NCBI GenBank assembly: GCA_022644565.1
Contig: JALCHG010000001.1
Location: forward strand, 132-64,131
Direction: 5' to 3'
Length of the DNA stretch: 64,000 bases
Origin: Solobacterium sp.
Lineage (GTDB): Bacteria > Bacillota_I > Bacilli_A > Erysipelotrichales > Erysipelotrichaceae
In this document: in pieces, positions 1-64,000 of the stretch
Layout: every line of letters starts with the position of its first letter
Position numbering within the stretch: the first letter of the stretch is position 1
Translations under genes and position numbers: made by a program
The notes under the pieces: generated by a model
What the model was told of the DNA's origin: nothing
Seen by the model: the letters and a program-made list of their open reading frames with translations, nothing else
Database searches by the model: none

Positions 1-597
1 ATAGATGGTTTCTTCTTCGACAGTGCCGTTTGAGAAGGTCAGTACCGGACCATTGCGGTCATCATACGGGATGGCACGGATATAGGTGCTTGTATTGCCG
101 GCAGAATCTTCTGCCGTATAGTAGATCCATTTTCCTTTTGTTTCAGATCTGACGGAGGCTGTGACATCGCCATCCCTGAGATCAACAGCCTGATAGCCTT
201 CTTCCTCATAAGGGTGGTTGTAAAGCGTATAGTAGTCGGGATTATAGGTCAGGCTGATCACCGGACCTTTTGTGTCTTTGACCGTGACTTTTCTTTTGGC
301 TGTCTTAGTATGATTGCGGTAGGAAGCGGTGTAAGCCACGGTATAGGTGTCTTCCCTGGAAGGGTTGACCTGGTCTTTTACAGAGACTTTCAGACGATGA
401 TGTAAAAAGGGCAGAAGGATGTTTCTGACTTCAGCCGAAGCACCGGGATCATAGTATGTTTCACCATACTCGGCTGAAGTCAGAAAGGGGTCCTTCAGGG
501 TGATTCTGATTCTGTATCCGAATAGAAAAGCACAAAGCACATAAAGACAGACGATGGCTGCACTCAGGGCAGCAATGATATATCGTGTTTTTTTCAT
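1..597 (-). CDS. Membrane-anchored protein with bacterial Ig-like (DUF5011-type) repeats, partial (3' end outside window); such proteins often carry a C-terminal polysaccharide deacetylase
   Basis: Manual translation (absent from the ORF track): ATG at 597 with AGGAG RBS. MKKTRYIIAALSAAIVCLYVLCAFLFG (TM), then Ig-like motifs 'YYDPGASA', 'TYTVAYTASY', 'KRKVTVKDTKGPVISL', 'YTAEDSAGNTS'. Frame is open to position 1. Confidence 0.75.
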   Translation of the reverse strand, partial: MKKTRYIIAALSAAIVCLYVLCAFLFGYRIRITLKDPFLTSAEYGETYYDPGASAEVRNILLPFLHHRLKVSVKDQVNPSREDTYTVAYTASYRNHTKTAKRKVTVKDTKGPVISLTYNPDYYTLYNHPYEEEGYQAVDLRDGDVTASVRSETKGKWIYYTAEDSAGNTSTYIRAIPYDDRNGPVLTFSNGTVEEETIY

Positions 598-661
598 AAA
601 TACTCCTGACTCTATTATACGGTATGGAGCGGAATCAGATCTTAAGAGTGACAATGAAAAA

Positions 662-699
662 ATGTTTCAGAAAAATATGTTGCATTATTTCTGAAAACT
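662..699 (+). promoter_or_regulatory. Two CodY-box-like sites upstream of the asnB leader
   Basis: ATGTTTCAGAAAAAT (662-676) and TTATTTCTGAAAACT (685-699) resemble AATTTTCWGAAAATT with 3-4 mismatches and form an inverted repeat. Confidence 0.35.
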
Positions 700-721
700 G
701 ACTAGGATAATAGGCACAGGC

Positions 722-990
722 AGAGAAGAGGAGAAGTAGCACAGAAAGCAGATTACAGAGACTGAGGGATGGTGAGAACCTCAGAACAGGCGCTGTGGGA
801 AAGAACACCTCTGAGCTGCGGACCGAAATGTCAGAAAGTAGGCTCCGCCGGATGCAGACCGTTAAAGCTGACCCCTGATGTCTGTCAGGAGACTAAGCGA
901 CTGATCAGTCAATATGGATCAGTAAACTGGGTGGTACCGCGGAGCACAGTCCTTCGTCCCAAGATCGGGATGAAGGACTGTTTTATTTTC
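722..990 (+). promoter_or_regulatory. T-box riboswitch, Asn specifier
   Basis: Stem I motifs AGTA, AGAGA and GGTGAGAA. Specifier loop GAA-AG-AAC-A (AAC at 804-806). T-box AACTGGGTGGTACCGCG (~925-941). Terminator CAGTCCTTCGTCCC..GGGATGAAGGACTG-TTTT (947-990). Lies directly upstream of asnB. Confidence 0.93.
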
Positions 991-1004
991 TGGAGGAGAA
1001 CATT

Positions 1005-2582
1005 ATGTGTGGAATTCTGGTATCAACGGATGTGATGGTAGATCGTGCCGCATTTGAAAAGGGCTTATCTGTATTAAGAGACAGAGGTCCGGATGATGAA
1101 AGAACCATCGTCAAAAAGGAAGGCATCTATGGCTTTGCCAGACTTGCCGTCATGGGACTGACGGAAAAAGGAATGCAGCCGTTTGAAAGAGACGGCATGA
1201 CGGTGGTATGCAATGGCGAGCTGTACGGCTTCCGTCCGGTCAAGAAGGAACTGGAAAAGAAATATACGTTTGTCAGTGATTCAGACTGTGAGATCATTCT
1301 TCCTTTATATGAAGAAAAGGGACTGGATATGTTCCGTGAACTGGATGCGGAATTTGCCATGTGCTTCTATGATCCCAAACGCGGTTTCATCGCTGCCCGT
1401 GATCCGATCGGCATCAGACCGCTGTTCTATGGCTATACGGAAAACCATAAGATCTGCTTCGGTTCTACCGTGGCTTCCTTACAGCCGATTGCCCAGGATA
1501 TCAAACCGTTCCCTCCGGGAACATATTATGCAGAAGGAAGATTTGTTCCTTATACAGAGATCTATCATGCGGACAGAGTCATTCATGATGATCTGGAAAC
1601 AGCATGCACACATATCCATGATCTGCTGGTGGATGGTGTATTGAAGAGAATGGATGCGGATGCCAAGGCCGGGTACCTTTTATCAGGCGGCCTGGATTCT
1701 TCACTTGTCTGTGCCATTGCGGCCCGCCATAGTGATCGTCCGATCCGTACTTTCTCCATCGGCATGGATACCGATGCCATCGACCTCAAGTATGCCCGTC
1801 AGGTCGCTGACTTCATTCACTCCGACCATACTGAATTCACGATGACAAGAGAAGACATTCTCAAAGCACTGCCGACAGTTATCAAGGCATTAGGCAGCTG
1901 GGATATCACAACGATCCGTGCATCCTTAGGCATGTACCTGCTGTGTAAGAAGATTCATGAGACAACGGATATCAAGGTTCTGATGACAGGTGAAGTTTCT
2001 GATGAACTGTTCGGCTATAAATATACGGACTTTGCCCCGGATGCCAAGAGCTTCCAGGATGAAGCGGAGAAGCGGGTCAGAGAGCTGTATCTCTATGATG
2101 TGTTGAGAGCAGACCGCTGCATTTCGCAGAACAGTATGGAAGGCAGAGTGCCGTTTGGTGATCTTGCCTTTGTCAGATATGTCATGGATCTGGATCCGGC
2201 CCTGAAGATGAACACCTATCATATGGGCAAGTATCTGCTGCGTCATGCCTTTGAGAAAGATGAATGCCTGCCGCACAACATCCTGTTCCGTGACAAGGCA
2301 GCCTTCTCTGATGCGGTCGGCCATTCTCTGGCAGATGATCTGAAGGCATATGCGGAAGAGAAATACAGCGATGCTGAATTTGAAGAAGGCAGAAAGAAAT
2401 ATTCCTGGTGCACGCCGTTCACCAAGGAATCATTGCTGTACCGTGATATCTTTGAACAGTTCTATCTGGGTGAAGATAAGCTCATCAAGGATTACTGGAT
2501 GCCTAACCGTTCCTGGAAAGGATGCGACGTCAACGATCCAAGTGCCCGCTACCTCAGCAACTATGGTGCCAGTGCTTATTGA
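1005..2582 (+). CDS. asnB: Asparagine synthase (glutamine-hydrolysing)
   Basis: N-terminal MCGI Ntn-amidotransferase, RGPD, RLAVMG, NGELY, RDPIGIRPLF, LSGGLDSS; preceded by an Asn T-box. Confidence 0.96.
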   Translation: MCGILVSTDVMVDRAAFEKGLSVLRDRGPDDERTIVKKEGIYGFARLAVMGLTEKGMQPFERDGMTVVCNGELYGFRPVKKELEKKYTFVSDSDCEIILPLYEEKGLDMFRELDAEFAMCFYDPKRGFIAARDPIGIRPLFYGYTENHKICFGSTVASLQPIAQDIKPFPPGTYYAEGRFVPYTEIYHADRVIHDDLETACTHIHDLLVDGVLKRMDADAKAGYLLSGGLDSSLVCAIAARHSDRPIRTFSIGMDTDAIDLKYARQVADFIHSDHTEFTMTREDILKALPTVIKALGSWDITTIRASLGMYLLCKKIHETTDIKVLMTGEVSDELFGYKYTDFAPDAKSFQDEAEKRVRELYLYDVLRADRCISQNSMEGRVPFGDLAFVRYVMDLDPALKMNTYHMGKYLLRHAFEKDECLPHNILFRDKAAFSDAVGHSLADDLKAYAEEKYSDAEFEEGRKKYSWCTPFTKESLLYRDIFEQFYLGEDKLIKDYWMPNRSWKGCDVNDPSARYLSNYGASAY

Positions 2583-2591
2583 TTTTTGAGA

Positions 2592-2624
2592 AAGAGAGCC
2601 CTGAAGTCAGGGTCCTCTTTTTTT
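2592..2624 (+). terminator. Intrinsic terminator after asnB
   Basis: CCCTG-AAGT-CAGGG stem with outer pairing, followed by a T-run. Confidence 0.75.
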
Positions 2625-2647
2625 GCCATGGCAGAATTCATTGGCAA

Positions 2648-2785
2648 TTTACTGCACTTGTCAAGCAGGATGAAGCTGTTGTCAAAGGACAGCCGCTGAT
2701 CCGCTTTGATCGCAAGAAGATTGCAGAAGCAGGCCATCCGGATACCGTTATCGTTGTTGTAACTAACGGTAAAGGCGGAGCGTAA
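2648..2785 (+). pseudogene. C-terminal fragment of a PTS glucose-family EIIA domain
   Basis: FTALVKQDEAVVKGQPLIRFDRKKIAEAGHPDTVIVVVTNGK matches the end of EIIA(Glc) domains. There is no start/RBS, and the phospho-His region is missing. Confidence 0.7.
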
Positions 2786-3022
2786 AAGCTCTGCCTTTTT
2801 ATGCGGGATGACAGGGTTCGTTTATCTGGAAGGCCGGAATGGAAGATAAGGCATTTTTCCAATATACGATTGATGCGTATAAAAGCATGGCAAATGAACG
2901 GGTACGCCTGGAACAGAAATCAAACCAGCAATATGACAAAATGTGCTAATTGTAATTAAAGACTGTTTTCAGTAGAATGAATTTGAAATAAAACGCTTTA
3001 CATAAGGCACAGGAGGATCTCG

Positions 3023-3442
3023 ATGAACCGCAAGAAAACAGGACCGCTGGCAACTTATCGCATTCTTCAGAAATATACGGATGAGAAACATCTTCTGACG
3101 CTGGAAGAAATTGTTGATCATCTGGAGAATGAATACGGGGTAACAGCTGATCGGCGTACGATTTATGACAATATGAATGTGCTGGGGGACTTCGATATTC
3201 ACATCGATGGATTTGAAGCGGGCCACCGGGGCTATTCTCTGAACCGGGACGGTTTTAATGCCCATAAGGCGGCACGTCTGATCCGCACTCTCAGCAGCAA
3301 CGATGAATTTTCCGATCTGGAAAGGCAGATGTATATTGATGATATTCTGTCACGCCTGAGCATCTATCAGGTGGAAGAGGTGAATCATCTGCTTGAGATA
3401 CAGAATGTAAAATTAAAGAAAGAAAATGACAGACCATTCTGA
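3023..3442 (+). CDS. Winged-HTH protein resembling the N-terminal part of WYL-family regulators, without a WYL domain
   Basis: 'RILQKYTDEKHLLTLEEIVDHLENEYGVTADRRTIYDNMNVL' is the typical wHTH of Firmicute WYL regulators; AGGAGG RBS; only 139 aa. Confidence 0.65.
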   Translation: MNRKKTGPLATYRILQKYTDEKHLLTLEEIVDHLENEYGVTADRRTIYDNMNVLGDFDIHIDGFEAGHRGYSLNRDGFNAHKAARLIRTLSSNDEFSDLERQMYIDDILSRLSIYQVEEVNHLLEIQNVKLKKENDRPF

Positions 3443-3534
3443 AAAAGCAGGATGGTTTTTTCATAAAGATACTTTCAGGGTTTGTATTCCAAAGCGGTCA
3501 ATAGTAAAATGTAGGCATTCGCGGAGGTGAGAAA

Positions 3535-4629
3535 ATGGGGACACAGCGTGTCTATAACTTCGCAGCAGGCCCGAGTCAGCTGCCTCTGGAAGTGCTTGAA
3601 AGAGCGCAGAAAGAAATGCTCAACTACCATTCCAGTGGTATGTCAGTGATGGAGATGAGTCATCGATCATCCATTTTTCATTCCATCTATGTTCATACAG
3701 ATGAAGCTTTCCGCAAGGTCATGAATGTGCCGGACAATTATGATGTCCTGTATCTGACCGGCGGCGGTTCAACCCAGTTTGCCATGGTGCCGATGAATCT
3801 CATCGGCAGAACAAAAAAAGCCGATTATGCTCTGACGGGCAATTTCTCGGAAAAGGCATATGAGGAAGCCAAGCGCTATGGCAATGTCAGAGTGGCTTTC
3901 AGTGATAAGGAAAACGGCTACCATCATATTCCCCGTCAGGGTGAAATCGTGGTAGATCCGGATGCGTCTTACTTTCATTACTGTGCCAACAATACCATTT
4001 ACGGTACGGAGTGGCATTATGTACCGGATACAGGGAATGTGCCGTTAGTGGCGGATATGTCCAGTGATATTACTTCGGCCAAGGTGGATGTTTCAAAGTT
4101 TGCCTTGATTTATGCCGGTGCGCAGAAGAACATGGCGCCGGCCGGTGTGACGGTTGTGATCCTCCGCAAGGATCTTGATCTGCGGCCGCTGTCCTATACG
4201 CCGACCATGCTGAGGTACAAGACCCACATCGATAAGGAAAGCATGTACAATACGCCCCCATGCTGGCAGATCTATATGCTGGGACTGCAGATGGACTGGA
4301 TTCTGGAACAGGGCGGTATTGATGAGATGGAAAGAAGAAAGAAGGAAAGAGCCGGACTGCTGTACGGCACGCTGGACAATTCTTCTCTCTTCAAGCTGCA
4401 TGCGGATAAGGAATCCCGTTCTTATATGAATGTTACATTCCGTACCGGAGATGAAAATCTGGATAAGGAATTTGTGGCGGAAGCGGCTGAGCAGGGACTT
4501 GTTTCCCTGGCCGGCCATCGTCTGACCAAGGGCATGCGTGCTTCCATATACAACGCCATGCCTGTAGAAGGTGTAAAGAAACTGTGCAGCTTTATTGAAA
4601 CTTTTGATGCTGCACACAGGAAAGGATAA
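3535..4629 (+). CDS. serC: Phosphoserine aminotransferase
   Basis: YNFAAGPSQLP, MSVMEMSHRS, GGGSTQF, ANNTIYGT, YAGAQKNM (PLP Lys), YNTPP, GMRASIYNA. Confidence 0.96.
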   Translation: MGTQRVYNFAAGPSQLPLEVLERAQKEMLNYHSSGMSVMEMSHRSSIFHSIYVHTDEAFRKVMNVPDNYDVLYLTGGGSTQFAMVPMNLIGRTKKADYALTGNFSEKAYEEAKRYGNVRVAFSDKENGYHHIPRQGEIVVDPDASYFHYCANNTIYGTEWHYVPDTGNVPLVADMSSDITSAKVDVSKFALIYAGAQKNMAPAGVTVVILRKDLDLRPLSYTPTMLRYKTHIDKESMYNTPPCWQIYMLGLQMDWILEQGGIDEMERRKKERAGLLYGTLDNSSLFKLHADKESRSYMNVTFRTGDENLDKEFVAEAAEQGLVSLAGHRLTKGMRASIYNAMPVEGVKKLCSFIETFDAAHRKG

Positions 4630-4639
4630 ACAGATAAGC

Positions 4640-5806
4640 ATGTATAGAGTTAAACTTTTGAACAATATTTCTCCGGCTGCCAGGGAAATTCTGAAGGCAC
4701 CGGACTATGAACTGGGAGAAAATGAAGAAAAGCCGGATGCACTGTTTGTACGGGCTTCCGATCTGCATAACTACCCGTTCAATGACAATCTGCTGTGTAT
4801 CGGCAGAGCCGGCATCGGTGTCAATACGATTCCGCTGGAGGAATGCATTTCAAAAGGTGTCGTTGTCTTCAATACGCCGGGCGGCAACGCCAATGGCGTC
4901 AAGGAGCTGTTCCTGTTCGCTATGGCCATGGCCAGCCGTGACATCATGGGCGGCATGCAGTGGGTGCTGAACTATGATGAGTCTGAAGGTCCGGTTGAAC
5001 AGCGGATGGAGAAGATCAAGAAGCAGTTTGTCGGTCCGGAATTTGCCGGCAAGACATTAGGCGTCATCGGAGCAGGAAATGTCGGTTCCAGAGTTGCCAA
5101 TGTGGCTTTGAGCTGTGACATGAAAGTCTATGCTTATGACCCGTATCTGAGTTCTGATGCCGCATGGACCATTGACCGTCATGTCTTCCGTGTCTCTGAT
5201 GTACATGATCTGTTCAAGTACTGTGATTACATCACCATTCATACGCCTCTGACGGATGAAACACGCAATATGATCAATAAGGAAGCCATTGCGGAAATGA
5301 AGACCGGTGTGCGCATCATCAACTATGCCAGAGGCGAAGTTGTCAATGAGGATGCGATTGTGGAAGGACTGGAATCCGGCAAAGTCGCAAGATATGTCGC
5401 TGACTTCCCGACCAAGCGTCTGATTCATACTAAGAATACGGTACTGACCCCGCACCTTGGCGGTACGACTCAGGAAGCGGAAAGCAACTGTGCCCGTATG
5501 GCTGCCCAGGAAATGGATGACTATATCAAGAACGGTAATATCCGCAACAGTGTGGTTCTGCCCAATGTCCATATGGACAGAAGCGGTGCTGCCCGCATCT
5601 GCATCATTCATAAGAACCTGCCGGGCATGCTGACAAAGATCATGCCGGTGTTCTCCCGTGATCAGATCAACATCGAAAACATGACCAACAAGTCTCAGGG
5701 CAGCTATGCCTACAGTGTGTTCGATGTCAATAGTGAAGTAGATGAGAAAGCAGTACAGGAACTGAGTGAGCTGGATGGCGTCATCCGGGTCAGAGTTCTG
5801 AAGTAA
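4640..5806 (+). CDS. serA: D-3-phosphoglycerate dehydrogenase with C-terminal ACT domain
   Basis: RAGIGVN, NTPGGNAN, GVIGAGNVG Rossmann motif, PHLGG, ACT 'HKNLPGML'; follows serC. Start placed at ATG 4640. Confidence 0.93.
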   Translation: MYRVKLLNNISPAAREILKAPDYELGENEEKPDALFVRASDLHNYPFNDNLLCIGRAGIGVNTIPLEECISKGVVVFNTPGGNANGVKELFLFAMAMASRDIMGGMQWVLNYDESEGPVEQRMEKIKKQFVGPEFAGKTLGVIGAGNVGSRVANVALSCDMKVYAYDPYLSSDAAWTIDRHVFRVSDVHDLFKYCDYITIHTPLTDETRNMINKEAIAEMKTGVRIINYARGEVVNEDAIVEGLESGKVARYVADFPTKRLIHTKNTVLTPHLGGTTQEAESNCARMAAQEMDDYIKNGNIRNSVVLPNVHMDRSGAARICIIHKNLPGMLTKIMPVFSRDQINIENMTNKSQGSYAYSVFDVNSEVDEKAVQELSELDGVIRVRVLK

Positions 5807-5820
5807 GGAATAAGAAAGAC

Positions 5821-5852
5821 AGGGAGCCATCCTGAAAAGGGATGGCTCCTTT
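5821..5852 (+). terminator. Intrinsic terminator after serA
   Basis: GGAGCCATCC-TGAAAA-GGGATGGCTCC-TTT. Confidence 0.7.
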
Positions 5853-5864
5853 CAGGAGAGTGCC

Positions 5865-7124
5865 ATGGATTTAACATTCAGAATTGATACAAGAGAAGAA
5901 CATGTCAATGTGAAGGATGAGCTGCTGCTGGATATCCTGATGCCGCAGAGCGACAGCTCTGTCCCGGATGAAAAACAGATTCTGGAAGAAGCGCTGGACC
6001 ATCCCATCGCATCAGAACGTCTGGAAGATATCGTTCACCCGGGTGAAAAAGTCGTTATTGTCACATCCGATAACACCAGACCCATCCCTTCCTATAAAGT
6101 GCTGCCGCCGGTATTGAAGCGGCTGGAACAGGCCGGCATAAAGAAAGAGGATATACAGATCATCTTCGGCCGCGGCTCGCATCGCAGACAGACTCCATCC
6201 GAACAGGCAGCCCTGGTCGGTCAGGATATCTATGACACCGTCACCTGTTCTGATTCCGATACCGGACATACATATCACTATGGGGAAACAAAAGCCGGTA
6301 CACCGGTTGACATTGATGAACGCATCCATGAAGCTGACCGGGTAATCTGCCTTGGCAATGTGGAATACCACTACTTTGCCGGCTTCTCAGGGGGAGCCAA
6401 AGCCATCATGCCGGGCTGTTCCACCCGTGCCGCCATTGAAAAGAACCATCGTTTCATGGTAAAGGAAGATGCCCATGCCGGAAAGCTCAAAGGCAATCCG
6501 GTCCGGGAAGATCTGGAAGAAGCAGCTGCCATGGTCCATGTGGACTTTATTGTCAACGTGGTATTGAATACAAAGAAACAGATTGTCTATGCGGCTGCCG
6601 GCGACTTGACTCAGGCTCATCGTGATGCCTGCCGGCATCTTGTTGATCTGTATGCCATGCCGATTGAACAGCAGGCAGATATTGTCATTGTATCCCAGGG
6701 CGGTGCGCCCAAGGACCGTAATCTCTACCAGACACAGAAAGCCCTGGATAACACCAAATATGCCGTAAAACAGGGCGGCACGGTCATTGTATGCGGATCA
6801 TGCAGAGAAGGCTTTGGTGAAGCACACTTTGAAAACTTCATGCGCACTTACAAAGATCCAGATGAAATGATCCAGGCTCTCTATGATCACTTTGTCTTAG
6901 GTGCGCATAAAGCGGCGGCTATTGCCATGGTAGAGAAACGGGCAGAGATCTATCTGGTTTCCGATCTGCCTGATGAAACCGTTAATGCGACTTTCCTCAA
7001 GCCTTTCCATTCACTGCAGGAAGCCTATGATGCTGCCCAGCAGAAATATGATCAACATGGTACCGTCATCGCCATGCCATATGGCGGCTCTACGCTGCCT
7101 CAGCTGAAGGAAGAAGTGAAATGA
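5865..7124 (+). CDS. larA: Nickel-pincer-dependent lactate racemase family protein (LarA/DUF2088)
   Basis: SDNTRP, GSHR, EYHYFAGFSGGAKAIMPG, NH, QTQKAL and GAHKA motifs of the LarA superfamily. Confidence 0.88.
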   Translation: MDLTFRIDTREEHVNVKDELLLDILMPQSDSSVPDEKQILEEALDHPIASERLEDIVHPGEKVVIVTSDNTRPIPSYKVLPPVLKRLEQAGIKKEDIQIIFGRGSHRRQTPSEQAALVGQDIYDTVTCSDSDTGHTYHYGETKAGTPVDIDERIHEADRVICLGNVEYHYFAGFSGGAKAIMPGCSTRAAIEKNHRFMVKEDAHAGKLKGNPVREDLEEAAAMVHVDFIVNVVLNTKKQIVYAAAGDLTQAHRDACRHLVDLYAMPIEQQADIVIVSQGGAPKDRNLYQTQKALDNTKYAVKQGGTVIVCGSCREGFGEAHFENFMRTYKDPDEMIQALYDHFVLGAHKAAAIAMVEKRAEIYLVSDLPDETVNATFLKPFHSLQEAYDAAQQKYDQHGTVIAMPYGGSTLPQLKEEVK

Positions 7125-7195
7125 AATACCAGGACATCAATGCAGAGGCTGGTAAAAATGATCACGGAATAACTTTCCTGATGCAGTTCAGATAA
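7121..7195 (+). pseudogene. 24-codon ORF coupled to larA; possible 5' stub of a deleted gene
   Basis: ATGA overlap with the larA stop. MKYQDINAE resembles (from memory, unverified) the N-terminus of a Firmicute class I SAM methyltransferase family. Followed by hairpin 7210-7250. Confidence 0.3.
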
Positions 7196-7283
7196 CTGCA
7201 GGTATACTGAAAACGGATCATCCATGAATCATGTACAGGCTGATCCGTTTTCTTTCATGCATTTATTCAGAAAGGATCTGTTT

Positions 7284-7766
7284 ATGACAGCAGTGTTATT
7301 TGTCTGCCATGGCAATATCTGCCGTTCCTGTATGGCGGAGTTCTATTTCAAAGAACTTGTAGAAAAAAACGGCATGGCAGACTGTTTTGAGATTGCCTCG
7401 GCAGCCACCCATACCGATGAGATCTGGAATGGACACGGCAGCCCGATGTATCCGGATGCGGTTGATGAGATGAAGCGAAGAGGCATAGACCGGCCGGATA
7501 TGAAGTTGAAACATGCCCGGCTCATGACCCGGCAGGACTATGCCCGTTATGATCTATTGATCGGCATGGATGGGGAGAATCTTTTTGATATGAAGCGGAT
7601 CGCCGGCGGTGATCCGGATCATAAGATTCATCTTCTGCTGGATTATGATGGAAAACACCGCTCTGTAGCGGATCCCTGGTATACCGGGGACTTTGTCACC
7701 GCCATGAATGATATTGCGGCAGGATGTGATGCTTTATATGAAAATCTTATCAGTCGCAATGCTTAA
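7284..7766 (+). CDS. Low-molecular-weight protein-tyrosine phosphatase
   Basis: VLFVCHGNICRS P-loop, DLLIGMD, VADPWYTGDF; start at ATG 7284 after AGAAAGGA. Confidence 0.93.
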   Translation: MTAVLFVCHGNICRSCMAEFYFKELVEKNGMADCFEIASAATHTDEIWNGHGSPMYPDAVDEMKRRGIDRPDMKLKHARLMTRQDYARYDLLIGMDGENLFDMKRIAGGDPDHKIHLLLDYDGKHRSVADPWYTGDFVTAMNDIAAGCDALYENLISRNA

Positions 7767-7791
7767 GTGCTAAAAAATGAAGGCGAAATGC

Positions 7792-7900
7792 TTGACAAGT
7801 ACTAGGATGAGGACCATACTGTAGACACCCTGGAAACAGGGAGGGGTTAGTCCCCATTTATTTTTAGCACACGTTAGCACTCTATGTGTAAGAGTGCTTG
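7792..7900 (+). promoter_or_regulatory. SigA promoter and CIRCE (HrcA operator) upstream of lon
   Basis: TTGACA (7792-7797) with a CATACT -10-like box; TTAGCACTC-N9-GAGTGCTTG at 7874-7900, immediately before the AAAGGAG RBS. Confidence 0.85.
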
Positions 7901-7913
7901 AAAGGAGAACGCT

Positions 7914-10193
7914 ATGATTATTATTCCTGTGTATAACCAATTGATCCTGCCGGAATCTACGCTGTATTTTCCCACCGACAGCCTCAACGCTTCCGCCGGT
8001 GTAACAGGTATCAATCCCGGTGAGAAGGTAATCTTCATCATCTCCAGAGACAACCGGCCGCGTACTGAATATACGGAGGATGGCTTCTATCCGATCGGTG
8101 TATCCGGTATGATTCAACAGTCCGGTGTATCCGGATTCTATGTGATCCGGACCTATCAGAGAGTCAATGTTGAAAATGTCATCATCCGGGCAGATCATAC
8201 GATCACGGCCAATGTATCAAGACGTCCCGACATTGAAGATGGCGATCCTGCCGAGGAAAAGGAACAGCTGGATCACATCAAGGATATGCTGAGACAGTAT
8301 ATGAACAAGTTCCAGTGGGGCAGCTTTGTTTCACCGTATCTTGATCAGTGGACCAATATCTCGGAAGTTGTTTCACTGCTTGGCATGTGGCTGCCGCTGA
8401 AGCCGGAAGAGAAGTATCAGCTGCTTGAAATCGACAGCCGCCGGGACAGAGAAAAGAAGTATGAGGAGATTCTGTATTCCTATCTGGAAGTTGCCAAAGT
8501 CAATGCGGATGCCCAGACGGCCACAACCAAGGAATATGAGAGTGCCTATAAAGAGCAGGCCATCAAGAAGCAGATGGAATATCTGCAGAATGAGCTTGAT
8601 CAGATGCATCCGGAGAATGTGAATGAGATCTCCCGCTTTGAAAAGAAGATCAAGGAATCCAGCATGAATCCGGATGCCTTGAAGGAAGCGGAGAAGATGC
8701 TCAACCGTCTGAAGCAGGAAGGCAAGAACTCTCCGGAATATGGCAATATCTATGATTATCTGGACTTTGTGACTTCTCTGAAGTGGAAGCCGGCCGAGCC
8801 GCAGACCATTGATCTCAAAGAAGCTGCCAAAGTTCTGGATGAAGATCACTTCGGCCTGGAAAAGGTCAAGAAGAGAATCATCCAGCAGATTGCGGTCATG
8901 AACCTTAAGCATACCCAGTCCGGTTCAATCCTGCTGTTTGTCGGTGCACCTGGTACCGGCAAGACTTCCATCGCTGCTTCCATCGCGCGAGCTCTGCACA
9001 GAAGCTATGTGAGAGTATCCCTTGGCGGTGTAAGGGATGAAGCGGATATCAGAGGCCACAGAAGAACTTACATCGGTGCCATGCCGGGCCGTATCATGGA
9101 CGGCATTGCCAAAGCAGGCTCCTCCAATCCGGTCATGGTGCTGGATGAAGTGGATAAGCTCGGGGAGTCCTACAATGGCGATCCGGCCAGTGCATTGCTT
9201 GAAGTACTGGATCCGGAACAGAACAACACATTCACTGATCACTACATGAACGTACCGTATGATCTTTCCAATGTGTTCTTCATCTGCACAGCCAATTCCA
9301 TTGACAACATTCCGGAACCTCTCCTGAACCGTATGGAAGTCATTCAGTTCAACGGCTATACGGCAAGTGAAAAGTTCCAGATCGCAAGACGCCATCTCAT
9401 CCCCAAAGCCATGACAGCCATGGGCATTCAGGAAAAGGATCTGGCGGTCAGGGATGATGCGATCAGAGAAGCCATTGATTCCTATACGATGGAGGGCGGA
9501 GTCAGAGGTCTCAAGAAGGTATTTGATACCTTATGCAGAGCCTGTGCTGTTTCCATTGCGGAAGGCAGAGAAGATCAGCTTGTCATCACAAAAGACAATC
9601 TGAAGGATTATCTTGATGCCCACCCGATTCACCATGATAAAGTGACGGATGACCGCAGACCCGGCATTGTGACTGGCCTTGCCTGGACCGCAGCCGGCGG
9701 TGAAATTCTGTTCATTGAATCTCTGGCTATGCCGGGCAATGGCAAGATTACCGTTACCGGACAGCTGGGCGATGTTATGAAGGAATCTGTATCCATTGCC
9801 CTGTCCTTGGTGAAACATATGTTCCCGGAGAAGAAAGACTTCTTTGAAACACATGACATTCATATCCATGTACCGGAAGGTGCTGTCAAGAAAGACGGTC
9901 CTTCTGCCGGCATCACCATTACAACCGCGCTTTCCTCCCTTGTGACAGACCATACGGTAGATCCTTCCATCGGTATGACAGGTGAAGTTTCCTTAAGAGG
10001 CAAGGTCATGCCGATCGGCGGTCTGCCTGAAAAGCTCATGGCTGCGGTCAGAGCAGGGGTGAAGACAGTTCTGATTCCAAAGGACAATGTGGAAGATCTC
10101 AAGGATGTACCGGAAGAGACCCGCAATGCCCTGCAGATCATCCCGATCGAGGATGTGAAGGACAGTCTGAAATATACCGGCATTCTTGCCTGA
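7914..10193 (+). CDS. lon: ATP-dependent Lon protease
   Basis: DHFGLEKVK, Walker A GAPGTGKTS, GHRRTYIGAMPG, DEVDK, KKDGPSAG (catalytic Ser), PIGGLPEKL (Lys). Confidence 0.97.
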   Translation: MIIIPVYNQLILPESTLYFPTDSLNASAGVTGINPGEKVIFIISRDNRPRTEYTEDGFYPIGVSGMIQQSGVSGFYVIRTYQRVNVENVIIRADHTITANVSRRPDIEDGDPAEEKEQLDHIKDMLRQYMNKFQWGSFVSPYLDQWTNISEVVSLLGMWLPLKPEEKYQLLEIDSRRDREKKYEEILYSYLEVAKVNADAQTATTKEYESAYKEQAIKKQMEYLQNELDQMHPENVNEISRFEKKIKESSMNPDALKEAEKMLNRLKQEGKNSPEYGNIYDYLDFVTSLKWKPAEPQTIDLKEAAKVLDEDHFGLEKVKKRIIQQIAVMNLKHTQSGSILLFVGAPGTGKTSIAASIARALHRSYVRVSLGGVRDEADIRGHRRTYIGAMPGRIMDGIAKAGSSNPVMVLDEVDKLGESYNGDPASALLEVLDPEQNNTFTDHYMNVPYDLSNVFFICTANSIDNIPEPLLNRMEVIQFNGYTASEKFQIARRHLIPKAMTAMGIQEKDLAVRDDAIREAIDSYTMEGGVRGLKKVFDTLCRACAVSIAEGREDQLVITKDNLKDYLDAHPIHHDKVTDDRRPGIVTGLAWTAAGGEILFIESLAMPGNGKITVTGQLGDVMKESVSIALSLVKHMFPEKKDFFETHDIHIHVPEGAVKKDGPSAGITITTALSSLVTDHTVDPSIGMTGEVSLRGKVMPIGGLPEKLMAAVRAGVKTVLIPKDNVEDLKDVPEETRNALQIIPIEDVKDSLKYTGILA

Positions 10194-10201
10194 TCTGAAT
10201 G

Positions 10202-10242
10202 ACAGCTTCAGAAATCTGAAAAGATCTCTGAAGCTGTTTTTC
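10202..10242 (+). terminator. Intrinsic terminator after lon
   Basis: ACAGCTTCAGA...TCTGAAGCTGT-TTTT. Confidence 0.8.
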
Positions 10243-10298
10243 TTCTGCGTGGAGATGCCTTGATTTGTGCATATAGAAAGGGCGGAGGAAAAGAGCTT

Positions 10299-10640
10299 AT
10301 GAAAAAAGAAAACCATTCCGCCCTGCAGATGGACTGCCGTCTGTATGGCCTTTACAAGACAGGCATCCTGTCTTTGAAAGACATCATTGTCTCAAGACAC
10401 TCTATTACCGATCCTGCCTTAATCAGTCAGCTGGCAAAGATGCGCCAGCACACAGAACGTCTGGAAACCTTCTTTGATACGATCGAAAGAGAGTATGGCA
10501 TTGATAACCGGATGATCCTGTGGCGCTATCTTGTTAACGGAGAAGATGTCTCTCATATTGCCCGTGACTATCATACCTGCCATAACGCTCTGATGCGTCA
10601 GATCAGCCGTCTGATGCAGGAGGCAGACAGCTATGCTTAG
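10299..10640 (+). CDS. Hypothetical protein with possible C-terminal sigma-region-4-like HTH
   Basis: GGAGG RBS, ATG 10299; 'ILWRYLVNGEDVSHIARDYHTCHNALMRQISRL' is HTH-like; overlaps the next gene. Confidence 0.5.
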   Translation: MKKENHSALQMDCRLYGLYKTGILSLKDIIVSRHSITDPALISQLAKMRQHTERLETFFDTIEREYGIDNRMILWRYLVNGEDVSHIARDYHTCHNALMRQISRLMQEADSYA

Positions 10641-13197
10641 AAAGATTCTGCCTTTGATCTTATGTCTTGCCTTTCTGCCTGTACAGGCGGAAGAGACAGA
10701 TACCCTCACGCTTCATGTCACCGCCGATGGAAAACCGGCATCTGTGTCTTTTCTTGTCTATGAAAGTGAAACGGCAGAAGCGCCCGTCATGGATGAAGAG
10801 GACAATGTGATCACGTTGGAAAGTGATGAAGAAGGAGAACTGATCCTGCCGCTGGAATATGAAGGCTTTTATCTGCGGCTGAAAGAGGAAAAAGGATGGC
10901 ATGTCAGCGGTGTGATGCCTTATCAGATTCAGCCGATGGATACGGTTGCCCTGGATCATCTCAGGGTCAGTTTTCACTTGAAAACTGACAGTGAAGAAAA
11001 GATTGTATGTGAGCTGAAAGAGAAGGGAAAAGAGGAAGTGACTGCTGTCCTCGACCATGATCAGGATATTTCAGCTTATTTACGGGAAGGCAGTACATAT
11101 GTGATTGCGGTGAAAGGTACATATGAAAACATGTCTCTGCATCCGGTGGAATTTGAAGTCAGTACAGCGGACGAACAGACCGTGGTGCTTTCGGCCGATC
11201 TTCTCTATCCATTTGGAATTGCCTTATCAGAACCTGTTTCAGATGTTTCTCTGCACTTTGAAGAGGAAGAGAAAATGCAGGACATGAAACTGCCGGCACG
11301 CATGAAAACAGATCAGGAAGGAAAGATCAGAGGCAGTCTTCTGCCGGGTGTGTATCATATCAGAACTGAGGTCAATGATCGTCATTATTATGAGGATGGC
11401 AGCAGGCACACGCTGAGTGTGACGCGAAGCGGAGAAAATAAACTCTCCATTGCCCTTAAGCCGGTGTCTTTTGTCATTGCGTTCAATGATGCCAGTCCTT
11501 ATATCGTGCATGTGATGCAGGGAGAAAAGGAAATCCAGTCCTATGTCAATGACGGCAGTGAACACAGCATTTCTGCAGAAAGGGAAGAGAGCTATGATAT
11601 CCGCTGTGATGCGGGAATGGATCTGCTGCCGCTGGAAGTACAGCGCATCGATACAGGCAATACGCCGGGAAACCTGAAAGTACTGATGCAGGCTCGTCCT
11701 TTTCATACAGATGTATCGGTTGCCGGCAGTGATGGACAGGCTGTCAAAGGGGCAGAGGTAAAGGTAACGCGCTTATCGGATGGCAGTGTGCAGACCGCAA
11801 ATGCCGGCATGCTTTCCGGCCTGTATGCAGGTGAAGTATATGAGGCCAGCGTATCTTCTCTGCCTGCGGGCTGGCGAGCAGCGGATCCGGTACGCTTTAC
11901 GGCCGGAAAGGACAATGTGGTACTGCAGGTAAATCCATTTGTGCATCAGACGATTGCTTTGAATGTACCGGGAACCGGTTTTGTCTACCAGGCTTACCGC
12001 GATGAAGCCTGTACAGTACCATTAACAGATCTTGATGGGAATAATGTAGCGGTTCAGGATACGGCCAGCTTTGCGCTTGGGGAAGGTACCTATTATCTGA
12101 AAGCTGTACAGATGGATCCGGCATACTACCCGGATGAAACCGTACACAGGCTGCAGGTCGCACAGCAGAACGGAACGGAAGCCGTCTATGACATCGCTTT
12201 AAAGCGTACCTCCATCAAAGCGGAAGTGCGGGATGAAAACAATGCACTGCTGTCAGATGTCTGGCTCATTCTCAAAGATGAAAAGGGCAATGAAAGAAGA
12301 GTGAAGGCAGGTGATGAAGTAGATGTAGAGCGCGGCGTCAGATATGCACTGCGGCTGGCCGATGCGCCGGAAGGATACCAGCAGAAAAGTGCCGGGGTAT
12401 TCATGCTGGGGGAGAAGGCACCGGCCGAACTGCCTGTCGCTGCCATCCGTGTTACAGCTGTAAGTGATCTGAAACTGAAGCTTACCCATCAGGCTAAACC
12501 GGTTGCGGCATCCTATGCTTTATATACCGATGAAGCGTGCCGCACACCTGCGTATGATCTTGATGGAAATAAGGCGGAAGGAAAGATGGATCAGGAAGGC
12601 GTTCTGCATCTATGCATGCCTAGAGGCATCTATTATCTCAAACAGACAGGCATTGATCCGCATTACTTCCGGCAGACAGAGGTCCGTAAGATTGAGCTGA
12701 AAGCGCAAACCGAGCGGATCAATCTTGAAAGTGAGCCGGTTGTATTCCGTACGGCTCTTTATGATGCACAGGGCAGACCGGTATATGGAGCTGTTTATGC
12801 GCTGCTGGATGAAAACAGAAAGCAATTGAAAAGCTGGAAGTATGAAGGCAGTGAACTGCTGATTGAGGATGAAGCACTGGCCCATGGCAAGACCTACTAT
12901 CTGCAGTGCACTTCCATGCCGGAAGGCTATGAGAAGAACAATGCCCTGATCCGCTTTACTCTGCCTGAAACGTATGGGGAAGAACTGCCTTCTATCTCTT
13001 TGACAGCCGTGATGAAAGAGCAGAAGAAAGCAGAAGGCGGCAGTGTAAAGCAGAAGGAACAGATGGACATGGAAGATATACTGAACGGGGAAAAGAGCCG
13101 CAGGTATATCATGATCCTGATGATCCTGGCCGGCGTTCTTGCCGGGATGATCTGGTATGAGAAATGTAAAAAATGTAAAAATAAGAAAAAAGGTTGA
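10633..13197 (+). CDS. Large surface protein with SpaA/CnaB-like (prealbumin-fold) repeats, signal peptide and C-terminal TM anchor
   Basis: Signal peptide MLRKILPLILCLAFLPVQA; repeats 'YQAYRDEACT..GTYYLKAVQMDPAY', 'YALYTDEACR..GIYYLKQTG', 'TYYLQCTSMPEGY'; C-terminal hydrophobic stretch plus Lys-rich tail. Confidence 0.7.
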   Translation: MLRKILPLILCLAFLPVQAEETDTLTLHVTADGKPASVSFLVYESETAEAPVMDEEDNVITLESDEEGELILPLEYEGFYLRLKEEKGWHVSGVMPYQIQPMDTVALDHLRVSFHLKTDSEEKIVCELKEKGKEEVTAVLDHDQDISAYLREGSTYVIAVKGTYENMSLHPVEFEVSTADEQTVVLSADLLYPFGIALSEPVSDVSLHFEEEEKMQDMKLPARMKTDQEGKIRGSLLPGVYHIRTEVNDRHYYEDGSRHTLSVTRSGENKLSIALKPVSFVIAFNDASPYIVHVMQGEKEIQSYVNDGSEHSISAEREESYDIRCDAGMDLLPLEVQRIDTGNTPGNLKVLMQARPFHTDVSVAGSDGQAVKGAEVKVTRLSDGSVQTANAGMLSGLYAGEVYEASVSSLPAGWRAADPVRFTAGKDNVVLQVNPFVHQTIALNVPGTGFVYQAYRDEACTVPLTDLDGNNVAVQDTASFALGEGTYYLKAVQMDPAYYPDETVHRLQVAQQNGTEAVYDIALKRTSIKAEVRDENNALLSDVWLILKDEKGNERRVKAGDEVDVERGVRYALRLADAPEGYQQKSAGVFMLGEKAPAELPVAAIRVTAVSDLKLKLTHQAKPVAASYALYTDEACRTPAYDLDGNKAEGKMDQEGVLHLCMPRGIYYLKQTGIDPHYFRQTEVRKIELKAQTERINLESEPVVFRTALYDAQGRPVYGAVYALLDENRKQLKSWKYEGSELLIEDEALAHGKTYYLQCTSMPEGYEKNNALIRFTLPETYGEELPSISLTAVMKEQKKAEGGSVKQKEQMDMEDILNGEKSRRYIMILMILAGVLAGMIWYEKCKKCKNKKKG

Positions 13198-13227
13198 AAT
13201 CCGCTTACATTTTTCTTACAATACAGA

Positions 13228-13482
13228 AAAGCAATGAAGGGAAAAAGTAAGCTTTTCGCCGATCTTGAGAGAGCTTTCTGCAAGCTGAAAGGAAAGCGTG
13301 AGGGAGAAGCTGAACACACATCCCGGAGCTGTCTGTTCGAACTGACAGTAGGGCAGATCGGTGTGTCCGTTAAAGCACAGGAGTATGATGAAAGTACTTC
13401 ATGAGGCTGTATTCGTGAGGATGCAGTGAAATTGGGTGGAACAGCGCTGCGGCGTCCCTTGTCAGGGATGCCGCTTTTGTTT
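13228..13482 (+). promoter_or_regulatory. T-box riboswitch, His specifier
   Basis: AGTA, GAGAG and GCTGAAA stem I motifs. Specifier loop GAA-CA-CAC-A (CAC at 13317-13319). T-box AATTGGGTGGAACAGCG (~13430-13446). Terminator GCGGCGTCCC-TTGTCA-GGGATGCCGC-TTTT. Promoter TTGAAA/TACAAT at ~13194-13222. Confidence 0.92.
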
Positions 13483-13497
13483 CAGAAGGAGAAAGTC

Positions 13498-14607
13498 ATG
13501 TACTATACAAGTGAAGCACCCGGCGGTATGCGTGATACGGCCGGCAGTGAAGCCGTGAAGAAGAAAAAGCTGCAGGGCAGAATTGAGAAGGTATTTGCTT
13601 CATACGGCTATGAACCGGTGTTTACACCGACCATTGAATACTATGAAACCTATGCCAGGGCATATGACGGCATCAGAGAAGAAGAGTTCTACAAGTTCTT
13701 CGATCAGGACGGCCGCATTCTTACTCTGCGTCCGGATATGACCATTCCGATTGCCCGCTTTACAGCTGGGCGGCTGGGCAGTCAGAAGCCGCCGTTCCGT
13801 TTTTCCTACAGTGCGGATGTGTTCAAGGTCAGACATACCTTTGCCGGCAAACGTTCAGAAGCGACTGACTGCGGGGTGGAATGCATCGGTCTGGATGAAA
13901 AGGATGATCTGGAAGTACTGGTGCTGGCCCTTGATACACTGAAGTGTCTTGGTACAGAGAATTATATGCTTGAGATCGGCAATTCCGGCTACTTCAAGGC
14001 AGCCGCCAGAAGCGCCGGCCTGCAGCAGGAACAGACCCGTATTCTGGCAGATCTGATTGACCGCAAATCCATGGTGGATCTGCAGGAATTTCTCGATGCT
14101 TCATCACTCAGTGAAAAGGGAACCGCCTTCTTCATGAAGCTGCCGTTATTAAGCGGGGATGTTTCGGTGCTGAAAGAGGCGGAGGATCTTTCCTTTACCG
14201 ATGAGCTGCATCGGGAAACGGCAAGGCTGACCAAACTGGATGAGATGCTCAGAACACTCGGGTGGGAAAAGCATATCAGCTATGACCTTGGCAAAGTGCC
14301 GCATCTGACCTATTACACCGGCATCATCTTTGAAGGATGGGTGGAAGGCCTTGGTGCTTCCGTGCTGTCCGGGGGAAGATATGATGATCTGCTGAAGAAA
14401 TTCGGAAGGGATCTGCCGGCCTGCGGCTTCGGTATGAAGATCGATGAAGCGGCGCAGCTGTTGAAGGATGAAGAAGAGAAAGTCATCACGGTACGCTATC
14501 CTGAAGGAAAGATTGCGGAAGCCCTGGCCAAAGCGGCAGCACTGCGGCAGAATCACCGCGTGATCATTGAAGAAGCGGATACAGATGAGGTGGAGGTAAT
14601 CGCATGA
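13498..14607 (+). CDS. hisZ: ATP phosphoribosyltransferase regulatory subunit
   Basis: HisRS-like: FTPTIEYY, LRPDMTIPIAR, YYTGIIFEG, GGRYDDLL; start at ATG 13498 after AAGGAG. Confidence 0.93.
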   Translation: MYYTSEAPGGMRDTAGSEAVKKKKLQGRIEKVFASYGYEPVFTPTIEYYETYARAYDGIREEEFYKFFDQDGRILTLRPDMTIPIARFTAGRLGSQKPPFRFSYSADVFKVRHTFAGKRSEATDCGVECIGLDEKDDLEVLVLALDTLKCLGTENYMLEIGNSGYFKAAARSAGLQQEQTRILADLIDRKSMVDLQEFLDASSLSEKGTAFFMKLPLLSGDVSVLKEAEDLSFTDELHRETARLTKLDEMLRTLGWEKHISYDLGKVPHLTYYTGIIFEGWVEGLGASVLSGGRYDDLLKKFGRDLPACGFGMKIDEAAQLLKDEEEKVITVRYPEGKIAEALAKAAALRQNHRVIIEEADTDEVEVIA

Positions 14608-15230
14608 TATCAGTAGCACTGACCAAAGGCCGACTGGAGAAGTCCTCTACGGCCATGCTGGAAAAAGCAGGCTATGGGGTGGAAAAGCTGAAGGACAAAG
14701 GCAGGGCGCTTGTCTTCCCCGATACGGTGAAGGATGTGCGCTACTTCCTGGTCAAAGCCAATGACTGCATTACCTATGTGGAACACGGCGTAGCTGATAT
14801 CGGCATTGTCGGCAAGGATACGATTCTGGAAGGCGGAAATGATTATTATGAAATGCTGGATCTGAAGATCGGTGAATGTAAATTCATCTGTGCTTCTCTG
14901 CCGGATCATAATCCGCTCACGATGTCCGGTCATATCCGGATCGGCACCAAATATCCGGAAGTCACAAGACGCTATTTCCGCCAGCTCGGCAAGGATGTTG
15001 AAATCATCAAGATTGACGGTTCGGTGGAACTGTCGCCGATTCTGGGACTTGTGGATGGCATTGTGGATATCATGGAGACCGGGACAACCCTCAGAGAAAA
15101 CGGGCTTGTAGTCTATGATACGGTATGCCGGATTTCAGCCCGGGCAATTGTCAACCGGGCTGCGTACCGGCTGAAACATGAAGAAGTCATGACATTTCTG
15201 AATGATCTGAAAAAGCAGGTAAAGGAGTGA
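14604..15230 (+). CDS. hisG: ATP phosphoribosyltransferase (short form)
   Basis: ALTKGRL, YVEHGVADIGIVGKD, TKYP, GSVELSP, DIMETGTTL. Confidence 0.96.
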   Translation: MISVALTKGRLEKSSTAMLEKAGYGVEKLKDKGRALVFPDTVKDVRYFLVKANDCITYVEHGVADIGIVGKDTILEGGNDYYEMLDLKIGECKFICASLPDHNPLTMSGHIRIGTKYPEVTRRYFRQLGKDVEIIKIDGSVELSPILGLVDGIVDIMETGTTLRENGLVVYDTVCRISARAIVNRAAYRLKHEEVMTFLNDLKKQVKE

Positions 15231-16531
15231 AGAATATGCTGGAAGAAATTGATGCGGGCAATCCGGAAGCCCTGAGAAAGTATCTTGATTCAAGAAGTGC
15301 GGAAATCTCGGATGATGTGCTGATGAAGGTCAGTGCCATCCTGCGGGATGTCAGAGAAAACGGCGATGCTGCCCTCAGAAAATATACGGCGCAGTTTGAC
15401 GGCGTGAAGGTGGAAGATTTCCGCATCAAGGATGAAGAACTGCAGGCCGCAGCGGATCAGGTGTCTCCTTCCTTCAAAGAGGCCATGGAAAAGGCTGCGG
15501 CCAATATCCGATCCTTCCATGAAGCACAGAAACAGAATTCCTATCTTATTGAAAAGGATGAGGGTGTATACCTTGGCGAAAGAGTGCTGCCGCTGTCTTC
15601 CTGCGGCATCTATGTGCCGGGCGGCCGGGCTCAGTATCCTTCCAGCGTTCTCATGAATGCCATTCCGGCCAAAGTGGCCGGGGTGAAGCGGATTGTCATG
15701 GTAACTCCGCCGTCAAAGGACGGCAGGCTCAATCCGGATATTGCCTTTGCGGCAAAGCTTGCCGGGGTGGATGAAGTCTACCGTATCGGCGGAGCCCAGG
15801 CCATTGCGGCCCTTGCTTATGGCACAGAATCCATTCCGCATGTGGATAAGATCACCGGCCCGGGCAACATCTTTGTGGCGGCAGCCAAGAAGCTGGTCTT
15901 TGGCAAAGTAGCGATTGATATGATTGCCGGTCCCTCTGAAATCCTTGCCGTAGCGGATGAAAAAGCGGATCCTGCCTATCTTGCGGCAGACCTGTTAAGC
16001 CAGGCGGAACATGATCCCATGGCTTCGGCGATTCTGTTAACCCCAAGCAGACCGCTTCTCAATGCGGTCAATGCTGAGCTTGAAAAGCAGAGTGCCGTAC
16101 TGCCCAAGCGGCAGATTGTTGAAGAATCCTTGAAGAACTATGGCAAAGCCATTGTCTGCAGGGATATTCATGCCTGCATTGCCTATGCCAATGCCATTGC
16201 CCCGGAACATCTGGAGCTGATGGTGGAAGATCCGATGCCCTATCTCAATGAAGTCGTCAATGCCGGCTCGGTCTTCTTAGGCTACTATACATGCGAATCC
16301 ATCGGCGATTACTTCGGCGGCACCAACCATGTTCTGCCGACCGGCGGTACAGCCCGCTTCTCCAGTGCGCTCGGCGTGGATGCCTTCATCAAGAAGTCCT
16401 GCTATCTCCACTACAGCGAAGAAGCTTTGGAACGCGACGCTTCCTATATCATGACCATGGCACATCAGGAACAGCTTGAAGCACATGCAAGAGCGGCCGG
16501 AATCAGGGTGAAGAAAAATGAAAAAGATTGA
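15227..16531 (+). CDS. hisD: Histidinol dehydrogenase
   Basis: [48 protein letters not shown]. Confidence 0.97.
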
Positions 16532-17549
16532 GTCTTATACGGCGGCAGCGAGTGATGGCTTACTGCTGAACGCTAATGAACTGAGTGTATCCTTTTCCAG
16601 AACGATTCTGGATGAATTGAAAGCAGCCATCGATGAAATTCCATTCAACCGCTATCCTGATGCAGAAGAAACAGAACTGCTGGAAGCGTATGGAAAGTGT
16701 GTCGGCTTCAGTCCGGCTCATTTACTTGCCGGCAATGGTTCAGATCAGATGCTCGGCTATCTCATCGGTACGTACTTAGGCAAGGGGAAAAAGCTCTTTA
16801 CGCTGGAGCCTGACTTCTCCATGTATGACTACTATGCTTCAACCTATGAAGCAGATGTCGTCAAATTCAAAGAAAAGAAAGACGGCAGCTATGCGCTGGC
16901 TGACTTCATTCAGGCTGCCAAGGACAATGCACCTGATATGATCCTTTTCTCCAATCCCAACAATCCGGGCGGACAGTGTCTTTCCCCGGATGAAGTGGAA
17001 GAAATTCTCAAGGCTTTCCCTTCGATTCCGGTTGTCATTGATGAAGCGTATATTGAGTTTTCCGATATACCGGGCAGTGAGAAGCTGATTGATGTATATG
17101 ACAATCTGTTTATTACCCGTACTTTATCCAAGGCATTAGGAGCAGCGGGGCTCAGAATCGGATTTCTGATCGGTTCACAGAAGGTGATGGCAGATCTCAA
17201 GAAGAACTTTGTGCCTTATGCTCTGAATCGTCTTTCCATGAAAGCGGCGGTCATTGCCTTGGCACATCGTAATGAATATGAGCCATTGATTGCCTTAATC
17301 AAAAAGGAAAGAGAAAAGATGTATGAAGAAAGCAGAAAATTCAGGCATCTGATTCTCTATCCTTCCGAGGCCAACTACCTCCATGGCCGGTGTGACAATA
17401 AGAAGCTGCTGCTGAAGCTGTTTGCGGATGCGGATATTGTTATCCGCAACTACAATGATGAGGATACCTTCCGTATTACTATCGGTCTGCCGCAGGAGAA
17501 TGAGCGTGTCCTGCAGGTACTGCAGGCATATGAAGAGGCATGTGTATGA
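16518..17549 (+). CDS. hisC: Histidinol-phosphate aminotransferase
   Basis: NRYPD, GNGSDQ, NPNNPGG, DEAYIEF, RTLSKALGAAGLRIG. Confidence 0.93.
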   Translation: MKKIESYTAAASDGLLLNANELSVSFSRTILDELKAAIDEIPFNRYPDAEETELLEAYGKCVGFSPAHLLAGNGSDQMLGYLIGTYLGKGKKLFTLEPDFSMYDYYASTYEADVVKFKEKKDGSYALADFIQAAKDNAPDMILFSNPNNPGGQCLSPDEVEEILKAFPSIPVVIDEAYIEFSDIPGSEKLIDVYDNLFITRTLSKALGAAGLRIGFLIGSQKVMADLKKNFVPYALNRLSMKAAVIALAHRNEYEPLIALIKKEREKMYEESRKFRHLILYPSEANYLHGRCDNKKLLLKLFADADIVIRNYNDEDTFRITIGLPQENERVLQVLQAYEEACV

Positions 17550-18127
17550 GAACAGCATCAGTATCCCGCAGAACAAAGGAAACAGAGATTTCCTGTACAT
17601 TGAATCTTGATGCAAAGAGCGGTACGGATATTTCCACCGGCATCGGTTTCTTCGATCATATGCTGGAGCTGCTCAGCTTTCACAGCGGTTTCGGCATGAC
17701 CATTAAAGCCGATGGCGATCTCAATGTGGATGACCACCATACGGTAGAGGACTGCGGCATTGTCTTAGGCAAAGCATTCCGGCAAGCCCTGGGGGATAAG
17801 AAAGGGATTGCCCGCTATGGCTTTTTCTCCTGTCCCATGGATGAAGCGCTGGCCAATGTGTCATTGGACTTTTCCGGGCGGCCCTATCTTGTCTTCCACT
17901 GCACATTTACAAGAGAAAAGATCGGTGATCTTTCCACGGAAATGGTAGAGGAATTCTTCCGTGCCTTTGCAGTAGAAGCCGGTCTGACGCTGCACATCAA
18001 TGTGCCGTATGGCACCAACAATCATCATATGGCAGAAGCAGTGTTCAAGGCCTTCGGCCATGCCCTGAAGGAAGCTGTCAGAGTAAGCGGGGATGGCGTG
18101 ATGAGCTCGAAAGGAGTGCTGGCATGA
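17546..18127 (+). CDS. hisB: Imidazoleglycerol-phosphate dehydratase (monofunctional)
   Basis: RRTKETEI, TGIGFFDHML, DDHHTVED, NNHHMAEAVFKA, SSKGVL. Confidence 0.97.
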   Translation: MRTASVSRRTKETEISCTLNLDAKSGTDISTGIGFFDHMLELLSFHSGFGMTIKADGDLNVDDHHTVEDCGIVLGKAFRQALGDKKGIARYGFFSCPMDEALANVSLDFSGRPYLVFHCTFTREKIGDLSTEMVEEFFRAFAVEAGLTLHINVPYGTNNHHMAEAVFKAFGHALKEAVRVSGDGVMSSKGVLA

Positions 18128-18732
18128 TTGGAATTATCGACTATGGAATGGGCAATCTGAAAAGTGCTGCCAATGGATTGAAGAAAGTCGGGGCAGCATA
18201 TGTGATCAGCGATCAGGCGGATGTGCTGCAGCAGTGCGACCGGCTGATCCTGCCGGGGGTTGGGGCATTTGCGGATGCCCTGGTCAATATCAAAGACAGA
18301 GGCTTATATGAACCGGTAAAGAAAATGGTAAAGGAAGGAAAACCGTTACTGGGGATCTGTCTGGGAATGCAGATGCTGTATGAGGAAAGTGAAGAAAACG
18401 GTCTGAGTGAAGGATTCGGTTTTCTCAAAGGCAGAATCATCCGGATGAAGGGAGATATCCGCATTCCGCAGATCGGCTGGAATCTGCTGGAAAAGAAACA
18501 GGAACATCCTGTTTTCAATCTGATTTCCGATCGTCCTTTTGTCTACTATGTACACAGCTATTATGCCAATGAAACAGATCCGTCTGAAGTCTATGGAACA
18601 AGTTGCTATGGACCGATTGAAGTGCCGGGTCTTGTTGGAAAGGGCAATGTCATGGGCTGTCAGTTTCACCCGGAAAAGAGCGGTGAAGATGGTCTTGCAA
18701 TCCTGAAATGGTTTACGGAGGCAGAGCTATGA
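18124..18732 (+). CDS. hisH: Imidazole glycerol phosphate synthase, glutaminase subunit
   Basis: IIDYGMGN, LPGVGAF, GICLGMQ, YYVHSY, QFHPEKSG. Confidence 0.97.
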   Translation: MIGIIDYGMGNLKSAANGLKKVGAAYVISDQADVLQQCDRLILPGVGAFADALVNIKDRGLYEPVKKMVKEGKPLLGICLGMQMLYEESEENGLSEGFGFLKGRIIRMKGDIRIPQIGWNLLEKKQEHPVFNLISDRPFVYYVHSYYANETDPSEVYGTSCYGPIEVPGLVGKGNVMGCQFHPEKSGEDGLAILKWFTEAEL

Positions 18733-19448
18733 TCTTACTGCCGGCAATTGATATTATCGACGGCCGTCCGGTCCGCCTCTATCAGGGTGACTATGCAAAA
18801 GCGGAACAGGTGGCGGAAGATGTAACGGCAACGGCGCTGCGTTTTAAGGCAGATGGCGCGAAGTATCTGCACTGTGTGGATCTGGATGGCGCCAAAGCAG
18901 GAAAGCGCATGAATGCGGCTGTGATCAAGGAAGCTGCTTTAAAGAGCGGTTTATCCACGGAAGTCGGAGGCGGCATCCGGACGATGGCAGATATTCAAGA
19001 TTATCTGAACAGCGGTATCGACCGGGTCATTCTGGGAACGGCTGCAGTAGAAGATGAAGCACTGCTCAAAGAAGCTCTGGCAAAGTATGGAAAGCGCATT
19101 GCCATCGGCATTGATGCAAGGGATGGCTTTGTACAGACAGCCGGATGGCTGGGCAGTACGTCTCTGGATTATGTCTGTTTTGCTAAGAAGATGGAGGCAA
19201 TGGGGGCACAGAATCTGATTGTAACGGATATCAGTAAAGACGGCACTTTAAGCGGACCGGCTTTTGCCATGTATGAAAAACTCAGGAAAGAAGTATATGT
19301 AAAGGTAACGGCAAGCGGCGGCATCCACAGCCTGGAGGATCTTCTCAAACTCAAAGCCATGGGGCTTGACGGGGCGATCCTTGGCAAGTCGCTGTATGCC
19401 GGTAAGATTGATCTGAAAGAAGCTCTTTCAAAGGTGGAAGCATGCTGA
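18729..19448 (+). CDS. hisA: ProFAR isomerase
   Basis: [38 protein letters not shown]. Confidence 0.96.
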
Positions 19449-20203
19449 CAAAAAGAATTATTCCCTGTCTTGATGTAAAGAATGGAAAGACAGTCAAAGG
19501 CATCAACTTTGTCGGTCTCAAAGAAGTAGGCGATCCGGTAGAGATGGCCCGGAAGTACTATGAACAGGGAGCGGATGAACTTGTTTTCCTGGATATAACC
19601 GCAACCAATGAAGGCCGTAAGACCATGGTGCAGGTCGTTGAAAAAGTGGCAGAGCAGATTTTCATGCCCTTTACCGTAGGCGGAGGCATCCGCAGCTGTG
19701 AGGATATCCGCAATCTTCTGTTAGCCGGGGCGGATAAGGTATCACTGAACTCGGCGGCGATCCGCAATCCTGACTTCATTAATGAAGGGGCGGAAGCCTT
19801 CGGCAGCCAGTGTATTGTATTAGCTGTCGATGGACGTAAAAGAAAAGACGGCAGCGGCTGGAATGTATTTATCAACGGCGGCAGGATTGATACCGGCATT
19901 GATGTGCTGGAATGGGTCAAAGAAGGCGTGAAAAGAGGCGCTGGTGAAATTCTTCTGACATCCATGGATACGGATGGAACAGAAGCCGGCTATGATCTGG
20001 CGATGCTGAAAGCTGTTCATGATGCGGTGGAAGTGCCGGTAATTGCTTCAGGCGGATGCGGCAAAGCAGAAGATATCTATGAAGTCTTCAGAGAAGATGC
20101 GGCTGATGCGGCTCTTGCGGCATCTCTGTTTCACTATGATCAGATGAAGATACAGGCTGTGAAACAGTATCTCAAAGAGAAAGGAATACCGGTAAGATTA
20201 TGA
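19442..20203 (+). CDS. hisF: Imidazole glycerol phosphate synthase, cyclase subunit
   Basis: [42 protein letters not shown]. Confidence 0.97.
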
Positions 20204-20529
20204 TTGCGGTGGATTTTGCCAAAGGAAATGGTCTTGTGCCGTGTGTGGTACAGGACGCTGAAAGCGGACAGGTTCTGATGCTTGCGTATATGAATGAAGA
20301 AAGCCTGCAGAAAACGATGAAAACAGGTCTTGCCACCTACTGGAGCCGTTCCCGTCAGGAACTGTGGACCAAAGGCGAAACAAGCGGCCATTACCAGCAC
20401 GTCAGACAGATTCTGATTGACTGTGATGCGGATACGCTGTTACTCAAGGTAAAACAGGATGGAGCGGCATGTCATACCGGCAAGTACAGCTGTTTCTACA
20501 GAACCATAGAAGGAAAGGAAATATTATGA
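20200..20529 (+). CDS. hisI: Phosphoribosyl-AMP cyclohydrolase
   Basis: [43 protein letters not shown]. Confidence 0.96.
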
Positions 20530-20849
20530 CTGAACTGGAAAAAATGTATGAGACCATTCTGGAAAGAAAGGAAAATCCGGAAGTAGGAAGCTATACAAGC
20601 TATCTTTTTGATAAGGGACTGACCAAGATCCTGAAGAAAATAGGCGAAGAATCAACTGAGGTTGTCATTGCCTCTCTGGCTGAAGACAAGGATACGTTAG
20701 TCGGGGAACTCAACGATCTTGCCTATCATGTGCTTGTTCTGATGGCAGAAAAAGGCGTTACCCTGGAAGACTTTGACAAAGAAGCACAGAAGCGGGCTGA
20801 AAAGCAGCACAATCTCAAGCCGGAAAGAAGACCGATTACTAATCTTTGA
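20526..20849 (+). CDS. hisE: Phosphoribosyl-ATP pyrophosphohydrolase
   Basis: [28 protein letters not shown]; ATG 20526 overlaps the hisI stop. Confidence 0.95.
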
Positions 20850-20889
20850 ATCCGGTTTTACGGTAAAATAGGAAAGAAAGAAGTGAAGT

Positions 20890-21537
20890 ATGGAACAGTT
20901 TCTTTTCCTGTTTGAAATTATCGGTACGGTGGCATTTGCCGTGTCCGGTGCGATTGCGGCCATTCACAGTGCCATGGACCTTTTCGGTGTCCTGATGCTT
21001 GGTATTATTACAGCTACGGCGGGAGGGGTTATCCGGGATATCATCCTGGGTACTTTTCCGCCGCAGGCTTTTATTCATCCGGTATATGTCGGTACGGCGG
21101 CTTTGACTTCACTTGCCGTATTTATTGTTTTTGCCCGCATGAATGATGCGGAAAGGGTGCTGGACAGCCCGCGCTACAGAAGACTCTTACTGATTTTTGA
21201 TTCGATCGGCCTTGCCGTATTTACCGTCACCGGCATGACCACAGCCATGCATGTCCATGGTGCGGATAACGGCTTTCTGGTGGTGTTTTCCGGGGTCATG
21301 TCAGGGGTTGGCGGCGGCGTACTTCGCGATATGATGCTTGGCGGCATGCCGGTGATTTTCCGCAAACAGATTTATGCGGTTGCGTCCATCATCGGCGGTC
21401 TGACTGCCTGGCTTTTCTTTGTCAACGGCTATATCTTTGCCGGTGAAATTGCCGGTTCAGCTGCGGTGTTTGCCATACGGCTGCTGGCGGTTCATTATCG
21501 CTGGAGTCTGCCGCGGATTGAAAGGAGGTCAGAATGA
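20890..21537 (+). CDS. Trimeric intracellular cation channel family (YadS/UPF0126) membrane protein
   Basis: GTVAFAVSGA, MDLFGV, GGVIRDII, DSIGLAVF, GGGVLRDMM tandem repeat halves. Confidence 0.9.
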   Translation: MEQFLFLFEIIGTVAFAVSGAIAAIHSAMDLFGVLMLGIITATAGGVIRDIILGTFPPQAFIHPVYVGTAALTSLAVFIVFARMNDAERVLDSPRYRRLLLIFDSIGLAVFTVTGMTTAMHVHGADNGFLVVFSGVMSGVGGGVLRDMMLGGMPVIFRKQIYAVASIIGGLTAWLFFVNGYIFAGEIAGSAAVFAIRLLAVHYRWSLPRIERRSE

Positions 21538-22682
21538 ATATTTTTGATTATCTGGACTGGCGCGGGGATATTCCCTTTGCCGTCGATCCCTTCAATTATG
21601 TGGATAATCTTGTCTTAAGCGAACTTGCCTATGCCCGCTTGAAAGATGTTCTGACAAATGAAAATACCGTTCTTTCCATTGAAGAGCTGGCCCGCCGTTT
21701 CTTTTCCCTGCATACGCAGGAAGAGATTGAAAAAGGCAGCGGCTATACAGCCAGGGCGCCTCTGCTGTTATTGAAGATGGCGCATTCCGGCCGCTATGGC
21801 GGAACGAAGGTATTTGCCCATATTGATATTCTGAAACCGGAGAAAACGGAACAGATGTCAGCGGTGTCCTTCCTTCTGCCGGATCATACAGTCTATGCTG
21901 CCTACCGCGGTACAGACAGCTCTATTGCGGCATGGAAAGAAGATTTCATGCTGAGCTATCTTGACCGTACCCCAGGACAGGTCAGGGCTGAGGAGTATCT
22001 GAACCGCCACTTTACAAGAGGTATGCTTCCCTTAAGAGTCGGCGGCCACTCCAAAGGCGGCAACTTTGCCGTCTATGCGGCCGTCAAAGCGGATGAAGCG
22101 GTCAGAAAGCGGATCATTCAGGTGTATTCCAATGACGGTCCGGGATTCCGGCAGGCTTTTATTGAAAGTGAAGCGTATCAGAACACTCTGCCGAAAATTA
22201 TCAGTATCATCCCGGCCAGTTCCATGATCGGCCAGTGTATGGAAAATGAATATGTGCATCTGATTGTCAGAAGTGACAATGAGGGTATCAACCAGCATGA
22301 TGCTTTATCCTGGCAGGTAATGCGCAATCACTTTGTGGAAGCATCGGAGCGTACATCCGAGAGCTATTTCTTTGACCGTACGATACGCCATTGGATTGAA
22401 GGCATATCGGATGAAGACCGCAGACAGTTTGTCGATTCGCTGTTTTCCTTCTATGAGGCAACCGGCAAGCAGACGATGACAGAGGTGAAGAAGATCGATC
22501 CCTGGACATCCATGAAAGTTGTTTTGAATCATCTCAACAGCATGGACAGGGATGAGCAGCGTCAGTTCATTGAGATCCTTCTCAAACTGGTGAGATCCGC
22601 CAATCTTGTTCTGACGGAAGAAGCTCAGGCAAATATTCATTCCTTTATAGAAAGCAGAAAGGAAAACAGGCAGAAAGCGTGA
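21534..22682 (+). CDS. DUF2974 (Mbeg1-like) alpha/beta hydrolase
   Basis: MNIFDYLDWRGD, FNYVDNLVLSELAY, AYRGTDSSIAAWKEDF, GGHSKGGN, DGPGF. Confidence 0.9.
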   Translation: MNIFDYLDWRGDIPFAVDPFNYVDNLVLSELAYARLKDVLTNENTVLSIEELARRFFSLHTQEEIEKGSGYTARAPLLLLKMAHSGRYGGTKVFAHIDILKPEKTEQMSAVSFLLPDHTVYAAYRGTDSSIAAWKEDFMLSYLDRTPGQVRAEEYLNRHFTRGMLPLRVGGHSKGGNFAVYAAVKADEAVRKRIIQVYSNDGPGFRQAFIESEAYQNTLPKIISIIPASSMIGQCMENEYVHLIVRSDNEGINQHDALSWQVMRNHFVEASERTSESYFFDRTIRHWIEGISDEDRRQFVDSLFSFYEATGKQTMTEVKKIDPWTSMKVVLNHLNSMDRDEQRQFIEILLKLVRSANLVLTEEAQANIHSFIESRKENRQKA

Positions 22683-22712
22683 GCTCTCTGCCTGTTTTAC
22701 ATCAAAGATGAA

Positions 22713-23792
22713 TCACTCATCACCGAAGGAAATGCCGATGAACTTGGCTTCCTTGATGATCTCCGCATTCGGGTCGAGGGTCTTGAGCTTGCCGGCGACA
22801 TCCTTCAGCGGTACCTTGATCATTTCTCTGTTCTTATAGCCGACCATGAAGCCGAACTTCTTCTGCAGAATCAGCCTGGCCGCTTCTGCACCAAGACGGG
22901 ACGCAAATACTCTGTCATAGGCAACCGGTGTGCCGCCTCTCTGGATATGACCGGGCACCGTAACTCTGACCTCACGTCCGGTACGCTTGGTGATCTGATC
23001 TGCCAGTTCATAGGAAACAGAAGGGAAGGCATACTTTTCCAGCTTCTTGCGGTATTCCTTCTTGGGCAGCTGGGCATCTGCCTTGGAAATGGCGCCTTCT
23101 GCTACGGCAATGATGGTGAAGCGTTTGCCGGACTTGTCACGCTCTTCAATGACACGGATGATATTTTCCAGATCATATGGAATCTCCGGCAGCAGGATGA
23201 TATCCGCACCGCCGGCAATACCGGCATTCAACGGCAGCCAGCCGACCTTGTGGCCCATGACTTCGACAATAAAGACACGGCCGTGGGAAGAAGCAGTAGT
23301 ATGAATTTCATCAATACATCTGGTCGCAATATCAACAGCGGACTGGAAGCCGAAGGTCATATCAGTGCCCCAGAGATCATTATCAATTGTCTTAGGCAGA
23401 GTAATGACATTGAGGCCTTCTTCACTCAACAGATTGGCCGTCTTGGTAGAGCCGTTGCCGCCCAGCATCACCAGGCAGTCCAGCTGCAGCTTGAAGTATG
23501 TCTGCTTCATGCATTCCACTTTATCTCTGCCATCCGGCAGCGGATCATGAATTTCCTTGAAAGGCGTACGGCTTGTGCCAAGGATTGTACCGCCTACGGT
23601 AAGGATGTTGGAGAAGTCATCATCCGTCAGAAGTCTGAATCTGGAATTGATGAGACCTTTATAGCCATCCTCAAAACCATAGAACTCTACCGGCTCCTTG
23701 GCATTGTTCATGACGCCCTTGAATACACCGCGCATGGCAGCGTTGAGCGCCTGGCAGTCGCCGCCGCTTGTTAACATACCGATTCTCAGCAT
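22713..23792 (-). CDS. pfkA: 6-phosphofructokinase
   Basis: LTSGGDCQALN, GGTILGTSR, GGNGS, PKTIDND, EVMGH, GHIQRGG. Confidence 0.93.
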   Translation of the reverse strand: MLRIGMLTSGGDCQALNAAMRGVFKGVMNNAKEPVEFYGFEDGYKGLINSRFRLLTDDDFSNILTVGGTILGTSRTPFKEIHDPLPDGRDKVECMKQTYFKLQLDCLVMLGGNGSTKTANLLSEEGLNVITLPKTIDNDLWGTDMTFGFQSAVDIATRCIDEIHTTASSHGRVFIVEVMGHKVGWLPLNAGIAGGADIILLPEIPYDLENIIRVIEERDKSGKRFTIIAVAEGAISKADAQLPKKEYRKKLEKYAFPSVSYELADQITKRTGREVRVTVPGHIQRGGTPVAYDRVFASRLGAEAARLILQKKFGFMVGYKNREMIKVPLKDVAGKLKTLDPNAEIIKEAKFIGISFGDE

Positions 23793-23902
23793 TTTCTATT
23801 TTTCCTCCATTACTGAACACGTAATTCTTAAATCTATTTTATGTCATGAAAGCAAATACAACAAGAACAGAAAAGGCCTCCGACAGCGGAGGCCGATCAT
23901 AT

Positions 23903-24610
23903 TTACAAACGTGCTGTTTCCAGCGCAATCTTCATCATATTGGTGAATGAGTTCTGTCTTTCTTCCGGGGTTGTCTCGGCATGGGTGACTAGACTGTCGC
24001 TGATCGTCAGCAGGCAGGCAGCATTTTTATTAAGCAGTCTTGCGTTATTGAAAAGGGCAAAGCTTTCCATTTCCACGGCCAGACAATGGTGGTCTGTAAC
24101 ACCTTTCATATAGGTGTCATTGGTGTGATAGAACACATCAGAGGAATGAATGGTGCCAAGATGCAGCGGGATGTTCAGGCTGTCTGCTGCTTTCTGGATT
24201 CTGGCATTGAGAGCAGCTGAAGCCGGTACCGTATCATCTGTATACCCATCCAGTACTTTGGCATAGCTGCTTTCACTGTAAGCAGCTGAAGCCAGCACAA
24301 CATCATACAGATTGAGTTCGGTGGTATAGGTGCCGGCGGAGCCGACGCGGATGATATTGTCGACATCATAGAACTTGAACAGCTCATAGGAATAGATGCC
24401 GATGGCCGGCATGCCCATACCGCTGGCCATGACGGTGACCGGGGTTCCTTTATAGGTGCCGGTATAGCCCTGTACGCCTCTGACGTTATTGACAAGAACC
24501 GGGTTTTCCAGGAATGTTTCAGCGATGAACCGGGAGCGCAGCGGGTCGCCCGGCATTAATACGGTGCGGGCGATTTCTTCCCGCTTGGCTTCATTATGGG
24601 GTGTAGACAT
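23903..24610 (-). CDS. deoD: Purine-nucleoside phosphorylase
   Basis: MSTPHNEA, MPGDPLRS, NNVRG, GMGMPAIGIY, IRVGSAG, VEMES. Confidence 0.96.
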   Translation of the reverse strand: MSTPHNEAKREEIARTVLMPGDPLRSRFIAETFLENPVLVNNVRGVQGYTGTYKGTPVTVMASGMGMPAIGIYSYELFKFYDVDNIIRVGSAGTYTTELNLYDVVLASAAYSESSYAKVLDGYTDDTVPASAALNARIQKAADSLNIPLHLGTIHSSDVFYHTNDTYMKGVTDHHCLAVEMESFALFNNARLLNKNAACLLTISDSLVTHAETTPEERQNSFTNMMKIALETARL

Positions 24611-24714
24611 AGATTTTATTTTCTCCTTCTTATTGCAGAATCAAGTATAGCATAGCGCTTACATTGCAAAAAAGGACAGAAAAGGGGACCATCCGAAGAT
24701 GGTCCCCGTGTGTT

Positions 24715-25935
24715 TCAGTGCTTAGTGCCTTTGGCGCCTTTGACGCCGGATTCAGAATAGGAGGAAAGCAGGTTGGAATCATAAGAGAAGATCATGCGGG
24801 ATCTTCTTCTTTCTCTGTCAAGCGCCTGCTGCACAAGCGTATCCATCAGTTGCGGGAAGGAAACGCCGCTGGCTTCCCACAGGTAGTAGGCAAGGGAGCC
24901 CGGAATGGTGTTGATTTCATTGACATAGACGTGTTTTGTTTCCGCATCCATCATGAAGTCGATCCGGCATACACCGGAGCACTGCAGGCATCTGAACGTC
25001 TCCAGGGCATATTTCTGAATGAGCCTGGTGGACTCTTCATCAATCGGAGCCGGTACGCGTCTTGCGGTAGATGCCATGCCTTTTGAAGCGCCGGAAGTCT
25101 TGGCGCCGCCTTTCTTGGCACCGCCGCCCATGTACTTGTCCTTGAAGTCCAGCATGTTGTCGCCTTCCGTCTGCTTGGTGACTTCTTCCAGGACGGAAGC
25201 TTTTGCATGGTGCTTATCACCCAGGACAGAGCAGTTGATTTCCCGCATCGGATGAATGACTTTTTCCGTGATGACCTTTTCATCATACTGTCTAGTATCT
25301 TCAAAGCAGCTCAGATATTCTTCATCATTATGGGCAATGGCAATGCCTACGGAAGAACCGGTACGGCTCGGTTTGAGAATGACCGGGTAGCCGATCTGAT
25401 GTACTTTCTTCAGGATCTCTTCCTGATGTTCTTCCAGTTCATCGCTGTAGACATAGAACCAGTCTGCCATCGGCAGGCCGTTGTCTCTGAGGATGTTCTT
25501 CATCAGAACCTTATCCTGACCGACCGCCGCACCATACAGATCACACCCGGCATACGGCACTTTCAGCATTTCCAGAAATCCCTGGATGGTGCCGTCTTCC
25601 CCGTTAGTACCATGCATGATCGGAATGGCCACATCAATGGTGCCAAGTTCCTTTTTGCCGAATAAGGATGTCTTTACCGGCAGGATGACCACCCGGTTGT
25701 CCACATTGGCCAAAGTGACCTGGGTGCACTTGGCGACAAGACCATTGAGGTCTTTGTAGTTCTTCATGTCATTGAGCAGTTCAGACACGTAGAGCTTTCT
25801 GTTTTTAGCGACATAGATCGGAATAACGTTGTATTTGTTTCTGTCCATGGCTTCCATAGCCTGGTGGGCAGAGATAATGGATACTTCATGTTCAACGGAT
25901 TCACCGCCGAAAAATACTGCTGCGTTGAGTTTCAT
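24715..25935 (-). CDS. ddl: D-alanine--D-alanine ligase family protein
   Basis: FGGESVEHEVS, HGTNGEDG, KPSRTGSSVGI, omega loop DFKDKY, NEINTIPG. Confidence 0.9.
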   Translation of the reverse strand: MKLNAAVFFGGESVEHEVSIISAHQAMEAMDRNKYNVIPIYVAKNRKLYVSELLNDMKNYKDLNGLVAKCTQVTLANVDNRVVILPVKTSLFGKKELGTIDVAIPIMHGTNGEDGTIQGFLEMLKVPYAGCDLYGAAVGQDKVLMKNILRDNGLPMADWFYVYSDELEEHQEEILKKVHQIGYPVILKPSRTGSSVGIAIAHNDEEYLSCFEDTRQYDEKVITEKVIHPMREINCSVLGDKHHAKASVLEEVTKQTEGDNMLDFKDKYMGGGAKKGGAKTSGASKGMASTARRVPAPIDEESTRLIQKYALETFRCLQCSGVCRIDFMMDAETKHVYVNEINTIPGSLAYYLWEASGVSFPQLMDTLVQQALDRERRRSRMIFSYDSNLLSSYSESGVKGAKGTKH

Positions 25936-26130
25936 GTAAAAAAATGCCTCCGGGCTTCATTATAGCGTATTTGTCTGTTCAGTTTGACAGGAAATACGTG
26001 CAATATCACAATGTACAGGACTGAAATGCTGTTTTGACGCTGTGAGCAAACTGTCACAGCCAGGCTTTCTGCCCTCAGCAGATGCAAAGTGTATAATGGC
26101 ATCGCAGAAGAAAGGAGCGTACGTATATAC

Positions 26131-27417
26131 ATGAAGAAAGCACTCGTACTGGCGGGCGGAGGCACCCGTGGGGCTTACCAGGCCGGGGCGATCCGGGCCT
26201 GCATGGAAATGGGAAGAGATGACTGGGATCTTGTGACCGGTGTATCGGTAGGAGCTCTCAACGCGGCACTTGTGGTACAGGGAGATATCGACGGGATGAT
26301 CGATATGTATGATCATCTTTCCATGTCACAGATCATCAACGGGGCAAATCCGCTGGATTTCAATCTGAATACACTCATGAAAGACAAGGAAATGCAGCAG
26401 ACCTTCCTTGCCTACATCAAAGACCGGGGACTGGATATTTCTCCTTTTATTCAATACGTACATGAAAAATACAACCCTGAGAAATTCTTCGCTTCCCGCA
26501 TGGATTTTGGTCTGATCACCGCTACCCGCAAAGGCCATGAAGGCGTCTATGTCAATAAGGCCATGATGAAGGAACATGGCGAGGACTGGCTGATTGCCAG
26601 TGCCTCAGCCTATCCGGCTTTTCCGGTGAAGGTGATTGACGGGGTGGAGTATATTGACGGAGGCTATTTTGACAACTGTCCCATTGACTATGCCCTGCGC
26701 ATGGGGGCAGAGGATGTGCTGGTCCTGGATATGAACCATGATCCCAACCATCCCAACATGATCCGCCGTTCCAACATCCATTATGTCTATCCCAAGAGTG
26801 AAACCGGGGATTTCCTGGATTTCTCCCATGAGAAGATCGTTCATCTGTATAAGCTCGGGGCAAATGATGTCCGCAAGATCTATGGTGTATATATGGGGCT
26901 GAAGTATACATTGCAGCCCTATGGCATGCCGCGGTTTTTCAAGCGCTGGTATATTGAAATGGAAAAGCTTGAGACACGCATCAAGCTTGCCAGCAATATC
27001 AATGACCGGTTCCGCTCAGACCAGCTGATCACCGACCGTATTAAAGAAATCACGCGTCTGCCGTATCTGACGGACAGAGATTATTTTGAAGCGATGCTGG
27101 ATCAGTGCCTGGATCTTGCCGGGGCGGATGAAGAGAAAGTATTTACGCTGGAAGAGGCCCGCAATATTGTCTTTGCGGCCTTTGCGGACTGTGTCAATGA
27201 GAACTATGTTTCCCATAAGGCATCATTACTGGATAAAGCGCGGTTTGTCGGCGGGATGGATCATAAGAGTGTCATCAGCCATATGGTTCATGCGGCCTTC
27301 TATCCGGATCATCAGTTCTTTTCCGAGAATACGATTCTGACGCTGTATCCGTTTGAACAGTCCATTGCGGATTTTATTGTGATGTGGATGAAGGAGTTTT
27401 CCTTCCAGAACAGATAA
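26131..27417 (+). CDS. Patatin-like phospholipase
   Basis: LAGGGTRG, GVSVG, DGG motifs; start at ATG 26131 after AAAGGAG. Confidence 0.9.
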   Translation: MKKALVLAGGGTRGAYQAGAIRACMEMGRDDWDLVTGVSVGALNAALVVQGDIDGMIDMYDHLSMSQIINGANPLDFNLNTLMKDKEMQQTFLAYIKDRGLDISPFIQYVHEKYNPEKFFASRMDFGLITATRKGHEGVYVNKAMMKEHGEDWLIASASAYPAFPVKVIDGVEYIDGGYFDNCPIDYALRMGAEDVLVLDMNHDPNHPNMIRRSNIHYVYPKSETGDFLDFSHEKIVHLYKLGANDVRKIYGVYMGLKYTLQPYGMPRFFKRWYIEMEKLETRIKLASNINDRFRSDQLITDRIKEITRLPYLTDRDYFEAMLDQCLDLAGADEEKVFTLEEARNIVFAAFADCVNENYVSHKASLLDKARFVGGMDHKSVISHMVHAAFYPDHQFFSENTILTLYPFEQSIADFIVMWMKEFSFQNR

Positions 27418-27426
27418 GGAGAGAAA

Positions 27427-27930
27427 ATGGAAACAGCAGGACGCTTTGAACTTGTGTCACAGGAAGAGTTCATCAAAGACAGCAGAGGACTTCTCAAAGG
27501 AAATCCGCTGGAAATTTATCAGAATCTGAAGCTGCCGCGGCGGGCCACGGCAGGATCGGCTGGCTATGATTTCTTCCTGCCGGAAGAGATAGAAGTGAAG
27601 CCCGGGCAGACCATCACGATACCGACCGGAATCCGTGTTAAAATGAGACGGGATTATGTACTGCTTCTGATGCCGAGAAGTTCGCTCGGGTTCAGATACA
27701 GAATGCAGCTGAATAATACCGTCGGTGTGATAGACAGTGATTATTACCATGCGGACAATGAAGGACATATCTTTGCCCGCATCACCAATGACACCAATCA
27801 GGATCAGACCATGTCTCTATCCGCCGGTACGGCTTTTCTGCAGGGCATCTTCATGCCGTACGGCATTGCGGAAGATGATGATGCAACTGCACAGCGTACC
27901 GGAGGCATCGGCAGTACAGACCGTCATTAA
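27427..27930 (+). CDS. dut: dUTP diphosphatase
   Basis: RATAGSAGYD, PRSSLG, GVIDSDY, QGIF, RTGGIGST. Confidence 0.93.
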   Translation: METAGRFELVSQEEFIKDSRGLLKGNPLEIYQNLKLPRRATAGSAGYDFFLPEEIEVKPGQTITIPTGIRVKMRRDYVLLLMPRSSLGFRYRMQLNNTVGVIDSDYYHADNEGHIFARITNDTNQDQTMSLSAGTAFLQGIFMPYGIAEDDDATAQRTGGIGSTDRH

Positions 27931-27946
27931 TTAGAAAGAAGTGTAT

Positions 27947-28813
27947 ATGAGCAAGGAAGAAGAAGTAAAACAGGCATACAGCTATTTCAAAACAGAACCG
28001 CTGTCTGAAGACCTGCAGGAAAAGCTGGCCATCGAACAGAGACATCATAGGGAAATACCGGATCCTGAACTGATCAAAAGACCCAGTCAGATTGCCGGCA
28101 TCCGGGAAGCAGGACGCATCAACTCACTTGTGCTGGATGCCGTGTCGAAAGGCATTCATGAAGGCATGAGCACCCAGGATATTGATGATATTGTCATGAA
28201 TACAACAAAAGCGCTGGGCGGGGAATGTGCCTGCCTTGGCTATGAAGGCTTCCCGAAAGCTGTCTGCACTTCCATCAATGATGAAGTGTGCCATGGCATT
28301 CCGGCCCGTCACAGAAAGCTCAGAGACGGCGATATCATCAATGTGGACTGCACAACCTACTATAAGGGATATTATGGCGATGCCTCCCGGATGTATATGA
28401 TCGGGGAAGTATCGGAAGAAAGAAGAAGACTTGTCGAAGAGACAAAGAAGTGCATGGAGATCGGCATTGAAGCGGCTCAGCCCTGGCATACGGTAGGGGA
28501 TATCGGTGCGGCGATTGCCAAATATGCCCATAAGCAGGGCTATTCGGTAGTCAGAGAGCTGGGCGGACATGGCGTCGGCATGGAGATTCATGAAGATCCG
28601 TTTGTTGCCCATATTGCCAAGGCCCATACGGGGATGCTGCTAGTGCCGGGCATGGTGATTACGGTTGAACCTATGATCAATGCCGGCAAGGCAGCGGTCT
28701 ACATCGATGCCTATAATGACTGGACGATCTATACAAAAGATAAGAGTGACTCGGCCCAGTGGGAACATACCATTCTCATTACTGAGAACGGCAATGAAAT
28801 ACTTTCGGAATAA
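27947..28813 (+). CDS. map: Methionine aminopeptidase type I
   Basis: CTSINDEVCHGIP, DIINVD, GDASR, GGHGVG, HEDP, EPMIN, QWEHT. Confidence 0.95.
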   Translation: MSKEEEVKQAYSYFKTEPLSEDLQEKLAIEQRHHREIPDPELIKRPSQIAGIREAGRINSLVLDAVSKGIHEGMSTQDIDDIVMNTTKALGGECACLGYEGFPKAVCTSINDEVCHGIPARHRKLRDGDIINVDCTTYYKGYYGDASRMYMIGEVSEERRRLVEETKKCMEIGIEAAQPWHTVGDIGAAIAKYAHKQGYSVVRELGGHGVGMEIHEDPFVAHIAKAHTGMLLVPGMVITVEPMINAGKAAVYIDAYNDWTIYTKDKSDSAQWEHTILITENGNEILSE

Positions 28814-28816
28814 GGT

Positions 28817-29311
28817 ATGACGCTGGCAGAGAAAAGACGTTCCATCCGCTCCTTTACCGCCGAACCCGTAAGTCAGGAAGATATAAGCGCCCTGATGGAG
28901 GCTGCAGTTCTTTCACCCAGCGCCATGAATGAACAGCCCTGGTTCTTTGTTCTGATTACAAGAAGCGATATCATTCATCAGATTGAAGCCCTGCATGAGC
29001 CGGCAGGAGACTGTCATGAGGCACCATTGCTGTGGATCGGCTTTGCAGGAAATGAAGGCATTGCGCCGGATACGGATACCGTGCTTGCCTTAAGCAGCGT
29101 GATGTATGCCTGCACAGAAAGAGGACTCGGATCATGCTGGATCGGTTTTGTACAGGAAGTCATGAACTGTCCGGCCTATCGTAAACTCAGTACAGCCCTG
29201 GGGGTGCCGGAAGGCTTCCATTGTGCCGGAGCGCTTGCCATCGGTCATCCTTCTGAAAAGAAAGAAGTGCCTGAAGATCGCCGCAGAGATGTTTTTTCCA
29301 TTATTTCTTAA
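28817..29311 (+). CDS. Nitroreductase family protein
   Basis: KRRSIRSFT, PSAMNEQPW, GLGSCWIG, ALAIGHP. Confidence 0.88.
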   Translation: MTLAEKRRSIRSFTAEPVSQEDISALMEAAVLSPSAMNEQPWFFVLITRSDIIHQIEALHEPAGDCHEAPLLWIGFAGNEGIAPDTDTVLALSSVMYACTERGLGSCWIGFVQEVMNCPAYRKLSTALGVPEGFHCAGALAIGHPSEKKEVPEDRRRDVFSIIS

Positions 29312-29326
29312 TAGAGGATATTTTTT

Positions 29327-30964
29327 ATGAACAACACAATTTATGTCATCGGCCACAAACATCCAGACAGTGATTCCATCTGCTCGGCACTGACGTATGC
29401 CAATCTGCTGCGCCAGACGGGAAAGGAAGCCATTGCCTGCCGGCAGGGTCCGCTCAATGAAGAGACAAAATTCATTCTGAAGCGGTTCCACCAGGAAAAT
29501 CCTTTACTGCTGACCGATGCCCGTGCCGCTTTATCTGACATTGATCTGGATCAGCCGACCGTCATCCGTCATGATGAAACGGTGCATCATGCCTGGCATG
29601 TGATGCTGCATACGCAGAACCGCTCCCTGTTTGTCAATGATGATGATGGAAATCTGGTCGGGATCTGTACGACCAGTGATCTTTCCCGGGTCAGAATTCA
29701 TCCGACTGCTGATCTGCAACAGCTGATGTCCACCGCATCACTTTCCAACATTGCCCGTACCATCGGCGGTACGGTAGTCGTGGACAAAGAGAATTTCCAC
29801 TGCAACGGGCATGTGCATATCATCACGCTGGAAGGCAATGAAGTTGCCCAGAACTACAAGTTCAGAGATGATATTGTCATTCTTTCTTCCGGTGAAGCGA
29901 AGATGCAGATCATGATCGATATGCATGTGGCATGCATTGTCATTACCTGCGGCCAGAAGGCTTCGGATCAGATCCGTGAAAATGCCCGTCAGGCCGGCAT
30001 TGCCATCATTGAAACCCCGATGGAGACCATGCATACTGCCCGCATCATTACGGAAAGCTACAGTGTGGAACAGGTCATGACAAAGGATATAATTACCTTC
30101 CGCAATGATGAATATGTGGAAGATGTGGCGGCCAAGATGAATAAATCACGTGTGCGTTCCTATCCGGTGCTGGATAAGGCAGGACATGTGGTCGGGGCAG
30201 TATCGCGCTATCATACCCGCAACTACAATCACAAGAAGTTTGTGCTGGTGGACCACAGTGCCCCCAACCAGACCATCAACCATATTGAAAATGCCTATGT
30301 GACGGCGATCATCGACCACCATCATATCGGCGGGGTCACAACGGACCATCCGATCATGTACCGCAATATGCAGGTAGGCTGTACTTGTACGATCATCAAT
30401 CTGCTGTATGAGGAAGCCGGGATTGTACCGGACAAAGATATGGCGGGATTGATGATGAGTGCCATTCTCTCAGATACGCTCAATTTCAAATCCGCAACAA
30501 CAACGGATTTGGACCGTAATACGGTCAAAAAACTGGCAGAGATTGCCGGCATTGACGATGTCAATGCCTATGCAAGAGAGATGCTGGGCGCCAGTGTATC
30601 ATTAACTGATGCATCGCCGCATGAGATTCTCAACCGTGATCTTAAATCCTATCAGATCGGTAAATACAGATTTGCGATCGGCCAAACCAACTACTCCCGC
30701 ATGGAGGAAGTACAGAAGATCCTGCCTGCCTTCAAGGAAAACCTGCAGAAGGAACAGGCGGAAAACAAGCTGGATCTTCTGGTCATGCTGTTCACGGATG
30801 TCATGGGTGAAGGCAGTCTGTTTGTATATGATGGACCCCTGTCCTATGTGATCAGTGATCTGTTGGAAACAAAGTTTGATGAACATTCCGGCTTTGATTC
30901 CCGCATTATCTCCCGCAAGCAGCAGCTGATGCCGATGATTTCGGAAGCACTTGGAAATATCTAG
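29327..30964 (+). CDS. ppaC: Mn-dependent family II inorganic pyrophosphatase with CBS and DRTGG domains
   Basis: GHKHPDSDSI, CBS pair, LVDH, IIDHH, GCTCT, ILSDTL, DLKSY, SRKQQ. Confidence 0.9.
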   Translation: MNNTIYVIGHKHPDSDSICSALTYANLLRQTGKEAIACRQGPLNEETKFILKRFHQENPLLLTDARAALSDIDLDQPTVIRHDETVHHAWHVMLHTQNRSLFVNDDDGNLVGICTTSDLSRVRIHPTADLQQLMSTASLSNIARTIGGTVVVDKENFHCNGHVHIITLEGNEVAQNYKFRDDIVILSSGEAKMQIMIDMHVACIVITCGQKASDQIRENARQAGIAIIETPMETMHTARIITESYSVEQVMTKDIITFRNDEYVEDVAAKMNKSRVRSYPVLDKAGHVVGAVSRYHTRNYNHKKFVLVDHSAPNQTINHIENAYVTAIIDHHHIGGVTTDHPIMYRNMQVGCTCTIINLLYEEAGIVPDKDMAGLMMSAILSDTLNFKSATTTDLDRNTVKKLAEIAGIDDVNAYAREMLGASVSLTDASPHEILNRDLKSYQIGKYRFAIGQTNYSRMEEVQKILPAFKENLQKEQAENKLDLLVMLFTDVMGEGSLFVYDGPLSYVISDLLETKFDEHSGFDSRIISRKQQLMPMISEALGNI

Positions 30965-30974
30965 TTCATTATGG

Positions 30975-31010
30975 ATACAGCCCCTGGGACAATTACCCCA
31001 GGGGCTGTAT
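30975..31010. terminator. Bidirectional terminator hairpin between ppaC and kptA
   Basis: ATACAGCCCCTGGG...CCCAGGGGCTGTAT, a 14-bp stem between convergent genes. Confidence 0.75.
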
Positions 31011-31018
31011 GTGTTTGT

Positions 31019-31579
31019 TCAGAAAGTGATCTGCTTCAGATATGCGGGCGGAACCGATGCACTCAGCCAGATATGATTGGCAGAAAGATAGAAGGCATAG
31101 CCATCCTGTGCCATCTGATCCGCATAGATCAGAAAAACAATGGGACGGCCATGGCGGGCACCGACTTTTTCAGCCTGCTGGACAGTAGTAGAAAGATGGA
31201 CATAGAGCCTCGACATCGGTTCCAGACCTTCCTGCAGAATAGATGAAACTGACTTTTCACCTGTACCATGGTACAGCACAGCCGGAGGCGTACATCTTTT
31301 AAGATCCACATCCACCGGAATGGAATGGCCCTGGTTTGCCCGGATCTTTGTATGATCTTCATTATAGCTGTAGCGCTGTTTTTCATCATTTCTTACGATA
31401 CGGTCAAGATCTTTCTGATTGAAGTCTCTGTCTTTTTTCTGTAAGGCAGAGATGAGTTCTTCTACTGCACACCAGCCATGATGGTCCAGGATGATGGGAC
31501 CGGCTTCCGGGTGGTGGCGTAAAAGAAAGCTCATGTATTTTGAGATACGGACATCGTGTGAATTGCGGTTGTTTTCCAT
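31019..31579 (-). CDS. kptA: RNA 2'-phosphotransferase (KptA/Tpt1)
   Basis: SKYMSFLLRH, DEKQRY, IRANQGHS, LYHGT, RLYVHLS, RHG. Confidence 0.95.
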   Translation of the reverse strand: MENNRNSHDVRISKYMSFLLRHHPEAGPIILDHHGWCAVEELISALQKKDRDFNQKDLDRIVRNDEKQRYSYNEDHTKIRANQGHSIPVDVDLKRCTPPAVLYHGTGEKSVSSILQEGLEPMSRLYVHLSTTVQQAEKVGARHGRPIVFLIYADQMAQDGYAFYLSANHIWLSASVPPAYLKQITF

Positions 31580-31632
31580 AAGGCTATTATAGTCAGATCC
31601 TGTATAATAGAGAGACGGAAAGGAAGCTGCTT

Positions 31633-32544
31633 ATGCTCAATATATGTTTACTTGGAACAGGAGGAACCGTACCGCTGCCGGAAAGATGGCTGACCAGCTG
31701 TCTTTTACGGTTCAATGGACATGCGTTTCTGATTGACTGCGGTGAAGGAACCCAGATTGCTCTGCATAAGCAGAGGGTCTCTGTCAAGCATATCGATGCC
31801 ATCTTTCTGACCCATTACCATGCGGACCATACGGCCGGACTGCCCGGCATTCTTTTAACCATGGCCAAGGCCGGCAGAACAGAGCCGATTCTGATTGCCG
31901 GACCGAAAGACCTGCATGATGTCATGCGGGGTGTCATGTCCATCGCCCGCTATGTGCCGTTTGAAATCCGTTTATGTGAATACCATGAACGGGAAGTCGA
32001 GATGGATTTCGGGGATGTGATCATGACAGCTTTTGCGGTCAGACACAGTGTACCGTGCTATTCCTATGTGCTGGACCTGAAGCGCAATGCCCGGTTTGAT
32101 CGACAGAAGGCAGAAAAGAACCAGGTGCCTTTGAAGGCGTGGAGCAGGCTGCAGAAGGGGGAAACCGTAGAGATGGACGGAATTACCTATACCCCTGATC
32201 AGGTCATGGGAGAGGAAAGAAAAGGATTGAAGGTTGTGTACAGCACTGACACAAGACCTGTGGAACAGATCACAAGACATGCGGCAGGGGCGGATCTTTA
32301 TATCGGAGAAGGCATGTATGGAGATCCGGAAAAAGCGGATAAAGCCAAGCTGAACCTGCATTCCACCATGTATGAAACCGCCGCCATCGCGGCTAAGGCA
32401 GATGTCAGAGAACTGTGGCTGACCCATTATTCTCCAAGCATGGAAACACCTTCTGAATATACCGAGCAGGTGCAGGCTTTCTTCCGCAATACGGTTATCG
32501 CAAAGGACGGCCAGCAGAAAGAACTGGTGTTTGAAGATGAATAA
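31633..32544 (+). CDS. rnz: Ribonuclease Z
   Basis: LGTGG, DCGEG, THYHADH, STDT, HST, THYSP. Confidence 0.92.
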   Translation: MLNICLLGTGGTVPLPERWLTSCLLRFNGHAFLIDCGEGTQIALHKQRVSVKHIDAIFLTHYHADHTAGLPGILLTMAKAGRTEPILIAGPKDLHDVMRGVMSIARYVPFEIRLCEYHEREVEMDFGDVIMTAFAVRHSVPCYSYVLDLKRNARFDRQKAEKNQVPLKAWSRLQKGETVEMDGITYTPDQVMGEERKGLKVVYSTDTRPVEQITRHAAGADLYIGEGMYGDPEKADKAKLNLHSTMYETAAIAAKADVRELWLTHYSPSMETPSEYTEQVQAFFRNTVIAKDGQQKELVFEDE

Positions 32545-32556
32545 AGAGGCAGAACG

Positions 32557-32934
32557 ATGTCCTTTTATCTGTTTACGTGCGTGACATTATTGCTCATACC
32601 GGCTGTCATGATACTGTTCGGCTGCCGCTTCAAAGACGGCGGACCGAAGAAAATCAATCGTTTCTATGGCTATCGCAGCGTCATGTCGATGAAAAACCGG
32701 GATACGTGGGATTATGCCCACCGGTACATTGGAAAGGTCTGGGTCAGAAATGGGTTGATTGCTCTTTTTCTGACGCTTGCCGTTCTGGTTTTCATGAAAA
32801 ACAGCAGTGATGATGCGATCGGGACCGCAGGGCTGGTTCTTCTGTGTGTACAGATGGCGTTTCTGATGGTTCCGATTTCGCTGACGGAAAAAGCACTGAA
32901 GGAAAATTTTGATACATCCGGAAAAAGAAAATAA
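32557..32934 (+). CDS. SdpI-family membrane protein
   Basis: KINRFYGYRSVMSMKNRDTWDYAHRYIG with flanking TM helices. Confidence 0.85.
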   Translation: MSFYLFTCVTLLLIPAVMILFGCRFKDGGPKKINRFYGYRSVMSMKNRDTWDYAHRYIGKVWVRNGLIALFLTLAVLVFMKNSSDDAIGTAGLVLLCVQMAFLMVPISLTEKALKENFDTSGKRK

Positions 32935-32957
32935 AAGGTCAGCTGAATCAGCTGACC
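32926..32957 (-). terminator. Intrinsic terminator on the minus strand just beyond the displaced tRNA 3'-end copy
   Basis: Minus strand GGTCAGCTG-ATT-CAGCTGACC-TTTTATTT. Confidence 0.65.
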
Positions 32958-33047
32958 GACAGGTGTGCCGGATGGTACAGCGGCATATGTTGAACCAAGT
33001 GGATATTGGTGATAACGCTGTTATTTCAGCAATTGAAAAGCAGAAGG

Positions 33048-33251
33048 TTATTTGCCTTCCGCTTTTTTGATGGTTTCTTCCATCGCTGACCTGATCACTT
33101 CAGATTGTGAGACACCAAGCTTTTTACATGCGGCCTTGAACTCATCTACAAGTTCAGCTTTATATCTTCCGCTTATGGGCTTCGTGTTTTCTTTTATCCA
33201 CTGGTTCTGATACTTGATCTGGTCAAAGTCACTTGATGCTTTCCTAGACAT
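33048..33251 (-). CDS. Small ribbon-helix-helix-type DNA-binding protein
   Basis: 67 aa, GAGG RBS; 'KPISGRYKAELVDEFKAACKKLGVSQSEVIRSAMEETI' fits a strand-helix-helix pattern. Confidence 0.75.
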   Translation of the reverse strand: MSRKASSDFDQIKYQNQWIKENTKPISGRYKAELVDEFKAACKKLGVSQSEVIRSAMEETIKKAEGK

Positions 33252-33252
33252 A

Positions 33253-33336
33253 TTATTTCCTCTTCAAGGTGATTAGAACGTAGATTGAAATTGCTAAAGC
33301 AATGGATGAAATGATGATTGAGATAATATCTGTCAT
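33253..33336 (-). CDS. 27-aa single-TM peptide with basic tail (MTDIISIIISSIALAISIYVLITLKRK)
   Basis: Manual translation. Ends 1 nt before the RHH start. No clear RBS. Confidence 0.5.
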   Translation of the reverse strand: MTDIISIIISSIALAISIYVLITLKRK

Positions 33337-33358
33337 AGCGTTTGGTAAATGCTATAAT
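33330..33358 (+). promoter_or_regulatory. SigA-type promoter firing antisense to the peptide gene at 33422-33493
   Basis: CTGTCA (33330-33335) - 17 nt - TG-N-TATAAT (33353-33358). Confidence 0.65.
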
Positions 33359-33364
33359 TAAAGT

Positions 33365-33487
33365 ACAGGAAGGAGTGCCTGCTCCCTCGAGTACGGCCTT
33401 GCTATTTCTTTCTACTTTCTTTTAGATAACGGCTGTTATCAACTGAATGATGGTTGTAGAAAGCTCTAGCAGGCTTTTTATTATTGA
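33365..33487 (+). ncRNA. Candidate antisense (antitoxin-like) RNA
   Basis: Would be transcribed from the 33330-33358 promoter across the peptide ORF; contains a GATAAC-GGCT-GTTATC hairpin. The 3' end is uncertain (weak hairpin 33458-33479). Confidence 0.4.
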
Positions 33488-33493
33488 TCGCAT
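33402..33493 (-). pseudogene. Type I toxin-like hydrophobic peptide, apparently frameshifted
   Basis: AAGGAGGT RBS. MRSIIKSLLELSTTIIQLITAVI* (stop 33422-33424). One added nt after ATC gives ...AVILKESRKK* ending at TAG 33402-33404. Confidence 0.5.
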
Positions 33494-33589
33494 TTACCTT
33501 ACCTCCTTTTCTTACACCAATAATATAGCATATTATATGTAATATATAAATGCTGCTATAAAATATTTCTTAAAAACGCCTAAAATAAT

Positions 33590-33618
33590 AAAAACCATCG
33601 ATATATTCGATGGTTTTC
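33590..33618 (-). terminator. Terminator immediately downstream of tRNA-Arg
   Basis: AAAACCATCG-ATATATT-CGATGGTTTT inverted repeat with T-runs. Confidence 0.75.
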
Positions 33619-33631
33619 AATAAAATGAAGG

Positions 33632-33705
33632 TGTGCCCGATGGGGCTCGAACCCACAACCTTTTGCTTCGGAGGCAAATACGCTATCCAGTTGCGCTACG
33701 GGCAC
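33632..33705 (-). tRNA. tRNA-Arg(CCG)
   Basis: Minus strand GTGCCCGTAGCGCAACTGGATAGCGTATTTGCCTCCGAAGCAAAAGGTTGTGGGTTCGAGCCCCATCGGGCACA; acceptor stem GTGCCCG/CGGGCAC, anticodon arm TTTGC-CTCCGAA-GCAAA, GTTCGAG T-loop. CCA is not fully encoded (ACCT). Confidence 0.95.
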
Positions 33706-33745
33706 ATGCATGTATTATAATAACACAGTTCTGAGGAGAAAAGAA

Positions 33746-34558
33746 ATGAGTGAAGATATCAGTGCAATCAGATTGATCGTCTGCGACATTGACAATACGC
33801 TGCTGCCGTCGGGCCGGGATGATTTGTCCGATTATACATATGCAGCCCTGTTCAGGGCACTGCAGAAGGGATATAAGCTGCTGATCTGTACGGGCAGACA
33901 TTATACCCTCATGCCCAAAGGGATGATGGCAAAGCTGCCGATGGAGCGGATCGGTACGATCAACGGCGCTTGCCTGTGTGATCACGACGGGCATACGATT
34001 GAGAAACATCCGATGAAGGAAGAAGATATGAATACCATTACCAGGATCTGTATTGAAAATGATATCGGTCTTGGCTTCAAGTTTGAGGATGCCATTGTCA
34101 CCTATGCCAATTATGAACGCTTTGTGGCCAATTATGCCAAGAAGCCGGGGGAAGCGGAGCTGATTGTCAATGATGACGCAAAGCGTACGCATCATCTGAA
34201 ATATGGTCTTCCTTTAGGTACGTTCATTGTCGGGGATGAAAGCAAGATCGAACCGTTTGTCGGTACGATGGACAATTTGATCTTTGCCTGGTCCCACCGC
34301 AGCGGGTATGATGTATTCCTGAAGGATATCAACAAGAGTACGGCGGTGGAAAGAGTGCTGAAGGACGAAGGATTGACATGGGACAATGTCATTGCCTTCG
34401 GCGATGCCGGCAATGATACGCCGATGATTGATAAGGCAAGGATCGGGGTCGCGCTTGGCAATGCCAAGGATAATGTGCAGGCACATGCGGATATTGTAGC
34501 GGATACGTGTGCCAATGACGGTGCTGCAAGGGTGCTGGAAGAGCTTGGAATTGCCTGA
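33746..34558 (+). CDS. Cof-type HAD-IIB hydrolase
   Basis: VCDIDNTLL, CTGR, INGA, KSTAV, AFGDAGNDTPMI. Confidence 0.92.
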   Translation: MSEDISAIRLIVCDIDNTLLPSGRDDLSDYTYAALFRALQKGYKLLICTGRHYTLMPKGMMAKLPMERIGTINGACLCDHDGHTIEKHPMKEEDMNTITRICIENDIGLGFKFEDAIVTYANYERFVANYAKKPGEAELIVNDDAKRTHHLKYGLPLGTFIVGDESKIEPFVGTMDNLIFAWSHRSGYDVFLKDINKSTAVERVLKDEGLTWDNVIAFGDAGNDTPMIDKARIGVALGNAKDNVQAHADIVADTCANDGAARVLEELGIA

Positions 34559-34645
34559 GCAGGTCCATAACACACAATCCATACAAAGATACTTGACAAT
34601 AGGTAAAATAAGCGTAAAGTAGTGGACAAGGAAAGGGGAACAGCC

Positions 34646-34711
34646 ATGAAGATGTACAGTGCAGTCTGTTGTATGTTTGAACATAAAACTGAATTTCTGC
34701 ATACGTACTGA
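34646..34711 (+). CDS. Leader peptide MKMYSAVCCMFEHKTEFLHTY with tandem Cys codons
   Basis: Purine-rich RBS AAGGAAAGGGG 7 nt before the ATG; TGT TGT at 34667-34672; lies between promoter TTGACA (34593) and terminator 34753-34786. Confidence 0.6.
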   Translation: MKMYSAVCCMFEHKTEFLHTY

Positions 34712-34752
34712 GCAGGCTCCTTTTTCGACACGTGGAATACATGAAGTGAATG

Positions 34753-34786
34753 GCAGATGTGCAGGCGTACATCTGTTTTTTGTTTT
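34753..34786 (+). terminator. Leader (attenuator) terminator upstream of the ABC operon
   Basis: GCAGATGTGC-AGGC-GTACATCTGT followed by TTTTTGTTTT, ending ~14 nt before the permease start. Confidence 0.75.
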
Positions 34787-34799
34787 ATAAAGGAGGCTT

Positions 34800-35459
34800 A
34801 TGAACTGGACGATTATGCAGTCATACTGGCCGCTGTTTCTGGCGGCTGCCGGGGTAACCCTGCGGATTTCCTTCTTCGGCATTCTGCTGGCGGTGATCCT
34901 CGGCATGGTCATCAGTCTGATCCAGTATGCAAAGATACCGGTATTAAGACAGATCGCATCTGTCTATATTGAATTGAGCCGCAATACACCGCTGCTGGTG
35001 CAGCTGTTCTTCATCTACTTCGGTCTGCCAAAGCTTGGCGTGGTATTGAGCGGGGAAGCAAGTGCGATTGCCGGGGTTGTGTTTCTGGGCGGCAGCTACT
35101 TTGCGGAGAACTTCAGATCAGGTCTTGAAGCAGTGGCTGTAAGCCAGAAGGAATCAGCGCTGTCGCTTGGCATGAGCGGTGCCCAGGCGATGCGCTATGT
35201 CATCCTGCCCCAGGCATTAAGAGTGGCTCTGCCGGGCTTCTTTGCCAATGTGATCTTTCTGATCAAGGAAACTTCGGTTGTTTCGGCCATTGCCGTACCG
35301 GATCTGATGTATGTGGCAAAGGATCTGATGGGCAATGACTACCGTACGGCGGAAGCGCTGGGGATGCTTGTTATCTTCTATCTGATCATCATCCTGCCGG
35401 TGACGATACTGGCCTATGTTCTGGAAAGGAGGCTGCGGTATGGGAAAGTCAGGCATTGA
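34800..35459 (+). CDS. Polar amino-acid ABC permease
   Basis: YIELSRNTPLLVQLFFIYFGLP, EAA loop, VILPQALR, LIKETS. Confidence 0.93.
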   Translation: MNWTIMQSYWPLFLAAAGVTLRISFFGILLAVILGMVISLIQYAKIPVLRQIASVYIELSRNTPLLVQLFFIYFGLPKLGVVLSGEASAIAGVVFLGGSYFAENFRSGLEAVAVSQKESALSLGMSGAQAMRYVILPQALRVALPGFFANVIFLIKETSVVSAIAVPDLMYVAKDLMGNDYRTAEALGMLVIFYLIIILPVTILAYVLERRLRYGKVRH

Positions 35460-36114
35460 ACTTTTAGCCAACTACAAGTACTGGATCCGGCTTCTGGAAG
35501 GATTATGGGTGACGATCCGGATTGCGTTGATCTCAACCGGATTATCCATGGTGCTGGGAACGCTGCTTGGTATGGTCATGACGATCAAGAACAGGATCAT
35601 CACGGTCATCACACAGATCTATCTCGGCTTTGTCAGAATCATGCCGCAGCTTGTTCTGCTGTTCATTGTCTTCTATGGCTTTTCAAGATGGACAGGCCTG
35701 ATGATGGATGCGGAGACAAGTGCAATTGTGGTGTTTACATTCTGGGGTACAGCGGAAACGGCGGACCTTGTCAGAGGTGCTCTGGAGTCCATCCCGGCTC
35801 ACCAGTATGAATCTGCCTATGCTCTTGGCATGAATCAGAAACAGACGTTCCGGTATGTGATTCTGCCCCAGACCATGAGACGGCTTTTACCGCCTCTTAT
35901 CAATCTGATTACCCGTATGATCAAGACGACTTCGCTTGTGGAGATCATCGGCCTTGTTGAAGTGCTTAAGACCGGCCAGCAGATTATTGATGCCAACCGG
36001 ATGAAATACGCAGATGGTGCTTTCTGGATCTATGCAGCGGTATTTGTGCTGTACTTCCTGATCTGCTGGCCGATCAGCAGCTATGCAAAGCATCTGGAAA
36101 AGAAGTGGAGGTGA
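35440..36114 (+). CDS. Polar amino-acid ABC permease
   Basis: [32 protein letters not shown]; ATG 35440 after GGAGG. Confidence 0.92.
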
Positions 36115-36121
36115 AAGGAAG

Positions 36122-36895
36122 ATGGAAAACAGAATACAGCTTTCCGTAAAGGATCTGGTGAAATCATATGATGGCAGGAATGAAGTGCTCAACGGCATCA
36201 GCTTTGATGTTCATCAGGGTGAAGTCGTTGTCATTCTGGGACCGTCAGGCTGCGGCAAGTCTACGCTGCTCAGATGCCTGAATGGACTGGAAACATATCA
36301 GTCCGGTTCCATTACCCTGGATGGACAGCCCATCACCCATGGCGGAAAAAACATGAATGCCATGCGCCAGAGAATCGGGATGGTCTTTCAGAGCTATGAT
36401 CTTTTCCCGCATTATACCGTGCTGGACAATATCACGCTGGCCCCTGTCAAAGTAGTCCATCGGCCTAAGAAAGAGACAGAAGCCGAAGCACGGGCACTGT
36501 TGAAAAGAGTCGGACTTGAAGATAAGGCAGATGCCTATCCCAATGAACTGTCCGGCGGACAGAAACAGAGAGTGGCGATCTGCCGGGCGCTGATCATGAA
36601 GCCGGAAGTGATGCTGTTTGATGAAGTGACGGCAGCACTTGATCCGGAGATGGTTCATGAAGTGCTGAATGTCATGATGGAGCTGGCTGACCAGGGCATG
36701 ACCATGGTCATTGTCACCCATGAGATGAAGTTTGCGGAAGCGATCGGGGATAGAGTATTGTTCCTGGATGACGGCAAGATCGTTGAAGAAAATACACCGG
36801 AAGGCTTCTTCCATCACCCTAAGACAGAGCGGGCGGATGCCTTTCTGCATACATTTACCTATACAAGAAAAAGAGCTGAGAAAAGCGCTCAGTAA
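36122..36895 (+). CDS. Polar amino-acid ABC ATPase
   Basis: [38 protein letters not shown]. Confidence 0.95.
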
Positions 36896-36912
36896 ATAAG
36901 GAGGATAAGAAT

Positions 36913-37782
36913 ATGTCACGTACAAAGCTGATCAAAGGTTTACTCGCAGGATTTTTAACCGTAGGACTGGCCGGCTGCGGCAGTACGGCAGCCAGCAAAT
37001 CCGCTTCTTCCACTTCTTCAAGTGATACAGGAACGGTATTCCGTACGGTGGATGAAATCAAGAAAGACGGTACGCTAAGAGTTGCCGTATTCAGTGATAA
37101 GGCGCCGTTCGGCTATGTGGATGAGAATGGTGATTACCAGGGCTATGATGTGTATTATGCCAAGCGCATTGCCAAGGATCTCGGGGTAGATGTTGAATTT
37201 ACGCCGGTATCACCGAGCGCCCGTATTGATATTGTCAATTCCGGCCAGGTGGATATTACGCTTGCCAACTTTACCGTCACGGATGAAAGAGCCAAGCAGG
37301 TTGATTTCACAGCACCTTATATGAAAGTTGCTTTAGGTGTCGTTTCCCCTGACAGTGCTGTGATTACGGATGTCAATGATCTCAAGGAGCTGATTGTTGC
37401 CAAGGGCACAACGGCTGAAACCTACTTTGAAGAAAACTATCCGGATGTCAAGCTCATCAAGTATGATGAATATGCGGATGCCTACAATGCTTTACTGGAT
37501 GGCAGAGGACCTGCCTTCTCCACAGATAACACGGAAGTACTGGCATGGGCCAAGTCCAATCCGGGCTATACGGTAGGTATTACCCAGCTTGGTGACTATG
37601 ATGCCATTGCTCCGGCTGTTGCCAAAGGCAATAAGACATTGGCTGATTTCCTGAATGATGAAATCCAGACGCTCGGTGATGAGCAGTTCTTCCACAAGGA
37701 TTATGAGGAAACGCTGCGTCCGGTCTATGGCGATGCGGCTGATCCGGATGAGATTGTGGTTGAATACGGCAAGATTGACTGA
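36913..37782 (+). CDS. Amino-acid ABC substrate-binding lipoprotein, CjaA-like (probable cysteine)
   Basis: Lipobox LAGC; VAVFSDKAPFGYVDENGDYQGYDVYYAKRIAKDL, LANFTVTDERAKQVDF, STDNTEVLAWAK and LGDEQFFHKDYEETL resemble the CjaA cysteine-binding family. Confidence 0.82.
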   Translation: MSRTKLIKGLLAGFLTVGLAGCGSTAASKSASSTSSSDTGTVFRTVDEIKKDGTLRVAVFSDKAPFGYVDENGDYQGYDVYYAKRIAKDLGVDVEFTPVSPSARIDIVNSGQVDITLANFTVTDERAKQVDFTAPYMKVALGVVSPDSAVITDVNDLKELIVAKGTTAETYFEENYPDVKLIKYDEYADAYNALLDGRGPAFSTDNTEVLAWAKSNPGYTVGITQLGDYDAIAPAVAKGNKTLADFLNDEIQTLGDEQFFHKDYEETLRPVYGDAADPDEIVVEYGKID

Positions 37783-37884
37783 GCAATCAGGACGGATTGT
37801 CAATTCCAATCTGAATGAAGTGTAATAGAATACATCATGTGCAGTATGTACATGATGTTTCTTTTTGCCTGAATGGAGGAAGCT

Positions 37885-38799
37885 ATGGAAGTTTATGAAA
37901 AAGTAGATGAACTGCCGCAGGGGCAGGCAGATCTTCGTTATCTTCAGCATGGCTGTATGGTGCTGGAAGGCGGCGCATGGCGCGGTATCTATACCCAGGG
38001 GGTATTGGATGCCCTGATGGAAAATGATATCAATCTGGACTGCACCATCGGCGTATCGGCCGGGGCCATGTCAGGACTGGCCTATGTCAGCGGACAGATC
38101 GGCTTTTCCGGCCGGATGAATCTTACCTACCGCAATGATCAGAATTACTGCGGCATCGGTGCTTTGAAAAAGGATCACGGCATTACCGGATTTACGTATG
38201 CTTTTACGGAACTGTTTGATAAAGGCGGTTTTGCCAGAGCCGACTTTCTGAACAGTCCCCGCAGATATGTGGCTGTCGCAACGGATATCGGTACCGGAAA
38301 GCCGGTTTTCTTTGAAAAGGGAAAGTGCCCGGATATCTTCAAAGCCGTGCAGGCAAGTGCAACAGTACCGTATGTGTCAGAACCGGTGGAGATTGAAGGC
38401 AGAAAGTATCTCGATGGCGGCCTTGGCGTAAAGGTGCCGTATGAATGGGCATTGAAAGAAGGTTATGAGAAGATTGTTGTCATCCGCACCCGGGACAGGG
38501 ACTACCGCAAGCCGGTGAAGAAGCCGATAAGCATCAACCATATGTATCGCAAAGAACCCGAAACCATGGAAGATCTGATGGAAGAAGCACCGCGCTATAA
38601 TATCTCACTGGATAAGCTAGACATGCTGGAAAAGAAAAAGAGACTGTATGTCATTGCCCCGTCCAAGCCGATTACGATCAGAAGGTTTGAAGATGATATG
38701 AACAAGCTCGGCGGTCTGTACTGGCAGGGGTATGAAGATGGAAAGAATGAAATCAGGGGTCTTAAAGCATACCTTGGCATCAGCACGCAGGAAAAGTGA
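37885..38799 (+). CDS. Patatin family protein
   Basis: LEGGAWRG, GVSAG, DGG; ATG 37885 after GGAGG. Confidence 0.9.
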   Translation: MEVYEKVDELPQGQADLRYLQHGCMVLEGGAWRGIYTQGVLDALMENDINLDCTIGVSAGAMSGLAYVSGQIGFSGRMNLTYRNDQNYCGIGALKKDHGITGFTYAFTELFDKGGFARADFLNSPRRYVAVATDIGTGKPVFFEKGKCPDIFKAVQASATVPYVSEPVEIEGRKYLDGGLGVKVPYEWALKEGYEKIVVIRTRDRDYRKPVKKPISINHMYRKEPETMEDLMEEAPRYNISLDKLDMLEKKKRLYVIAPSKPITIRRFEDDMNKLGGLYWQGYEDGKNEIRGLKAYLGISTQEK

Positions 38800-38831
38800 C
38801 CTGCGTGTTTTTTTCTTCTATAATCATGAGT

Positions 38832-40985
38832 ATGAAAGATATTCTTGAAGATCTCAATGAAGAACAGAAAGAAGCCGTTACGACGACCGAAGGCTATGTG
38901 GCAGTCATTGCCGGGGCCGGTTCCGGCAAAACCCGTGCTCTGACAAGACGCTTTGCGTATCTCATCAATGAAGTGGGAATTTCACCCGGCAATATTCTCT
39001 GTGTCACCTTTACCAACAAAGCCGCTAGTGAAATGCGCCAGCGTATTCATGCGCTGACAGATGATGCCGACACAGGCTATATCAATACCTTCCATGGCTT
39101 CTGTGTATCTGTGCTGCAGGAAGACAGCCATGTCATTCATTATCCCAAGAGTTTCATGGTACTCGATAACGGAGATATCGATGATATGCTCAATATCATC
39201 TATGAAGAAAGAAATCTCACTTCCCGGGATATGACATTCTCCCAGGCAAGAGATATGTTTGAAATGCGCAAGTGCATCACGGAACGCAGTTACTTTCATG
39301 ATCTTATTGATCTTTCTTTAAAGGATCTGGAAGAGAAGTATCGGCAGGCGAGTGAAGTAAAGGACATTCTGTTCTATGGCTATCTGTACCAGGAAAGAAA
39401 GTGCTTCGGGCTGGATTACAATGATCTGATTATTCTGACGCTGCATATCTTTCATACGGATGAAGCTGTGCATCTGAAGTGGCAGAAGCGATTGGAATAC
39501 ATCATGGTGGATGAGTTTCAGGATATTGATCCGCTGCAGTATGAATTGATGGAATCCTTATGCGGGTATTATGAAAATCTGTTTGTGGTGGGGGATCCTG
39601 ACCAGACGATCTATACCTGGCGCGGAGCCCGCATCGGCTATATTCTTGACTTTGAAAGATCCCATCATGACGCAAAGACGATCATGATGATGAAAAACTA
39701 CCGTTCCACCCCTGAAATCCTGCAGGCATGTAATTCTCTGATTTCAAAAAACCGCAATCGGATTGAAAAGAATCTTGTTCCGATGCTGCCTTCCGGTAAG
39801 CCGGTGCGCTATCATCATGCCAAAACCCAGGAAAAGGAAGCACAGTTCATCGCGGCTGAGATTGAGAAGCTTCATGAAACAGGCGTGGATTACCGGGATA
39901 TGACAATTCTCTATCGGGCGCATTATGTTTCAAGGCAGATTGAAGAGATACTGATAAAAAAAGAGATTCCCTACCGGATCTATTCCGGCGTATCCTTCTT
40001 TGACCGGATGGAAATCAAGGATGCCATTGCCTATCTGCGTATGATTGCACGGCAGGATGATCTTTCTTTCCGGCGCATTGTCAACCAGCCAAAACGCAAC
40101 ATCGGCAGAAGGCGGATGGCTTACCTGGAACAGCTTGCGGCCCAAAGCGGCAAAACTCTCTATACCTGTCTGAATGAAAATCTGGAAGATCCGCTTTTTA
40201 CCGGCACAAAGGCAAAGCAGTTCATCAGCCTCATTGAAAAATACCGCCATCAGAGCGATCTGCCCATTTCAAAGATACTGACCGGCATTCTGGAAGACAG
40301 CGGATATGAGAAGATGCTCAGAACAGAAGGTGCACAGGAAAGGCTGGATGATCTTGCCGAGCTCAAGCAGTCTGTACTGGAATATGAAATGACATGCGGT
40401 GAGGAAACAGATCTGCAGACCTATCTGTCTCAGATTGCCCTGTATACCAGTACGGACATGGAAGACCATAAAGACGAAGTGAAGATGATGAGCGTTCATG
40501 CCGCCAAGGGGCTTGAATTTCCCTATGTATTTCTGGCCGGCATGAACGAAGGTATTTTCCCAAGCCGTAAAATCACTTCCGAAACGGAAATGGAAGAAGA
40601 AAGAAGACTGGCTTTTGTGGCCATGACAAGAGCTGAGAAGGGACTGATTCTGAGTGATGCTGAAGGACGCAACTTCAACAATACCTACCGCTATCCTTCC
40701 CGCTTTATTCTGGACATTGACCGGCCGTACATTCAGTATGATGAACCGCTGTCTGAGGATCTGATCCGTAAGATAGAAAACTGGATCCGCAGGGGACCCG
40801 GTGCTTCCATCCGCAAGGATGAACTGCCGTTTCATGAAAAGGACAGGGTTTACCATAAGATGTTTGGAGAAGGAACGATCCAGAAGATCAATTTCAAAGA
40901 GGGAAGTGTTGAGATCCGCTTTGACCGTTTTGAAAGAGAAAGAGTATTAAGTATTTCGGCTCTGGATAAGATGGAAAAGAGATGA
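38832..40985 (+). CDS. pcrA: UvrD/PcrA ATP-dependent DNA helicase
   Basis: AGAGSGKT, TFTNKAA, DEFQD, VGDPDQTIY, NYRST, SVHAAKGLEF, FVAMTRA. Confidence 0.88.
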   Translation: MKDILEDLNEEQKEAVTTTEGYVAVIAGAGSGKTRALTRRFAYLINEVGISPGNILCVTFTNKAASEMRQRIHALTDDADTGYINTFHGFCVSVLQEDSHVIHYPKSFMVLDNGDIDDMLNIIYEERNLTSRDMTFSQARDMFEMRKCITERSYFHDLIDLSLKDLEEKYRQASEVKDILFYGYLYQERKCFGLDYNDLIILTLHIFHTDEAVHLKWQKRLEYIMVDEFQDIDPLQYELMESLCGYYENLFVVGDPDQTIYTWRGARIGYILDFERSHHDAKTIMMMKNYRSTPEILQACNSLISKNRNRIEKNLVPMLPSGKPVRYHHAKTQEKEAQFIAAEIEKLHETGVDYRDMTILYRAHYVSRQIEEILIKKEIPYRIYSGVSFFDRMEIKDAIAYLRMIARQDDLSFRRIVNQPKRNIGRRRMAYLEQLAAQSGKTLYTCLNENLEDPLFTGTKAKQFISLIEKYRHQSDLPISKILTGILEDSGYEKMLRTEGAQERLDDLAELKQSVLEYEMTCGEETDLQTYLSQIALYTSTDMEDHKDEVKMMSVHAAKGLEFPYVFLAGMNEGIFPSRKITSETEMEEERRLAFVAMTRAEKGLILSDAEGRNFNNTYRYPSRFILDIDRPYIQYDEPLSEDLIRKIENWIRRGPGASIRKDELPFHEKDRVYHKMFGEGTIQKINFKEGSVEIRFDRFERERVLSISALDKMEKR

Positions 40986-41016
40986 ATGAAAACGGGCAGC
41001 GCAAAGCTGTCCGTTT

Positions 41017-41925
41017 TCAGATGCAGTCATTGAAGTAATCATAATCAGGATTGGGAATATCCCGGATGGTATGTTTTTTATGCGACAGAGGATCATGAAA
41101 GGTGATGGCATCAGCCCATAAGCCCATATGGGTGAAATTGTGATCCGGATGGCCGTAGAGAGGATCATTGACAATGGGCATGCCGTGGGCGGAAAGATGG
41201 ACACGGATCTGATGGGTCCGGCCGGTATCGAGCGTACAGCTGATGAGGCTGATGCCATTGCGGACGGCTTCGACACTGGCATGGGTCAAAGCGTTTTTTC
41301 CGTTTGGTGAGACCCGATAGACACCGGCATGGTGGCGGTCGCGGCCGATGGGATCATTCATGTCAAACAAAGTGCCCGCTTTCAGTACTCTGCCGGAAGT
41401 GATGGCAAGATAGTGCCGGGTGATCTTTCTTTCTTCCAGCTGGGCATCAAACCAGGGCTGAAAGAAAGGCATTTTCACATAGAGCAGAACCCCGGCCGTA
41501 TCCGCATCAAGCCGATGAATGGGACGCACTGGAAGAGATTCTTCATGGGCATTAAGATAGGCTGCCACCATGCCATTGAGACAGTCCGCATCCTCCTTCT
41601 CACTGTGTATGATGATCCCCGGCTCTTTATGAACAATCATGACAAAGTCATTTTCAAACAGCACTTGTGCCTGTTTTTCATTTGGCTTCCAGTCAGTTTC
41701 ATAAGCGGGAAAGTGAATGGCCAGCACATCATTTTCATGCATCAATGCTTCAGCGGACTTCACCGGCATGCCGTTGATTTCAATCTGACGGTTCTGAACG
41801 AGCAGATATCTTTCTCTGCGGGAGATGCGGTAAAGATTGAAGAAAGAGGACAGCGGTCTTCCTTTGAGGGCGCTGCCTGTTTCAATCTGAAGCGTTCTGT
41901 TTTCCTTGCTGTAGTGATACTGCAT
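41017..41925 (-). CDS. RluA-family pseudouridine synthase
   Basis: HKEPG, HRLDADTAG, TGRTHQIRVH, DPLYG; start reassigned to ATG 41925. Confidence 0.92.
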   Translation of the reverse strand: MQYHYSKENRTLQIETGSALKGRPLSSFFNLYRISRRERYLLVQNRQIEINGMPVKSAEALMHENDVLAIHFPAYETDWKPNEKQAQVLFENDFVMIVHKEPGIIIHSEKEDADCLNGMVAAYLNAHEESLPVRPIHRLDADTAGVLLYVKMPFFQPWFDAQLEERKITRHYLAITSGRVLKAGTLFDMNDPIGRDRHHAGVYRVSPNGKNALTHASVEAVRNGISLISCTLDTGRTHQIRVHLSAHGMPIVNDPLYGHPDHNFTHMGLWADAITFHDPLSHKKHTIRDIPNPDYDYFNDCI

Positions 41926-43276
41926 TCTTTTTCTTCTTTCTGTATTTCTTTTTCTTTGTGTCATGCATACCATTGCGCACCAGCACAGTAATGCTTTCCA
42001 CGTGCGGTGTATCCGGGAACAGATCAAAGGGAATGATGGTAACCGGATGGTAGCTGCCGGCAAGGGCATGGAGGTTTTTAGCAAGAGTGGCCGGGTTGCA
42101 GGAAACATAGATGATCTTGGTAATGGAGGAAGACAGGATTGTCTGTATCATGGCCTGATCCATGCCGGCTCTTGGCGGATCAGCCAGAAGTGTATCCACC
42201 GGCATTCTCACAAGAACGTTCTGCAGTCCTTCCGCCGCATCCGCCGTGAAGAAGTGGCAGTTTTCAATGCCGTTAGTTCCGGCATTGGCATCAGCGTTTT
42301 CAATGGCTTCCGGTACGGATTCAATGCCGATGACGGTATTGGCTTTATCATGGGCTAAAAGGGACATGGCGCCGATGCCGCAGTATGTTTCCACCAGCAC
42401 ATCACAGGGATCAATCTTGCCCACGGCTGTATGGTAGAGCTGCGCAGCCATCGGCACATTGAGCTGGAAGAAGGAGCGGGGAGAAAGACGCAGTTTCAGA
42501 CCGTTCAGATCGGTTTCAATCCAGTCGCTGCCGGCCAGTTTTCTGATGCTGGAGCCGAAAAGCGAAGTGCCTTTCTTTTCCGTATTGATGGATTGGAATA
42601 AACCGGTAAGACCGGGAATGTGAGACAGTGAATAGACAAGGGGAGCAGGTATTTCATCCCTTCCGGTCACCAGCGTACACTGGCCCTGTCCATTCAGACT
42701 GCGGATAATGAGATACCGCAGGCCATGGCCGCGCTTAGGATCATAGGCTTTGAGTACACCTGTGCATAAGCGCAGTACTTCTTTGCGGATTCTTTCCACT
42801 TCCGGTGTATGCATGGGGCAGTCCTCAATCGGAATAAAACGGTTGGTGCCGGTTTCATAAAGACCGCTGACAAGCTTTCCATCGACTTCGCCAACCGGCA
42901 GCTTGCATTGGCTGCGGATGCCTTTATGAATGTGATCCGTATGCACGCTGCGGACAAGATCAGAAGGTATGCGGGCATACTTGTACAGCGTTTCAGAGAG
43001 AATGTCTTTCTTGATGGCTAGCTGCTGTTCTTCTTTGACAAAATTCAATGCACACCCTTCACAGCGTGAACAGGAAGGGGTGATGCGCATCGGGGAAGGT
43101 TTCAGGATGCTGTTTACCTTTGCCCGGGCATAGGTATCGTTTTCTTCACAGAGGGTGACAGAAACGGTTTCATTTACAAGGGCATGGGGAATGAAGACAG
43201 GCTTATGTTTCAGATAGGCGATGCCTTCTCCGTTGATGCCGGTTTTCTGTATGGTCAGTACGATGCTGTTTTTCAT
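41882..43276 (-). CDS. rlmD: 23S rRNA m5U1939 methyltransferase (RlmD/TrmA family)
   Basis: TRAM domain 'GINGEGIA', CxxCxxC, SFFQLN, YCGIG, DPPRAG, YVSCNPATL, FPDTPHVE. Confidence 0.88.
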   Translation of the reverse strand: MKNSIVLTIQKTGINGEGIAYLKHKPVFIPHALVNETVSVTLCEENDTYARAKVNSILKPSPMRITPSCSRCEGCALNFVKEEQQLAIKKDILSETLYKYARIPSDLVRSVHTDHIHKGIRSQCKLPVGEVDGKLVSGLYETGTNRFIPIEDCPMHTPEVERIRKEVLRLCTGVLKAYDPKRGHGLRYLIIRSLNGQGQCTLVTGRDEIPAPLVYSLSHIPGLTGLFQSINTEKKGTSLFGSSIRKLAGSDWIETDLNGLKLRLSPRSFFQLNVPMAAQLYHTAVGKIDPCDVLVETYCGIGAMSLLAHDKANTVIGIESVPEAIENADANAGTNGIENCHFFTADAAEGLQNVLVRMPVDTLLADPPRAGMDQAMIQTILSSSITKIIYVSCNPATLAKNLHALAGSYHPVTIIPFDLFPDTPHVESITVLVRNGMHDTKKKKYRKKKKNAVSLQQGKQNASD

Positions 43277-43360
43277 AGTGCACTTATTATATATGAAAGA
43301 AGCTCGAAGAAAACAGTTTTAGACAAATGATAAAATACGGGACATATGTCTTTGTCTGAA

Positions 43361-43374
43361 TGAAAGCGATTACA
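43361..43374 (+). promoter_or_regulatory. cre/LacI-family operator
   Basis: TGAAAGCGATTACA is a full match to TGWAANCGNTNWCA. Confidence 0.65.
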
Positions 43375-43418
43375 TAGTATGGCGCCTGGTGTCAGAAAAA
43401 CGAGGACGGAGAAATAAT

Positions 43419-43645
43419 ATGAAAAAATGAATCAATGGCAGCAAGGCAATTCCACGGATGTAATCGCATATGCGGACAAAGCAAACGAGAGAATACGCAG
43501 TGCACTGTTCAACCCAATGGCTGACAGCTTTACAGAAGATGATTATAAGGCGCTTGTGAAGAAGCTGTATGATGTAGACCTGGCAAAGCTTGACAGAAAT
43601 ACATTCTCCCATGTTGAAATGGACTATCAGGGCAATCTGAAATAA
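43419..43645 (+). pseudogene. Internally deleted remnant of a tandem BMP lipoprotein paralogue
   Basis: 5' region mirrors the BMP gene leader (GGAG..AATAATATGAAAAAA then TGA). C-terminal DSFTEDDYKALVKKLYD..DYQGNLK matches the end of 43852-45018. Own terminator at ~43670-43700. Confidence 0.8.
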
Positions 43646-43795
43646 GCAGATCAACTGTGACATCTGTCAGGAACGAGTACTCCGCTGTTCCTGCTTTTTT
43701 CTGATTTTCAAAAACAAAAATACAATTATCATGCATATATGTGAAAGAATGATGAAATTTTCATGTGCTTTTTAAGTCAAATGGCGTTGAAAATG

Positions 43796-43809
43796 GGAAA
43801 GCGATTACA
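43796..43809 (+). promoter_or_regulatory. cre/LacI-family operator upstream of the BMP gene
   Basis: GGAAAGCGATTACA, 13/14 match to the cre consensus. Confidence 0.6.
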
Positions 43810-43851
43810 TACAATGGTCTTAGCGTCAAAGAATACGCATGGAGGAAAATA

Positions 43852-45018
43852 ATGAAAAAGTTTTTATCTGTAGGTCTGACCGCAGCAATGGCGGTCAGCC
43901 TGGCCGCATGCGGAAGCAGCTCATCCAGCTCTTCCAGCAGCGCCAAGTCCACATCGAGCGCATCCAGCTCTGATATGGCTGTTGCGATGATCACCGACTA
44001 TGGTGATATTACGGACCAGTCCTTCAACCAGACAACCTATGAAGCCTGCAAGGCCTGGGCAGCAGACAATGATGTTAAGTTCAACTATTACAAGCCGGCA
44101 AGTGACGCGGACGCTGATCGTGAGGCATCCATCGAACAGGCAATTGATGAAGGCTATAATGTTATCGTCATGCCTGGTTATGCATTCGCTCAGGCGATCG
44201 TTGATACTGTAGAAGATTATCCGGATGTCAAGTTTATTGCGCTGGACGTTGCCCAGTCTGATCTGGACAAGGATTCCGGTACAGACGGCTGGAAGTCCGA
44301 CAACACATTCTGTGCTGTTTACGAAGAAGATCTGGCCGGCTACATGGCAGGCTACGCAGCTGTATCTCTTGGCTATACAAAGCTCGGTTTCCTTGGCGGT
44401 ATGGCAGTTCCGGCGGTTATCCGCTATGGCTACGGTTATGTACAGGGTGCTGAACAGGCTGCTGAAGACAAGGGTGTTGCAGAAGTTGATATTAACTATG
44501 CATACGGCAATAAGTTCTCCGGTGACTCCGATATCACAGCTGCCATGGATACATGGTACGGCAATGGTACACAGGTTGTCTTCGCATGTGGCGGCGGTAT
44601 CTACACAAGTGCTGCTGAAGCTGCGCAGAAGGTCAACGGCAAGGTCATCGGTGTCGATGTCGACCAGGCTGCTACAATTGATTCCACATATGGCGACGGT
44701 ATGACTGTAACTTCTGCTACAAAGGGTCTTGCGGCTACTGTCAAGACAACACTGGATGCATGCAAGGACGGCACATTCTCTGATAAGTATGCCGGCACAT
44801 GCCAGAACCTCGGTCTTGTTTCCGAGAATCCGGAAGAGAACTATGTACAGCTGGCTGAATCCACACAGTGGGGCGACGGCTTCTCTGAGGATGATTACAA
44901 GGCACTGGTCAAGAAGATGTATGATGGCGACATCAAGGTTGATAACAGCGTTGATGTAGACCTCAGCAAGGTTTCCTATGACCATGTCAAGGTAGATTAC
45001 CAGGGCAACCTGAAGTAA
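43852..45018 (+). CDS. BMP-family (nucleoside) ABC substrate-binding lipoprotein
   Basis: Lipobox LAAC, Ser-rich linker, ITDQSFNQ, GYMAGYAA, GFLGG, FACGG, IGVDVDQ. Confidence 0.92.
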   Translation: MKKFLSVGLTAAMAVSLAACGSSSSSSSSSAKSTSSASSSDMAVAMITDYGDITDQSFNQTTYEACKAWAADNDVKFNYYKPASDADADREASIEQAIDEGYNVIVMPGYAFAQAIVDTVEDYPDVKFIALDVAQSDLDKDSGTDGWKSDNTFCAVYEEDLAGYMAGYAAVSLGYTKLGFLGGMAVPAVIRYGYGYVQGAEQAAEDKGVAEVDINYAYGNKFSGDSDITAAMDTWYGNGTQVVFACGGGIYTSAAEAAQKVNGKVIGVDVDQAATIDSTYGDGMTVTSATKGLAATVKTTLDACKDGTFSDKYAGTCQNLGLVSENPEENYVQLAESTQWGDGFSEDDYKALVKKMYDGDIKVDNSVDVDLSKVSYDHVKVDYQGNLK

Positions 45019-45134
45019 TCCTTCACACAGTTACAGATAGGAATGGCAGAGTCCATTCCTGTTTTTCTTATGCTGTAAAAGATAGAAATGCCGGCTGCCT
45101 GTCTGTCAGGCTGCCGGCATTTTATCGTATTTTT

Positions 45135-46058
45135 TTACTGAATTTCTTTCAGAATGCGATGAAGGTCTTTGGGTCGATAGTTTCTGTGATCCAGTTTCAG
45201 ATCATAGACAGCACATAAAGCATGAAGTGTCTTTGAGCCCTGATAGGCGGCTGTATAGTACAGATCCTGCATGTTGACTATGTTCAGATGATTTAAAGTG
45301 TCCTTTATATTTTCTGTACTGTACTGTTCAGCACCTGGGGATGCATTCAGCCTGACTTCCAGTATACGGCTGATCAGCAGGGCCATACTGCTGACTGCAT
45401 ACCGGGCTTTATCCTTTTTCTGACTGAGGCAATTGCTGTCTTCAGATTTTCTGAAGATCAGATCAGGCAGTGAAATGAAATGCTCTGAAGAATCACTGCC
45501 GGAGATTGAGCAGTCACTTCTGATGGCATTTGATAGGAATTCCATATACGTATCGAAATGATCAGACAGCAGGCTCTGTGTTTCTTGGATTGCTGTTTCA
45601 TCTGCTCTAGGCAGACCATAGAATTCGATGGAAGGATCAAGGATCTGACGGCAGACAAGATAGAGGAAAGTTTCATAGGGATCATATTGAAGCTTATAGC
45701 CAGGTGTGGTCTGAACAAAGAACTGTTTCAGATTCAGCTGACGGCAGGCTGCCTGCAGGAAGAACCAGCCGATATTACATACCGCTGAAGGTGATGAAGC
45801 TTCGGGACTCGCTGTCACTTTTTCATTGAATCTCACTTTTATTTCAAGCACATCAGCAATCTTTTCACTTTTCTGCTTTCTGTTATATTCAGCCACCATA
45901 TTCTTTACATAGGCAAGAGGATCATCCGTGATGGCAAGCAGCTCTGAATGCTTCCCGATCCGACTGATGGTTCTTGTTGTCGACTTTTTCCCATTCCGTA
46001 CACCTTCCTGGATGTAGTAGATGGGATCCTTAGAATGTTTGTTATAGGTCAGTTTCAT
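45135..46058 (-). mobile_element. IS1634-family transposase-derived ORF lacking the central DDE core
   Basis: N-terminal 'KDPIYYIQEGVRNGKKSTTRTISRIGKHSELLAITDDPLAY..NIGWFFLQ' and C-terminal 'ALLISRILEVRL..ENIKDTLNHLNIVNMQDLYY..DLKLDHRNYRPKDL' resemble the IS1634 termini. Only 307 aa; no TIRs recognised. Confidence 0.75.
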
Positions 46059-46265
46059 AAAGATATTATGCCAGATCTCTGCATGGAATATTTCGGATTT
46101 ATGGGGAAATCCGGCAGAAAAGGGACATATACGGTCGAAAGGAATCTGTTAAAAATGTCAATTGGCAGGAATAGAATGGTTTTCATTCTGTTTTTTTACG
46201 TCTATAATAAATTATGGGTTTTTTATGGGACATAATCGGGGACACATGGCATTTTCGTATTGCTG

Positions 46266-46279
46266 TGTAAGCGCATTCA
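46266..46279 (+). promoter_or_regulatory. cre/LacI-like operator inside the promoter of the ABC ATPase operon
   Basis: TGTAAGCGCATTCA (13/14) lies between TTGCTG (-35) and TAAAAT (-10). Confidence 0.55.
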
Positions 46280-46318
46280 TAATAAAATACTCGAGCAAGA
46301 GTTAAGGAGAAGAAAATA

Positions 46319-47866
46319 ATGACGGAACAAAAAGAACCATATGCAGTTGAGATGCTGCATATAACAAAACGGTTCCCGGGCATTGTTGCCAATGATGACA
46401 TTACTCTTCAGCTGAAAAAGGGTGAAATTCATGCACTGTTGGGAGAAAACGGTGCTGGCAAATCAACACTGATGTCAGTTCTGTTCGGTCTCTATCAGCC
46501 GGAAGAAGGTATCATCAAAAAAGACGGGAAAGTCGTTCAGATCAATGACCCTAACGATGCCAATGCATTAGGCATCGGTATGGTCCACCAGCACTTCAAG
46601 CTGGTTCAGTGTTTCACGGTACTGCAGAACATCATCCTCGGGGTTGAGGATACAAAGCATGGTATTCTGCAGACAGATGAGGCCCGCAAGAAGGTTATGC
46701 AGCTGTCGGAGAAGTACGGCCTGCAGGTTGATCCGGACGCATTGATTTCTGATATTACCGTAGGTATGCAGCAGAGAACGGAAATTCTGAAGATGCTGTA
46801 CCGTGATAATGAAATACTCATCTTCGATGAGCCGACGGCTGTACTGACGCCGCAGGAAATCGAAGAACTGATGCAGATTATGAAAAACCTGTCAAAGGAA
46901 GGAAAGTCCATTCTCTTTATTTCACATAAGCTGAATGAAATCATGGAAGTGGCGGATCGTGTTACTGTCTTAAGACGCGGCAAGTATGTCGGTACGGTCA
47001 ACGTCAAGGATACCAATGAAGAGGAACTTTCCCGGATGATGGTAGGCCGTGATGTACAGCTTGTGGTTGATAAGAAGCCGGCCAAGCCGAAGGATGTTGT
47101 ACTTGAGGTATCTCATCTGACGGTGCCTGGCAGAACAAAGACCAAGAATGCGGTCAATGATGTCTCCTTCAAGGTAAGAGCCGGTGAGATTGTCTGTATT
47201 GCCGGTATTGACGGAAATGGTCAGACAGAGCTGATCTATGGCCTGACGGGTCTGACCCCGACTTCCGGCGGCACGATCAAGGTCAATGGAAAAGATATTA
47301 CCAAGAGCTCCATCCGTGAGCGTTCAGCCCATATGTCGCATATTCCGGAAGACAGACATAAACATGGTCTGGTTCTGGATTACAATCTGGCTTACAACCT
47401 GGTTCTGCAGCGTTATTTTGAACCGGAATTCACCAAGGCAGGATTCCTCAGGACTGGCAATATCTACAAGTATGCCGACCGTCTGATCAAGGATTTCGAT
47501 GTCCGTTCCGGTCAGGGCGCCCATACAATTGTCCGCTCCATGTCCGGCGGCAACCAGCAGAAGGCGATCATTGCCCGTGAACTTGACCGCAATCATGAAG
47601 TGCTGATCTGCGTGCAGCCGACCAGAGGCCTGGACGTCGGTGCCATTGAAGGCATTCATAAGAGAATTATTGCGGATCGTGATGCCGGCAAGGCAGTTCT
47701 GCTTGTTTCACTTGAACTGGAAGAGGTCATGAATCTGTCGGATCGTATTCTTGTCATGCATGAAGGCGAGATTGTCGGTGAACTGGATCCGAAGAAGACA
47801 ACAACCGAAGAGCTCGGTCTTTACATGGCCGGTGCCAAGCGTGATACACCGAAGGAGGCTGAGTAA
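46319..47866 (+). CDS. Nucleoside/sugar ABC ATPase (double NBD, NupA/YufO-like)
   Basis: GENGAGKST, GMVHQHF, DEPTAVL, SGGNQQK, PTRGLDVGA. Confidence 0.93.
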   Translation: MTEQKEPYAVEMLHITKRFPGIVANDDITLQLKKGEIHALLGENGAGKSTLMSVLFGLYQPEEGIIKKDGKVVQINDPNDANALGIGMVHQHFKLVQCFTVLQNIILGVEDTKHGILQTDEARKKVMQLSEKYGLQVDPDALISDITVGMQQRTEILKMLYRDNEILIFDEPTAVLTPQEIEELMQIMKNLSKEGKSILFISHKLNEIMEVADRVTVLRRGKYVGTVNVKDTNEEELSRMMVGRDVQLVVDKKPAKPKDVVLEVSHLTVPGRTKTKNAVNDVSFKVRAGEIVCIAGIDGNGQTELIYGLTGLTPTSGGTIKVNGKDITKSSIRERSAHMSHIPEDRHKHGLVLDYNLAYNLVLQRYFEPEFTKAGFLRTGNIYKYADRLIKDFDVRSGQGAHTIVRSMSGGNQQKAIIARELDRNHEVLICVQPTRGLDVGAIEGIHKRIIADRDAGKAVLLVSLELEEVMNLSDRILVMHEGEIVGELDPKKTTTEELGLYMAGAKRDTPKEAE

Positions 47867-47868
47867 GC

Positions 47869-48990
47869 ATGGAAGAAAAGAAGTCTTTCTGGAAGAAACC
47901 GGGCGTACAGACGGTTCTGACTTCACTGATCTGTATTCTGTTCGGCCTGATTGCAGGCTATATCGTACTTCTGATCATCAATCCCGGCGGAGCCGGTGAA
48001 GCGATCAAGACCATTATCCTCAACTTCCTGACCAAGCCGACTTCCCGTGCGCAGATCAAGGCGCTGGGCAATACGATGGTCAAGACAGCACCTCTGTTAA
48101 TGTGTGCATTGAGTGTCTGCTTTGCCTATAAGGTAGGTCTCTTCAATATCGGTGCGGCCGGTCAGTATGAAGTCGGAGCCTGTGCCTGTCTGGCCCTGGC
48201 GCTGATCTTCAAGGCGCCCTGGTGGGTATGCATGATCGGTGCTGCGGCAGCCGGTGCGCTGCTGGGTCTGATCTGCGGTGCATTGAAGGCATACCGCAAC
48301 GTGAATGAAGTTATTTCCGGCATCATGCTCAACTGGATCTTCCTGTATGCAACAAATACAGTACTGGGCAAGGTCAAGGAAACTTCTTCTCCTTACACGG
48401 AATCAATTACCGCGATCAATAAGAAAGCGATGCTGCCGACGATGGGAATGGAAAACCTCTTTGCCGGAAACAGAAATGTTACCATTGCCATTATCTTCTC
48501 GATTCTGACGGCAGTGATTGTCTGGGTTGTTCTGGATAAGACAAAGTTCGGCTATGAGCTGAAGGCTACCGGCTACAACAAAGACGCAGCCAAGTATGCC
48601 GGAATGAAGGAAAAGAGAAATATCATTGTCACACTGGTCATTGCCGGTGCGATTGCAGGCCTCGGTGCTTCCTTCATGTACCAGTCCGGCTATATGAGAT
48701 GGGAAACATCCGCATCTTCTGTACCGGCCATGGGCTTCAACGGTATCGCTGCTACCTTCTTAGGCGGTCTGAACCCGATCGGAACGATCTTCGCATCTTT
48801 CTTCATCCAGTCCATTACGGACGGCGGCTCCATGATCGACCGTATGATTTATCCTTCTCAGGTATCTGATCTGATCTCCGGTATCATCATTTACCTCAGC
48901 GGCTTTGTACTCTTCTTCAAGATGCTGATGAATAAACCGCATCATAAGAAGGAAAAGAATGAAAAGAAAGCAGGAGGTGAAACGAAATGA
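47869..48990 (+). CDS. Nucleoside ABC permease (NupB/YufP-like)
   Basis: FNIGAAGQ, NEVISGIMLN, TKFGYELKATG, GFNGIA. Confidence 0.92.
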   Translation: MEEKKSFWKKPGVQTVLTSLICILFGLIAGYIVLLIINPGGAGEAIKTIILNFLTKPTSRAQIKALGNTMVKTAPLLMCALSVCFAYKVGLFNIGAAGQYEVGACACLALALIFKAPWWVCMIGAAAAGALLGLICGALKAYRNVNEVISGIMLNWIFLYATNTVLGKVKETSSPYTESITAINKKAMLPTMGMENLFAGNRNVTIAIIFSILTAVIVWVVLDKTKFGYELKATGYNKDAAKYAGMKEKRNIIVTLVIAGAIAGLGASFMYQSGYMRWETSASSVPAMGFNGIAATFLGGLNPIGTIFASFFIQSITDGGSMIDRMIYPSQVSDLISGIIIYLSGFVLFFKMLMNKPHHKKEKNEKKAGGETK

Positions 48991-49928
48991 TTCTGCTGCT
49001 TCAGTACATGATTATCTTCGCATCCGTTCTTTCGCTGGTTGCCCTGGGCGGCTGCTTCTCTGAACATTCCGGCGTCATCAACCTGGGCCTTGAAGGTATC
49101 ATGGTTGTCGGTGCCATGGGCGGCGCCATGATCATGAATCTGGTTCCGGCCACACTGCCGGCGCCGCTCATGATTCTGATCGTGTGTGCGGCTTCCATTA
49201 TCTTCGGCATGCTGTACAGCTGCCTGTTAGGTCTTGCCTGCATCAATCTCAATGCGGATCAGACGCTGATCGGTACAGCCATGAATATGCTTTCTACCGC
49301 TGTTGCGGTTATCGTGGTGCGTTCCTACAACACATCCCGCAATTCATCTGATGTATCTTCCATCCTGAAGTATGTCGATGCCAAGAAGAAGTTCCTGATC
49401 CGTTTCGGCAGCTTTGAGTTCAACTGGTTCATGATCATTGCCCTGGCTGCGGTCATCATTTCCTACATTGTGCTCTATAAGACAAAGTTCGGTCTGCGTT
49501 TAAGAGCCTGCGGTGAAAATCCTCAGGCAGCTGACTCAGTCGGTATCAATGTCTATCGGATGAGATGGGCCGGTGTAACGATTTCCGGACTGCTCGGCGG
49601 TCTTGGCGGCATTACCTATATCATGGCCGGTGTTTCCGAATGGAAGTTTGAAAATGGTGTTGCCGGCTTCGGCTTCCTGTCTCTGGCGGTTATGATCTTC
49701 GGTCAGTGGAAGCCGCACAGAATCGGGCTGGCGGCGCTGCTGTTCGGTTTCTTCCGCTCTCTGTCCAATGTCTACTCAGGCATCCCTTTCCTGAAGGCAA
49801 TGAACATTCCGAGTGCCGTATACAACATGATGCCTTACATCATCTCTCTGATTGTGCTGGCATTTACTTCTTCCAATTCGGCTGCGCCGAAGGCGGAAGG
49901 CATACCGTACGACAAAGGAACAAGATAA
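48987..49928 (+). CDS. Nucleoside ABC permease (NupC/YufQ-like)
   Basis: SEHSGVINLGLEG, FGLRLRACGENPQAADSVGINV, GFLSLAVMIFGQW. Confidence 0.93.
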   Translation: MILLLQYMIIFASVLSLVALGGCFSEHSGVINLGLEGIMVVGAMGGAMIMNLVPATLPAPLMILIVCAASIIFGMLYSCLLGLACINLNADQTLIGTAMNMLSTAVAVIVVRSYNTSRNSSDVSSILKYVDAKKKFLIRFGSFEFNWFMIIALAAVIISYIVLYKTKFGLRLRACGENPQAADSVGINVYRMRWAGVTISGLLGGLGGITYIMAGVSEWKFENGVAGFGFLSLAVMIFGQWKPHRIGLAALLFGFFRSLSNVYSGIPFLKAMNIPSAVYNMMPYIISLIVLAFTSSNSAAPKAEGIPYDKGTR

Positions 49929-50013
49929 CAGTATCCTCAGGGAACTGCTTCAAACGGCAGTTCCTTTTGTTTATCAGATGGCTTATGGTAAAATGAAACG
50001 CGGTGAAGAAAAC

Positions 50014-51231
50014 ATGAAACAGAACAGAAATTACCCGAAGGCTGTGGTCACAAAGAAACAGATGAAAAGAATTCATGAAGGCCATCCCTGGGTGTATGAA
50101 GATGAAATCGTATCAATCGATGACAATATTGAAAACGGCAGTCTGGTGGATGTCTATGGGGAGAAGGGACAGTATGGCGGAACGGGTTTCTATTCTGCTT
50201 TGTCCAGAATACGGATCCGTTTATTGAGCCATAATGCCAATGACTCGTTTGATGAAGCATTCTTCACACGAAGAGTGCAGTATGCCCTGCAGTATCGTAA
50301 AGATGTCATGAAAGAGGATTTCATGGCATGCCGTCTGGTCCATGGGGAAAGTGATGGACTGCCGGGTCTGACTGTTGACCGCTATAATGATATTCTTGTT
50401 GCGGAAGTGACAAGCTATGGCATGGAACAGCGCAAGGATATTGTGTATACAGCCCTGGTACAGCAATTGAAAGCCATGGGTGAAGAGATTCACGGCATCT
50501 ATGAAAGAAATGAGAGTGCCTTGAGAAGTAAGGAAGGACTGGAACAGTATAAGGGCTGGTATGGTGAAAACCATCCATCTGAAACAAAGACAGTCATCTC
50601 TGAAAACAGCATTCTGTATGAAGTGGATGTGGAGAATGGACAGAAGACAGGCTTCTTTCTGGATCAGAAATACAACCGGCTGGCCGTACGGAAGATGGCA
50701 TATGGCAGAAATGTTCTGGACTGCTGCACACATACAGGTTCATTTGCTTTGAATGCGGCGTATGGCGGTGCGGCCCATGTAACAGCGCTGGATATATCTG
50801 ATACGGCCATCGCTGAAGCAAAGCACAATGCTCTTTTGAATCATCTGGAAGATCAGGTGGACTTCGTACAGGCAGACGTCTTTGAAGCGCTGGATGAAAT
50901 CCGTAAAAACCATGAACACTATGACTTCATCATTCTTGATCCCCCGGCTTTCACCAAAAGCCGCAAGACTCGCTACAATGCCTACCAGGGCTATAAGGAA
51001 ATCAATGCCCAGGCGATGAAAATCCTGCCCAGAGGAGGCTATCTTGCCACTAACTCCTGTTCGCATTTCATGAGTACGGAGATGTTCAGGGCTATGCTGC
51101 ATGAAGCAGCCATGGCGGCCGGTGTACAGGTGCGGATTGTGGAAGAGAGGCATGCTTCCCCGGATCATCCGGTATTGATCGGGGTGGATGAGACGGATTA
51201 CCTCAAGTTCTTCCTGGTCCAGACGATCTGA
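50014..51231 (+). CDS. RlmI/YwbD-like class I SAM-dependent rRNA methyltransferase
   Basis: GHPWVY PUA domain, HGESDGLPGL, GQKTGFFLDQ, DPPAF; start at ATG 50014. Confidence 0.9.
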   Translation: MKQNRNYPKAVVTKKQMKRIHEGHPWVYEDEIVSIDDNIENGSLVDVYGEKGQYGGTGFYSALSRIRIRLLSHNANDSFDEAFFTRRVQYALQYRKDVMKEDFMACRLVHGESDGLPGLTVDRYNDILVAEVTSYGMEQRKDIVYTALVQQLKAMGEEIHGIYERNESALRSKEGLEQYKGWYGENHPSETKTVISENSILYEVDVENGQKTGFFLDQKYNRLAVRKMAYGRNVLDCCTHTGSFALNAAYGGAAHVTALDISDTAIAEAKHNALLNHLEDQVDFVQADVFEALDEIRKNHEHYDFIILDPPAFTKSRKTRYNAYQGYKEINAQAMKILPRGGYLATNSCSHFMSTEMFRAMLHEAAMAAGVQVRIVEERHASPDHPVLIGVDETDYLKFFLVQTI

Positions 51232-51352
51232 GACCTGAGACAGAAGGTGCAGAAATGGCTTAACCAAGCCTTTCTGCGCCTTTTTCATTGGAATGGAAAC
51301 TAGAAATATTAGCCTATCTGTGGTAAAATTGCAACAGAAAGTAGGTGAGATT

Positions 51353-51871
51353 GTGGCAGAATACAAATACAAAAAAGGCGACATTGTAATGTACAAACGT
51401 GATGTATGCAGAGTTGTAAGAATCGGCGAGAGTGATTACACAGGAGAAAAGTGCTACATTCTCGTACCTACCGCCAGACCTGACGGTTCCATCAAAATGC
51501 AGGTGCCGGTGTCCAATAAAAGCGGACATCTCAGAGACCTCATCACCCGTGATGAGATCCGTGAACTGATCCGCAAGACACCGGATGTTGAAACGCTTGT
51601 CAGTAAGCCGGCGAATATGAAGAGCCAGTATGCTGCGCTGATGCACAGTGATGATGTGCTGGATCTGGTCAGGATTATCAAGACATCTTATGAGCGGAAT
51701 CAGGAAAGAATCGCATCGCATAAGAAGCTTGCGAGTATTGATGATGAATATCTCAGAAGGGCGGAAAAATGCCTGTACAATGAGATTTCAGCATCTACCG
51801 GAATGAGTTTTGATGAGTCCAAAGAGTATTTTGAAAGTGAAGTAAAGAAGGAAGAGGCAGGCCGCAGTTAA
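51353..51871 (+). CDS. CarD-family transcriptional regulator
   Basis: YKKGDIVMY..CRVVRI..YILVP..MQVPV..LRDLI; GTG start after AGGTGA. Confidence 0.82.
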   Translation: MAEYKYKKGDIVMYKRDVCRVVRIGESDYTGEKCYILVPTARPDGSIKMQVPVSNKSGHLRDLITRDEIRELIRKTPDVETLVSKPANMKSQYAALMHSDDVLDLVRIIKTSYERNQERIASHKKLASIDDEYLRRAEKCLYNEISASTGMSFDESKEYFESEVKKEEAGRS

Positions 51872-53376
51872 TGAAGAACAGGATGATTCTGCAGTCATTT
51901 GAATGGTATCTGTCAAATGATGGAACGTTCTGGAGGAGAATCGAAGGGGCTGCCCCTTCTTTTTCTTCCATCGGGTTTACCAGTGTATGGCTGCCGCCGG
52001 CTTTCAAAGGCGCAGGCGGCATCAATGATGTCGGGTATGGCGTTTATGATCTGTATGATCTCGGGGAGTTTGATCAGAAGGGAACCGTACGGACAAAATA
52101 TGGCACAAAGGATGAATATCTGCGGGCGGTAAAGGCTGTTGAAGATAACGGGGTCAGAGTGCTGGCGGATATTGTCTTCAACCAGAAGATGGGGGCCGAT
52201 GAAACAGAAGAAGTAGAGGCCGTGGAGGATGCCGGCAATAACCGCAATGAACAGATCTCGGGCGATGAGACCATTACCGCCTGGACAAAGTTCACTTTCC
52301 CGGGAAGAAAAGGAAAGTATGATCCGTTTATCTGGGACCATACATGCTTTGATGGGACGGACTGGGATGAGAAGGGACACCGCAATTCCATATACAAGTT
52401 CAATGGCAAGAACTGGGATTGTGATGTATCCACGGAGAATGGCAACTATGATTATCTGATGGGATGTGATCTGGACTTTCAGGAACCGAAGGTAGTGGAA
52501 GAATTGAAGAAGTGGGGCAGATGGTATCTGGATCTGACCGGGGCAGACGGGGTAAGACTGGATGCTCTGAAACACATTCATTTCACTTTCTTTGAGGACT
52601 GGCTGAAGGAAATGCGGACATATACCGGTAAGGATCTGTTTGCCATCGGGGAATACTGGAATCCGGATGTCAATGCCCTGACGCATTATCTGGATGTAAA
52701 CCATAACTGTCTGTCCCTGTTTGATGTTGCTCTGCATTTCCGTTTTTATAATGCGTCCAACAGCGGCGGTTATTTTGATATGCGTACGCTCTATGACAGT
52801 ACTCTGGTACAGGTGAGAGAAGACAATGCCATCACATTTGTGGACAATCACGATACCGAGCCGCAGCAGGCCCTGCAGTCTTTCATACCGGCCTGGTTCA
52901 AGCCGATTGCCTATGCTCTGATTCTGGAAAGTGCCCATGGCATTCCCTGTGTTTTCTATGGGGATCTTTTCGGCATCCGACAGGAAAACATCGCTCCAGT
53001 CAAAGATCTTGCCAGACTCATGGCTGCCCGGACGCTGGCCGCCTATGGGGATGAAACAGATTACTTTGATCATGAGGATGTGGTGGGCTTTACCCGCAGC
53101 GGCAGTACAGAAAATCCGGACAGCGGTCTTGCCGTACTTGTCTCAGACGGGCCGGGCGGGCGTAAGCATATGATGGTGAATGAAGCCATGAAAGGAAGGC
53201 AGTTCATCAATATTCTGGATGAAAACATGTCTGTATGCCTCAATGAAGACGGCAGCGGCGACTTCACTGTCGATGGAGGTTCAGCCGCCGTATACGTGGA
53301 AGCACATATGCTTGATGAAATAAAAAAGATGGCTGCGGCCTTTGAACAGGGCACACAGCCATACTTTCCATGGTGA
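51871..53376 (+). CDS. Cytoplasmic alpha-amylase (GH13)
   Basis: LQSFEWY, WLPPAFKG, GYGVYDLYDLGEF, GVRLDALKH, GEYW, FVDNHDT; no signal peptide. Confidence 0.94.
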   Translation: MKNRMILQSFEWYLSNDGTFWRRIEGAAPSFSSIGFTSVWLPPAFKGAGGINDVGYGVYDLYDLGEFDQKGTVRTKYGTKDEYLRAVKAVEDNGVRVLADIVFNQKMGADETEEVEAVEDAGNNRNEQISGDETITAWTKFTFPGRKGKYDPFIWDHTCFDGTDWDEKGHRNSIYKFNGKNWDCDVSTENGNYDYLMGCDLDFQEPKVVEELKKWGRWYLDLTGADGVRLDALKHIHFTFFEDWLKEMRTYTGKDLFAIGEYWNPDVNALTHYLDVNHNCLSLFDVALHFRFYNASNSGGYFDMRTLYDSTLVQVREDNAITFVDNHDTEPQQALQSFIPAWFKPIAYALILESAHGIPCVFYGDLFGIRQENIAPVKDLARLMAARTLAAYGDETDYFDHEDVVGFTRSGSTENPDSGLAVLVSDGPGGRKHMMVNEAMKGRQFINILDENMSVCLNEDGSGDFTVDGGSAAVYVEAHMLDEIKKMAAAFEQGTQPYFPW

Positions 53377-53390
53377 TCTTCAGCGTAAGA

Positions 53391-53873
53391 TCACTTTTTT
53401 TCGGGATAATGCATGCGGGTGGCATCAATGTGATCCAGAACGCCGAGATACCGGTGGGCAAGATATCTTGCCATGCCCAGGTTCTGATCCAGGTAATTGC
53501 CGCACTGATCCGGGGCCGCACCGGGAATATCATCTTCATAATCCGCAATGAACGTAAACATTCTTGAGACAAGACCGATGACATCCTCCGAGATGAGATC
53601 TCCTTCCAGAATCATATAGAAGCCGGTACGGCAGCCCATGGGACCGAAGTAGACGACTCTGTCTTTCCATTCTGGATCATTGCGCAGGAAGGTGGCACCG
53701 AGATGTTCAATCGTATGCACTTCCGCTGTATTCATGACCGGCTCCCGGTTCGGGGCTGTCATTCTCAGATCAAAAGTTGTGATAACCGTATCGCGGAAAC
53801 GGTCCTTTCTCGATACATAGACACCCGGCAGTAAAAGCAGGTGGTTGACTTTAAAACTGGCAATTGTTTCCAT
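53391..53873 (-). CDS. luxS: S-ribosylhomocysteine lyase
   Basis: SFKVNH, HTIEHL, GPMGCRTGFY, CGNY. Confidence 0.96.
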   Translation of the reverse strand: METIASFKVNHLLLLPGVYVSRKDRFRDTVITTFDLRMTAPNREPVMNTAEVHTIEHLGATFLRNDPEWKDRVVYFGPMGCRTGFYMILEGDLISEDVIGLVSRMFTFIADYEDDIPGAAPDQCGNYLDQNLGMARYLAHRYLGVLDHIDATRMHYPEKK

Positions 53874-53947
53874 TTGTTCATCTCCTTGTCCTTATTATCG
53901 CATATCCCGGTCAGGATGGTACAATGGAAACAGCAGGGAGGAAGTAC

Positions 53948-54823
53948 ATGCCGAAAAACAGTGTCAGAGAACATCTGAAAAATTCAGATCGGAAAACCGT
54001 CATTACATATGTCATTCTGCATACGCTTGTTGTGATATCGCTCATTCGTCAGATTCTTGCCGGGGATCTATATAATGCCTTTCTATGTATCGTGTCGCTG
54101 CTTCTGTTCATGATACCGCGGCTGGTCAAGAAAAAGCTGAAGATTGAACTGCCGGATCTGTTGGAATGTACAATCTATATTTTTATTTTTGCGGCAGAAA
54201 TCCTGGGTGAGATCAATAACTTCTATCAGATCATTCCTTTCTGGGATACAATTCTGCATACACTGAACGGATTCCTCTGTGCGGCTATCGGCTTTTCGCT
54301 GGTGGATCTCTTGAACCGCAATTCCCGCCGCATCAATCTGTCGCCGCTGTATCTGGCCCTGGTATCATTCTGCTTTTCGATGACTGTAGGTGTGTGCTGG
54401 GAATTCTTTGAATTCACCATGGATAATGTGACTGGTACGGATATGCAGAAAGATACGCTGATTCAGAATATCAATTCCGTGTATCTCAATGAAACCGGTG
54501 CCAACCGTACGGTTAAGATCCGTAAGATCGACAATACGGAGATTCATACCGCAGACGGACAGACATATGAGATCAAGGGCGGGTATCTTGATATCGGTCT
54601 GATTGATACAATGGATGATCTGTTTGTCAATCTGATCGGAGCGCTCACGTTCAATGTGATCGGCTATATCTATGTCAGAAAACGGGATTTTTCAAAGAAG
54701 AATATTGCCATGCGTTTTGTGCCGCATAAGATGGATGAAACACAGTCAGAAGCACAGGAAGAGCTCAATGCCCTGGCAGATGAGCTGGAAGAAGATGAAG
54801 AGAAACGGAAAGAAGACAGATGA
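53948..54823 (+). CDS. Conserved membrane protein (DUF2238-like)
   Basis: Multiple TM segments; WDTILHTLNG, WEFFEF and DTMDDL motifs. Confidence 0.7.
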   Translation: MPKNSVREHLKNSDRKTVITYVILHTLVVISLIRQILAGDLYNAFLCIVSLLLFMIPRLVKKKLKIELPDLLECTIYIFIFAAEILGEINNFYQIIPFWDTILHTLNGFLCAAIGFSLVDLLNRNSRRINLSPLYLALVSFCFSMTVGVCWEFFEFTMDNVTGTDMQKDTLIQNINSVYLNETGANRTVKIRKIDNTEIHTADGQTYEIKGGYLDIGLIDTMDDLFVNLIGALTFNVIGYIYVRKRDFSKKNIAMRFVPHKMDETQSEAQEELNALADELEEDEEKRKEDR

Positions 54824-54881
54824 TGTCTTCTTTTTCTGACTTCTGAAAGAGAAGACAGAAAAAGAAGAAAATGCTGCTGTA

Positions 54882-55019
54882 AAATTCAGAAAACAGGTGA
54901 AAAATGCACTTCAAAATGTAAGAATCTCATATATAAAATGAAAATATTTTGCATAAAAATGAAAAACAGCTTGTAAAATCTGAAAATAAAACCGATAATT
55001 TCCATGTATTCAGAAAATA
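54882..55019 (+). promoter_or_regulatory. Promoter with CodY-box-like repeats upstream of the second amino-acid ABC operon
   Basis: TTGTAA-17-GATAAT (54971-54999); degenerate TTCWGAAAA boxes at 54882-54896, 54974-54988 and 55005-55019. Confidence 0.35.
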
Positions 55020-55034
55020 CGGAACTGGAGGGAA

Positions 55035-55844
55035 ATGAATATGAACAGGTATTTCAAAAGTTTTGTGGCAGCTGCGTTAGTCTGCAGCACTCTGGCAGGA
55101 TGCGGATCATCCTCGGGAGGCAGTACGGCAGAAAAGACAGCTTCTTCCAGTACAGCTGCTGCATCCGGTAAACATTTTGTCATTGCGACAGATACAGTAT
55201 TCAAGCCGTTTGAATATACGGATGCGGATGGCAATTTCGTCGGTATTGATGTGGATCTTCTCGCAGCGATTGCCAAGGATCAGGGCTTCACTTATGATCT
55301 GAATTCACTTGGCTGGGATTCCGCCATTGCGGCATGTCAGGCCGGCCAGGCTGACGGTATGATTGCCGGTGCTTCCATTACAGATGAAAGAAAGCAGAAC
55401 GGCTGGATCTTCTCGGACGGCTACTATACGGCAACCCAGTGTGTAGCGGTAGCTGCCGACAGTGATGTCAAGTCTCTGGATGATCTTCAGGGTGCCAATG
55501 TTGCGGTCAAGACAGGCACCGCCGGTGCAGATTATGCCAACTCTCTGAAGGATAAATACAACTTCAACATCACAACTTATGAGGACAGCCCGACGATGTA
55601 TCAGGCCGTAACCGGCGGCCAGGCAGACTGCTGCTTCGAGGATACACCGATCATGTCCTATACCATCAAACAGGGTGAACAGGATCTCAAGATTGTCGAT
55701 GGTTCTGAGAATGAAGGCAATGATTACGGCATGGCAGTATTTGATCCAAGTGAGCAGGAGCTGCTTGATCTGTTCAATGCCGGTCTGAAGGATATCAAAG
55801 CCAGCGGTGAGTACGATAAGATCATCGCCAAGTATCTGGGCTGA
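55035..55844 (+). CDS. Glutamine-type amino-acid ABC substrate-binding lipoprotein
   Basis: Lipobox LAGC, DTVFKPFEY, GIDVDLL, ASITDERK, VKTGT. Confidence 0.92.
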   Translation: MNMNRYFKSFVAAALVCSTLAGCGSSSGGSTAEKTASSSTAAASGKHFVIATDTVFKPFEYTDADGNFVGIDVDLLAAIAKDQGFTYDLNSLGWDSAIAACQAGQADGMIAGASITDERKQNGWIFSDGYYTATQCVAVAADSDVKSLDDLQGANVAVKTGTAGADYANSLKDKYNFNITTYEDSPTMYQAVTGGQADCCFEDTPIMSYTIKQGEQDLKIVDGSENEGNDYGMAVFDPSEQELLDLFNAGLKDIKASGEYDKIIAKYLG

Positions 55845-55902
55845 TCAGAATCAGACAGGGGCCCGGCAGTGCCGGACCTTTTCTTCTTAGAAAGGAGTTC
55901 AC

Positions 55903-56580
55903 ATGTCACAGATTATAGAGCAATACGGACATCTTTTACTGAACGCAATGGGACATACACTTTTACTGGCTCTGCTGGGGCTTCTGTTTGCGTGTGTATT
56001 CGGTCTGCTGTTCGGTATGATGAGCGTTGTCCACAATAAAGCATGCAATATCATTGCCATGATATTTGTGGATGTCATCCGCGGTGTTCCGATGATCGTT
56101 CTGGCCTATTTCATCTACTTCGGCATTCCGTATGGATGTCGGACGATCCTGGGCACAAAGGTTACCATTTCCGCTCTGCAGGCAGGCACATGGTGTCTGT
56201 CACTCAACTGCGGCGCATATATGGCAGAAATCATCCGGGCAGGCATTCAGTCTGTGGATCCCGGCCAGATGGAAGCGGCCCGTTCCCTTGGCCTTCCGTA
56301 CTGGAAGAGCATGCGCAGGGTTGTTCTGCCCCAGGCCATCCGGACCATGATTCCATCCATCATCAACCAGTTCATCATCACGCTGAAGGATACTTCCATC
56401 CTTTCCGTCATCGGTTTCCCGGAACTTGTCAATACGGCGAAAAACGTCATTGCCATCACTGGTAAATCACTGCAGACATGGGCGGTTGTGGCCGTCATGT
56501 ATCTGATTATCATCCTGCTGCTGTCCAAGCTGGCAAAGCGGGTGGAAAGGAGGCTCAGCCGTGGCCATAAACTACAATAA
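55903..56580 (+). CDS. Amino-acid ABC permease
   Basis: [33 protein letters not shown]. Confidence 0.93.
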
Positions 56581-57307
56581 GACAAGAATTCACGTCGAAC
56601 ACCTTGTCAAAAATTACGATAAGCTGGAAGTACTGAAGGATATCAGTACGGATATCTATGATGGGGAAGTAGTCGTAGTCATCGGTCCTTCCGGTTCGGG
56701 CAAATCCACTTTCCTGCGCTGTCTCAACGGTCTTGAAGAATTCCAGAGCGGCCACATCGTGATCAACGGGAAAGATGTTGCGGATCCCAAGACCGATATC
56801 AATCACTTCCGTGAAAACATCGGCATGGTATTTCAGCATTTCAATCTCTTTGCCAATATGAATGTGCTGGACAATCTGACCCTGGCTCCGGTGGAGCTGA
56901 AGAAAGCAAGTCGGGAAGATGCGGAGGAAACAGCCATGAAGATGCTGGCAAGAGTCGGCCTCAGCGATAAGCTGCATTCCTATCCGGATCAGCTTTCCGG
57001 CGGCCAGCAGCAGCGTGCGGCAATCGCAAGAGCATTGTGCATGCATCCGGACATCATGCTGTTTGATGAACCGACTTCAGCCCTGGATCCGGAAATGGTA
57101 GGGGAAGTACTGAATGTCATGAAGCATCTGGCTTCCGAAGGCATGACCATGGTCATTGTCACTCATGAAATCGGCTTTGCAAGAGAAGTGAGCGATCGAG
57201 TTCTCTTCATGGATGGCGGCTATATTGTGGAAGAAGGCACGCCGGATGAAGTCATCAATCATCCCCGTCAGCAGCGTACCATTGATTTTCTTTCCAAAGT
57301 GCTGTAG
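56561..57307 (+). CDS. Amino-acid ABC ATPase (GlnQ-like)
   Basis: [36 protein letters not shown]. Confidence 0.95.
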
Positions 57308-57346
57308 GGAAAAAGAAACAGCGTTCCGGATTTCCGGAACGCTGTT

Positions 57347-57682
57347 TTAATGATCATGGCAATGACAGGATTCAGCTCTTTCTTCCAGGCCATTCTGGAT
57401 GAATGCTTTGACAGCCTCTTCACAGCTGCCGTTATTGCCGCCATAGATTCTGATGCCGCAGGCAGACAGGGCATTGACCATACCCTGGCCCATACCGCCG
57501 CAGATCACCGCATCAACACCTTTGTTTTTGAGAAAAGGTGCCAGCTCATGATGGCTGTGTCCTTCAGTTGAAATGATCGAAGATGTATATGACGCTCCAT
57601 TGATGTCATAAAGGACAAAGGCTTCAGCTTTGCCGAAGTGGGCAAAGATGTTTCCATTATCGTAAGGTAATGCGACTCTCAT
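57347..57682 (-). CDS. NifB/NifX-like (dinitrogenase FeMo-cofactor domain) protein
   Basis: IFAHFGKAEAF, GVDAVICGGMG, C-terminal CHCHDH. Confidence 0.88.
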   Translation of the reverse strand: MRVALPYDNGNIFAHFGKAEAFVLYDINGASYTSSIISTEGHSHHELAPFLKNKGVDAVICGGMGQGMVNALSACGIRIYGGNNGSCEEAVKAFIQNGLEERAESCHCHDH

Positions 57683-57689
57683 TTATGAT

Positions 57690-57845
57690 TTATTCCTCCT
57701 TGTCGTCATGTTCTTCACCGGGATTGTCATAGATTCCCCATTTGTCCATATGGGCTTTTCCCCAGTGGTTTCCGATTCTGTTCAGGGCAATCAGAAGAAT
57801 GCCGAACAGAACACCAAGTATGATACATAGAATAATCAATGCCAT
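57690..57845 (-). CDS. Unannotated 51-aa single-TM membrane protein
   Basis: Manual translation MALIILCIILGVLFGILLIALNRIGNHWGKAHMDKWGIYDNPGEEHDDKEE; AAGGAG RBS; fills the gap between co-oriented genes. Confidence 0.7.
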   Translation of the reverse strand: MALIILCIILGVLFGILLIALNRIGNHWGKAHMDKWGIYDNPGEEHDDKEE

Positions 57846-57847
57846 CT

Positions 57848-58333
57848 TCAGCACTCCTTCCATTCTGTTTCATCAAGTTCATCTTCAGCCATCTTAACAT
57901 AGTGAGCAGCGTTGTCTTCACACTTTCTGCGCTCTGCTTCCGTTAATGGACGGATCACGCGGGCGGGAGAGCCGAGGATCAGAGAACCGGCTGGATAATG
58001 CCTGTCCTCGGTTACCAGGGCACCGGCTCCTACAATACAGTGATCTTCAATCACGGCATTGTTCATGATGATGGCGCCCATGCCGATGATCACATCATCC
58101 TTTACCGTACAGCCATGCAGGATTGCCCCATGGCCGGCTGTGACAGAATCACCCAGCGTGACATCATGGCCTTCACCCGCATGGATGATGACCCCGTCCT
58201 GGATGTTTGTATTCTTTCCGATCCGTATGGCTGCGGTATCTGCCCGCAGGACAGCATTATGCCAGAAGGAACAGTTTTCCTGCATACTGATCTTTCCTTC
58301 CAGCACTGTATTTTTTCCTGTATGAATTTTCAT
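57848..58333 (-). CDS. Gamma-carbonic anhydrase family protein
   Basis: VLRAD, TNIQDG, TAGHGAILHGC hexapeptide repeats, GSPAR. Confidence 0.92.
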   Translation of the reverse strand: MKIHTGKNTVLEGKISMQENCSFWHNAVLRADTAAIRIGKNTNIQDGVIIHAGEGHDVTLGDSVTAGHGAILHGCTVKDDVIIGMGAIIMNNAVIEDHCIVGAGALVTEDRHYPAGSLILGSPARVIRPLTEAERRKCEDNAAHYVKMAEDELDETEWKEC

Positions 58334-58434
58334 AAGTCTATTTTAGCGAAATGGGGCAGGAAGACAAGTTCTGTACAGGCCAGGCTTATGAACAGAAGAG
58401 AAATGTTCTAAAATAAAAGCAGAGGTAAAACAAG

Positions 58435-59121
58435 ATGAAATTAGATAATCTGCGCGATATTGCGATCCTGATCGATCACACCAACCTGAAACCCTATGCC
58501 ACGGATGAAGACATGAAACAGCTGTGTGAAGAGGCGAAAGAAAACCATTTCCGCATGGTTGCCATCAATTCTTCCCGGACGGCGTACTGCCATGCCCTGC
58601 TGGAAGGAACAGATGTGCATGTCGGTGCTGCCATTTCCTTTCCGCTTGGACAGACAGATACGGCTGTAAAGCTGTATGAAACGGAAACTGCCATCAAAGA
58701 AGGAGCGGATGAAATTGATTATGTCGTGTCTCTTTCGGATGTGAAAAACGGAGACTGGTATAAGGTGGAAGATGAGATGCGCCGGATGACACAGCTCTGC
58801 CACAGCTATGGTGCTCTGCTTAAGGTCATCTTTGAGATCTGCTATCTGAATGAAGATGAGATCATTCATCTAGCTAAGATGGCAGGGGAAGTCGGACCTG
58901 ACTTCATCAAGACTTCTACCGGTTTCGGCGCATCCGGGGCAACGGTGGAAGCGGTCAAGCTCATGAAGGCATACTGCGGCGATCATGTCAAAGTCAAGGC
59001 AGCCGGAGGCATCCGCACCTGGCAGGCATTCAAGGCAATGGTGGATGCCGGAGCAGAGCGCATCGGTACTTCAAGCGGCCTGAAGATCATGGCCGAAGCG
59101 AAGAAAGAGCTGAATCTCTAA
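58435..59121 (+). CDS. deoC: Deoxyribose-phosphate aldolase
   Basis: IDHTNLKP, SFPLG, GADEIDYV, FIKTSTGF, VKAAGGIR, RIGTS. Confidence 0.96.
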   Translation: MKLDNLRDIAILIDHTNLKPYATDEDMKQLCEEAKENHFRMVAINSSRTAYCHALLEGTDVHVGAAISFPLGQTDTAVKLYETETAIKEGADEIDYVVSLSDVKNGDWYKVEDEMRRMTQLCHSYGALLKVIFEICYLNEDEIIHLAKMAGEVGPDFIKTSTGFGASGATVEAVKLMKAYCGDHVKVKAAGGIRTWQAFKAMVDAGAERIGTSSGLKIMAEAKKELNL

Positions 59122-59154
59122 AAAAAGCTTCATCGGTATTTCCGATGAAGTTTT

Positions 59155-60396
59155 TTACTGACGCTGGCCGGGACCGCCATTGCCTGAAGGAGCACTGCCG
59201 CCCATCGGGCCGCCGCCTCCCATCTGCATGCTTTCGGTGATCGCAGTCACCTGTTCTCCATTGACTGTGACCGTACCGCCATTGAGCTCAGCTGATGTAT
59301 CGTAGTCAAAGGCAAACTGGGCGGTGATATCAATCGTACCGCCGTTGATGATCAGAGAGCCATTGGCATCCAGGGCATCCGTGTCGCCATCACCCATGGT
59401 GATACTGAGGGTGCCGCCGTTGATTTCAATCTTTACGTCACAGGCTGTGGATTTGGCTGCAACGTTGATGCCGTCATCTGAGGCACTGATGGTGATATTG
59501 CCGTCATTGATCTGTACATAGGTCGCTTCTAATGCCTCTGCGGCAGTGATATTGAAAGTGCCGCCGTCTATTTCAAGGATCGTTGTGGCATGGATGCCGT
59601 CACTCGAAGCGTTGATATTGAAGGTGCCGTCATAGATATAGACATAGCCGACTGTATCATCATCCTTGTCCTTGCTGCGGAAGCCGTTATTGCCGGCATT
59701 GATGTTGAAGGTGCCTGCCGAAATGGCAATGGAATCATGTGCTTCAAAGGCATTATGGCTGGCAGTTACGTTATAGGTGCCGCCGGTGATCTTCAGATCA
59801 TCATGGCTGGAGATTCCATTATCCGTACTGTTGATGGTCAAAGTGCCGGTGCCGTTGAGGGTCAGATCCTGTTTGGAGAAGATGACCGCATCCGTATTGG
59901 TATCGCCATCGGCTGTAAATGTACCGGTAACGGAGAGACTGTTGTCATTGAGAAGAGTGACAAATACCTTGTCAGCAGACTTGACATAGATGACCGGTGC
60001 ACTGTCATTGATGATGCTGGTATTGTCCAGCACAATCTGTACTTTGGCGGAATCATCCGCTTCCACGGTAATTGTGACATTGGAAGCTGTACCGGTGATG
60101 ACATAAACACCTTCTTCGGTAATAGAAATATTCTGCCCGTCAGAGACCGTATACTGCAAAGCATCTGATGTATCTGCGCTCTGTTCAAGATCCCTGTCGC
60201 TGAACATGTCTGATGCGTCAATGGCACCGCTTGTAGCAGTAAAGGAAGCGGCGGTCGATGTTTCTGATGTGCTGTCTGTCGAAGCTGCTGAAGCTGTGGC
60301 TGAGGCAGTTGTCTTTGCTGTATCAGCTGAGGCACAGCCGGCAAGAACCGTCAGACAGCCTGTCAGAAATAGCAGGCTTAATTTATTCTGTTTCAT
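59155..60396 (-). CDS. Cthe_2159/DUF4353-type beta-helix carbohydrate-binding lipoprotein
   Basis: Lipobox LAGC, FSDRDL, ITEEGVYVITG, DAVIFSKQDLTLNG, DDGINV, DALDANG; Gly/Pro/Met-rich C-terminus. Confidence 0.88.
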   Translation of the reverse strand: MKQNKLSLLFLTGCLTVLAGCASADTAKTTASATASAASTDSTSETSTAASFTATSGAIDASDMFSDRDLEQSADTSDALQYTVSDGQNISITEEGVYVITGTASNVTITVEADDSAKVQIVLDNTSIINDSAPVIYVKSADKVFVTLLNDNSLSVTGTFTADGDTNTDAVIFSKQDLTLNGTGTLTINSTDNGISSHDDLKITGGTYNVTASHNAFEAHDSIAISAGTFNINAGNNGFRSKDKDDDTVGYVYIYDGTFNINASSDGIHATTILEIDGGTFNITAAEALEATYVQINDGNITISASDDGINVAAKSTACDVKIEINGGTLSITMGDGDTDALDANGSLIINGGTIDITAQFAFDYDTSAELNGGTVTVNGEQVTAITESMQMGGGGPMGGSAPSGNGGPGQRQ

Positions 60397-60527
60397 GATA
60401 TCCTCCACGGGTCATTTCTCCCGACGAAATTATTCTGACAGACATGTGTGAACAAATTGAAAACACACCCTGAACAGCAGGGGAAATAACAGGAAATTCT
60501 GCGTATAATAAGAACAGGGAGAGTCAC

Positions 60528-61547
60528 ATGGCTACAATTAAAGATATCGCAAAAATGACAGGCTACAGCATCGGTACGGTTTCCCGGGTCATCAACCACC
60601 AGAAAGACGTATCGGAAAAAGCCCGCCGTGAAATAGAAAAAGCCGTAGAGGAAACCGGCTATATCCCCAATGCCAATGCCAAACTGCTCAAGCAGACCGG
60701 TACCAGTGCAATTACGGTCATCATCAAAGGTACCAGCAACATCTTCCTCAATACGATTCTGGAAGAAATTCAGAAAGAACTGGATGCGGCCGGGGAGGAA
60801 GTCAATGTCGTCTTTCTGAATGAAGGCGATGATGAAGTACAGACTGCATCTGCCCTCAACCGGGATAACCATCCCAAGGGACTGATCTTCCTTGGGGCAG
60901 ACCTGGATCACTTCCGCCGGGAATTTTCCAGTGTTACAGCACCTTCCGTCATGATTGCTGCCAATGCTTCACGCCTTGGCTTTGATAATCTTTCTTCCAT
61001 CTATACCGATGATTTTGCCGGCGGCTATGCGGCAGCCAGTGAACTCATCAAACGGGGACATAGGAAAATTACCGTGATCGGCGGCTTTGACAGCAGTGAT
61101 GAACAGCAGGCTTCTGCTGCCCGTCTGAAAGGTGCGATGCGGGCCATGCAGGACCATGGCATTGCGTTTGATCTGAAAAAACAGTATATTCACTCCGTCT
61201 TTTCCATGCAGGGCGGCTATGAAGCGGTAAAGGATATGTTTCTGCAGGTACCGGATGTGACGGCGGTGTTTGCCTTAAGTGATGCGATTGCCTTCGGCAT
61301 CATGCGGGCGGTACATGATGATGGCTATATCGTGCCGGATGATATCAGTATCATCGGCTATGACGGCATCACTTATTCCAGCTATACTAATCCACGTTTC
61401 ATGACTATTGAACAGGATAAGGCTCAGATGGCACATGAAGGTGTGGAAGATCTGCTCAGAAGAATCAGACAGGGCGGTCTTCCGGTTCATGAAAAGATTC
61501 CGTTCCATATCATTCATGATGAAAGTGCGTCAGAGGTAAAGAAATGA
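60528..61547 (+). CDS. LacI-family transcriptional regulator
   Basis: ATIKDIAKMTGYSIGTVSRVIN HTH, SDAIAFG, PDDISIIGYDG. Confidence 0.94.
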   Translation: MATIKDIAKMTGYSIGTVSRVINHQKDVSEKARREIEKAVEETGYIPNANAKLLKQTGTSAITVIIKGTSNIFLNTILEEIQKELDAAGEEVNVVFLNEGDDEVQTASALNRDNHPKGLIFLGADLDHFRREFSSVTAPSVMIAANASRLGFDNLSSIYTDDFAGGYAAASELIKRGHRKITVIGGFDSSDEQQASAARLKGAMRAMQDHGIAFDLKKQYIHSVFSMQGGYEAVKDMFLQVPDVTAVFALSDAIAFGIMRAVHDDGYIVPDDISIIGYDGITYSSYTNPRFMTIEQDKAQMAHEGVEDLLRRIRQGGLPVHEKIPFHIIHDESASEVKK

Positions 61548-62422
61548 TACAGTCCGTCTACCGCCATACCCGTTTTGAAACTGGGGCTCAGGTGCGCCTG
61601 GTGTTTCCGGTATTGATGAATACAAGAGATCCAGAACTCAAAGAAGCCGTCTTTATCAAGGGCAGTCAGAAAAGAACATACAGAAGGGAAGAGCTGATCC
61701 GTCTGTCATCGGATCCGCTTAAAGCTAGAAAGCTCATGGAAAAGCTCAGAGACAGTGACAGTTTCATAGTCAGAGGTTCGTTTCTTTCCGCAGGTGATTT
61801 CTCATTCAAGGCGGAATGTTCTGATCCGCCGGTACTTGTCATCCAGTCTTCCCGTGAAAAGATCAGCGACGATCTTGTTCATGATCTCTATGAAGCAACG
61901 GCTTCTCTGTTTCCGGATGCCTTTGCCCGTGAAGAAGAGCTTTCCCTGACCATCAACTATATCCGTGAATCAATGACGGCGGGTGCCATGTTCATCCTGA
62001 ATCATGACACAAAGGAAAAAGACTTCAGGGCTTCAAAGCTTTACACTTATACGATTGAGGATGGAACAAAGCCCCATATTTATACGATCGGGGTGCCGTT
62101 TCTCTATGCACAGCGGGATTGGGTCATGCGTCTTTCCTTCAATGAAGATGGAAGTCTTTCCATGGTATCACTGCGGCTGATTGTGGCAAGAAATGACGGT
62201 TCGGCCGTATATGAGGATCTGAAGGATGATGAGATGAGCCAGGCTTTTGATGAGACTGTTGCGATTCTGAATCGGGAAAGCGGATTTACGGATGGCGCAA
62301 GACGCAGCGGCGATGGACTGGTGTTCTATGGCTATGGTTCCCACAATGTCATGGCGGTGAAGGATATGAGTGATGGCTGCGTGAATCTGAATATGCTGTT
62401 CAGTGTAAAGAACAATGGCTGA
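61544..62422 (+). CDS. Hypothetical protein
   Basis: 292-aa ORF, ATGA-coupled to lacI; no family recognised. Confidence 0.7.
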   Translation: MIQSVYRHTRFETGAQVRLVFPVLMNTRDPELKEAVFIKGSQKRTYRREELIRLSSDPLKARKLMEKLRDSDSFIVRGSFLSAGDFSFKAECSDPPVLVIQSSREKISDDLVHDLYEATASLFPDAFAREEELSLTINYIRESMTAGAMFILNHDTKEKDFRASKLYTYTIEDGTKPHIYTIGVPFLYAQRDWVMRLSFNEDGSLSMVSLRLIVARNDGSAVYEDLKDDEMSQAFDETVAILNRESGFTDGARRSGDGLVFYGYGSHNVMAVKDMSDGCVNLNMLFSVKNNG

Positions 62423-62849
62423 AGATCTGAAAGAAAAGCATATGAAGGAGGCAGCGGATTTTATCCGCTGGGCGGAAGACTTCAGGGAGAATATCTACCA
62501 TCCTGATCTGAGTGGTCTTTTGGAAAAGCTGATCAGGGATCTGAGAAATCTGAGGGATACGGAGTATTACTTTGAAAGCGGTGAGAAACAGCTGAAAAGT
62601 CTTTATGAACGCTATCTTCCATATCTGAAAGTCATCCTGAATGAATACAGATCCATGCAGGAAACAAATGACTATGAAAAGATACAGACCCTGTCGGTCA
62701 GACTCAGAAGAATGCTTGAAAATGTGGATGAAGCAGTGAAAGAGATCAATGCCATTCTACCGCAGGATGAAATCGACAATGCCAGTGCTGAAGCAAAGGC
62801 AGAAAAAATGAAAAAGATGCTGGATGAAAAAACAGGCCGCAGGAAGTGA
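62415..62849 (+). CDS. XpaC-like (5-bromo-4-chloroindolyl phosphate hydrolysis) helical protein
   Basis: 'YERYLPYLKVILNEY' and 'DEIDNASAEAKAEKMKKML' resemble the XpaC C-terminal helical region. Confidence 0.5.
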   Translation: MAEDLKEKHMKEAADFIRWAEDFRENIYHPDLSGLLEKLIRDLRNLRDTEYYFESGEKQLKSLYERYLPYLKVILNEYRSMQETNDYEKIQTLSVRLRRMLENVDEAVKEINAILPQDEIDNASAEAKAEKMKKMLDEKTGRRK

Positions 62850-62866
62850 TTCCTGCGGCCTCTCTG

Positions 62867-64000
62867 TTACTGTATCAGTTCAATATGAAGATTGTAATCT
62901 TTGAGCGTATCAAGCTTTTCTTTCGGACCAACCACACAGATCATGCCATCCTGCATGGCTCTGCTCAGAGCATCGGCTTTTTCCTGCAGCTTGGCACTGT
63001 CTGTTTCAAGCATCTGTTTACGCATGTTTCTGCGGTAGTCATAGCTGATGCCGGAGAACCAGCGCAGATCACTGATGCCGATGCGTGCACCCGGACTCAA
63101 TACCGGCATGCCGGCCGCAATGGCACCGATGATGTAGTTTGTATAGTCATCTGTTTCTTTGGCCATATCATGCATGAAAGCACTGCAGCCATCCATCGCT
63201 TTCAAAGCATTAGCAGGATCCGGATCACGGTATGAGTAGCCTGTCACAAGCGAACCGCCGCCGGCACTGATGCCGGTCCCGTATGCACCGCCTTTGACTC
63301 TAACTTCATTCCACAGATATTCATAGGTGAGAATATGGCTCAATACCCGCACTGAACCGTCGGTATCGGTATACAGACTGCCTTTGGCCGCATAGGCAAC
63401 TCCGCCGGGGATGAGGAAACCTTCGTTTCTCTTGGGCAGAAGGGCATAATGAACCCTGGCCCGATGGGCATCGCCCATTTCAAGTGAATCGATGAAGGCA
63501 TGCACATCCTTGGCATGATCACCGCTGTAGGAGAAGGTCAGGCGGCTTGCAATAAACAGGTTGGCAGCGAAAAGATCGCATAATTCCATGAAATCATCGA
63601 TCTGCTGATCATAGTTTTCATCCAGCTGCTTGAGCCATCTGCCGGAAGTAATGCCATGGACATATTCCTCAAACACACCGGAAGCGGTATTGGCAGCCGC
63701 AATGCGCAGTCTGGCAAAGGACTGGCCGGAACCGGCTGCCGCTTCTAAGAAGCTCTGTCTTGTCTGCTTGAGCAGAGGATGGATGGTTTCCTTTTCAAAT
63801 ACAGTTTCGCAGAGGATCTCCTTGACAAGTGCCAGGGCTTCCCTGCTGTTCTGATCCAGACATGACATCCGGACGGAAAGCATCGGTGTGCAGGCATCAT
63901 TTTCATTGATTCTGCTGGTACTCATAACAGAGATGGAAAGGGAGCCGATATAGCGGTTCATCAGAATCTGCAGCTCTCTGACCGTATGAGAAGAGGTCGG
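62867..64000 (-). CDS. Insulinase/M16C (PreP-like) metallopeptidase, C-terminal part (start outside window)
   Basis: YLWNEVRVKGGAYG, YSYRDP, GGVAYA; frame continues to the window edge. Confidence 0.88.
   Translation of the reverse strand, partial: PTSSHTVRELQILMNRYIGSLSISVMSTSRINENDACTPMLSVRMSCLDQNSREALALVKEILCETVFEKETIHPLLKQTRQSFLEAAAGSGQSFARLRIAAANTASGVFEEYVHGITSGRWLKQLDENYDQQIDDFMELCDLFAANLFIASRLTFSYSGDHAKDVHAFIDSLEMGDAHRARVHYALLPKRNEGFLIPGGVAYAAKGSLYTDTDGSVRVLSHILTYEYLWNEVRVKGGAYGTGISAGGGSLVTGYSYRDPDPANALKAMDGCSAFMHDMAKETDDYTNYIIGAIAAGMPVLSPGARIGISDLRWFSGISYDYRRNMRKQMLETDSAKLQEKADALSRAMQDGMICVVGPKEKLDTLKDYNLHIELIQ

What the first reader, a model, noticed from the sequence alone, without database searches (positions are those of the whole stretch)
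33253..33545. Candidate type I toxin-antitoxin-like cassette: two TM micro-peptides plus convergent antisense RNA
Seen on the minus strand: promoter (TTTATA-17-TG-N-TATATT, ~33524-33552), a strong RBS, a 23-aa hydrophobic ORF, a hairpin, a 27-aa TM ORF ending KRK, then the RHH gene. A near-consensus plus-strand promoter (33330-33358) points into the first peptide gene. Known: type I toxins are short TM peptides with basic C-termini silenced by cis-antisense RNA. Inference: a hybrid module in which antisense RNA and an RHH repressor both control membrane peptides. Neither peptide appears in the ORF track, and I cannot assign a named family.
Basis: partly seen in the sequence, partly recalled or inferred. 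Interest (0 to 1): 0.68.

Follow-up and report, generated by a model that had tools for sequence, protein, structure and literature searches.

The report
Prophage-derived toxin-antitoxin-like cassette remnant
The flagged stretch is a real 668-base leftover of a phage that once integrated into a tRNA gene; it keeps only a conserved, undescribed small module (two membrane micro-peptides, an antisense promoter, a small DNA-binding repressor) that most likely works like a type I toxin-antitoxin system, with the probable toxin gene cut short in this genome.

Summary
Comparison with about 120 related loci shows they are parts of one conserved cassette. Its order is: promoter P1 with a palindromic operator, a strong RBS, peptide 1, a hairpin at the peptide-1 stop, a convergent antisense extended -10, peptide 2, then an overlapping ribbon-helix-helix (RHH) gene.

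Both peptides are under purifying selection (pN/pS 0.16 and 0.30). An antisense -10 is present in 12 of 20 diverged cassettes, against 1.7 expected and 0 on the sense strand. The cassette lives in Erysipelotrichaceae prophages, beside lysis genes, beside HNH/portal genes, or at prophage edges next to tRNAs.

In the window it is a 668-bp, low-GC insertion at the 3' end of tRNA-Arg(CCG). A 15-bp direct repeat flanks it, and sister lineages carry the empty site. Peptide 1 is truncated here to 23 aa by a premature stop and lacks the end of its helix and its basic tail.

The best reading is a prophage type I toxin-antitoxin-like module with an added RHH autorepressor. The nearest known analogue is yonT-yoyJ/SR6 of Bacillus subtilis SPbeta. 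No sequence family matches. The antisense RNA and peptide toxicity remain unproven. Verdict: a new variant of a known kind, of moderate interest.

The parts
32937..32957 (.). GC-rich hairpin GGTCAGCTGAATCAGCTGACC. It is the terminator shared by the convergent SdpI-family gene (+) and the cassette operon (-). It belongs to the host backbone and is present in the empty site.
32961..32975 (.). attR-like partial copy of the tRNA-Arg 3' end (AGGTGTGCCgGATGG, 14 of 15 identical to 33629-33643). It marks the left boundary of the insertion.
   Evidence: the empty-site junction is also seen in rumen metagenome contigs
32976..33628 (.). 653-bp unique inserted DNA, 35.7% GC against about 49% in the flanks. 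It contains only the cassette and its upstream terminator.
33048..33251 (-). 67-aa ribbon-helix-helix protein, the predicted autorepressor. It has a conserved N-terminal extension (F9, Y14, W18, K20, N22) followed by the RHH core.
   Evidence: Pfam RHH_1 20.8 bits against a cut-off of 20.5; PHROG Arc-like repressor E 7e-6; alignment of 29 of the 64 homologues found; Foldseek top hits are ParG, VapB, CopG, NikR and Arc
33253..33336 (-). Peptide 2, 27 aa, with one predicted TM helix. It has no SD of its own. Its stop lies 1 nt before the RHH ATG, and its last codons are the RHH SD.
   Evidence: an ORF is conserved at this position in about 30 distinct sequence variants, pN/pS 0.30
33330..33358 (+). 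Antisense promoter Pas: CTGTCA, 17-nt spacer, TGcTATAAT. The predicted start is near 33365, at the base of the hairpin.
   Evidence: conserved in 12 of 20 cassettes on the antisense strand only, binomial p 8e-9
33365..33620 (+). Predicted antisense RNA of about 250 nt. It would cover the hairpin, all of peptide 1 and P1, and end at the bidirectional terminator. This is inferred, not observed.
   Evidence: terminator at +249; two metatranscriptome contigs end at 33363 and 33368
33363..33394 (-). Stem-loop between peptide 1 and peptide 2. The stem pairs an SD-like GAGGGAG with an anti-SD-like CUCCUUC.
   Evidence: 18 of 18 relatives have a hairpin here, z -1.6 to -6.5
33422..33493 (-). Peptide 1, 23 aa. 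It is a truncated copy of a 30-47 aa family (IKxLLE motif, one helix, K/R tail) and is the probable toxin gene, disabled here.
   Evidence: pN/pS 0.16 in relatives
33502..33507 (-). AGGAGG Shine-Dalgarno of peptide 1, within the conserved 5' UTR motif TGTAAGAAAAGGAGG.
33522..33550 (-). Promoter P1 (TTTATA, 17-nt spacer, TGcTATATT). The inverted repeat TATATT-ACATAT-AATATG (33546-33529) in its spacer is the candidate RHH operator. The left half-site and the -35 carry one change relative to the phage relatives (CATATT / TTTACA).
33589..33619 (.). 13-bp-stem hairpin at the tRNA-proximal end of the insertion. It is a terminator for the tRNA on the minus strand and probably for the antisense RNA on the plus strand.
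33630..33705 (-). tRNA-Arg(CCG), the integration target. Its 3' end (33629-33643) is the other copy of the 15-bp repeat.

Best explanation
The finding is the last surviving piece of a temperate phage or integrative element that inserted at the 3' end of tRNA-Arg(CCG). What survives is a self-contained cassette common in Erysipelotrichaceae prophages.

Proposed mechanism in intact cassettes:
1. A strong promoter P1 makes one mRNA encoding peptide 1, peptide 2 and an RHH protein. Peptide 1 is a 30-47 aa single-helix peptide with a K/R tail. Peptide 2 is a 22-58 aa TM peptide.
2. The RHH binds a palindrome in the P1 spacer and represses the operon (inferred).
3. A convergent promoter between peptide 1 and peptide 2 makes an antisense RNA. 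It begins at the hairpin after the peptide-1 stop and runs back across peptide 1 (inferred).
4. Pairing of this RNA with the mRNA blocks or destroys the peptide-1 part and spares the peptide 2-RHH part (inferred).

Peptide 1 is therefore the type I toxin, the antisense RNA the antitoxin, and the RHH an added transcriptional brake. Such a module would stabilise the prophage or act when transcription is perturbed.

In this window the module is decayed. Peptide 1 is truncated by a premature stop and the P1 -35/operator carries one weakening change. Peptide 2, the RHH gene and the antisense promoter are intact.
For: SHOWN

Conserved architecture:
- About 25 distinct cassettes from 7 genome, 73 metagenome and 37 viral loci share the layout.
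- Peptide 1 has pN/pS 0.16 and peptide 2 has 0.30, against 0.17 for the RHH.
- A hairpin sits at the peptide-1 stop in 18 of 18 cassettes with unrelated sequences, z -1.6 to -6.5.
- A strict antisense -10 lies between the peptide-1 stop and the peptide-2 ATG in 12 of 20 cassettes. There are none on the sense strand and 1.67 are expected, p 8e-9.
- Antisense-strand terminators give RNAs of 130-310 nt. In L017 and L035 the terminator is embedded in the peptide-1 coding region.
- The P1 spacer palindrome co-varies with the RHH beta-strand. All six cassettes with KQVKASY share a central GTAC despite very different peptides.

Phage context:
- Flanking genes are endolysin, holin, portal, HNH and serine integrase.
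- 18 of 37 IMG/VR hits lie less than 1.5 kb from a contig end.
- A tRNA lies directly upstream in L058, L114 and L051 as well.

Insertion in the window:
- The empty site is present in sister lineages. The window has a 15-bp direct repeat, a 668-bp insert and 35.7% GC.
- Both alleles occur in rumen metagenomes.

Decay pattern and transcription:
- Peptide 1 is truncated in the window, has lost its promoter and SD in L002, and is deleted cleanly in L069-75, where P1 and the 5' UTR are fused to peptide 2. The RHH stays intact in all of these.
- The peptide 2-RHH region is transcribed in rumen metatranscriptomes. Two contigs end at 33363 and 33368, next to the predicted antisense start at 33365.

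KNOWN
- Gram-positive type I systems place the antisense RNA on the 3' side of the toxin mRNA (PMC8594479).
- yonT-yoyJ/SR6 of prophage SPbeta has two toxin ORFs on one polycistronic mRNA and one antisense RNA between them that triggers RNase III decay (PMC5848175).
- Prophage type I systems stabilise mobile elements in C. difficile (PMC7699646).
Against: - No strand-resolved RNA data were available, so the antisense transcript is inferred from a promoter, not seen. The metatranscriptome contigs are unstranded and at depth 3-5. Other RNA runs were uninformative.
- There is no evidence that either peptide is toxic.
- No sequence or profile match exists to any known type I toxin or antitoxin RNA family. 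PADLOC defence models also give no hit.
- Long-range SD/anti-SD pairing is only weakly better than composition predicts, mean z -0.85.
- Several cassettes have only a 4/6 antisense -10 (L001, L008, L081).
- The existence of peptide 2-RHH-only variants (L069-75) shows the core can live without peptide 1 and the antisense promoter. Peptide 2 and the RHH therefore have some function of their own that this model does not explain.
- Some 'disrupted' peptide-1 copies come from low-coverage assemblies (for example L022, 1.3x) and may be sequencing errors.
Confidence: 0.6

Rival explanations
1. The cassette is a prophage 'moron' whose two small membrane proteins serve the phage directly, for example in superinfection exclusion, lysis timing or membrane remodelling. 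They are not an addiction pair. The RHH and convergent transcription merely tune their expression during lysogeny.
For: - The cassette lies next to holin and endolysin genes or at prophage ends, where lysogenic-conversion genes sit.
- Peptide 2-RHH-only variants exist without any antisense promoter.
- There is no homology to known toxins.
Against: - Solitary cassettes persist after the prophage is gone (the window; L058), which fits addiction better than a phage-cycle function.
- Peptide 1 is lost selectively while the RHH is kept.
- The promoter-plus-terminator antisense unit embedded in the peptide-1 coding sequence is typical of type I systems.
Confidence: 0.25
2. Peptide 2 and the RHH form the functional pair, with a membrane peptide toxin or effector and a protein partner in a type II-like arrangement or with membrane-tethered regulation. 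Peptide 1 plus the antisense RNA would be an optional upstream regulatory add-on.
For: - Peptide 2 and the RHH are always translationally coupled, with the stop next to or overlapping the start.
- L069-75 retain exactly this pair under P1.
- The RHH has a conserved aromatic N-terminal helix (F9, Y14, W18) of unknown role.
Against: - The RHH has no C-terminal toxin-binding extension.
- The gene order (toxin first, RHH last) is atypical for RHH antitoxins.
- Peptide 2 is the least conserved part (pN/pS 0.30; lengths 22-58 aa) and often lacks an SD.
Confidence: 0.1
3. The two short ORFs are only regulatory leader peptides (uORFs) or chance ORFs in the 5' leader of an RHH gene, and the antisense promoter is a chance match.
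For: - Within the single window the count of promoter-like sites equals the shuffle expectation.
- The window's peptide 1 is very short and peptide 2 lacks an SD.
Against: - Purifying selection acts on both peptide sequences.
- Hydrophobic single-helix character is retained across non-alignable variants.
- Peptide-1 homologues are called as genes on hundreds of contigs.
- The antisense -10 is enriched at p 8e-9 and is strand-specific.
Confidence: 0.04

Closest known systems
yonT-yoyJ / SR6 type I toxin-antitoxin system of Bacillus subtilis prophage SPbeta (PMC5848175)
   Same: - It is prophage-borne.
- Two small toxin ORFs lie on one polycistronic mRNA.
- A single cis-antisense RNA is transcribed convergently from between them and overlaps the 3' end of the first ORF.
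- The antisense RNA destroys the first cistron's mRNA through RNase III without destabilising the second.
   Different: - There is no sequence similarity between the peptides.
- SR6 also overlaps the 5' end of yoyJ, whereas here the antisense RNA starts upstream of peptide 2.
- No RHH or other regulator gene is part of the yonT operon.
- The toxins are shorter here (30-47 aa against 58 aa).
bsrG/SR4, bsrE/SR5 and txpA/RatA (Bacillus prophage or prophage-like type I systems); Gram-positive type I organisation as summarised in T1TAdb (PMC8594479)
   Same: - A small hydrophobic toxin with a charged tail.
- An antisense RNA on the 3' side.
- SD-rich and anti-SD-rich hairpins in the toxin mRNA.
- Location on mobile elements.
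   Different: - No Pfam, NCBIfam or Rfam match.
- Extra genes (peptide 2, RHH) lie in the same transcript.
Clostridioides difficile prophage type I systems such as CD0977.1-RCd11 (PMC7699646)
   Same: Gut Firmicute prophages carry small-toxin/antisense modules that stabilise the element.
   Different: - The toxins there are about 50 aa and unrelated in sequence.
- There is no co-transcribed repressor.
Phage P22 immI region (arc-ant with sar antisense RNA; Arc and Mnt are RHH repressors). Recalled from general knowledge, not tested here.
   Same: A phage accessory operon autoregulated by a small RHH repressor and additionally checked by a short convergent antisense RNA that starts inside the operon.
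   Different: - In P22 the RHH gene comes first and the regulated product is a soluble antirepressor, not a membrane peptide.
- The proteins are not homologous beyond the RHH fold.
omega-epsilon-zeta three-component toxin-antitoxin systems. Recalled from general knowledge, not tested here.
   Same: An RHH protein serves purely as transcriptional autorepressor of a toxin-antitoxin operon, separate from the antitoxin.
   Different: - The antitoxin there is a protein and the toxin is a kinase.
- The gene order has the RHH first.

Membership tests
Type I toxin-antitoxin system (generic kind) | Small (<60 aa) hydrophobic or TM toxin ORF with its own strong translation signals | tested here: inconclusive
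   Met in relatives: peptide 1 is 30-47 aa with an AGGAGG SD and pN/pS 0.16. In the window peptide 1 is truncated to 23 aa with a hydrophobic run of about 13 residues. Peptide 2 is a 27-aa TM ORF but has no SD.
Type I toxin-antitoxin system (generic kind) | Cis-encoded antisense RNA overlapping the toxin mRNA | tested here: inconclusive
   The promoter is conserved in position and strand (12 of 20 against 1.67 expected), and terminators lie on the antisense strand. No stranded transcript data were available.
Type I toxin-antitoxin system (generic kind) | The peptide is toxic when expressed, and the antisense RNA neutralises it | not testable with these tools
   Only indirect evidence exists: selective loss or truncation of peptide 1 with retention of the RHH.
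Type I toxin-antitoxin system (generic kind) | Toxin mRNA structure that sequesters the SD (anti-SD element) | tested here: inconclusive
   Hairpin stems are built from GGAG/CUCC-type arms in all cassettes. Duplex energy with the 5' UTR is only weakly better than in shuffles, mean z -0.85.
Known type I toxin families (Fst/Ldr, TxpA/BsrG, YonT, Hol_Tox PF16935 and others) and Rfam antitoxin RNAs | Profile match of the peptide or the RNA | tested here: not met
   The window peptides and ten relatives have no hit above threshold in Pfam or NCBIfam. The best is Hol_Tox for L001 peptide 2, 17 bits against a cut-off of 23.3. The Rfam scan at E<=1 of 30000-37000 finds only the tRNA and two sub-threshold chance matches.
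Ribbon-helix-helix (CopG/Arc/MetJ) DNA-binding superfamily | RHH domain signature | tested here: met
   - Pfam RHH_1 scores 20.8 bits against a gathering score of 20.5, so the match is marginal.
- PHROG Arc-like repressor E 6.9e-6.
- PF10723 RepB-RCR_reg is precomputed for homologues.
- PDB profile search finds ParG at E 0.021.
- Foldseek top hits are all RHH proteins but with E>=3.
Ribbon-helix-helix (CopG/Arc/MetJ) DNA-binding superfamily | Binds a repeated or palindromic operator overlapping its own promoter | tested here: inconclusive
   An 18-bp palindrome lies in the P1 spacer in nearly all cassettes and co-varies with the beta-strand sequence. Binding itself was not tested.
Type II toxin-antitoxin system with RHH antitoxin | RHH antitoxin with a toxin-binding C-terminal extension, encoded with a protein toxin of known fold | tested here: not met
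   The RHH ends 3-8 residues after helix B and is the last gene. In the window a terminator and a convergent host gene follow it.
tRNA-integrated mobile-element remnant | Direct repeat of the tRNA 3' end flanking foreign DNA, and an empty site in relatives | tested here: met
   - The 15-bp repeat at 32961-32975 and 33629-33643 is 14 of 15 identical.
- The 653-bp insert is 35.7% GC.
- Orthologous loci L124-L129 lack it.
- Both alleles are present in metagenomes.
- No integrase remains.

The most novel reading that the evidence does not exclude
The cassette is a previously undescribed hybrid addiction module. A single tricistronic mRNA encodes a type I membrane toxin, a second membrane peptide and an RHH autorepressor. 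A convergent antisense RNA starts at a conserved SD/anti-SD hairpin and selectively removes the toxin cistron while sparing the peptide 2-RHH part. Control is therefore both transcriptional (protein) and post-transcriptional (RNA). The 668-bp att-flanked remnant in this window would then be a natural example of such a module outliving its prophage, after which the toxin was disarmed.
Probability: 0.4. Interest if true: 0.7.

Novelty: new variant of a known kind. Interest (0 to 1): 0.55.

Why it matters
No type I toxin-antitoxin system was found described for Erysipelotrichaceae in the paper search. This family includes common gut and rumen bacteria such as Thomasclavelia, Stecheria and Holdemanella-like lineages. 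The cassette is widespread in their prophages and is annotated at best as 'hypothetical protein'.

If the model holds, it adds a new toxin family. It also adds an unusual design in which a dedicated RHH repressor is built into a type I locus, linking the logic of type I and three-component type II systems.

The window copy has a clean empty site, att repeats and a disabled toxin. That gives a concrete case of how such modules persist and decay after prophage loss. In practice the conserved signature (P1 palindrome, peptide, hairpin, antisense TGnTATAAT, peptide, RHH) can be used to annotate these loci and to mark prophage ends.

Tried and rejected
**Family and collection searches that found nothing useful**
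- Pfam, NCBIfam, PHROGs and PADLOC searches of the peptides gave no family.
- The Rfam scan found only the tRNA.
- tblastn of the RHH against INPHARED phages and PLSDB plasmids gave no match.
- Exact-pattern scans of IMG/VR for the window's P1 and for the insert's att-distal arm gave none, so the parent phage was not found.

**RNA evidence**
- All available RNA runs are unstranded Logan contigs.
- The window runs show transcription of peptide 2-RHH only.
- Runs for L018 and L060 were uninformative or possibly DNA-contaminated.

**Ideas tested and dropped or weakened**
- An 11-mer exact search for a tRNA repeat missed the att copy because of its one mismatch. It was found later through the empty site.
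- I first read the peptide-1 truncation as a frameshift, because the +1 frame reads S-K-R-K-stop. The in-frame alignment favours a nonsense change at a conserved Leu codon. Either way the gene is truncated.
- The hairpin is not a sense-strand intrinsic terminator, because no U-tract follows it in any locus. In most loci it is not an antisense terminator either.
- The SD/anti-SD long-range pairing hypothesis has only weak support.
- No repeats of the tRNA 3' end were found within the held flanks of L058, L114 and L051.
- The AlphaFold monomer models the RHH beta-strand as a helix. This is expected for an obligate dimer, so the model is of limited value.
Full report
**1. Observation**

On the minus strand the window reads as follows:
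- tRNA-Arg(CCG) at 33705-33630.
- A 13-bp-stem terminator at 33619-33589.
- Promoter P1: TTTATA, 17-nt spacer, TGcTATATT (33550-33522).
- AGGAGG at 33507-33502.
- A 23-aa ORF at 33493-33422.
- A stem-loop at 33394-33363.
- A 27-aa ORF at 33336-33253.
- A 67-aa gene at 33251-33048, whose Shine-Dalgarno lies in the last codons of the 27-aa ORF.
- A terminator at 32957-32937, shared with a convergent SdpI-family gene.

On the plus strand, CTGTCA, 17-nt spacer, TGcTATAAT sits at 33330-33358. It points into the hairpin and the 23-aa ORF.

In this single sequence the number of promoter-like sites is what shuffles give (4 against 3.5). The case for function has to come from comparison.

**2. The 67-aa protein is a ribbon-helix-helix protein of a narrow family**

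- Pfam RHH_1 is just above its gathering score (20.8 against 20.5 bits).
- PHROGs gives Arc-like or CopG-like repressors.
- A PDB profile search finds ParG at E 0.021.
- The best Foldseek matches of an AlphaFold model (pLDDT 79) are ParG, VapB, CopG, NikR and Arc, although none is significant for so short a domain.
- Sixty-four homologues exist. Those with names come from Erysipelotrichaceae: Stecheria, Lactimicrobium, Anaerolactibacter and Galactobacillus, plus Bulleidia.
- All share a conserved N-terminal extension (F9, Y14, W18, K20, N22) ahead of the RHH core.

**3. The cassette is conserved**

I used the RHH as an anchor and fetched 7 genome loci, 73 metagenome loci, 37 IMG/VR viral contigs and 6 contigs encoding the closest homologues. 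About 25 distinct cassettes show the same layout, although the RHH identity to the window falls as low as 32%.

The shared layout is:
- P1: TTTACA or TTGACA, 17-nt spacer, TGnTATAAT.
- A conserved short 5' UTR (TTGTAARGAAAGGAGG).
- Peptide 1: 30-47 aa, often with an [IL]K[DS][LF]LE motif, one hydrophobic helix and a K/R-rich tail. One subgroup has the K-rich segment at the N terminus.
- A hairpin at or just after the peptide-1 stop.
- A sense-strand 'ATTATA'.
- Peptide 2: 22-58 aa, one or two TM segments.
- The RHH start next to or overlapping the peptide-2 stop.

Evidence that each part is real:
- Both peptides are real genes. Over close pairs, pN/pS is 0.16 for peptide 1 and 0.30 for peptide 2, against 0.17 for the RHH.
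- Peptide-1 homologues are present in protein databases only as 'hypothetical protein' (Thomasclavelia ramosa, a Caudoviricetes MAG). One of them occurs on 269 contigs.
- The hairpin is found in 18 of 18 representatives with unrelated sequences, z -1.6 to -6.5.
- In many cassettes the stop codon lies in the hairpin loop and the 5' arm is made of the K/R/E/G codons. In all of them the stem pairs an SD-like purine run with a CUCC-type run.

**4. The antisense promoter is conserved**

The sense 'ATTATA' is TATAAT on the other strand, usually preceded by TGn.

- Under a strict criterion (perfect TATAAT, or TGn plus 5/6), 12 of 20 representative cassettes have it on the antisense strand between the peptide-1 stop and the peptide-2 ATG.
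- None has it on the sense strand, and 1.67 are expected from shuffles, binomial p 8e-9.
- Most of the rest have weaker TGn-type variants.
- Loci that have lost peptide 1 have weak or no antisense promoter.
- Downstream on the antisense strand there are intrinsic terminators that would give RNAs of 130-310 nt. In L017 and L035 the terminator is embedded in the 5' coding part of peptide 1. In the window it is the bidirectional hairpin beside the tRNA, at +249.

The predicted RNA begins at the foot of the hairpin, covers peptide 1 and does not reach peptide 2.

**5. A candidate operator**

The P1 spacer carries an 18-bp palindrome of the form CATAnT-N6-AnTATG. Its centre tracks the RHH beta-strand:
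- All six cassettes with beta-strand KQVKASY have a central GTAC, although their peptides differ widely.
- KKLSCS(Y/F) cassettes have TATACGTACGTATA or TATACGTCCGTATA.
- LSVSSRY cassettes have GCACGC or GCGTGC.
- KPISGRY cassettes (the window and its phage relatives) have CATATT-ACATAT-AATATG.

This co-variation is the evidence that the RHH represses its own operon. It is an inference, because binding was not tested. In the window the left half-site and the -35 carry one change (TTTATA/TATATT against TTTACA/CATATT).

**6. Context: prophages**

- The closest RHH relatives that lie on longer contigs (about 88% identical) sit between an ArpU-like regulator and HNH plus portal genes. There the RHH is followed by a 228-aa zinc-ribbon protein, phrog_1305.
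- Other cassettes are convergent with holin and endolysin genes at a prophage end, or lie beside a serine integrase.
- Eighteen of the 37 IMG/VR hits lie within 1.5 kb of a contig end.
- A tRNA gene lies directly upstream in L058, L114 and L051 as well.
- There was no hit in cultured-phage or plasmid collections.

**7. What the window copy is**

- Sister lineages (SdpI 84-86% and 67% identical) have the same gene order: DHH, RNase Z-like, SdpI, tRNA-Arg, HAD hydrolase, ABC permeases. In them the tRNA 3' end abuts the SdpI terminator.
- The window has 668 extra bases exactly there. They are bounded by AGGTGTGCCgGATGG (32961-32975) and AGGTGTGCCcGATGG (33629-33643, the real tRNA 3' end).
- The 653-bp unique part is 35.7% GC against about 49% around it.
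- Rumen metagenomes contain both the occupied junction and the empty junction.
- The insert holds nothing but the cassette. It is therefore an att-flanked remnant of a tRNA-integrating element reduced to this module.
- Peptide 1 stops after ...TAVI. The TAA aligns in frame with a conserved Leu codon of L001 and L008, and the following KKVERNS aligns with LKSSKKS. The product lacks the end of the helix and the basic tail.
- This allele is invariant in the four DNA runs laid on the region. Eleven further runs hold every sampled 31-mer of the region.
- Peptide 1 is also lost in other lineages while the RHH remains. In L002 it lacks a promoter and SD. In L069-75, P1 and the 5' UTR are fused directly to peptide 2.

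**8. RNA evidence**

Three rumen metatranscriptomes contain contigs identical to 33063-33368, 33092-33363 and 33179-33429. Peptide 2 and the RHH are therefore transcribed in vivo. Two contig ends fall within 3 nt of the predicted antisense start (33365). That is what cleavage of a sense/antisense duplex would leave. However, the contigs are unstranded and at low depth, so this is only suggestive. Other RNA runs gave nothing usable.

**9. Mechanism proposed**

Steps marked inferred have no direct evidence.
1. P1 drives one mRNA for peptide 1, peptide 2 and the RHH. The layout is shown; the single transcript is inferred, with one contig spanning the hairpin.
2. The RHH represses P1 through the spacer palindrome (inferred from co-variation).
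3. Pas produces an antisense RNA over peptide 1 (inferred from the conserved promoter and terminators).
4. The duplex is degraded or translation is blocked, so peptide 1 is not made while peptide 2-RHH persists (inferred by analogy with SR6/yonT and SR4/bsrG).
5. Peptide 1 is a membrane toxin. This is inferred from its shape, the selective decay pattern and the survival of solitary cassettes.

The role of peptide 2 is open. Its basic C-terminus is largely dictated by the RHH Shine-Dalgarno, and it can exist with the RHH alone.

**10. Comparison with known systems**

The nearest functional analogue is yonT-yoyJ/SR6 of SPbeta. It has two toxin ORFs on a prophage polycistronic mRNA and one convergent antisense RNA between them that promotes RNase III decay of the first (PMC5848175).

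The 3'-side antisense position is the rule for Gram-positive type I families, and SD sequestration is typical (PMC8594479). Prophage type I systems that stabilise their element are known in C. difficile (PMC7699646).

The cassette is not a member of any known toxin or antitoxin-RNA family. All profile tests failed. It also differs in carrying a dedicated RHH regulator and a coupled second peptide. The paper search found no publication pairing 'type I toxin' with Erysipelotrichaceae.

**11. Verdict**

- Novelty: a new variant of a known kind.
- Confidence is about 0.9 in the structural and evolutionary account and about 0.55-0.6 in type I toxin-antitoxin function.
- Interest: 0.55.

Noticed in passing
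window 31019-31579 (-): This is a Tpt1/KptA RNA 2'-phosphotransferase gene (Pfam PF01885, E 2e-47). It sits between the DHH-family gene and the RNase Z-like gene. Sister lineages have only a 64-aa ORF at that position (L124 1790-1984), so this is a second indel that distinguishes the window's lineage.
   Followed up: partly
window 31633-32544 (+): Homologues of this metallo-beta-lactamase-fold RNase Z-like protein carry precomputed hits to PF23023 (Anti-Pycsar_Apyc1) alongside the Lactamase_B families. It is probably ordinary RNase Z, but the Apyc1 resemblance was not examined.
   Followed up: no
L081 2290-2480 (also L082, L084): A cluster of G-run repeats (GGGGGGTATATTAAAC, CAGGGGGGCATTCGAC, GGCGGGGGGCATTCAGATC, CCCGGGGGGGATATAAAA) lies between the HNH gene and the cassette in the closest phage relatives. 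It may be a cos or packaging-related site.
   Followed up: no
L001 about 2620-2650; also L003, L008, L010, L011, L039, L049, upstream of P1: A tandem direct repeat AATTTGGACAATTTGGAC (variants GGACAAATTGGAC and GGACAAAACGGAC) is conserved about 60-80 nt upstream of P1 in several otherwise diverged cassettes. Its function is unknown. It could be a binding site for another phage regulator.
   Followed up: no
L081 3198-3884; L009 2701-3387: In the HNH/portal-type phages a 228-aa zinc-ribbon protein overlaps the RHH stop and extends the operon. It matches phrog_1305 'DNA binding protein' and has no Pfam or PADLOC hit. It is absent from the window.
   Followed up: partly
L035 1057-2054; L040 2727-3655: A SocA/Panacea-domain gene (PF13274) with a small partner gene lies immediately next to the cassette in two prophages. 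The cassette therefore sits in a toxin-antitoxin or defence-rich accessory region.
   Followed up: partly
window 33051-33140 and 33398-33422, as matched by sheep-gut run X13, contig 2: A second, diverged relative of the cassette (11 differences in 90 nt of the RHH gene, different flanks, depth 46x) co-occurs with the window's organism in one metagenome.
   Followed up: no
window 32557-32934 (+): The convergent neighbour is an SdpI/YfhL-family membrane protein (PF13630, E 9e-20). It belongs to the host backbone and is present at the empty site, so its adjacency to the membrane-peptide cassette is coincidental.
   Followed up: yes

Follow-up and report, generated by a model that had tools for sequence, protein, structure and literature searches.

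A putative cysteine-codon leader-peptide attenuator ahead of a probable cysteine importer operon in a rumen Erysipelotrichaceae bacterium

Results

The importer operon

The window, that is, the whole 64,000-nt stretch of Solobacterium sp. DNA analyzed here, contains a four-gene ABC importer operon on its forward strand, where the parts of its leader are also located. The first ABC permease (34800..35459; 219 aa, with no Cys) is of the polar-amino-acid type, matching Pfam BPD_transp_1 and, above the cut-off, NCBIfam HEQRo_perm_3TM. It is followed by a second ABC permease (35416..36114, 232 aa) and an ABC ATPase (36083..36895, 270 aa), both recognized by Pfam and NCBIfam profiles, and by a substrate-binding lipoprotein (36913..37782, 289 aa, lipobox LAGC, PF00497). 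A terminator with a 12-bp stem (37832..37858) closes the operon.

The binding protein had been described as CjaA-like in an earlier note on this DNA, and the comparison with solved structures bears this out: its top relative is CjaA itself (1xt8; E=1.7e-81, 52% identity), followed by 2yjp (E=2.1e-70, 49% identity), both far above other solute receptors. By sequence, the protein thus belongs to the CjaA type, with an SBP_bac_3 fold and cysteine receptors as its nearest solved relatives. CjaA binds cysteine (PMC4178425), and the resemblance of the binding protein to it, at 52% identity only, suggests that the importer probably takes up cysteine. Control of orthologous operons by a Cys T-box, an Rrf2-type operator or a Cys leader, described below, likewise makes cysteine or cystine the probable ligand. 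The transporter proteins are themselves poor in this amino acid (0.6% Cys vs 1.8% in the long ORFs of the window), and the lipobox Cys is the sole one in the binding protein.

Anatomy of the leader

The promoter, ribosome binding site, 21-codon ORF with TGT TGT and terminator that the earlier note had read ahead of the permease are all in place. The sigma-70-type promoter (34593..34620) consists of a -35 box TTGACA (34593-34598), a 16-nt spacer and a -10 box TAAAGT (34615-34620). With 10/12 consensus matches, it is the top promoter-like site in 33500-39500, and both boxes are retained in strain L001 and in the related leader L062, with a spacer that varies. Transcription is predicted to start at ~34627-34629, about 7 nt past TAAAGT, leaving a predicted 5' UTR of ~18 nt that includes a Shine-Dalgarno (SD) sequence, GGAAAGGGGA (34630..34639), located 6 nt ahead of the ATG. 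The leader sORF, MKMYSAVCCMFEHKTEFLHTY, occupies 34646..34711, with its ATG at 34646 and 21 codons plus TGA; the tandem Cys codons TGT TGT (34667..34672) are its codons 8-9 and are followed by ATG (Met10).

Segment 1, GTACAGTGCAG (34654..34664), is the 5' strand of the hairpin predicted for the ribosome-free leader, in which the MFE pairs are 34654-57:34705-08 and 34659-64:34697-702 (the 1:2 pairing). Segment 2 is a motif, TTTCTGCATACGTACTGAGC (34694..34713), whose pairing part is 34694-34708 and which overlaps the stop codon. Immediately downstream lies an anti-SD element, AGGCTCCTTTTTC (34714..34726), complementary to the leader SD at 34631-39; in the ribosome-free MFE structure the two form the helix 34631-39:34718-26, retained in L062 as the 11-bp GGAAAGGAGCC:GGCUCCUUUUC. 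The anti-SD element is also complementary to the permease SD region at 34789-98 (10 nt, 90% vs AAAGGAGGCT). As a whole, the leader folds better than shuffled sequence (z=-2.5) and forms a closed domain with the SD:anti-SD helix.

The intrinsic terminator (34752..34787) has an 11-bp stem (34752-62/34767-77), the loop AGGC and the U-tract TTTTTTGTTTT. Its sequence at 34752-34777 reads GGCAGATGTGC-AGGC-GTACATCTGTT and continues into TTTTGTTTT, the U-tract starting within the last two stem bases (34776-77). The hairpin alone has a predicted energy of -14.1 kcal/mol and ends 22 nt ahead of the permease ATG at 34800, a gap that is too short for a separate promoter and contains the permease SD, AAAGGAGG (34790..34797). 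Segment 1 and the terminator 5' arm (segment 3) contain direct repeats of one another, AGATGTACAG/AGATGTGCAG and GTGCAG/GTGCAG, which is suggestive of an attenuator scheme.

The combination of promoter, SD-led sORF, terminator and SD occurs a single time in the window. The single features are not above chance, since both strands of the window together have ~47 ATG-initiated sORFs with tandem Cys codons. Taken alone, the window is therefore weak evidence for a Cys attenuator, and it is the comparison with orthologous leaders that decides the matter.

Conservation among orthologous leaders

A scan of genome contigs gave one near-identical relative, the others having at most 66% identity and other regulators, and a scan of metagenomes gave orthologs at 55-63% identity among the matches listed; the informative relatives, at 65-94% permease identity, were obtained by protein search and contig look-ups.

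In the closest of them, L062 (94%), the leader peptide is MKMYSAVCCMFEHKTDFLHTY and both TGT codons are kept. Its sORF matches that of the window except for two changes, one synonymous and the other conservative, with codons 1-14 unaltered; 34694-34724 is invariant, and the changes in the leader are confined to linkers. Five more distant lineages were retrieved, L065 (78%; ..NACWCCRMMNANFLPCVLTADESE), L066 (71%; ..SFCCCRRDCCEIFAMRADS), L153 (66%; ..NACCECCCQVCCDTSV), L154 (65%; ..NNCCCCCRNCIASFLPCVQQFSDCK) and L155, a Solobacterium (65%; ..NACCCCCEKSSASLCCAHCLL), all of them with 4-10 Cys codons in an SD-led sORF. In each of these six related leaders the sORF is followed by a terminator and then by the permease SD. 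Cys runs such as CWCCRMM, FCCCRRDCC, NNCCCCCRNC and ACCCCCEK are found in orthologous leaders, and the poly-Cys leaders of more distant orthologs include MMCCCAMCCC.. in Faecalibacterium, SMCCCSM in a Lachnospiraceae MAG, MMECMMCCCCCC, and MMIDLCMCCCCIC in L004. These distant leaders are independent occurrences. Orthologous leaders overall have 3-10 Cys codons, the window being the most reduced version, with two.

Of 103 unique upstream regions, 22 had an sORF containing CC and a minimum of four Cys, compared with 9/1030 shuffles (0.9%) and 2/103 reverse complements, and the conservation of the combined leader architecture across orthologs is far beyond chance. In the alignment, the TGT TGT columns of the window fall on the Cys runs of every relative and, according to the peptides, the Cys run is separated from the F-L codons by seven codons in the window, L065 and L154. 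We also considered that the TGT codons could be a mere decayed copy of the U-tract, with which they share a direct repeat (TCTGTTGTATGTTT/TCTGTTTTTTGTTT); because the Cys columns and the 7-codon spacing align with those of the relatives, this is unlikely to be the whole story. Conservation of the Cys codons and of the ORF, on which the earlier note had made its reading depend, was thus found, as all six related leaders keep a Cys-rich sORF.

At shorter distances, the leader of strain L001 differs from that of the window at 1/177 nt, compared with 5.6-18.6% in the flanks, and in another strain (the X25 contig) 34623-34855 is identical. The sORF, both TGT codons included, does not vary between strains whose flanks are 6-19% apart, a pattern of purifying selection on the leader.

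Across the leaders, only the Cys run, the segment-2 nucleotide motif and the terminator are conserved, and the rest of the peptide drifts. The segment-2 motif is conserved as DNA yet read in different frames, which therefore points to a constraint on RNA. As for structure, the earlier note had called for hairpin covariation, and 5/9 pairs of the terminator show compensatory changes; in the RNAalifold consensus of seven homologous leaders the terminator is the sole conserved structure, and no aptamer-like conserved structure was detected among them.

Alternative pairings

The earlier note proposed that alternative pairings in the leader fit the classic scheme of attenuation. All three pairings that it named exist: GTATGT (34671-76) with GCATAC (34699-704); TCTGCATA (34696-703) with TGTGCAGG (34758-65), of 8 bp including 2 G-U; and AGATGTAC (34650-57) with GTACATCT (34767-74), of 8 perfect bp. 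As alternative pairings they are established neither statistically nor thermodynamically. In RNAduplex comparisons for the window, segment 2 and the terminator 5' arm paired no better than shuffles, whether a long segment (z=-0.43, p=0.32) or the 20-nt motif (p=0.15) was used. Over six leaders the antiterminator complementarity gave a Fisher p=0.22, and a leader's own terminator was no better a partner than that of another leader. The same motif compared with the sORF initiation region gave a Fisher p=0.007, driven by L154 alone, the window being not significant. Because the RNAduplex tests are not significant we claim no antiterminator register, which stays unproven, and we treat segment 2 as a candidate for the 5' strand of an antiterminator.

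The leader was also folded with ribosome masks, as suggested in the earlier note. In equilibrium folds of the full leader no mask prevents the terminator from forming, so that equilibrium folding cannot separate the states. If a single stalled ribosome is the only mask, the SD:anti-SD helix remains and the antiterminator is not predicted. Pairing of segment 2 with 34753-57/34758-65 is predicted only if the upstream RNA is masked and the transcript is truncated at the terminator loop. Folded in this way, the window, L062, L065 and L066 all pair segment 2 with the terminator 5' arm, and placing the ribosome at the stop codon abolishes the pairing.

Other regulators of the operon family

Control of cysteine genes in Firmicutes is conventionally ascribed to T-boxes, S-boxes and CymR. 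No T-box, S-box or any other Rfam family was found in 34450-34900 even at E<=10 (4227 models), which agrees with the earlier note, and eight other Cys leaders (L004, L065, L066, L080, L081, L086, L130 and L132) gave no Rfam match. The same scan finds the two T-boxes of the window, ahead of asnB and of hisZ-hisG, consistent with the Asn and His T-boxes that the earlier note had ascribed to this genome. With no match at gathering threshold or at E<=10, explanations by a T-box, an S-box or another known leader were rejected.

Other regulators do control orthologs of this operon. In L029 (Clostridium thermobutyricum) it is under a T-box (RF00230) whose specifier aligns as UGC (Cys). In other orthologs a CCTA-N10-TAGG palindrome lies over the -35 box, and a divergent Rrf2 gene is present in L155-158. 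Full palindromes, judged by eye and not by a matrix, occur in L073, L107, L118, L086, L155 and Coriobacteriia, with L155 and L086 combining the Rrf2-type operator with a Cys leader. Since orthologs are under a UGC T-box or an Rrf2-type operator, the operon family is cysteine-regulated, with the same signal in at least one member. The promoter of the window (TAC-TTGACAA-TAGGTA) has the right half-site only. This lone TAGGTA is missing from L001 and L062, so that a repressor operator seems to be absent, and a CymR-type operator was rejected for the window promoter.

Discussion

A probable ribosome-mediated attenuator sensing charged tRNA-Cys

We consider it likely that the leader is a classical ribosome-mediated leader-peptide attenuator, in which Cys codons sense charged tRNA-Cys and control the importer operon. 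The earlier note had reached a similar reading, a ribosome-stalling cysteine sensor, and the conservation of the Cys codons, the segment-2 motif and the terminator across orthologs supports it. The locus combines a promoter-proximal SD-led sORF, tandem codons that match the presumed substrate, an intrinsic terminator with no later promoter, and conservation of the codons. The operon of this rumen bacterium is most likely turned on when charged cysteine-tRNA runs short.

The following course of events can be envisaged. After transcription start, the SD at 34630-39 would bring a ribosome onto the 21-codon sORF. With ample Cys-tRNA, it would reach the UGA at 34709-11, and its footprint (~34694-34721) would hide segment 2, so that the 3:4 terminator (34752-77 plus the U-tract) could form and end transcription 22 nt before the permease gene. 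If Cys-tRNA is scarce, the ribosome would stall with the UGU at 34667 or 34670 in its A site, covering ~34652-34682. Segment 2 would then be free to pair with the terminator 5' arm and loop (UCUGCAUA:UGUGCAGG or UCUGC:GCAGA), allowing read-through into the operon. Without translation, segment 1 would pair with segment 2 and the SD with the anti-SD element, and the terminator would again be free to form. The geometry agrees with this course: a footprint with Cys8/9 in the A site covers segment 1 (34654-64), and one with the stop codon in the A site covers segment 2 (34694-34708). What the data show is the anatomy of the leader, the conserved Cys codons, motif and terminator, the link of the operon to cysteine and the transcription of the leader; that the ribosome stalls, which pairing acts as antiterminator and in which direction the operon responds are inferred. 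The evidence for transcription consists of metatranscriptome contigs that span the leader and extend past the terminator; these are few, of low depth and assembled, may include DNA, and carry no 3'-end information. Transcription and translation are said to be uncoupled in B. subtilis (Johnson et al. 2020); if such uncoupling were general for the phylum, classical attenuation would be harder to achieve.

A different sensor might operate on the same terminator. A protein or a small molecule could bind the 5' domain (34631-34726) of a real attenuator, with the two Cys codons as an evolutionary remnant. The closed and better-than-shuffled fold of the domain would suit such a sensor, as would an antiterminator with no statistical support and a peptide that has lost most Cys codons relative to its relatives. 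We nevertheless find this improbable: there is no Rfam match at E<=10, the 5' part of the seven leaders keeps the Cys run and not a fold, and strains whose flanks diverge by 6-19% share an identical sORF with both TGT codons, codons 1-14 being unchanged even in L062.

The sORF could otherwise act mainly on translation or mRNA stability, as proposed for mycobacterial poly-Cys sORFs, which function without intrinsic terminators (PMC1262725; bioRxiv 10.1101/834739). Cysteine would then control permease translation instead of, or besides, termination, with the position of the ribosome freeing or occupying the anti-SD element (34714-26), itself able to pair with the SD of the permease (34789-98). 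The element is complementary to both SDs, but this complementarity is generic, as every SD can pair with a CUCC element, and by eye L065 and L066 lack the element. Moreover, every member has a strong U-tract terminator, with compensatory changes, separating the sORF from the permease SD, so that we regard this explanation as very unlikely. That the sORFs encode functional micropeptides (e.g., thiol- or metal-binding) co-expressed with the transporter past a leaky terminator is hardly credible despite their good SDs and the Cys-rich peptides of many lineages, given that length and sequence vary freely outside the Cys run, that the 3' part keeps its nucleotides but not its reading frame, that the window peptide has 2 Cys only, and that a terminator and, right behind it, a cysteine-type importer invariably accompany the peptides.

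Comparison with known leaders

Leader-peptide attenuation, known from textbooks as a proteobacterial mechanism, is considered rare in Firmicutes. The ribosome-mediated attenuator proposed here resembles the proteobacterial trpL, hisL, pheL, thrL and leuL in its promoter-proximal SD-led sORF, its tandem codons for the regulated amino acid and the terminator just upstream of the genes, as well as in the related sequences of segments 1/3 and 2/4 and in a terminating ribosome that would cover segment 2. Two regulatory codons are also all that trpL has. It differs from these systems in its host, a member of the Bacillota (Erysipelotrichaceae), in its amino acid, Cys, and in its target, an importer and not a biosynthetic operon; its antiterminator is weak or unproven, and it shows no sequence similarity to them and no Rfam match.

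Leaders with consecutive Cys codons and a cysteine-responsive cis effect are known upstream of cysteine-related operons in mycobacteria and other Actinobacteria. The mycobacterial polycysteine sORFs are leaderless, with no SD, and have no intrinsic terminators, and Rho or translational mechanisms were proposed for them (bioRxiv 10.1101/834739; PMC1262725). The window departs from them on both points, as it has an SD, a 5' UTR and a canonical terminator. In Rhodobacterales, uORFC-8-2, upstream of cysS, has two tandem Cys codons, stems and a U-tract terminator, and attenuation by Cys-tRNA was proposed (PMC8632094); it belongs to Alphaproteobacteria, precedes cysS and not a transporter, has its Cys codons at 14-15 and is unrelated in sequence. 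The Cys T-box of L029 (RF00230) shares with the window the operon family, the tRNA-Cys charging signal and a terminator/antiterminator output, but there the RNA binds the tRNA directly, and the leader of the window has no T-box. CymR/Rrf2-type repression likewise controls orthologs of the same operon, with an operator that seems to be absent here. Within Firmicutes, precedents for a ribosome on a leader ORF controlling an intrinsic terminator are bmrB-bmrCD of B. subtilis, a ribosome-mediated transcription attenuation that responds to antibiotics (PMC4191407), and the leader peptides with His codons upstream of hisZ/hisS paralogues in bacilli (PMC2965389); neither concerns cysteine.

A possible class of leaders in gut Bacillota

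Our literature search found Cys leaders described only in Actinobacteria and Rhodobacterales, with no description from Firmicutes. The statement in the earlier note that such a leader is unusual for this lineage thus holds for what has been described, but for this operon the leaders are recurrent in gut Firmicutes. The window may well be the minimal member of an undescribed and widespread class of sulfur-amino-acid leader-peptide attenuators in gut Bacillota, always located before a CjaA-type importer, although we see the case for such a class as evenly balanced. As proposed, it would span Erysipelotrichaceae, including Solobacterium, as well as Faecalibacterium and Lachnospiraceae/Clostridiales MAGs. 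Met codons cluster beside the Cys runs (CCM, CCRMM, MMCCCAMCCC, MMECMMCCCCCC, SMCCCSM), and non-initiator Met makes up 6.8% of 324 leader-peptide residues; because of this clustering, the leaders may read the charging of both Cys- and Met-tRNA.

If such a class exists, the position of a ribosome can control termination by RNA polymerase in lineages that are credited with T-boxes, riboswitches and repressors, and poly-Cys leaders would offer a direct test of the coordination between transcription and translation in Clostridia and Erysipelotrichia. They would also serve as annotation-free markers of cysteine-starvation genes and could become compact cysteine-responsive reporter parts for anaerobes. 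For the window itself, the annotation gains a regulatory sORF with an attenuator and a probable cysteine importer. The proposed class would include Faecalibacterium, which is among the most abundant human gut genera. Finally, one operon family found in different species under a Cys T-box, an Rrf2-type operator, a poly-Cys leader, or two of these together would represent a natural exchange of regulators under the same signal.

Results

The promoter, leader ORF, TGT TGT codons, terminator and permease described in the earlier note are all present in the sequence as read. On the + strand, a promoter with 10 of 12 consensus matches (-35 TTGACA, 34593-98; 16-nt spacer; -10 TAAAGT, 34615-20), the top-scoring promoter-like site within 33500-39500, is followed by a Shine-Dalgarno sequence (SD; GGAAAGGGGA, 34630-39) and by a small ORF (sORF) that runs from ATG 34646 to TGA 34711, encodes the peptide MKMYSAVCCMFEHKTEFLHTY and contains tandem Cys codons at 34667-72. 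An 11-bp hairpin of -14.1 kcal/mol (34752-62/34767-77, loop AGGC) with TTTTTTGTTTT behind it forms the attenuator terminator, and the first permease gene (SD AAAGGAGG) starts at ATG 34800, 22 nt 3' of it. The operon comprises permease 1 (34800-35459), permease 2 (35416-36114), an ABC ATPase (36083-36895) and a lipoprotein binding protein (36913-37782), all on the + strand. The operon-end terminator (37832-58, + strand, ACATCATGTGCAGTATGTACATGATGT) and the attenuator terminator (GGCAGATGTGCAGGCGTACATCTG) have ATGTGCAG...GTACAT in common. The upstream neighbour of the leader is a Cof-type HAD hydrolase gene (listed as 33710-34558), whose ORF start directly abuts a tRNA-Arg (CCG) gene (33630-33705, - strand) located between it and an SdpI-like gene.

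The window by itself is not convincing for an attenuator. By chance, about 47 sORFs that start with ATG and contain tandem Cys codons occur on its two strands. The alternative pairings proposed earlier all exist, including a perfect 8-mer complementarity (AGATGTAC/GTACATCT), but the complementarity of the sORF 3' end to the 5' arm of the terminator is no better than in shuffled sequences (z=-0.43, p=0.32; second test p=0.15). In equilibrium folding with ribosome masks, the terminator was present whichever part was masked. An Rfam scan of the leader gave zero matches even at E<=10, in agreement with the reported absence of a T-box or S-box there, and it confirmed two T-boxes elsewhere in the window, one (714-964) before asparagine synthase B (asnB, 1005-2582) and the other (13225-13462) before hisZ-hisG (13426-15230).

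The window belongs to an Erysipelotrichaceae bacterium of the rumen. Orthologous operons, gathered by protein search and contig look-ups, provided leaders at graded distances. An SD-led Cys-rich sORF, a U-tract terminator and a permease SD lie directly 5' of the permease in loci L062 (permease 94% identical, leader peptide MKMYSAVCCMFEHKTDFLHTY), L065 (78%, MAMSTWKNTNACWCCRMMNANFLPCVLTADESE), L066 (71%, MTEKMNQFVKSESFCCCRRDCCEIFAMRADS), L153 (66%, MYRTVNACCECCCQVCCDTSV), L154 (65%, MVNVTVMNIMNNCCCCCRNCIASFLPCVQQFSDCK) and L155-158 from Solobacterium (65%, MTAYRMIHNTCSNACCCCCEKSSASLCCAHCLL). Their Cys columns line up with those of the window (alignment A2), and seven codons separate the Cys run from the F-L codons in the window as well as in L065 and L154; the leaders of these relatives are homologous to that of the window. 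The 3' end of the sORF likewise carries a conserved nucleotide motif (TTTYGCCATGCGTGCTGA in the relatives, TTTCTGCATACGTACTGA in the window), whose reading frame changes between leaders: it gives FLHTY* for the window, FLPCV for both L065 and L154, and IFAMRADS* for L066. The constraint at the motif thus acts on the RNA, and the Cys run is constrained as codons. The possibility of a hidden aptamer is argued against by RNAalifold on seven leaders: the sole conserved structure was the terminator, where 5 of 9 pairs show compensatory changes.

Compared with L001, from the isolate RUG503 (permease 98% identical), only 1 of 177 positions in 34623-34799 differs, an extra T in the U-tract, against 5.6-18.6% in the flanking genes and 15.6% in the promoter spacer. 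A second strain (4.8-kb contig, sequencing run X25) shows 84 differences in 1487 nt and zero within 34623-34855. In L062 the changes are confined to linkers, leaving unchanged 34645-89 (sORF codons 1-14), 34694-724 (motif and anti-SD element) and 34737-75 (terminator). The window leader is the most reduced of its family, yet under strong purifying selection. Rumen metatranscriptome contigs cover the leader at 34642-34814 (run X29, zero differences) and 34592-34742 (X30); two contigs (X29, X31) extend beyond the terminator and into the permease gene, and the operon is found at low depth in other runs. Being assembled contigs, they attest presence only and are silent on regulation.

The CjaA-like assignment of the transporter holds: the nearest solved relatives of the binding protein are Campylobacter jejuni CjaA (1xt8, E=1.7e-81, 52% identity) and 2yjp (49%), both well above every other solute receptor. 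CjaA is cited as a cysteine binder (Müller et al. 2005, cited in PMC4178425). Of the 1010 residues in the four transporter proteins, 6 are Cys (0.6%), compared with an average of 1.8% for the long ORFs of the window; permease 1 has none, and the binding protein only that of its lipobox. Such a low content fits proteins synthesised under cysteine scarcity.

Discussion

Our data support reading the window leader as a classical attenuator of the leader-peptide kind, with Cys codons and placed before an importer in a member of the Bacillota. This interpretation was put forward in the earlier note, and the conserved Cys runs and terminators of the orthologs speak for it; stalling is inferred, and the pairing register is a candidate one. 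The working scheme would be that of the trp, his and phe attenuators. A ribosome stalled with its A site on UGU 34667 or 34670 (footprint ~34652-34682) would mask segment 1 (34654-64), and segment 2 (34694-708, the sORF 3' end) would pair with the terminator 5' arm (segment 3; the 3' arm is segment 4); a ribosome at the stop codon (~34694-34721) would mask segment 2, and that pairing would be lost. The predicted ribosome-free fold contains a helix between the leader SD and the anti-SD (34631-39:34718-26), segment 1:segment 2 helices (34654-57:34705-08, 34659-64:34697-702), a small Cys-codon hairpin (34668-76:34681-89) and the terminator.

In folding with ribosome footprints masked, no antiterminator was predicted with a single-ribosome mask, because the SD:anti-SD helix wins, and at equilibrium the terminator always formed. 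The switch was obtained when the transcript was ended at the terminator loop and all RNA up to the stalled ribosome was masked: in that state segment 2 is predicted to pair with the 5' arm of the terminator (34696-700:34753-57, 34689-91:34762-64), the total energy being -15.2 kcal/mol for the stall and -7.2 for a ribosome positioned at the stop codon. Similar switches are predicted in L062, L065 (CAUGUGUGC:GCAUGCAUG) and L066. The predicted antiterminator is weak. Direct repeats (AGATGTACAG/AGATGTGCAG, GTGCAG/GTGCAG) relate segment 1 to segment 3, as a 1:2 / 2:3 / 3:4 scheme requires; they favour the candidate register UCUGCAUA:UGUGCAGG of the earlier note. The sORF 5' half (34645-34678) directly repeats the terminator region (34740-34785) in an imperfect and collapsed form, with units CATGAAG, AGATGTACAG/AGATGTGCAG, GTGCAG and TCTGTTGTATGTTT/TCTGTTTTTTGTTT and the Cys codons opposite the U-tract; the repeat may reflect a duplication origin or the relation between segments 1 and 3 that an attenuator needs.

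The anti-SD AGGCTCCTTT (34714-34723), complementary to the leader SD, also matches the permease SD region AAAGGAGGCT (34789-34798) with 90% complementarity, and its ability to pair there makes an extra translational layer of control possible. In L154 (12 bp), L066 and L065 the region where sORF translation starts is complementary to the conserved motif (Fisher p=0.007 over six leaders, driven by L154 alone, the window itself not being significant). This complementarity may point to a shared feature, closure of the leader ribosome-binding site once the first round of translation is done.

Elsewhere, the operon family is under cysteine regulation by other means. In Clostridium thermobutyricum (L029:3732-3946) a T-box (113.6 bits) precedes the orthologous operon, with a specifier position that aligns as UGC, then A, that is, Cys. 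In many orthologs (Coriobacteriia L007-L019, L073, L107, L118) a palindrome, (A/T)CCTA-N10-TAGG(T/A), lies over the -35 TTGACA, and in Solobacterium (L155:1212-1500, also L156-158) it is adjoined by a divergent Rrf2-family gene. Loci L155 and L086 carry this operator together with a poly-Cys leader, suggesting dual control. The window promoter has only a TAGGTA half-site, absent in L001 and L062, so the attenuator is probably the main control of the window operon. By eye from 3' ends, the permease seems to follow directly, with no leader, a MetI-like gene in L011, L018, L023 and L040 and an O-acetylhomoserine sulfhydrylase-like gene in L006.

Cys-codon leaders of Actinobacteria are without terminators (PMC1262725) and those of mycobacteria are leaderless sORFs (bioRxiv 10.1101/834739), whereas a Rhodobacterales cysS uORF with Cys codons does have a terminator (PMC8632094). 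Firmicute precedents for ribosome-mediated termination control are the His leader peptides of bacilli (PMC2965389) and antibiotic-sensing leaders such as bmrB (PMC4191407). In the openly accessible full-text literature we found no Cys leader peptide for Firmicutes and none for Faecalibacterium, and the status of these leaders as undescribed is therefore provisional.

Distant orthologs (55-63% identity among the matches listed) have independent poly-Cys leaders with terminators: Faecalibacterium (MMCCCAMCCCTANASRTG.. and MMCCRAMCCC..; permease WP_097801740.1 of F. langellae, cluster n=1867), L080 (MMECMMCCCCCC), the Lachnospiraceae MAG L086 (SMCCCSM) and the Clostridiales MAG L004 (MMIDLCMCCCCIC). 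Small ORFs that have CC and four or more Cys are found in 22 of 103 unique upstream regions; dinucleotide shuffles gave 9 in 1030, and reverse complements 2 in 103. The Faecalibacterium loci (L081-L085, L130-L148, L132, L080; e.g. L130:205-455) show a MMCCCAMCCC(T/C)ANASRTG.. leader, a GC-rich terminator and an SD; their sORF segment GCUUCCCGG resembles the terminator 3' arm GCUUCCGGG, and in L080 another sORF segment, CUCUUGGGC, is complementary to the same terminator 5' arm. Met codons are common beside Cys runs (CCM, CCRMM, MMCCCAMCCC, MMECMMCCCCCC, SMCCCSM), with non-initiator Met making up 22 of 324 residues (6.8%) in the leader peptides of the window, L065, L066, L154, L155, L080, L081, L130, L086 and L004; this richness may mean that the leaders sense both sulfur amino acids jointly, or that some Met codons are alternative starts. 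This wider family of poly-Cys leaders is of greater interest.
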